Part shown: one piece after another, positions 1 to 24,490 of the stretch
Layout: each line of letters opens with the position of its first letter
Position numbering within the stretch: position 1 is the first letter of the stretch
IMG/VR virus record: IMGVR_UViG_3300030434_000006
Span: 64,955-89,444 of that record
DNA from: a virus
Lineage: Duplodnaviria > Heunggongvirae > Uroviricota > Caudoviricetes
Reading direction: 5' to 3' (one strand)
Length of the DNA stretch: 24,490 nucleotides
The notes under the pieces: model-generated
What the model was told of the DNA's origin: nothing
Database searches by the model: none
Seen by the model: the letters and a program-made list of their open reading frames with translations, nothing else
Program-made: the position numbers and the translations under genes

Positions 1-1
1 T

Positions 2-424
2 ATCTCTCTCAGAACGCGGGGAAGCGACGGGCGCGCTGCCGTGCTCACCGGCATTGAGCGTTACAACGAGCTCATGCTGCAGGACAACATTGCGCTGCCA
101 GCAGAGAACAAGGGCGCATTTGAGATCCCCGATTCCATTGTTGAAGTGGAGTACAACGCCAGCGGTGAAGAGGTTTACCGAATCAACTGGCGCGAGATCC
201 GCCCGGAGCAGGTACTGACCATCCTGTGCTGCTTCGCCGTAGGCTACAACAACGTGGCTTCAGCGGACTATATCAACGCCATGACCGCCGCGACCGCCGA
301 GCAGGAGCCGTCCCTTATGGACTCGCTTAAACGCATCATTGGCTATGAGAAAATCAAAGCCGCCGAAGCCGTGCCGGAGTCACTGACCGGCAAGCGAATC
401 AGCGATGAGGAGCGCATTCTATGA
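2..424 (+). CDS. 5'-truncated conserved phage protein at the position of P1 pmgL/pmgM (putative morphogenesis)
   Basis: The frame is open from position 2 (ISLRTRGSDGRAAVLTGIERY...), so the GTG at 41 is probably internal. The stop overlaps the next ATG (ATGA, 421-424). Product inferred from position only. Confidence 0.55.
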   Translation: MSLRTRGSDGRAAVLTGIERYNELMLQDNIALPAENKGAFEIPDSIVEVEYNASGEEVYRINWREIRPEQVLTILCCFAVGYNNVASADYINAMTAATAEQEPSLMDSLKRIIGYEKIKAAEAVPESLTGKRISDEERIL

Positions 425-753
425 GTTACAACCGCCTCGACGATCGCTCGATCAGTGACGTGGTGCTGCGCAGCCTCTTTCACCAGGAGGTGATCAAGCG
501 ATCTGCGTCATTTCACGAAGACAACCGCGACTACACCATCCGTCTCGATGAGATATTCCGCGCTGACCTGGCGGCATACCGGGCTTATGAAGGTAACGAC
601 GATCTGCGCTGGGTATTCCGCCTGCTGTGCGGGATAGAGTCGGAAATGGAACCGCTGCCCGCAGGCCAGACGCTTTCCCTGCCGGACATGGCATGGCTGC
701 GCGGGCGCATACGCGACTTTGCTGGCGGTAAGCCGGAGTTGATCAGTGGCTGA
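421..753 (+). CDS. Baseplate wedge protein, LysM-like (P1 gp26 / T4 gp53 / P2 gpX-like)
   Basis: 110 aa with the pattern R-x-DLAAYRAY-x5-LRW...L-x-x-G-x-x-L-x-LP typical of gp53/gpX LysM-like baseplate proteins; position fits P1 gene 26. Confidence 0.75.
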   Translation: MSYNRLDDRSISDVVLRSLFHQEVIKRSASFHEDNRDYTIRLDEIFRADLAAYRAYEGNDDLRWVFRLLCGIESEMEPLPAGQTLSLPDMAWLRGRIRDFAGGKPELISG

Positions 754-1963
754 TACTCCGTTTGCCCGCACCCGGTCCGGGCGCTACGACACGGCAGGGC
801 TTTCATCCAAAGAGTTCTCCCGCGTCTTTGACCAGATTGACAAAGACCGCCGCAAATCACGGCGCGTTGCGCGGCGTACGCTTAACCCGCTGACCCTGAA
901 GAACAAGGCGCTGGACGACATTATTGCCCTGGGCAAAAAGAAGTCCGGCACGTTCTTCACGAAAGAGGATCTGAAAGGGTTCGAAGCAAATCGCGCCGGC
1001 GCCCGCCAGCAGTTCAATTCATCACAGGCCGGTATCACGTATGCGCAGCTGGTGGCCGGTAGTCAGCAGATCGACATTAAGCGCGCTAATAACCGGGTAG
1101 ACGACGGATCCGGTATTAAGCGCGCCACGCCCACCACGCTTAAACACAACGTCCTGACCGTCAGCGTGGAAGCGTCCGCCGCCTCGATCGATAAGCATCA
1201 CCGCGTGAAATTCCGCTTTGAAGAGTGGGATCAGCTGATGGAGGAAATAACCGATGCCAAAGACAGCGCAGCCAAAATTGCCAAGCGACTATGCGCTGGC
1301 CGCGTCTCTTTTGATTGCGATTGCGGCCGTCACCAGTACTGGTATCGCTACATCGCCACGGCAGGCAATTTCGCCCTTGCCCCGCCAAAAGAGTACGCCT
1401 ACCCCAAAGAGAAGAACCCGAACCTGAAAGGCGTCGCCTGCAAGCACGTCATTCACGCTTTCACTCGTCTTCAATCTGCCTCATGGCAGGTGCGCATCGG
1501 CCAGGCACTGCATAAAAGCGCCGGTAACAATGCCTATGGCGACGATCCGCGCAAAACCACTGAGCACTTCACTGACGCCGATAAAGCGAAGTTCAACCGC
1601 AACCGCAGTTCGCAGACGAACGTCGCCGCCGTTAAGCGAGAGCATGAGAAGTATCAGAAGCGCATGGGCGCGCTGGCGAAGCGGCTGGACAACGACGACG
1701 GGCGGATCGACAAACTGCGCGGCCAGCTGACCCGTGCCAAAAAGCTGACCGCAGCGCAGCGCACCCGCGCCGCGAAGAAGCAGGCGGAGCTGGCGGACGA
1801 AAAAGCTAAAAACGCCCTTTTGCGTCAGCAGCTGGCGGACCAGGCGAAGATCCAGCGCCAGACGTTCATTGATGCCCTGGTGCTGAGCGGCACGCCCCGC
1901 GCCGAGGCCGAAAAAATGTTTATTGAATATGCAAAAAACCAGACAAAAGCAGGTAATCAGTAA
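746..1963 (+). CDS. P1 gp25-like tail-assembly protein with SWIM-type Zn finger and C-terminal coiled coil
   Basis: 405 aa, GTG start overlapping the previous stop. CDC...CKH motif at 1316-1447, basic helical C-terminus. Size and position fit P1 gene 25. Confidence 0.7.
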   Translation: MADTPFARTRSGRYDTAGLSSKEFSRVFDQIDKDRRKSRRVARRTLNPLTLKNKALDDIIALGKKKSGTFFTKEDLKGFEANRAGARQQFNSSQAGITYAQLVAGSQQIDIKRANNRVDDGSGIKRATPTTLKHNVLTVSVEASAASIDKHHRVKFRFEEWDQLMEEITDAKDSAAKIAKRLCAGRVSFDCDCGRHQYWYRYIATAGNFALAPPKEYAYPKEKNPNLKGVACKHVIHAFTRLQSASWQVRIGQALHKSAGNNAYGDDPRKTTEHFTDADKAKFNRNRSSQTNVAAVKREHEKYQKRMGALAKRLDNDDGRIDKLRGQLTRAKKLTAAQRTRAAKKQAELADEKAKNALLRQQLADQAKIQRQTFIDALVLSGTPRAEAEKMFIEYAKNQTKAGNQ

Positions 1964-2748
1964 TGGGACGGTACGACGAATTTCTGGCCGACAATCCACC
2001 GACGATTAACGAGGCCACCAGCAGTGAAACTGAGCAACCCACTACCGCCGTCGATACGCCGGATAGCAGCAGCGCTGTTATCGATCTCGACGCCGCCGCG
2101 CCGACCGCCGCCACGTCCCCCGATGGTGATACCTCTGGCGGTACTGATGACGCTGACAGCGGCAGCAGTGAGGATCATGACCCGCTGAGCGCCCCGCTTC
2201 CGGACACCCTTGCCGCACGCGAACAGAGCACGGTGCTGAAGCCACGCTACAAAGGCCATGCCCCATTTAACAACATGGTCCGCCGTGACTGGATTAAAGC
2301 GATTGAGAGCGACTACAGCGCGTTTCAGGCGCTGCTATACCTGCCGGACATGCGCGACGTCGGGGAAGTGGACGACGAAACCGGCTTTGAACAGCCGTCG
2401 TTTACCGAGCTTAACAACAACCAGCGGAACCTGAGTTATGAAGACACCGATCCGGTCATTGTCACGGTGTTGGATTGCCCGGACGAGCGCGAGAGTTTCC
2501 AGGTGCTCGATGCCGACGGCGAACAGGACGGGTTAACCGACGACGTGCTGATCCTGCGCATCGCCGCCGAAGGCGTGCCGGTTGGCTCAATTCTTGAGTG
2601 GAACGAAGAGATGGCCAGCGGCACCCTGGCGCGCCGGTGGTGGTACGTTCACCGGATTTATGGCTTTGGCACACAGAATGTCGGATCGCTTTACTACTGC
2701 ATCCCTGCCCGCAATTTTGACACCACCAGCAACGGACGTATCGAATGA
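1963..2748 (+). CDS. P1 gp7-like neck/head-tail connector protein
   Basis: 261 aa with an acidic low-complexity N-terminus (about 75 aa) and a beta-rich C-terminal domain (RRWWYV...YYCIP). Lies between the gp25-like and gp24-like genes. Confidence 0.65.
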   Translation: MGRYDEFLADNPPTINEATSSETEQPTTAVDTPDSSSAVIDLDAAAPTAATSPDGDTSGGTDDADSGSSEDHDPLSAPLPDTLAAREQSTVLKPRYKGHAPFNNMVRRDWIKAIESDYSAFQALLYLPDMRDVGEVDDETGFEQPSFTELNNNQRNLSYEDTDPVIVTVLDCPDERESFQVLDADGEQDGLTDDVLILRIAAEGVPVGSILEWNEEMASGTLARRWWYVHRIYGFGTQNVGSLYYCIPARNFDTTSNGRIE

Positions 2749-3515
2749 ATCAGCTGCTTTCCCGCACCCGTGAATGGGTGACTACACGTACCGGCAAAGT
2801 GGAGAGTACCGGCTTCACCGCCGCTGATGCCGCTGTAGCGAAGGCGCTGAATGACGTGTTCAGCAGCGCCGTAATGACCGCCCCGCGCCAGCATGAGCAG
2901 CGCTATAGCGCCTTCCTGGCGCGGAAGCCGGAAGATCGTGTATTCGTCGGCAAGTTTGACGACGTCATGGATTTTCTGCGCGCCGTGCGCCAGGCGGGCG
3001 CCGGACGCCGCAGCGTGAAGGCGTCGGACATGCCAGACCTGAACCGTGACGCCCTGCCGCTGATCAACCTGTCTCGCGGGTTTGATATCACCTATGACAA
3101 CAACGACCACGAGATTGATCGCAACCTGGGTGCCGTTACCGACGAGACACCGGGCAAGATGCCGCTGGCCGAGATTGAGGCTACGCAGGCCTCGCTCAAT
3201 TACGCCATCACGCTAATTGCCAGTGACAAAGATACGCTGTCGCTGATGTGCAACACGCTGGCCGCTAACTTCCGCTCCCGGCTCACCACTAACTTCACGG
3301 CGCAGGAAAAGCTGGTCAACTGGCCCGTTGAGATCAACTGCAGCATTCAGGACGCCAAAACCATCATGTTCAGCGATATGTCGCCGCCATTCACCCAGGA
3401 TCGGATTTACGCCTGCCAGGCGTCGCTGATTGTCATGGTGGATGTCCTGACCGCGCATGAAGTTGATGCCCGGAGCGTCCGCTATGACACCCAGCTGGCA
3501 CCGGGAGGCAACTGA
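2745..3515 (+). CDS. P1 gp24-like tail terminator/tail-stability protein
   Basis: 256 aa, ATGA-coupled to the upstream gene. PLINLSRGFDITYD pattern as in tail terminator proteins; position fits P1 gene 24. Confidence 0.65.
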   Translation: MNQLLSRTREWVTTRTGKVESTGFTAADAAVAKALNDVFSSAVMTAPRQHEQRYSAFLARKPEDRVFVGKFDDVMDFLRAVRQAGAGRRSVKASDMPDLNRDALPLINLSRGFDITYDNNDHEIDRNLGAVTDETPGKMPLAEIEATQASLNYAITLIASDKDTLSLMCNTLAANFRSRLTTNFTAQEKLVNWPVEINCSIQDAKTIMFSDMSPPFTQDRIYACQASLIVMVDVLTAHEVDARSVRYDTQLAPGGN

Positions 3516-4504
3516 TGGCTGATCAGCAGAATAAGCCCATGCAGTACTTCCTGCAGTCGGTCCTACTTAACGGCGCGGAAATGCCGCGCAGCTGGATAAC
3601 GTCCGTGATTTACATCGAGAAGACGTCGCTGACTGCGCCGCTGCTGGTGCTGGAGACGCACGACCCAGCCGGAAAGTTGGTGGACGAAATGGGCGCCCGG
3701 TATGGCGCTGAGCTGGTGGCAGAGCTGGGCGACCCGACCGGGCAGCGCGGCGCGTATACAGAGACGTTTTTCGTGACGTCCGCGCCCGCCAGCGGTGACG
3801 TGGTGCGGATCATCGCCGTGTCAGCGGATCTGAAGCGTCTTAAAACCCCATCTGCCCGTGTGCGGCTATATGCCGACCGCCAGCCGGGTGACGTCATGGC
3901 CGAGTTCGCGGGCAAAATGACGATTGAGGCTGACGCCTTCCGTAAAGCTATGACCTATCACCTGAATATGGGCGAGAAACCGTCCGGCGTGCTGCGCCAG
4001 ATAGCGGAAGATCACGGCGCGCTGGTGTGGTGCGCCCGCGGGAAGTTCTGCATGAAGGACATGGCAAAACTGATTGGCACAAAGGCGGCATTTGTCTATG
4101 AGGCCAACAATCCGCAGGCCGAATACACGATCAGCAAGCTGAGCAACATCAACCAGGATGCCGCCGCCACCAGCAGCCGGGACTATCAGTATGTCGGCTA
4201 CTCCATGACACAGGGCTACGTGGCCGTGGGCGATAAGACGAAGCCGGTCAAATACATTTCTGACGCCGACGTAGCGACGCTGACCAACATGGCACGGGTG
4301 ATCGTTCCCAAGCTGGATATCGAGGTCAGTGGCAATGCTGACATTACCGCAGGCATGGTTATAGGCGTCCAGATCCATCGCTATGACGCTGAAAACCAAG
4401 TAGACGAAACGTTACCGAAAAACTTTATCGCCATTGCGGTCATTCACCATGAGGATCGCATTGGCTACACCACGCGCATTATTTTAGGAGTACCCAATCA
4501 GTGA
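3515..4504 (+). CDS. Baseplate hub protein (P1 gp6 / P2 gpD / T4 gp27-like)
   Basis: 329 aa directly upstream of the spike gene, with a hub-like layout ending GN-x-x-I-x-AG...Y-x-T-x-I-x-L. Confidence 0.75.
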   Translation: MADQQNKPMQYFLQSVLLNGAEMPRSWITSVIYIEKTSLTAPLLVLETHDPAGKLVDEMGARYGAELVAELGDPTGQRGAYTETFFVTSAPASGDVVRIIAVSADLKRLKTPSARVRLYADRQPGDVMAEFAGKMTIEADAFRKAMTYHLNMGEKPSGVLRQIAEDHGALVWCARGKFCMKDMAKLIGTKAAFVYEANNPQAEYTISKLSNINQDAAATSSRDYQYVGYSMTQGYVAVGDKTKPVKYISDADVATLTNMARVIVPKLDIEVSGNADITAGMVIGVQIHRYDAENQVDETLPKNFIAIAVIHHEDRIGYTTRIILGVPNQ

Positions 4505-5109
4505 GTAAGCAGCGCGCCATTATCACGGCCACAAAAGACCCGCTGGGACACATGCGGGCGCAAATCCGCCTTACTCCGCAGTGGGCTGATGTGGACGCGG
4601 ATACCCTGCCGTGGGCTGAATATCAGCTTCCGATCGGCAACACGTTTGTACCCTGCATCGTGGGCGATCAGGTATGGGTGGAGTTTCCTTACAAAGACGG
4701 CAACGGTAAGCCTGATACGCGGCGCCCGCTGATTACCGGCGCGGCGCAGTCGGCACCGGGCGGCGTGCCAAGCGTCGCGCCCGAAGCCTCCGGGCAGGGT
4801 GGCGGGTATGAGCCACCAGCTGTGGACGGTGCGCCTGCGCGCCCTTCCCTGAGTCCGACCACGGATTTTGTGTCGCACCGCAACAACCTGCTGGAGATCC
4901 GGTCTGCTGGTGGCGGGTATGAAATTGCCAATACAGCCAGCGGTTCGCGTGTCGGGATGAATGAAGGCGGGGATATTTACCTGCTGGGGCCGGGGAACCT
5001 GGTGATTAACGTCGGCGGCAACCTGACTATTAAGGCTGGCGGGAAAATCGTGTTCCAGTCTGACGGACCATTCAGCGCAACCGCGCCTCAATTCGAGTTC
5101 AGTCAGTAA
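4501..5109 (+). CDS. Baseplate spike protein (P1 gp5 / P2 gpV-like)
   Basis: N-terminal OB-fold signature (D-PLG-x-MRAQIR...WAE...P-x-VGDQVWVEF...RRPLITG) and a C-terminal beta-helix repeat (GNLVINVGGNLTIKAGGKIVF). No lysozyme domain. Confidence 0.85.
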   Translation: MSKQRAIITATKDPLGHMRAQIRLTPQWADVDADTLPWAEYQLPIGNTFVPCIVGDQVWVEFPYKDGNGKPDTRRPLITGAAQSAPGGVPSVAPEASGQGGGYEPPAVDGAPARPSLSPTTDFVSHRNNLLEIRSAGGGYEIANTASGSRVGMNEGGDIYLLGPGNLVINVGGNLTIKAGGKIVFQSDGPFSATAPQFEFSQ

Positions 5110-5112
5110 GGG

Positions 5113-5142
5113 TTATCTTAAATCTAAAATATTATTTAGAAT
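5113..5142 (+). promoter_or_regulatory. Candidate sigma70 promoter for the rdgC-MTase operon with an operator-like palindrome
   Basis: TTATCT (5113-5118), 18 bp, TAGAAT (5137-5142), in an AT-rich gap. The imperfect palindrome TCTAAA-ATATTA-TTTAGA (5123-5140) lies in the spacer. Confidence 0.4.
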
Positions 5143-5173
5143 GTGTTAACGCTATAAGTTGAGACATTCCTTA

Positions 5174-6082
5174 ATGAAATCACCCTTCTTTAAAAACGTC
5201 ATGGCCTACAGCCTGAACCGAGATATTCCGCTCGATGCGGATCAGCTGGAGCAGCAGCTGCATGCGATGACGTTTTCCCCCTGTGCTGCGCAGGACATGG
5301 CTAAATCAGGCTGGATCAATGTCACGTCAGACGGCCCTCTGCTGGCCGAGAACGGTCAGTACCTGCTGTGCTGCCAGCATGAAACCAAGATTATGCCAGT
5401 GGCAACGCTCAACGATTACGTTGCCGAAAAAGTGGAGAAAATAGAGCGTGAGCAGGCGCGCAAGGTGCGCCGCAGTGAAAGAGTCAGCCTGAGAGACGAG
5501 GCGCTGTGTGTGCTTCTGCCGCGTGCTTTCTCACGTCGCTCTGAGTCCTACATCTGGATTGATAGCGTGAACAGCCGTATCTACGTTGACGCGGCCAGCG
5601 CGAAAGCCGCTGAAGACATGCTGGCGCTGCTGCGCAAAACTATCGGCTCCCTGCCGGTTATTCCAATGATGACCGCTGATCCCATTGAACTGACGCTAAC
5701 TGAATGGCTGCGCGCCGCAGAACTGCCTGCCGGTTTTGCGCTGGGCGACGAGGCTGAGCTGGCGGCAATACTGGAGGACGGCGGCAAGATCCGCTGCAAA
5801 AAACAGGACTTACTGAGCGACGAGGTGCGTACGCACATCGAGGCCGGGAAACTGATCACGCAGCTTAGCCTGGACTGGCAGGAGCGCATTTTCTGCCGCG
5901 TATCAGATGACCTGAGCATTAAGGGCATTAAGTACGCTGACATGCTCACCCAGCAGAATGATGATATCGACCGCGAGGATCAGCGCGCACGCATGCTGGC
6001 TGATTTCATGCTCTTTGCGTCTGAGTTTTCCAGCTTCTTCTCCGGGCTGGTGGAAGCACTGGGCGGCGAGGCGAAGCGATGA
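5174..6082 (+). CDS. rdgC: Recombination-associated protein RdgC (P1 HrdC-like)
   Basis: [11 protein letters not shown]-terminus, [28 protein letters not shown] and the DFMLFASEF...LVEALGGE C-terminus are RdgC hallmarks. ATG at 5174 preferred over TTG at 5159. Confidence 0.93.
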
Positions 6083-7350
6083 TCTATCCGGCTGTTTCAC
6101 TTCACAACGCAAAGTGCCTCGATATCCTGCGCACCCTGCCTGATAACTCTGTAGACAGTATTGTTACCGATCCGCCTTATGGCATGAACAGCAAAGAGCC
6201 TGACATGGCTGAGGTGCTGGGCCACTGGTTAGCCGGTGATGATTATCAGCATTCTGGCGGCGGCTTCATGGGTAAGTCATGGGACGGTTTTGTGCCAGGT
6301 CCGTCCGTGTGGAAAGAGTGCCTGCGCGTGCTCAAACCAGGCGGACACCTGCTGGCCTTTTTCAGCCCCCGTACACAGGATTTAGGCACGCTGGCCATAC
6401 GTCTCGCCGGTTTTGAAATCCGCGACTCCATTGCCTGGATGTACGGCAGCGGCTTCCCGAAAAATATGGATATTGGCAAAGCCATTTACCGGCAGGTTAC
6501 TGACTACAGCCACTATGCGATTAAGCGCTGGAAAGGCTGGGGAACGGCCCTAAAGCCAGCCCATGAGCCAATTTCCGTTGCGCGCAAACCCTTCCGTGGA
6601 TCGCTGATAGCGAACCTGCTGGAAAACGGCACTGGTGCAGTCAACGTAGAGGTATGCCGGGTTCCTTTTTCCGGTGCTGCTGATGAGAGCGAGTCGAAGA
6701 CCAAAAACCAGCATGCGGATCGCGGTAATGGGGCGTGTTCTGGCAACGTCTATCACGATTTATCAGGACACTCGCGCGATAACTACAATCCACCAGGCCG
6801 GTGGCCAGCGAATCTGATCCATGATGGCAGCGATCCGATTCTGGCGCTATTTCCAGAGTCCAGCCAGACAGGCAAGCGAAGCGCCAACAGTAAAGCGGCG
6901 AGTGTTGACGGCACCAGCTGGGGAACGGACAACCATCAGAGTACCGAATACACCGACAGCGGCAGTACGGCGCGCTTTTTCTACTGCGCTAAAGCGAGCT
7001 CTAAAGAGCGCCATGAAGGCGTTAAGCACCCCGGCCCGCAATTCAGCCACGACAGTACACCCCGCCAGCACGAAAACGGCGGAGACCGTATGCAGGGCAA
7101 CTATCACCCGACAGTAAAACCCGTCGCGCTGATGGAGTATCTGTGTCGCTTAGTTACGCCTGCTGGTGGCGTGATACTCGATCCATTCATGGGTAGCGGC
7201 ACGACTGGCAAAGCCGCTGTGCGTAATGGGTTCCGCTTTGTCGGCATTGAAATGGATGATGGCTACTTTGACATAGCCGTGAGCCGTATCAGCTTTGAGA
7301 AGCCACCAGCAGCGCCTGTGCATGATGCCACTGAAGAGGTGATCGCATGA
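6079..7350 (+). CDS. Orphan beta-class N6A/N4C DNA methyltransferase
   Basis: Catalytic VTDPPY near the N-terminus, HPTVKP, and SAM-binding [11 protein letters not shown] near the C-terminus (beta order). No cognate nuclease nearby. Confidence 0.92.
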
Positions 7351-9896
7351 TCACCTACGGCTCTGTTTGTTCGGGCATTGAAGCCGCCAGCGTGGCGTGG
7401 GACGGGCTGGGATGGAAAGCGGCATGGTTCGCGGAGATTGAAAAGTTTCCCGCGGCCGTGCTGGCGCACCACTATCCCCACGTCCCTAACCTGGGCGACA
7501 TGACCAAAATAGCCGCTGGCGTACGCGCTGGCTCTATTCCTGCTCCAGCTGTGATGGTTGGCGGCACCCCGTGCCAGGCGTTCTCTATCGCCGGACTCCG
7601 TAAAAGCCTCGACGACCCACGCGGTCAACTCACCCTTGCCTATGTAGATTTAGCGAATGCCATTGACGAAAAAAGAGCTTCAAACGGCGAACCACCAGCC
7701 GTCCACCTGTGGGAAAACGTGCCGGGAAGCCTCAGCACCGATGACAACGCCTTTGGATACTTCCTTGCCGGAATGGCTGGAGAAGATGAAGCGTTTGAAC
7801 CAGGCCCACGACCTGAACCAGGCAAAAACGGCCCCGGCTGGCGATGGAAAAAAAGCGACGGTAAGCATGTGGCGAAGTGGCCAAAGTCTGGTTGTGTTAT
7901 TGGACGACAGCGCAAACTCGCCTGGCGACTGCTCGATGCCCAATACTTCGGAGTGGCCCAACGCCGCCGCCGTGTGTTCGTTGTCTCAAGTGCTCGAAAC
8001 GACGTCGATCCCGCAGAAATACTTCTTGAGTTCGACGGCATGCGCCGGGATTCTCCGCCGCGCAGAGAAACGGGGCAGGCAGTTGCCCCCCTTACTGCTA
8101 ACGGCTCTGGAGTCGGTGGCCCTGACTTCTCACATGCCGCAGCCGGTCACTTAATTTCTGCGTTTGACGCGCATGCAAAATCAGACAGCGGGCAAATTGT
8201 CGGAGCTATTGCGGCACATTCATTTACTGGTGGCGCTGGCGGCAGGCCTGAAGGCGCAGCAGCTGGTCACTTTATTCCCGTAGCGTTTGGCGGCGGGAAT
8301 TGCTCCGGGGCGTTGGATGTAGCCGCGTGCCTGACGGCAAAAGGCCAGCGCAATGATTTTGACGTCGAGACATTTGCTGTGCAAAGCGCCACGGGCGAGG
8401 TTAGCCACACATTGACCGCCGAAGGACACGACGCCTCCGAGGATGGCACCGGGCGTGGTACGCCGACCGTTGCTTACGGCTTCCAGACTCGCATAGCGCG
8501 TAACGGCCGCGGCGACATGGCTGATGTTTGCCACACACTTAGCGCTGAATCCGGGGAAACGGGCAAAGGTGACGCAGCGCCATGCGTTGCCCGATGTGTT
8601 GAGCATGCCGCTTTTGCCGAAAATACCCGTGGCGAAGTCCGGTTGTTCAACGGTGACGGCCAGATCACCGGCGCGCTATCAGCTGGTGGCGGTAAACCAG
8701 GCCAGGGCTTCCCGTCTGTAGTCAGTCACTGTGAAGTCCGGCGTCTGACGCCAAAAGAGTGTGAGCGTCTGCAGGGCTTCCCCGATGGCTGGACACTCAT
8801 TCCGGAAAAGAAGCGCAATACACTTGCCGCAGATGAACTGGCATACCTTCGCCTGATGTACCCCGACATGCCAGAAGATGAAGCGCACCGACTGGCGGCT
8901 GATGGTCCGCGTTATAAAGCGATCGGCAACTCTATGCCAGTGCCGGTTATGCGCTGGATTGGCAACCGCATAGCTAATCAAATCATGGTTGTGCCTGGCG
9001 AAATTGAGACGCAGCCAGCAACCCTCCCCGCTCCACCAGCGGCAAAGAAAAAGCGTGCGCCGGCGCGAAAGGTTTTGGACGACAAATACCCCCGTTCATT
9101 CCTAAAGTGGGCTGGCGGTAAATACTCGGTTCTGGATGAAGTGCTGCCAATGCTGCCCGCAGGAAAGCGCCTGATAGAGCCATTCGTCGGTAGTGGTACG
9201 GTGTTCATCAACGCGGGCTTTAAGCGCAACCTGCTGGGTGATGTTAATCCGGATCTGATTAACCTCTTCAACCAGCTGCAGGGCAATCCTGATGCCGTAA
9301 TTAAGGCGGCTTACCAGCTGGAGAAAGGCTGTCTGTCTAATGAGGCTTATCTCGCTATTCGTGATGAGTTCAACGGGCGCGAGGCTCACGCTGTACGCCA
9401 CGCAGCGCTTTTCCTGGCGCTGATGCGAACCAGCTTTAACGGGCTATGCCGGTATAACCAGAAAGGCCTGTTTAATGTGGGCTGGAATAAGAAGGGTGAG
9501 GCGAATTACTTCCCGATGGATGAACTGACGCACTTCACCGGCATGCAGAAAGAAATGACGTTCATGTGTGCCGGGTTTGAGGATGTGATCGCGCAGGCGG
9601 GTCAAGGAGACGTGATTTTCTGTGACCCCCCGTATGAGCCTCTGCCGGACGAAGCCGGGTTTACAGCATACAGTGGCACCTCATTCACCTTTGCGGATCA
9701 GGTGCGGCTGGTGGAGTGTCTGGTGGCGGCGCGGAACCGTGGCGCAAAGGTGGTAATCACAAACAGCAGCGCTCCTGCCATTCTGTACCTGTATATCAGC
9801 AATGGCTTCAGAATCACCCCGCTGGCCACACGCCGATCCGTATCCTGCAAAAGTGAAACGCGCAAAACGGTCAACGACATAATTGCCGCTCTCTGA
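7347..9896 (+). CDS. dmt: Bifunctional DNA methyltransferase: C5-cytosine domain fused to a Dam-like adenine domain (P1 Dmt-like)
   Basis: C5 motifs SVCSGI (I), GGTPCQAFS (IV), ENVPG (VI), QRRRRVF (VIII), [14 protein letters not shown] (IX) and YKAIGNS (X). A Pro/Ala/Lys linker is followed by Dam motifs [15 protein letters not shown] and DPPY. Confidence 0.93.
7657..8154 (+). CDS. Nested +1-frame polypeptide resembling the beta subunit of EcoHK31I/EaeI-type two-chain C5 methyltransferases
   Basis: 165-codon ORF entirely inside dmt. Contains [47 protein letters not shown] (7948-8088), which matches my recollection of the beta-chain motif. Start uncertain (7657, or a downstream ATG such as 7741). 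Confidence 0.7.
   Translation: MPLTKKELQTANHQPSTCGKTCREASAPMTTPLDTSLPEWLEKMKRLNQAHDLNQAKTAPAGDGKKATVSMWRSGQSLVVLLDDSANSPGDCSMPNTSEWPNAAAVCSLSQVLETTSIPQKYFLSSTACAGILRRAEKRGRQLPPLLLTALESVALTSHMPQPVT
8136..8276 (+). repeat. Imperfect direct repeat in the C5-MTase variable region (AAAGH module, 120-bp period)
   Basis: GCCGCAGCCGGTCACTTAATT (8136-8156) versus GCAGCAGCTGGTCACTTTATT (8256-8276). Confidence 0.6.
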
Positions 9897-9904
9897 AACG
9901 AACG

Positions 9905-9930
9905 AAACCCGCTTTATGCGGGTTTTTTTT
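9905..9930 (+). terminator. Rho-independent terminator after dmt
   Basis: AAACCCGC-TTTAT-GCGGGTTT running into an 8-T tract, 9 nt after the dmt stop. Confidence 0.9.
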
Positions 9931-10073
9931 CTTTACTGGACTATCAGCAATGTACGTATTTTTAATGCCAACTTTTAATAGAGCACCACTGATGACCAAT
10001 GGAACGGTCAGCTACTGTTTACAGTCAGTAATCAGCGAGTATTATTGATGATGTAATGTACAGGGAGATAAAA

Positions 10074-10886
10074 ATGGACGCAGCCTTGCTTGAAATGATG
10101 GGCTCAGGTGGAAGGAATAAAGCCTGGGCTGAAACAATGGTCAATCTTGAAGCCAGAAAGCTGATTAATATAGCTAACAGGCTGTCAGCCTTACATCTTA
10201 ACGATGGGCTAACCCGGATGCAGTTTGTCCAGGAGATAAAATCGGTTGTTGATAAGCAGTTTGCTGCAGCCCGACAGGCAAAGTCTGATGAAGAATGCCT
10301 GGAGTGCGTTAAACAGCTTAGATCTGAAACAGAAAACCTTGAAGAGCAAGGACGATTACTGCGTACAAAGACAGCAGAGCTCTATGCCAAAGTGGAATTT
10401 GTACGCGAAAACAACGAAATTGTGGGTTTCATGATTTCTGCTGTTCATGTCGTGATTTCAGGCTTTGCTGTAGTTGGCGGTGCTTTAATGATATCGACAA
10501 TGACGCCTCTCGGCGCACTGGCCGGTGCCGTTCTCGTTATGGACGGACTTAATGGGATCTCTAAAGAACTTATTCCCCGCCTGTCTGGCGAGAAAACAGA
10601 AGGCATGTTTGCCGATGGTGCAATGCACGCTGCGCAGTTTATGGGATTTAAAGCAGAGTCAGGGCTTGCTTTCTACAATACGGTAACGCTTTCTGCGAGT
10701 GTTTACAGCATTTGGGGCCTGGCGAGAAAGCCTGGTGCATGGCGTCTGTTCAGATGGATGCCTCGTGATTACTTCCGTAAAGTAGATACTATGAGCCGCC
10801 CGAAGCTGACCATGAAAATAGTTGGCTGGGGTGTAAAAGCTAAGGTGATATTCGATTTACTAAGCGTAAACGAGCAATCACGCTGA
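10074..10886 (+). CDS. DUF4225-like protein; helical N-terminus and hydrophobic Gly/Ala-rich hairpin (putative membrane-active toxin/effector)
   Basis: SD AGGGAG precedes the ATG at 10074. Hydrophobic stretch IVGFMISAVHVVISGFAVVGGALMISTMTPLGALAGAVLVMDG. Family assignment from recalled sequence features; lower GC than the flanks. Confidence 0.7.
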   Translation: MDAALLEMMGSGGRNKAWAETMVNLEARKLINIANRLSALHLNDGLTRMQFVQEIKSVVDKQFAAARQAKSDEECLECVKQLRSETENLEEQGRLLRTKTAELYAKVEFVRENNEIVGFMISAVHVVISGFAVVGGALMISTMTPLGALAGAVLVMDGLNGISKELIPRLSGEKTEGMFADGAMHAAQFMGFKAESGLAFYNTVTLSASVYSIWGLARKPGAWRLFRWMPRDYFRKVDTMSRPKLTMKIVGWGVKAKVIFDLLSVNEQSR

Positions 10887-11198
10887 GTCTCTTTTCAACC
10901 GCCAGTAACGCCATGACTTCCAAGCCAGCACTGGTGGTTGAATAAACGTCACTATGACTATCCCGAAGAGCAGAGACAGGCCTCCGCCAAAAATATATGT
11001 CTTAGTCGAGAAACAGAGAAGAAATACAAATACGAGCGAGCAGGCTGAGACGATCCATAACAACACTCTAAACCTGTTCTTTAAATCCACTACTGCTTCA
11101 TCCAGCGTTCCGCCATAGCTTTCAATGTTGTTTTTGATTTTTTTCAAATCAGCATCAGTAAAGCCCGACTTCAACAACTCTGATTCATTAACTATCAT
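10878..11198 (-). CDS. Small two-TM inner-membrane protein (putative immunity/partner)
   Basis: 106 aa with two hydrophobic segments (LLWIVSACSLVFVFLLCF; IFGGGLSLLFGIVIVTFI) and a basic C-tail. SD AAGGTG. The 3' end overlaps the DUF4225-like gene by 9 nt. Confidence 0.8.
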   Translation of the reverse strand: MIVNESELLKSGFTDADLKKIKNNIESYGGTLDEAVVDLKNRFRVLLWIVSACSLVFVFLLCFSTKTYIFGGGLSLLFGIVIVTFIQPPVLAWKSWRYWRLKRDSA

Positions 11199-11243
11199 GG
11201 TGCATCACCTTTCGTCCTTAAAACGTGGAGTCATTCTACCGCA

Positions 11244-11274
11244 ATTATATACGTGCATGACTCTCATACATCAA
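11244..11274 (-). promoter_or_regulatory. Candidate constitutive sigma70 promoter of the two-TM gene
   Basis: On the minus strand, TTGATG (11269-11274) is 17 bp from TATATA or 19 bp from a perfect TATAAT (11244-11249). Flanked by the inverted repeat GAGTCAT/ATGACTC. Confidence 0.55.
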
Positions 11275-11335
11275 CTTCCTTTGGCACTATAAAGGACTTC
11301 CGGACCATGTAAATGTGTTAAGGAACCGCCAAATC

Positions 11336-11743
11336 TTAGGTTAGCTTCATCCCGGTATCCCAGAAGGCTGGTAGTGATTCTGCCGGAATGCCTCGTGGTG
11401 TTTTTAGCAACTGCAGCGCCTGCTCCATCGTGATGTGCTCACAGGCATACTCACGGAAAAGATAGCCAATAAGCCCTGCCGCCTTTGCTTCTCTGGCTCT
11501 TACGTTGTAAGCAGCCTGACATTCAGCACTCACACGGCTGGTTTCTTTGAAATAGTATTCTCGCGCTCTCGCATAATCGTCTGTGCAGGCCACCAGCACG
11601 TTTTCTGTGATCACTTCATAGCGACCCTGGCAATCTTCACCGCAGTCCAGCAGCCGCACGCCGGTTCTTTCTGACGATGCCAGCACGGTTTTCTGAATAG
11701 GCAGGCCAGTGTCAGGGATCATTCGTCCGTAAACGTCATTCAT
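11336..11743 (-). CDS. Hypothetical protein (135 aa)
   Basis: SD AAGGAA upstream; fills an otherwise empty gap; no recognisable motif. Confidence 0.65.
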   Translation of the reverse strand: MNDVYGRMIPDTGLPIQKTVLASSERTGVRLLDCGEDCQGRYEVITENVLVACTDDYARAREYYFKETSRVSAECQAAYNVRAREAKAAGLIGYLFREYACEHITMEQALQLLKTPRGIPAESLPAFWDTGMKLT

Positions 11744-11884
11744 TTCGCATTCCTTTTATCAGTAAATGGTGGCGCAACCTGCCGCAGAGCCAGACTATAC
11801 GGGAAAAGTGCCGAAAAACTAAAGTGATTTTTATGAAAAATTTATACTTTAAATTCTTTTTTGGCTGTGACCGCTCAACCCCCC

Positions 11885-11906
11885 GAAATTACAAACTCCC
11901 TATTCT
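11885..11906 (+). promoter_or_regulatory. Candidate late promoter (AAATTACAAAC, 4 nt, TATTCT)
   Basis: Same 11-mer and spacing as the site upstream of the major capsid gene; precedes the operon ending in PAAR and spanins. Confidence 0.5.
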
Positions 11907-11936
11907 CCCCGCTCCATTTACCAGAACGGATGAATT

Positions 11937-12515
11937 ATGAGTAACCGTAAAGCCTCGCACTTTGAGCTTTTCCATAACCTGAATATGGCAATGCGCGAAG
12001 ATCCGCAGTTTTCCTATGAATATGACTATTCACGAGAAACGCGGACACTGATGGAAACGCCCTACTGGCGTCTCACCTCGTCACAGCGCACCACGCGCAA
12101 CACGATGATTGAGCAGACGATAGCAAACGCCACGGCGGAAGATACCCGCGTGCGCATGATGGCCATGCGTCCGGAGCATCGCTATCTGCTGATCCCAAAT
12201 TACATCTGCCTAGCGACAACTGAGTTCTACATGGAAGTTCAAGGCTCACTGTCTGATGAGCCGAAGACCGCCGATCTGATGCCGGTCATGTGGTCCGCGA
12301 TCTACGCGCTCAACCTGGGGCGCGGTATGTCTACTGACGTCTGGAGCGAAATGTCACCTGCAGACCAGCTGGCGCAGACCAAATGGGTTCAGAAGGTACT
12401 GAGTACCGTCAAGCTGTCGCGCTACATCACCGATGCAAGCCGCGCTGTCTGGCTGGGCCTGTTCGTGACCTTCAGCGATATCCCGGATGATTTCTACGAG
12501 CTGATGGAGTCGTAA
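11937..12515 (+). CDS. Hypothetical protein (192 aa, mostly helical)
   Basis: Codon usage similar to the phage genes; stop overlaps the next ATG (TAATG); no recognisable motif. Confidence 0.75.
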   Translation: MSNRKASHFELFHNLNMAMREDPQFSYEYDYSRETRTLMETPYWRLTSSQRTTRNTMIEQTIANATAEDTRVRMMAMRPEHRYLLIPNYICLATTEFYMEVQGSLSDEPKTADLMPVMWSAIYALNLGRGMSTDVWSEMSPADQLAQTKWVQKVLSTVKLSRYITDASRAVWLGLFVTFSDIPDDFYELMES

Positions 12516-12712
12516 TGATCGCGGCCGAAAAGCCGATCCGCAAAGGTTCTCGCGTGCGTCTGCGTAGGAATCTGTTTGAGGGGGCGATATGCGTGGTTGA
12601 CCGGGTGGACTGGCTGGAGGATGGACAGTGCTATGTGCTGAAGCATCCCCATTACACCTGCCCGCTTAACTACCGTCGCTGGGATCTGGAGCTGATACCT
12701 GATGACCAGTAA
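12515..12712 (+). CDS. Small hypothetical protein, possibly SH3/KOW-like beta-barrel
   Basis: 65 aa. IRKGSRVRL...G-x-x-x-VV-x-x-V...Y-x-L...Y-x-x-x-DLELI pattern; translationally coupled to the upstream gene. Confidence 0.6.
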   Translation: MIAAEKPIRKGSRVRLRRNLFEGAICVVDRVDWLEDGQCYVLKHPHYTCPLNYRRWDLELIPDDQ

Positions 12713-12739
12713 AACGCGCTCTGGCGCCGGGGGCAGCTG

Positions 12740-13024
12740 ATGCCTGCTGCCGGTACGCTGGACTCCGTTTGTTCCGGACACGGTGCCTTCCCTTCACGTC
12801 AGACCGCTGAGGCTGACGCGGGGCTAACCATCAACGGCAAGGCCGTGCTGGTGGACGGCAAACTGTTTAAGGATCACACGGACGGGAAAAGCACTCACAA
12901 CGGCAAGGCGGTCTCTGGCCGTCCGTGGTTCACCATTAACGGCAAAGGCATTGTGTGCGTTGACGATCAGGTTTCATGCGGATCGACAGTCGCAACAGGC
13001 GATGCCGGATTCCAGGTGAACTGA
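12740..13024 (+). CDS. PAAR-family spike-tip protein (T4 gp5.4-like)
   Basis: 94 aa. PAAGTLDSVCSGH, INGKAV and INGKGIV repeats, Zn-ligand His/Cys residues (H14, H46, H53, C80), ending V-x-x-G-x-x-x-F-x-V-N. Confidence 0.9.
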   Translation: MPAAGTLDSVCSGHGAFPSRQTAEADAGLTINGKAVLVDGKLFKDHTDGKSTHNGKAVSGRPWFTINGKGIVCVDDQVSCGSTVATGDAGFQVN

Positions 13025-13077
13025 TTGCCCTTTTTCATGCACGCAGCCGTCATGGCTGCGCTTACACAGGAATAACC

Positions 13078-13602
13078 ATGTTCAGTGAAATCACCTTCAC
13101 CGGCTGGCTTAAACGCGCTGTCGCCGTGGCGCTATGCGCGGCTCTGCTGCTGCTGGGCCATAAGGGCTACGTGACCGTTAAGGACCACTTAGCACACGTT
13201 GCAGCGCTGGAATCAGCCAACGACACGCTCACCACCAATAACAAAACACTCACCGGCAATAACAGCACCCTCAAAGCCTCGCTTTCTGAGCAGCAGGCGC
13301 AGACGGTCACGCTGCAGCGGACCCTGGCTGAGCGGGAAAAAGACCGGCAGGAATACGCGCAGAAACAGGCGGCGCTGGAGCAGGAATTAGTGAAAATTAA
13401 AGAGGATAGTCAGAATGAAATTGATGAGATCAACCGTGCGATATTGCTTGCTGGTGTTAATCATACTGCTTTGCCTGCCAGCGTTATTCGCATGCTCCGG
13501 GACAAAGCCCGTGCCATTAACACCCGAAGTCGTGACGGTTACAAAGCTGGTGGAGCTGCCGCCTCAAAAAGCGCAGGCCTACCAGCCGTGCCAGGTGGAT
13601 GA
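13078..13602 (+). CDS. Inner-membrane spanin (Rz-like)
   Basis: SD CAGGAA before the ATG at 13078. Single N-terminal TM (AVAVALCAALLLLG), long coiled coil, and an overlapping lipoprotein gene at the 3' end. Confidence 0.85.
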   Translation: MFSEITFTGWLKRAVAVALCAALLLLGHKGYVTVKDHLAHVAALESANDTLTTNNKTLTGNNSTLKASLSEQQAQTVTLQRTLAEREKDRQEYAQKQAALEQELVKIKEDSQNEIDEINRAILLAGVNHTALPASVIRMLRDKARAINTRSRDGYKAGGAAASKSAGLPAVPGG

Positions 13603-13717
13603 GAACATACCTGGATTCACTGACCAGTTACCCGCTTATGTGGCGCGAATACTGACATTAGTGGATGAATGCAACCGGCGAAACGACCTGATTTCCGATC
13701 ATAATCAGAAGCTATAA
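13415..13717 (+). CDS. Outer-membrane lipoprotein spanin (Rz1-like)
   Basis: SD GAGGA, signal peptide with lipobox LFA-C27 and Pro-rich mature region. +1 frame overlap of 188 nt with the i-spanin (overlapped architecture). Confidence 0.85.
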   Translation: MKLMRSTVRYCLLVLIILLCLPALFACSGTKPVPLTPEVVTVTKLVELPPQKAQAYQPCQVDENIPGFTDQLPAYVARILTLVDECNRRNDLISDHNQKL

Positions 13718-13743
13718 AAAAAACCGCCCATCAGGGCGGTTTT
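13716..13743. terminator. Bidirectional Rho-independent terminator
   Basis: A8-CCGCCC-ATCA-GGGCGG-TTTT between the convergent spanin and 13747-14169 genes. Confidence 0.88.
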
Positions 13744-13746
13744 CCT

Positions 13747-14169
13747 TTATGCCTCAGCGATGGCTTCGCCCTGATTTTCTACCATGTAGCCCGCAGCCAC
13801 TTCCGGCCCGCCAATCTCCAGCATAATTTTACGCATGCCCGCAGCCAGGGAACCGTCACCCTGGTTAACCAGAAATTCACGCGCCGCGAGTGGCATGTAA
13901 ATGGACGCTGTTACCGGGTTGTGCATCTGCTGCGTATTGCCTGCCCTGCGCCAGCGTGCCATGCCACGGATAGCGTCGTCCTCTAACGTCGGGCATGCCT
14001 CCATGATGATTTCAACGCCGTACATGATGACGATCTGCTTAGCCAGTGAACGTGGCTCTTTTTCGCTGAGCAGATAGTCCAGATGGTGACGGGCGTCGCG
14101 CTGGCTTCCGGTTGCTAAGGTGTGCGATTTAGTGCCGTTACCGTACTGAAAATAGAGCTTATAAGACAT
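13747..14169 (-). CDS. Hypothetical protein with a C-terminal ribbon-helix-helix-like DNA-binding motif
   Basis: 140 aa. PVTASIYMP-LAAREFLVNQG-DGSLAAGMRKIML fits the strand-helix-G-helix RHH pattern. Bounded by a terminator and an AT-rich divergent promoter region. SD weak. Confidence 0.6.
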   Translation of the reverse strand: MSYKLYFQYGNGTKSHTLATGSQRDARHHLDYLLSEKEPRSLAKQIVIMYGVEIIMEACPTLEDDAIRGMARWRRAGNTQQMHNPVTASIYMPLAAREFLVNQGDGSLAAGMRKIMLEIGGPEVAAGYMVENQGEAIAEA

Positions 14170-14266
14170 GAGGATTACCAGTGGTCAATTACATGGCGGA
14201 AAGGTACATCAAAAAATAAATATTTTCCTTAGATTTTAAAATCTTTTATTGCCACCCTCACACCGC

Positions 14267-14287
14267 AAAGTACAAACCGCATAAATT
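14267..14287 (+). promoter_or_regulatory. Candidate late promoter of the capsid operon (AAAGTACAAAC, 4 nt, TAAATT)
   Basis: Shared motif with 11886-11906. Upstream palindrome AGATTTTAAAATCT at 14231-14244. Confidence 0.55.
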
Positions 14288-14338
14288 TGCCTCGTCAAAA
14301 ATTCCCTCGCAGCCGCGCCCTGAAAAAAGGGCTGAATT

Positions 14339-16084
14339 GTGAGCAAAGATATTACCCCTGCACGTATGCGTGAGCAGGACATCATGACCCGTGCTTCGCG
14401 TGTCATGGCTTTTACCGTTGATGCACAGCGCAATGCTTCTGGCGCGATGATTACCGATCGCGTCGAAATGTCACGGAACATTGGCGCTGCAGCAGGCCAG
14501 GATCCGATGTTTGAAGGCGTTAACCCGGAGTTCTGCCGCATTGTCGGCACTGCCTGGGCGTCGAGCATGATCGAGTACAAAGAGCGTCACGGTCACTATC
14601 CACCAGCTGATCAGCTGGCGAACGCCAGCCGTGCGCTGGAAAACCTGATGGTTGAATCAGCGGCTGAGAAGCACGAAGGCAACGGCAAAGCGATGTTTGA
14701 ATCTGTCGCGGCTGACATGCGCACTTCTGACGGTGTAATGCGCCAGGCGCAGTTTGCCGCTCTGATCCTGCCTGCTGTACTGGGCGCGGCCACCAGCGAC
14801 GCATGTACCTTTGTCCCGTGTGAGCGCGATGAAGCGAAGATTTACGAGCTCCTGAACGTCGCCGGTACAAAGTTCGGTAGCTTTGACCAGGGCGACGAAA
14901 TGCACATGCAGTCTGCTGCTGTGTACTCGCAGATGAAGCGCCTGTATCCGTTCCCTGCTGCGATGCAGCCGGACGGCACCAAGAAAACCTTCACCTTCTC
15001 CATGAAGACCGTGGAAGGCGCTGATATGCCGATTCGCGCTGGCCGCGCCAAGCTGCTGATCAACCGTCGTCCGGGCAAAGTCGATGACGGCGACGGCAAC
15101 CTGTATTTCTCTGATAAAGACGTCAAAGGCAATGCTTTTGCGGCCACCTGTAAGGTCGATTACGACAAAGGCAGCATCGCTGTGACCTTTACCGATGCAC
15201 CGGCTAAGGGTACTGAGCTGGCGGCACAGGTTGAGATCAACGTCGAGAAGGCACCAGGCCTGATCCCGGTTATCAACCAGTCCATGCGTGAGTTCACCGT
15301 TAAGCCATCGCAGTTCGTGATTGCGTCTGAACACACCGTTATGGCCGCATCTGATTTGAGCCGTGAATTTGGCATCAATCTGTCGTCTACCCAGTTTACC
15401 GCTATGCGTAACTGGCTGAGCCATGAGCAGGACATGATGCGTCTGCGCACGATGGCATTCCATAACGTCTATAACCGTGAATTTGACGTGGCACTGCCGG
15501 AAGGCCAGACCTACGAATCGTGGGTAGGCCTGATGAAGCACGCGATCACCCAGCTGAGCACTGACATGGTGAACCGTACCCGTAAGGCCGGTATCCGTGG
15601 CGGCTTCGCTGGTGGTGAGGCGGCGAACTTCCTGAAGAGCCTGCCTGCTAACGTCTTCCAGGCTGATCCTAACTTTGTGCAGTCACCGTACATCCAGCGT
15701 ATCGGCACCCTGTTCGGTATTTATCAGATCTTCGAAGTCCCTACCGCTATCTGCGATCAGTTCGTGGTAGACGGCGTGGCGCTGGCTAAAGAGGACATTC
15801 TTTTCTACGGCCGCGGTGATTCTATCGGTGACGCTGGTCTGATCGCGGGTGACGCGGTTCCGGCCATTCCGTATGTCCACGAAACCAACCCGTCGCTGGT
15901 CAACCGCACAACGCTTTGGGGCTCTTCACTTAACGAGCTGCACCCGCGCAATGGTGAAAACTACTTCGCCAAGCTGACCCTGACCAACACCAAAGTCGGC
16001 GCTTACAACATGCTGACCGGTAAGCAGATCGAAGGCGAAACCGCTCCTGAAGCAGCTGCCACCGGCACCGGCACCGGCAGCTAA
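14339..16084 (+). CDS. gp23: Major capsid protein precursor (P1 gp23-like)
   Basis: 581 aa, strong high-expression codon bias, N-terminal delta-like domain ending AMFE|SVAA (E121), beta-rich insertion domain; first gene of the capsid-sheath block. Confidence 0.88.
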   Translation: MSKDITPARMREQDIMTRASRVMAFTVDAQRNASGAMITDRVEMSRNIGAAAGQDPMFEGVNPEFCRIVGTAWASSMIEYKERHGHYPPADQLANASRALENLMVESAAEKHEGNGKAMFESVAADMRTSDGVMRQAQFAALILPAVLGAATSDACTFVPCERDEAKIYELLNVAGTKFGSFDQGDEMHMQSAAVYSQMKRLYPFPAAMQPDGTKKTFTFSMKTVEGADMPIRAGRAKLLINRRPGKVDDGDGNLYFSDKDVKGNAFAATCKVDYDKGSIAVTFTDAPAKGTELAAQVEINVEKAPGLIPVINQSMREFTVKPSQFVIASEHTVMAASDLSREFGINLSSTQFTAMRNWLSHEQDMMRLRTMAFHNVYNREFDVALPEGQTYESWVGLMKHAITQLSTDMVNRTRKAGIRGGFAGGEAANFLKSLPANVFQADPNFVQSPYIQRIGTLFGIYQIFEVPTAICDQFVVDGVALAKEDILFYGRGDSIGDAGLIAGDAVPAIPYVHETNPSLVNRTTLWGSSLNELHPRNGENYFAKLTLTNTKVGAYNMLTGKQIEGETAPEAAATGTGTGS

Positions 16085-16085
16085 T

Positions 16086-16111
16086 CCCCCTTAACGCCCC
16101 CGTTAAGGGGG
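16086..16111 (+). terminator. Perfect 11-bp stem-loop after the capsid gene (partial terminator or mRNA stabiliser)
   Basis: CCCCCTTAACG-CCCC-CGTTAAGGGGG followed by CATTTC (weak U tract). Confidence 0.7.
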
Positions 16112-16130
16112 CATTTCATGGACATTTCAC

Positions 16131-17708
16131 ATGAATAAGATTCGTTTTTCTGTGGGCCAGGCGTCCGGCATTGCGGTGCAGGAAGTCAACGCTGATGCGA
16201 CGACTTCCGTTGCATCTGGCGGCGCGTCCGTCTTTGCCGGTCTGGTTATTGCCCGCCGCGGCAAAATCGGCGCTGTTCTGCGCGTCACGGCTGATAACTA
16301 TCAAGCGGTGCTGGGCGAAGCCATTCACCCGCGCAGCGGTGCGGCATTTGAGCCTCTGCGCCACGTAGCGACTGCCGTTAACGGCGGTGATGGTTATGTG
16401 GTCCGTGTGGCGGCGCCGGGTATGAAGATCCCTGCCCTGTCCCTGATGGCTGATACCACCATGCAGGAGCTGAGCGTGGTGGCCAGCAACTTTGCGCCGT
16501 CTTCCGATCCGGTTCTGGCGGCTGGCGCTGCAGCGATGATCTACATCGAAGATGGCGACGCCTCAGCAAATCGCACTCTGAGCATGGAAGCCGACAAAAC
16601 GGCACCGGGCTTCTACATCCTGACGCTGAAGGAAGTTGACGCGGCTGGCGGTGAGTCAGTGCTGGAATCCCACCAGATTTCTTTCAACACTAATGCCACC
16701 AGCGACATGGGTTCGCCTGCCTTCCTGCCGACCGCGCTGGAAAATGGCTCTACCCGCCTTCGCGCTATCGTATCGGACGACGTTGAAACGCTGATGCAGC
16801 CTATCACTGAAGGCTTCGACGATATGCAGTTTAGCGGCGGCATTGATGGCGATCTGTCTGCTATTGCCACGGCTGACTACACCAAAGCCCTGACGGTTCT
16901 GCGTAAATCCATGTTCTCCTGGACGGCTGTACTGTCGCTGGGCTGCTATGACCCGACCGTGATCGCGGCGCTGGTCAAGCTGGCGGAAGACACCCGTACC
17001 GACATGTTCTACGACGTGCATGGTGCGCAGCTGTCTGCAGCGGCGATGACGGAGGCGCTGGGCCACGGCCTCGGCGGTTCACATCAGCCAGCACGCTACT
17101 ACTGGCCGTACACCGCACGCGACGCATTCACCGGCACCAACGTTAACTGGGGGATCTCCTGTGATGCGTTTGTGGCGAAAGCCAAAGGCGTGGCGCTGGT
17201 CTCCGACGTCGGTGGCTGGCATTACTCACCTGCTGGCGTGTCACGCGCAATCATCAACCGTCAGAACATCAAGCCTATCCCGAATCTGGACGAGATCGAC
17301 CGCGAAGCCTTTGTGACTGCGCGCATCAACCCGGTAAGCCTCGATAAAGCCGGGAACATGTATATCGACGACTCCCTGACTACGTTCGCCAAAAACAACT
17401 ACCTGCGCCTGCAGCACATCAGTTCGCTGATGAACGCGATCGCACGCGGTTTTTATGACGTGGCAGAAGCGCTGAAGCATGAGCCGGACGGTATCACCTT
17501 CAAAGGCCTGACTGATGGCTTAACCGATCTGCTGGAGCGCTTCGTAGCCGCTGAGGCACTGGTTAAACCGCGTGATGTCACGCAAGGCACTGAGCCGTTT
17601 GTTGTCTCCGTGGTGCAAAAAGATATCGACCTGTGGGAAGCCTCCTGGTCTGTCTGCCCTACCGGATCTTCACGCCGCATCGTCGGCAAGCCAACGCTGT
17701 TCCGTTAA
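16131..17708 (+). CDS. gp22: Tail sheath protein (P1 gp22-like)
   Basis: 525 aa with contractile-sheath motifs: F-x-GG-x-DG, WHYSPAG-x-x-R, E-x-x-x-x-x-RINP, and L-x-x-L-x-ERF...V-x-P. Confidence 0.92.
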   Translation: MNKIRFSVGQASGIAVQEVNADATTSVASGGASVFAGLVIARRGKIGAVLRVTADNYQAVLGEAIHPRSGAAFEPLRHVATAVNGGDGYVVRVAAPGMKIPALSLMADTTMQELSVVASNFAPSSDPVLAAGAAAMIYIEDGDASANRTLSMEADKTAPGFYILTLKEVDAAGGESVLESHQISFNTNATSDMGSPAFLPTALENGSTRLRAIVSDDVETLMQPITEGFDDMQFSGGIDGDLSAIATADYTKALTVLRKSMFSWTAVLSLGCYDPTVIAALVKLAEDTRTDMFYDVHGAQLSAAAMTEALGHGLGGSHQPARYYWPYTARDAFTGTNVNWGISCDAFVAKAKGVALVSDVGGWHYSPAGVSRAIINRQNIKPIPNLDEIDREAFVTARINPVSLDKAGNMYIDDSLTTFAKNNYLRLQHISSLMNAIARGFYDVAEALKHEPDGITFKGLTDGLTDLLERFVAAEALVKPRDVTQGTEPFVVSVVQKDIDLWEASWSVCPTGSSRRIVGKPTLFR

Positions 17709-17719
17709 CAGAGGAAATT

Positions 17720-18430
17720 ATGAACAACATTTTTAATCACAGAACGCATGGCCTGCTGGGTGCTGCATTCGAGAAACCTGCTGCAGCTGAAGAGCCAGCC
17801 ATTAAAGATTCAATGCTGGAAAGCGCGGGCTTAGGCAACGCCGCATCTGCGCGCAATGTAGCGATGTTTGAGGCTGTGGAGCGTCGCGCTGGCGAAGACG
17901 CCCGCTCCGTAGCCGCTTCCCTGCTGGCGGGCTGGGTGGCCGATGGCGAAGCCGATTCTGACAGCTTTGAAGCGCTGGCGCTGGTGCTGGCCGGTCTGGA
18001 TTCGCTGTCTGACGACGACGATCTGGATGACGAGCAGGTAGACGCATTCAACGACGCGCTGAGCCAGCTGGCAAACGCCGCTGTAGCCCTGGGCGCGGAT
18101 CAGGATGACGTCACCAGCATGATCGACGACGACGATGACAGCGCCGCTGAGAGCGTTTTCGAGGCGCTTTCCGGCCTGGCTGACGACGATGAAGCGATCG
18201 CAGATTACACCGTGGCTGGCGGTGAAGGCGGTGAAGCGATGCTTGAGTCGGCCACCTTCAAAGCTGTGCGTGACGGCCAGGTGACGCTGATCCGCAAGCG
18301 TCCGAAGAAGCGCCGCATGACGTCGCTGCAGAAGCAGGCGCTGAAAAAAGCCCGCACGAAGGCGCACAGCTCGATGGCAAATGCGCACCGTAAAAAGTCG
18401 ATGAAACTGCGTAAGAAGCGCGGCCTGTAA
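17720..18430 (+). CDS. P1 gp21-like protein; acidic body with very basic C-tail, resembling T4 gp68 prohead core protein
   Basis: SD GAGGA before the ATG at 17720; 236 aa. Asp-rich middle; C-terminus RKRPKKRR...RKKSMKLRKKRGL. Confidence 0.7.
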   Translation: MNNIFNHRTHGLLGAAFEKPAAAEEPAIKDSMLESAGLGNAASARNVAMFEAVERRAGEDARSVAASLLAGWVADGEADSDSFEALALVLAGLDSLSDDDDLDDEQVDAFNDALSQLANAAVALGADQDDVTSMIDDDDDSAAESVFEALSGLADDDEAIADYTVAGGEGGEAMLESATFKAVRDGQVTLIRKRPKKRRMTSLQKQALKKARTKAHSSMANAHRKKSMKLRKKRGL

Positions 18431-18436
18431 GGGGTA

Positions 18437-18458
18437 GCCGCCGGGTAAGACCGGCGGC
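18437..18458 (+). other. GC-rich intergenic stem-loop
   Basis: GCCGCCGG-GTAAGA-CCGGCGGC, no U tract; overlaps the approach to the next RBS. Confidence 0.6.
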
Positions 18459-18473
18459 ATTGAGGATAGCGCG

Positions 18474-19064
18474 ATGATCTGCGGTGCAATCATGCCAGAT
18501 GGGGTCAGCCCCTTCCTGAAAGTCTATATCACGTCAGAAACGGCGATGGTTGTGGGCTACATCGGGGAAGGCTCTACAGCCAGCATTGAATCCATGTGGG
18601 AATCCCCGTTCGCCAATGACTCGCTGGGCGGCGTCGCCGGTGCGGTGAGTGCTGCTGGCGGCAAGCTGGCGGGCGGTGTGCAGGCGGTAAGCGGCAGTAC
18701 ATCAAAGTCGGATTTCAACTCCCTGCTTATCTGGGAAGGCCAGCAGCCGCCTGAGTTCAGCATCGTTGTAGACCTGATGGCCACGATGAACGCGAAGGTG
18801 GAAGTGATGGACGCAATCATGACGCTGCAGCAGATGGCCTCCCCTGAACTGAACGCTGCGCTGCCGGGTGGCCGCCGTCCTCTCCCCGTGATCATGGACG
18901 TTGGCCGTCGCCTGAAGCTGATGGACGTTGTGATCCGAAGCGTAGGCTACCAGCTGGACGCACCCCGCACTGCCGAAGGGCATTACACCCACAACACCGT
19001 CACGCTCCAGTGCTCCGGCCTGAGCGTGCAGAACCAGTCTGACATTCCATATATGTTTATCTGA
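18474..19064 (+). CDS. Tube-fold baseplate/tail initiator (P1 PmgG-like)
   Basis: 196 aa. W-x-G-x-x-P-x-x-F-x-I-x-x-x-L...L-x-x-M-x-x-P...P-x-x-V-x-x-x-VG layout of gp48/54-like tube initiators; position after gene 21. Confidence 0.65.
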   Translation: MICGAIMPDGVSPFLKVYITSETAMVVGYIGEGSTASIESMWESPFANDSLGGVAGAVSAAGGKLAGGVQAVSGSTSKSDFNSLLIWEGQQPPEFSIVVDLMATMNAKVEVMDAIMTLQQMASPELNAALPGGRRPLPVIMDVGRRLKLMDVVIRSVGYQLDAPRTAEGHYTHNTVTLQCSGLSVQNQSDIPYMFI

Positions 19065-19074
19065 GGAACAAATT

Positions 19075-19566
19075 ATGTCCGGATTTTCCAACACGAAAGC
19101 CGATACCGCCTTTCTGAAAAAGCGCTTTAACCAGAACCTTGCCGCGGGCGAAAAACTTATCGGCTCTGAGTACTGGATGACCGTTAAAGGCTACCCGAAC
19201 CTGTCGATCCTGATCCGTACCACGCAGCTGCCGGAAATGGCCCGCGAGGACGTGGAAGACGTGGCACCAGGTGGCATGAAGTTTAACCAGCATGGCACCC
19301 TGAAAAACTCTGGTGAGTTCCAGATGACCTGCGTTGAAACCATCAAAGGTGACGTGTTTGCAGCAGTGCGCCAGATGGTGCTCAACAAAGAATACGTTGA
19401 TATCACCTTTGCTGCAGCAGCAGAGTCGAACGGCGGCGACAGCGCTGGCCTGACACGCAGTTACCTGCACTGCAAGGTGTACTCAGATGCCGTCGATTTT
19501 GGCTCTGAAGACACCACAGCAGCCGTGAAGCTGCCGCTGCGCGTTGTTTACAACTGGGCTGAATAA
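19075..19566 (+). CDS. Tail tube protein (P1 BplB-like, T4 gp19 fold)
   Basis: 163 aa, strong SD GAGGAA, high-expression codons. QLPEM...G...ET...L-x-V-x-YNW C-terminus as in tube proteins. Confidence 0.75.
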   Translation: MSGFSNTKADTAFLKKRFNQNLAAGEKLIGSEYWMTVKGYPNLSILIRTTQLPEMAREDVEDVAPGGMKFNQHGTLKNSGEFQMTCVETIKGDVFAAVRQMVLNKEYVDITFAAAAESNGGDSAGLTRSYLHCKVYSDAVDFGSEDTTAAVKLPLRVVYNWAE

Positions 19567-19568
19567 TC

Positions 19569-20120
19569 ATGACGCCGGTCGAACTGCTTGAAGCCGTGAA
19601 AGCGCGCTTCACGACGCTGCTGGTGGATGAAGAGGCGTTATTAACCAGCCTTCTCCGCCAGGCTCTCGGCGTCTATCAGGATCGGGCCGGTGTACCAGGC
19701 CGTAAACGCATTGAGAAACTGGGGGGCGCAAGCCTCCCATTTCCGTCTGATTACCTGTCACTGGTAAACGTGAACGATTTCAATGGCGCGCTGGTGTATG
19801 CCGATCCCTACGATTCAACCATTGAGCTTGAGCTGACTGGCCGCGAGAAATGGCCGTTTACCCTGCTCTATTTCCGCAATATCCGTGACTGCGATTACGA
19901 AGAGACACAGCTACCGGCAGACATTACCGGGCTGCTCGAAGACTACCTGGAAGTGCTGATCGCCATTCCAAATGTCGAGCGTCTGCGCCGCCTGCACATC
20001 GCCGGTAAGTTCGACGCATCGTTTCTGCCGGATGAGGCAACGCTCCACCAGCGTAAAACCGATCTGGAAATGCAGATCTCCGCCAGCCGGGCAATTATCC
20101 CCGCAATGAGCACCTGGTAA
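19569..20120 (+). CDS. Head-tail adaptor-like protein (P1 PmgC-like)
   Basis: 183 aa, helical N- and C-termini with a beta-rich middle; position before tub/pmgB/sit. Confidence 0.6.
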   Translation: MTPVELLEAVKARFTTLLVDEEALLTSLLRQALGVYQDRAGVPGRKRIEKLGGASLPFPSDYLSLVNVNDFNGALVYADPYDSTIELELTGREKWPFTLLYFRNIRDCDYEETQLPADITGLLEDYLEVLIAIPNVERLRRLHIAGKFDASFLPDEATLHQRKTDLEMQISASRAIIPAMSTW

Positions 20121-20129
20121 GGGGGCGCT

Positions 20130-20852
20130 ATGAGCTTTTTTAACGGTCTGGCCGGGAACATCAAAGGCTTTGCCGCCAGCACGGCAAAACAGGCTGGAAG
20201 CAACCTGATCTCTAACATCCTGTCCCGTGCCTCCGCCACCATGAGCGGCGGCGCCGGCGCATCGTATGCCGGTCTGCCGCCCGAGCTGGCCAACGCGAAA
20301 ACCATCCTCGAATTGGCTATGCGCATCCGGTACGCGCAGGGCTGGCAGTGGAACATCGAGATAGACGGCTTCTCCCGCGTGGACATGTACGTGAAAGATA
20401 TCACCTACAGCACAGGCAACGTTGAGACCGAAAGCAAACTGATCGGCGGTAACGAGTTCGTGAAGCCCACTCACATCACGGCGGGCTCTGTCTCGATGAC
20501 CGTTCGTGATAACGAGGATGGCGAAATTCTGCAGAAGTTTAAGGAGCGCCGTGCGCGGATCCATAACGGAGACGGCACCTTTAATCTGCCGCCAGCCTAC
20601 CTGCTCAACATCCGGATCTACCGTGTCTCACAGGACGGCCGCACCTCGCTTGAAGAGGAAATGAAAGGCTTTATCACCACGATCGGCGAGATCTCCCGCG
20701 CCCGCGATGCCGTGGGCGAGTTTGCCACCATTCCGGTGACATTTGTGAAGTACACCAGCGCCGGAAGTCTCGCAAACGGACTGCTGAAAGGAGTAACAGG
20801 GGGAATTACAAACCAGGTTCAATCATCCGCATCAAACCTCATTAAATTCTGA
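20130..20852 (+). CDS. Tube-initiator/baseplate protein (P1 Tub-like)
   Basis: 240 aa with a tube-like core (WQWNIEI...KPT...GSVSMTVRDNE...V-x-F-x-x-Y) flanked by Gly/Ala/Ser-rich arms. Confidence 0.7.
   Translation: MSFFNGLAGNIKGFAASTAKQAGSNLISNILSRASATMSGGAGASYAGLPPELANAKTILELAMRIRYAQGWQWNIEIDGFSRVDMYVKDITYSTGNVETESKLIGGNEFVKPTHITAGSVSMTVRDNEDGEILQKFKERRARIHNGDGTFNLPPAYLLNIRIYRVSQDGRTSLEEEMKGFITTIGEISRARDAVGEFATIPVTFVKYTSAGSLANGLLKGVTGGITNQVQSSASNLIKF
20803..20823 (+). promoter_or_regulatory. Possible internal late promoter for the chaperone-tape measure genes (GAATTACAAAC, 4 nt, TTCAAT)
   Basis: Third copy of the motif, embedded in the 3' end of tub; the -10 match is weaker. Confidence 0.35.
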
Positions 20853-20863
20853 AGGACAACACT

Positions 20864-21682
20864 GTGATCATCCCTCCACTGCCGCTGGCGTCGCGCCCTG
20901 CCACTGAAATCATCTTCCGACAGCCGGTGATCAAAGACGCCCTGAAATATTGCTCTCCCGACGTGTTGGGTGATGAACGGCGCGTTACGGAATACCTAAA
21001 TGCCCTGCAGGAAGGTCCGATTAATGACAGCCGCGACTGGACCGCACAGGAGCGACGCACAGCGCTGTGGTGGATCATGATTAACAGCCGCGCTGACAAC
21101 CTGGAGGCGTTTCACTACAGCTGTGAGCATTGTCAGGAACTGCACACCTATGACTTTGATCTGAGTGAACTGGCGGAGACCGTTGAGCTGCTAACCATCG
21201 AGCCCGTTGAGCGCGTGAATGTCCCTGTAAACGGCGTACCTACTGATTGGACGCTCAAGCCTTTGACCGGGCGCGGGCAGGAAATGCTGGAGCGCATGCG
21301 CGCCGGTCTGCCGGATGCTGACGCGCCGGATTATGAAACCGCCATTATGCGCATGCGTATTGCAGAGTTCGCACTTTGCACCGCGCTGGATGACGATCCA
21401 GCTGATTTTGAAGAGGCCGCAAATCGCCGCTTCGACATTCTGGAAGGCATGGTTCCCGATCTCGAGTTTGCGCCGCTGGTGGCTCATATCCAGCTGATGC
21501 AGCGCAACCTGCGCCACGGCTTGCTGATGCAAATCACACAAGGTGAAGTCCGGCTTCTGCTCCCGCCCGTAGCTTGCGAAAAGGAGGATAAGCAGATGAA
21601 TACCACTCAACTGTTTATCCCATTTCGCTCTGGATTTTTTGTTCCACGATTTTCACCTCAATGGATGGTTAACCATCATTGA
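20864..21682 (+). CDS. Tail assembly chaperone / baseplate hub assembly protein (P1 PmgB-like; T4 gp26/gp51-like)
   Basis: 272 aa, GTG start with SD AAGGA. CEHC zinc-knuckle followed by YDFDL; directly upstream of the tape measure gene. Confidence 0.72.
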   Translation: MIIPPLPLASRPATEIIFRQPVIKDALKYCSPDVLGDERRVTEYLNALQEGPINDSRDWTAQERRTALWWIMINSRADNLEAFHYSCEHCQELHTYDFDLSELAETVELLTIEPVERVNVPVNGVPTDWTLKPLTGRGQEMLERMRAGLPDADAPDYETAIMRMRIAEFALCTALDDDPADFEEAANRRFDILEGMVPDLEFAPLVAHIQLMQRNLRHGLLMQITQGEVRLLLPPVACEKEDKQMNTTQLFIPFRSGFFVPRFSPQWMVNHH

Positions 21683-21806
21683 CAACCTGACGCTGACCGC
21701 GCGCCAGCCTGTCGGTGACGTTGACGCACTGCCGTTATGGCGCGCCATTCAGATGAATAACACGCTCACAGAGCAAATGAGAAAGACTAACAGCAGGTCG
21801 GAATGA
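21639..21806 (+). CDS. Unannotated 55-codon chaperone extension (GT/gp51-like), probably reached by frameshift
   Basis: +1 frame relative to the chaperone, beginning within the T6G run. Encodes LFHDFHLNGWLTIIDNLTLTARQPVGDVDALPLWRAIQMNNTLTEQMRKTNSRSE; its TGA overlaps the tape measure ATG (ATGA, 21803-21806). Confidence 0.6.
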   Translation: MFHDFHLNGWLTIIDNLTLTARQPVGDVDALPLWRAIQMNNTLTEQMRKTNSRSE

Positions 21807-24490
21807 TGAAGCAGCAGGATCAGGCCCGCATCATTGATGCAATTCAGAAAGCCAGTGAAGCAGAGTTAAAACAGTTAACCCTGATTCGCAATGCGCTCAC
21901 AGGTACGAGACAGCCATCCTCCGCCGACAGAAATAATGCCGCGTCAGGAATCACTGTTACGCGATCGCTGACTCGTCGTAGCGCCGGTCAAAATGATGTG
22001 CAGCAGGAAAATAGTGAGAACACCAGAAAACTGCCCCACTCTGAAAAAGAACCAAAGGGGCAAAAAAAGGGCTTTAATAAGGACCAAAATAGGGCCGTAA
22101 AATCCAATTCGGTTCTTCTTTCTAACTGGGGCAGCAACAAAAGCACTAAAGAGGGCCTTAATAAGGTACAAAAAAGATCTGTCGGGGCCAGTTTGGTTCC
22201 CGTTGGTGGGCGTGGGCTTAAAAAGAACTTTAATAAAGAACTAAAACGAAATGATGAGGCCAAAAAGGTATCTTTAAACGACACCGGAAAGGCGAGCTCT
22301 GTCGGGCGTGATTCAAGTGGGCGCTTTACAGCACGGAGTGATTCTGCGGCTGCATCAGCAGCAATACAGGAAAAAAATGCGCGGCGCGCTGAGCAAAAAC
22401 AGCAGCAGGGATTTTTCCGCTCCCTAAGTAGCATGCTGGAATCTGCCACCGAAATGAACAGCGATGGTATGTCTTCCGGCGCAGACATTGCTGGAACGGC
22501 TGCAGGTGGTCCGCTATGGATGATGGGTAAAGGCATGTACGACATTTCCGCCGAAGTTGGAAAGAACGTCGTGACGCTGAAAAACTTCATGCAGGGTAAA
22601 ACCGAAGGCAACGCTGCGCTGAAAATTGAGCCTCCGTTGACGCATCCGCCAGTGACAACCGAAGCCAGAACGCCACCAGCGATCGGCAAGCCAAAATCGG
22701 CTGATGGCTTTAAATCCACTCAACAGGCAAAAGCAATTCAGGTAACGCAGGAACAGACCAAAGTGATCGCCGCCAATGACGATCGCATTGTGGATGCCCT
22801 GGACGATGTGCGGGAGGAAGTTAAGAAGCTGTCGCATGCGTCGGGGAAAGGAGCTGGCGGGCTCATGGATTCGCTGATCCCCGGCAGGCGTAAACGCCGC
22901 GGCCGTAAACGCGGTGCGCTCTCAACTGCTGCTGATGTTGCTGACGTAGCCGGTGATCTGCTGCCGGACGGCAAAGGCAAGCCCGATGCCTCTAAACCCA
23001 AGCCTAAGCCGAAAAAGAAAAGCCTACTGTCGAAAGCGCTGAGCGTTCTCAAAGGCGGCAAAAAAGCGGCAACGATTGGTGGCGTAGCAGCAACGACGGC
23101 TGCAGCCGGTGCAACGATAGCCGCAGGCAGCATGGCGGGCAGTGAAACGACTAAAGCAGGTGAAAAAGCCACACAGGCTGCAGCAGAGAAAACCGCTGCA
23201 AAAAGTGGGATAAAAGTCGCTGAAAAAACCACGGAAGCCGCAGCGGAGAAGACCGCAGAAAAAGGCGGGCTGAAAGTGGCCGGTAAACTCGCCGGTAAAA
23301 CGGCTCTTAAAGCGATCCCGCTGGTCGGAACCGTGCTCGGCGCTGGCATGGACGCATACGAAGGCTACAACGACACAGCGGGGCAGCAGAGGGCCTTTGG
23401 CCTTAAAGAAGGCGCGACCGTCAGCGGCAGACAGAAGGACGAGTACACCGCAGCAAATGTGCTGAACATGGGCGGGCTGGTATCCGGGGCGTCCGGGCTA
23501 CTGGCGTCCGGAGCGTCAGCGCTGGGTATGGACGGCGTGGCGAAGTCACTGACCTTTGATACCAGCGACATTGCGAAAGGGCTGGATTCTGGGCTGAGCA
23601 AAGTGGGCGACATGTTCAGCGCCTTCTCAACCAGCGCGTCGGGCGTCTATGACAAGCTGACCGGCACCAGCGCGGAGCAGACGAAGGCGATCACCGATGG
23701 CACCACGAAAACCGTCACGGCTATAAATCGCCTCGGTACACAGCTGCAGGGTGGCGAGTGGGGCGAGGACGGCGTAGGTACGCAGGGCAAAAACGCCGCT
23801 GATTATGCCGATGTGGCGCAAAACAGCATCGGCGCAGATCTCAATGTGGGCGGCGCAAATGCAAAGGTTCGTTCCTTCCGCAACAACAACTTTGGCAACC
23901 TGAATTATGTGGGACAGGAGGGCGCAAGCCTGGAGGCCAAAAACGGTAAAGGTGAGGCCCGGTTCGCTAAGTTCAACACGCCAGAAGAAGGATTCAGGGC
24001 GCTGGCGAATCAGCTGACAAGTTATTCAGAAGGCACCTCTAAAGCAGCTGGTTACAAGAAGCTGAATACCGTGCAGGACATCATCAAGCTGTACGCGCCG
24101 GAGAGTGAAAACAACACGTCACAGTACGTGGACTCACTATCGAAAAAGCTGGGCGTGCGTGGCGACCAGCAGCTGGACCTCAAAGATCCTAAAGTCATGA
24201 CGCAGATGATGCGTGGCATTGCCACCATCGAAGGCGGCAACCCGCAGGTAACGAACGACTTCATGATGAACGCCATTGGCCACAATGAAAATGGCAAGTG
24301 GGTCGGCGGGAAATTCAGTGACGAATCCCTTAAGTCGGTGAATGAAGCGCGTGCGAAGCAGGGCCAGGCACCCATTGCGGTGGACTCACTCTATTCTGCT
24401 GGCGACAAAGTGAAGCTGACGGCTGATGCAGTGGCCGCCGCCGCCGCACCGGCTGCTATTCCCGCACCCGCACCCATACCCGCACCCGCG
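21803..24490 (+). CDS. sit: Tape measure protein with lysozyme-like domain (P1 Sit-like), 3'-truncated by the window edge
   Basis: At least 896 codons with no stop, so absent from the ORF track. GRDSSGRF motif, Ala/Gly/Lys-rich helices, KAIPLVG, and RNNNFGNL...F-x-TPEEGFRAL...YAPESENNT-x-x-Y from 23879. Confidence 0.85.
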   Translation, partial: MMKQQDQARIIDAIQKASEAELKQLTLIRNALTGTRQPSSADRNNAASGITVTRSLTRRSAGQNDVQQENSENTRKLPHSEKEPKGQKKGFNKDQNRAVKSNSVLLSNWGSNKSTKEGLNKVQKRSVGASLVPVGGRGLKKNFNKELKRNDEAKKVSLNDTGKASSVGRDSSGRFTARSDSAAASAAIQEKNARRAEQKQQQGFFRSLSSMLESATEMNSDGMSSGADIAGTAAGGPLWMMGKGMYDISAEVGKNVVTLKNFMQGKTEGNAALKIEPPLTHPPVTTEARTPPAIGKPKSADGFKSTQQAKAIQVTQEQTKVIAANDDRIVDALDDVREEVKKLSHASGKGAGGLMDSLIPGRRKRRGRKRGALSTAADVADVAGDLLPDGKGKPDASKPKPKPKKKSLLSKALSVLKGGKKAATIGGVAATTAAAGATIAAGSMAGSETTKAGEKATQAAAEKTAAKSGIKVAEKTTEAAAEKTAEKGGLKVAGKLAGKTALKAIPLVGTVLGAGMDAYEGYNDTAGQQRAFGLKEGATVSGRQKDEYTAANVLNMGGLVSGASGLLASGASALGMDGVAKSLTFDTSDIAKGLDSGLSKVGDMFSAFSTSASGVYDKLTGTSAEQTKAITDGTTKTVTAINRLGTQLQGGEWGEDGVGTQGKNAADYADVAQNSIGADLNVGGANAKVRSFRNNNFGNLNYVGQEGASLEAKNGKGEARFAKFNTPEEGFRALANQLTSYSEGTSKAAGYKKLNTVQDIIKLYAPESENNTSQYVDSLSKKLGVRGDQQLDLKDPKVMTQMMRGIATIEGGNPQVTNDFMMNAIGHNENGKWVGGKFSDESLKSVNEARAKQGQAPIAVDSLYSAGDKVKLTADAVAAAAAPAAIPAPAPIPAPA
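23161..23280 (+). repeat. Degenerate 60-bp tandem duplication in the tape measure gene
   Basis: EKATQAAAEKTAAKSGIKVA / EKTTEAAAEKTAEKGGLKVA. Confidence 0.7.
24462..24490 (+). repeat. (CCCGCA)n Pro-Ala linker repeat in the tape measure gene
   Basis: CCCGCACCCGCACCCATACCCGCACCCGCG encodes PAPAPIPAPA. Confidence 0.75.

Follow-up and report, generated by a model that had tools for sequence, protein, structure and literature searches.

A self-contained DUF4225 toxin/immunity cassette, probably an orphan T6SS effector pair, in a P1-like plasmid-prophage of Pantoea

The window analyzed (a 24,490-nt stretch of the viral record IMGVR_UViG_3300030434_000006) contains, between the backbone genes dmt and orf135, an insert with two tail-to-tail genes. 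The features assigned to this locus are as follows.

9904 to 9926, plus strand: intrinsic terminator hairpin of dmt (bidirectional), found by terminator scan; final backbone element ahead of the insert.
9931 to 11366, no strand: low-GC inserted cargo of approximately 1.4 kb in the dmt/orf135 hotspot of the phage-plasmid backbone, delimited by blastn break points and GC content.
10018 to 10045, plus strand: TTTACA-16-TATTAT, a candidate sigma-70 promoter for the toxin gene (10/12 consensus match; conserved blocks).
10074 to 10886, plus strand: gene for the predicted DUF4225 effector (toxin), 270 aa (PF13988 match; start conserved in the family alignment).
10878 to 11198, minus strand: predicted cognate immunity gene, 106 aa (convergent partner, co-variation, retention, dN/dS, hydropathy).
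11244 to 11249, minus strand: TATAAT, a candidate −10 box for the immunity gene, kept in the nearest chromosomal copies, L018, L019 and L021.
11286 to 11313, minus strand: second promoter-like site, TTTACA-16-TATAGT (10/12 consensus match), in phage-plasmid copies only.
11336 to 11743, minus strand: orf135, a backbone gene of 135 aa on the right flank of the hotspot, with its last nine codons supplied by the insert.

The first-pass annotation had placed an AT-richer island directly after the dmt terminator, at 9935–11335, and this description holds. GC content was 0.40–0.47 across positions 9850–11350, compared with 0.53–0.62 inside dmt (300-nt windows). The limits are essentially correct, because homology to the backbone ended at 9926–9930 and restarted at 11367–11379 (blastn against the relatives L007 and L008, in which the site is empty or holds other cargo). 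Hairpins homologous to the dmt terminator were also found 3′ of dmt in these two cassette-less relatives. At the right flank, residues 1–126 of orf135 aligned in cassette-less relatives and residues 1–135 in cassette carriers (tblastn). The core common to the insert and to non-phage Pantoea loci spanned 9975–11298 (blastn). The view that the 1.4-kb island is a horizontally acquired, self-contained two-gene toxin/immunity cassette in a P1-like plasmid-prophage of Pantoea is supported.

The dmt/orf135 site is a moron hotspot, since in related phage-plasmids it was empty or was occupied by a KAP NTPase gene or by other cargo; comparison with these sister elements fixes the insertion exactly. In sister elements, the KAP NTPase at this site matched PDC-S20, a candidate system in PADLOC (E = 1e-70); an HTH-led three-gene set also occurred at the hotspot. 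Because other elements hold candidate defence genes here, there is some room for a defence role, and a temperate phage-plasmid cargo hotspot would suit it: as an abortive-infection or superinfection-exclusion system, a membrane toxin restrained by the small protein would be freed by a competing phage and would kill the cell from inside. Abi effectors include hydrophobic hairpin toxins. PADLOC-DB 2.0 itself, however, gave no credible match for either protein, the toxin being hit only by a weak HTH model (E = 7e-4, helical N-terminus) and the small protein by none.

The large gene can be read from an in-frame upstream ATG at 10056 (276 aa) or from the ATG at 10074 (270 aa). The start is ATG 10074 (MDAALL...), which has GGGAG ahead of it and is conserved in all homologues; ATG 10056 is probably not used. 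The product had been called DUF4225-like, and an HMM search bore this out with a full-length PF13988 match (E = 8.3e-33; 113.6 bits, compared with a cut-off of 25.9; profile positions 2–165 of 165; residues 87–247 of the 276-aa reading), which was recovered also by a profile search of the genome. Searching 1.8 billion representatives with phmmer returned 192 relatives of the toxin, and those of approximately 265 aa aligned end to end. Over its full length the protein was 72% identical to the DUF4225 protein of plasmid pPAB03 (WP_064703456.1). In a phage collection the cassette had no nucleotide match, and the sole protein match was weak and came from a mislabelled Salmonella contig. Hydropathy confirmed the long hydrophobic hairpin that had been noticed in the sequence (a single one, residues 114–156) and gave no N-terminal signal peptide. 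A PIX delivery domain, known from Pantoea effectors, is improbable here: it takes up 140 residues, more than the approximately 86–100 residues that precede DUF4225.

AlphaFold2 models of the toxin reached a pLDDT of 69 at full length and 79.6 for the domain only. Foldseek returned no PDB entry at E ≤ 0.001. VIA-align wide listed generic three-helix bundles for residues 14–97 (Z ≤ 9.5) and, for the DUF4225 domain, small helical membrane subunits (Z ≤ 6.7); both Z values fall short of the noise level given for helical proteins. The best hit of a sequence profile search of the PDB was Pyocin-S2, matching the N-terminal helices at E = 0.18.

The DUF4225 domain has been characterized in Vibrio parahaemolyticus, where a DUF4225 protein is an antibacterial effector delivered by T6SS1. 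That effector is toxic only when directed to the periplasm, where it causes lysis; it does no harm in the cytoplasm, and a small transmembrane protein encoded next to it neutralises it (PMC9765294). For P. agglomerans pv. betae, a preprint (10.64898/2026.08.01.741415) names four DUF4225 proteins, Pse9a–d, reports that Pse9a and Pse9b were identified by T6SS secretome analysis, and places one effector on pPAB03; it gives T6SS1 as present in each of the 40 complete genomes of P. agglomerans that it covers. The DUF4225 gene matched here is the only one found on pPAB03 and has the same convergent partner, and from the preprint text we infer that it is one of Pse9a–d. The claims that the pair is undescribed, and that it is the best candidate for a new system in the window, therefore fall: DUF4225 has already been shown to be an antibacterial effector domain of the T6SS, paired with a small transmembrane immunity protein, Pantoea representatives have been named in that preprint, and what lies at the locus belongs to a toxin family already in the literature and has the partner that would be predicted for it.

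The small protein consists of a soluble N-terminal part of 40 residues, two transmembrane segments (approximately residues 44–64 and 69–91) with basic flanks, in agreement with the two segments originally proposed, and a C-terminus that is basic and carries a conserved KSWRY motif. It was 51% identical over its full length to the partner encoded on pPAB03 (WP_031593845.1), and its gene is under purifying selection (dN/dS 0.14). No family match was found in Pfam, NCBIfam, PADLOC or PHROGs, and its matches in the protein atlas were all to unnamed clusters. For the partner family, which comprises approximately 50 clusters at 90% identity and has no model in Pfam or in NCBIfam, annotation as the immunity family of this DUF4225 subclade would be possible. 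The small partner behaves like an inner-membrane immunity protein, and this assignment is supported.

The tail-to-tail arrangement with a 9-nt overlap (open reading frames 10074–10886 on the plus strand and 10878–11198 on the minus strand) had been described correctly and was found wherever the relatives are complete. The partner lay tail to tail with the toxin in all 21 genome loci, in all 8 complete viral loci and in the 4 plasmid loci examined, and the pair was present in at least eight genera, including Pantoea, Enterobacter, Erwinia, Tatumella, Ewingella and Mixta. The identities of the two proteins co-varied (Mantel r = 0.95, none of 2000 permutations being as high), a value that is partly inflated by shared ancestry. 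The partner diverged faster than the toxin (mean identity 0.54 vs. 0.73), and in 5 of the 21 genome loci the toxin gene was frameshifted or deleted while the small gene was intact, both as expected of an immunity gene. As in the DUF4225 T6SS effector/immunity pairs, the partner is thus a small protein (106 aa) with two transmembrane segments that adjoins the toxin, co-varies with it and is retained, and the first-pass reading of the two genes as a toxin and its immunity protein stands on the same observations: pairing in every complete locus, co-variation, and survival of the partner after toxin decay. The most variable parts of the pair were the transmembrane helices of the immunity protein and, in the toxin, residues 128–141 (hairpin) and the following stretch 157–180. 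Recognition of the toxin by the immunity protein therefore probably takes place within or at the membrane, a testable hint that the variability pattern provides.

Immunity genes that outlive their toxins would also be expected if the pair were carried mainly so that the host survives attacks by DUF4225 effectors of neighbouring Pantoea, with the toxin as an undelivered passenger. Such attack pressure is plausible, because DUF4225 (Pse9-type) effectors are reported in the preprint (10.64898/2026.08.01.741415) from at least 90% of P. agglomerans genomes. The toxin gene, however, was intact in all phage-plasmid copies examined and is under purifying selection (dN/dS 0.18), and its candidate promoter and ribosome-binding site are conserved, so that we consider a benefit from immunity alone improbable.

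The candidate promoter of the toxin gene lies within the unit common to the non-phage copies: its GTTTACA and TATTAT/TATCAT blocks were kept in phage, Pantoea, Erwinia and pPAB03 copies. The promoter initially proposed, TGGACT-18-TTTAAT at 9937–9966 (plus strand), is present in the sequence but falls outside that unit, which makes 10018–10045 the better candidate. The TATAAT box initially proposed for the immunity gene at 11244–11249 (minus strand) is likewise present, and its closest chromosomal copies, which conserve it, have TTGATG or TTGCCG upstream. The promoter-like site at 11286–11313 lies outside the segment common to the chromosomal copies. Three promoter-like matches were found in the region, compared with 2.7 expected by chance, and what backs the candidate promoters is their conservation. 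A look-alike of the C1 operator near the cassette (9970–9986) was rejected, being a single occurrence in the window; the P1 consensus had no match with three or fewer mismatches anywhere in the 89-kb genome.

The cassette is an orphan that lies outside T6SS clusters. Directly upstream, where an Hcp auxiliary module would have hcp, are dmt and its terminator. A PAAR gene 1.8 kb downstream (12740–13024) was considered as a T6SS adaptor and set aside; it is a homologue of P1 UpfC (64% identity), is present also in cassette-less relatives and thus belongs to the backbone. Neither hcp nor vgrG nor a PAAR adaptor was recurrently adjacent in this DUF4225 subclade. The neighbours of the 14 non-phage homologues were housekeeping genes, and none of the 25 most recurrent Pfam families among 122 flanking proteins was a T6SS or defence family. 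The genome that hosts L020, a sibling element, had three TssC loci, and its only DUF4225 gene was on the phage-plasmid contig.

These neighbourhoods also bear on the anti-phage role that the first-pass annotation had proposed. Homologous cassettes stand amid housekeeping genes with no recurrent defence family, the Vibrio effector is not toxic from the cytoplasm (PMC9765294), and decay of the toxin with the small gene kept fits protection from an incoming toxin, not a self-killing switch. Together with the lack of a real PADLOC match, this leaves the anti-phage role unsupported, and we regard abortive infection or superinfection exclusion as very unlikely. The same cytoplasmic harmlessness of the homologous toxin argues against plasmid addiction, that is, a toxin-antitoxin pair that would act inside the cell by post-segregational killing, with no secretion. 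The layout, a toxin gene and an antidote gene on a plasmid prophage of low copy number, would fit such a pair, as would the position of the homologous pair on pPAB03 next to a RelE/Phd pair. Most homologues, however, lie on chromosomes or on large stable replicons, antidote-only loci are common, and the antidote, an integral membrane protein, shows nothing to suggest lability; we regard addiction within the cell as very unlikely too.

We therefore favour the reading, with a probability of about 0.78, that the island is an orphan DUF4225 T6SS effector/immunity cassette of the Pantoea Pse9/Psi9 type, acquired as a moron at the dmt/orf135 hotspot, its function being carried over from homologues. 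The 270-aa protein, with no signal peptide, is predicted to form an N-terminal three-helix bundle followed by DUF4225 with a glycine-rich hydrophobic helical hairpin. It would be made in the lysogen, taken up as cargo by the T6SS of the host and fired into neighbouring cells. There it would attack the envelope or inner membrane from the periplasm and lead to lysis, an action known for the Vibrio homologue alone. The producer and its kin would be protected by the convergently encoded inner-membrane protein of 106 aa. Such a pair would let lysogens kill non-lysogens and might punish cells that lose the element, in effect an addiction at the level of the population. Of the roles first considered for a membrane toxin here, competition and element maintenance thus remain plausible, and it is abortive infection that finds no support.

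If the effector/immunity reading is right, the host gains from the phage-plasmid a new T6SS effector, which in at least one host genome is the sole DUF4225 effector. We suggest more tentatively, at somewhat less than even odds, that dmt/orf135 is a swappable "armoury" slot, filled either by a T6SS weapon with its antidote or by candidate anti-phage genes, and that the DUF4225 pair makes lysogeny a social trait, the element being kept by kin killing and not by intracellular addiction. Were this so, lysogens would kill non-lysogens and segregants, and the element would spread and be kept.

Among known systems, DUF4225(18764)/Imm4225(18764) of V. parahaemolyticus CFSAN018764 (Jana et al. 2022, mSystems, PMC9765294) shares with the cassette the PF13988 domain, a similar size, a noncatalytic N-terminal part followed by DUF4225, the absence of a signal peptide, and a small multi-transmembrane protein right after the toxin. 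By description, the Vibrio pair is set apart by its place in an Hcp auxiliary module, whereas the cassette has no hcp nearby. The Vibrio immunity protein has 89 aa and three predicted transmembrane segments; the one described here has 106 aa, a soluble N-terminal domain of 40 aa and two transmembrane segments, and is encoded convergently with the 9-nt overlap.

With the pore-forming colicins (A, E1 and Ia), to which the first-pass annotation had compared the pair, the cassette has in common a hydrophobic helical hairpin in an otherwise helical toxin whose site of action would lie outside the cytoplasm, an inner-membrane immunity protein that is small, polytopic and encoded on the opposite strand, and a clustering of the variability in membrane segments, which would be expected if recognition takes place within the membrane. 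The comparison is one of analogy: no colicin family was matched in Pfam at E ≤ 1, and none was listed by Foldseek or VIA-align. Unlike the colicins, the cassette has no receptor-binding or translocation domains, for which the protein is too short, and no lysis gene, and delivery is presumably by T6SS instead of by uptake through an outer-membrane receptor.

Phage-borne polymorphic toxins and T6SS effectors (Jamet et al. 2017, cited in PMC13366799) are likewise temperate-phage morons that should arm or protect the lysogen, an example being the PAAR2/TseV cluster of Burkholderia phage AB4. Compared with those, the cassette has a different toxin family and an extrachromosomal phage-plasmid as its vehicle, and it includes neither a spike nor a tube gene. 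It would provide a clean natural case of a T6SS effector/immunity pair on an extrachromosomal phage-plasmid, a slightly unusual vehicle.

The Pse9/Psi9 pairs of P. agglomerans pv. betae 4188, and the pair on pPAB03, share with the cassette the genus, the convergent overlapping layout and, in Pse9/Psi9-type copies, an orphan location away from T6SS clusters. The Pse9/Psi9 copies lie in variable regions of the chromosome, a megaplasmid or a 179-kb plasmid, whereas the pair described here is cargo of a P1-like phage-plasmid.

The window forms the final 24.5 kb of an 89.4-kb IMG/VR virus record. Its gene order was P1-like (mat, tail and baseplate genes, rdgC, dmt, an UpfC-like PAAR gene, and a capsid gene), and the nearest named relatives were Pantoea plasmids of roughly 90 kb, such as pEuc3; judged by this gene order, the source element is a P1-like phage-plasmid. 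Just past the dmt stop codon and terminator, GC content fell from 0.53-0.62 to 0.40-0.47, recovering after about 11350. ORF coordinates and GC profile bore out the low-GC island with two tail-to-tail genes overlapping by 9 nt that the first-pass annotation had described. The cassette is a real feature, a probable DUF4225 effector/immunity pair of an already published family. Its parts and flanks (window coordinates, strand where assigned, feature) are:

9904-9926, dmt terminator hairpin, directly after the dmt stop
10018-10045, plus, promoter-like TTTACA-16-TATTAT, conserved together with a GGGAG RBS and the start codon from phage copies to Erwinia and pPAB03
10056/10074-10886, plus, large ORF (toxin) within the low-GC stretch
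10878-11198, minus, small ORF within the low-GC stretch, convergent to the large ORF
11286-11313, minus, second promoter-like site of the small gene, phage copies only
11336-11743, minus, orf135, next backbone gene after dmt and right flank of the site

The large gene starts at ATG 10074, which follows a GGGAG and at which every homologue begins.

The large protein matched PF13988 (DUF4225) across the whole domain (E 8e-33), and an exhaustive phmmer search returned 192 relatives. Full-length relatives (about 255-290 aa) aligned from about residue 10 through the C-terminus; DUF4225 thus travels as a unit with the helical part that precedes it. The toxin lacks a signal peptide and has a single long glycine-rich hydrophobic hairpin (residues 114-156). 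Most of the invariant or nearly invariant positions in the family alignment were glycines in or after this hairpin (G136, G151, G158), plus a WRLFRY-type motif, with no obvious conserved catalytic set. The most variable stretches were 128-141 and 157-180 (conservation 0.65, vs. 0.83-0.93 for the adjoining 101-127 and 142-156). The predicted structure was helical throughout, and residues 14-97 formed an N-terminal three-helix bundle modelled with confidence (pLDDT above 90); the DUF4225 domain folded alone was also predicted to be helical (pLDDT 79.6). Fold and sequence searches with the toxin gave nothing above noise.

The small protein matched no family model in Pfam, NCBIfam, PADLOC, or PHROGs. 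Its homologues formed about 50 clusters at 90% identity, all annotated as hypothetical, in Pantoea, Erwinia, Yersinia, Lelliottia, Enterobacter, and Klebsiella aerogenes. A homologue lay directly after the toxin, on the opposite strand, in 21 of 21 genome loci (all distinct species), 8 of 8 complete viral loci, and 4 plasmid loci. Pairwise identities of toxin and partner were correlated (r = 0.95, reached by 0 of 2000 permutations), with faster divergence of the small protein (mean identity 0.54 vs. 0.73 for the toxin). The proposed pairing held up in every complete related locus; the co-variation is supportive rather than proof, because shared descent inflates the correlation. TM1 is preceded and TM2 followed by basic residues, which suggests that both ends of the immunity protein are cytoplasmic. 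Its least conserved parts were the two TM helices (0.57-0.59 vs. 0.76-0.79 in the soluble parts).

Five loci (L021, L034, L036, L037, and L038) carried an intact small gene beside a frameshifted, truncated, or internally deleted toxin. Effector/immunity pairs usually end in this way, with the toxin decayed and the immunity gene retained. Past its intact pair, Tatumella terrea (L023:7298-7745) had a toxin C-terminus remnant (residues 225-269) and then a second, diverged immunity gene; by analogy with polymorphic-toxin arrays, these would be a displaced older cassette. Both genes were under purifying selection among close copies (dN/dS 0.18 for the toxin and 0.14 for the small gene). The benefit may lie in immunity alone, but every phage-plasmid copy examined kept an intact toxin under constraint.

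The number of promoter-like sites in the region was at chance level. The plus-strand promoter first proposed (9937-9966) is present in the sequence but lies outside the unit shared with non-phage copies. The minus-strand TATAAT (11244-11249) is present and conserved in the closest chromosomal copies. There is no terminator between the toxin and the small gene, and transcription of either one would therefore continue into its neighbour in antisense. The immunity gene has in its 5′ leader (window 11199-11225, minus strand, and homologues) an almost invariant TTTTAAGGATGAAAGG block, which is conserved even in pPAB03, whose remaining upstream sequence is different. The length of the block exceeds what an RBS requires, and it may be a regulatory element.

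The site was empty in two related phage-plasmids, L008 (pPSP-26e) and L039, with only the terminator between dmt and orf135. Backbone homology ended at 9926-9930 and resumed at 11367-11379, so the insertion rewrote the last nine orf135 codons (window 11336-11366). In relatives lacking the cassette, orf135 matched up to residue 126 and ended in a different tail. Neither orf135 nor the following gene (11937-12515, 192 aa) had a family match. Of 12 informative IMG/VR contigs, 8 had the DUF4225 cassette at this position, as did three plasmids in PLSDB and the contig of one isolate (L020). Toxins of the non-phage Pantoea loci L018, L019, and L021 were 89-91% identical to that of the element, and these loci had only window 9975-11298 in common with it; by this comparison, the mobile unit is 9975-11298, both upstream regions included. 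Among sister elements (L012-L014, L041, and L050), the length of Dmt (fused C5/N6 methyltransferase; window 7347-9896) ranged from 808 to 880 aa through insertions/deletions midway in the C5 part, and in some relatives one more ORF, of 270-420 aa, separated rdgC from dmt (window 6079-7350). Other cargo of the slot (locus coordinates, strand, content) was:

L051:3741-5141, minus, KAP-family P-loop NTPase matching PADLOC candidate system PDC-S20 (E 1e-70)
L007:3867-5234, minus, annotated P-loop NTPase of the same KAP type
L041:3994-5367, minus, HTH-led three-gene set: XRE/MqsA-like HTH gene, then unknowns of 135 aa and 199 aa, the latter with a hydrophobic segment
L050:4535-5362, plus, 275-aa unknown protein with a weak PDC-S31 match

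Only this other cargo suggests that the pair acts in abortive infection or exclusion. The pair itself gave no defence-system matches, its homologues sit in housekeeping neighbourhoods, immunity-only remnants occur, and the Vibrio homologue is harmless in the cytoplasm (PMC9765294), all of which argue against such a role. Classical plasmid addiction is likewise argued against, by the chromosomal distribution of homologues and by an antidote that is a membrane protein.

When 122 flanking proteins of 14 non-phage loci were scanned for Pfam families, the 25 most recurrent were transporters, regulators, and metabolic enzymes; they included neither a T6SS family nor a recurrent defence family. The first-pass annotation had asked for this neighbourhood comparison (T6SS hcp/vgrG versus defence islands); on these flanks, the DUF4225 subclade of the toxin is an orphan cassette, as are most P. 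agglomerans effectors (preprint 10.64898/2026.08.01.741415). The PAAR gene at 12740-13024 was rejected as cassette cargo: it is a homologue of P1 UpfC (64% identity) and probably a tail-spike tip unrelated to the T6SS cassette, because all relatives keep it whatever their cargo. The isolate genome holding sibling element L020 (toxin 88% identical) had three TssC loci, and its only DUF4225 match was on the phage-plasmid contig; there, the element supplies an effector type otherwise absent from its host.

The pair had been proposed as undescribed, but publications already cover the DUF4225 family, its pairing with a partner, and its habit as a mobile orphan. The domain is widespread among polymorphic toxins (PMC9765294). 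In V. parahaemolyticus, the DUF4225 protein whose gene follows hcp1b acts against bacteria as an effector dependent on T6SS1 (Jana et al., PMC9765294); its toxicity in E. coli requires export to the periplasm, where lysis results, and immunity comes from the 89-aa product of a neighbouring gene, which has three TM helices. T6SS delivery, periplasmic action, lysis, and membrane immunity were thus shown for this homologue. The toxin hairpin would insert from the periplasmic side into the inner membrane of the target cell, where the immunity protein would recognise it. The DUF4225 pair would then work as pore-forming colicins and their immunity proteins do, with no detectable relationship to them.

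Temperate phages with polymorphic toxins or T6SS effectors are mentioned in PMC13366799 (citing Jamet 2017), and none of the literature searched described T6SS effectors on phage-plasmids; one on a phage-plasmid is a modest extension of known phage-borne effectors. The T6SS1 effectors of P. agglomerans pv. betae include four DUF4225 proteins (Pse9a-d), two of them (Pse9a and Pse9b) identified via a proteomics approach; a small immunity gene sits next to nearly every effector, one effector is on plasmid pPAB03, and at least 90% of complete genomes, which all have T6SS1, encode effectors of the Pse9 type (preprint 10.64898/2026.08.01.741415). The pPAB03 pair is like the cassette (DUF4225 gene 72% and convergent partner 51% identical), and its DUF4225 gene probably encodes one of the Pse9 proteins.
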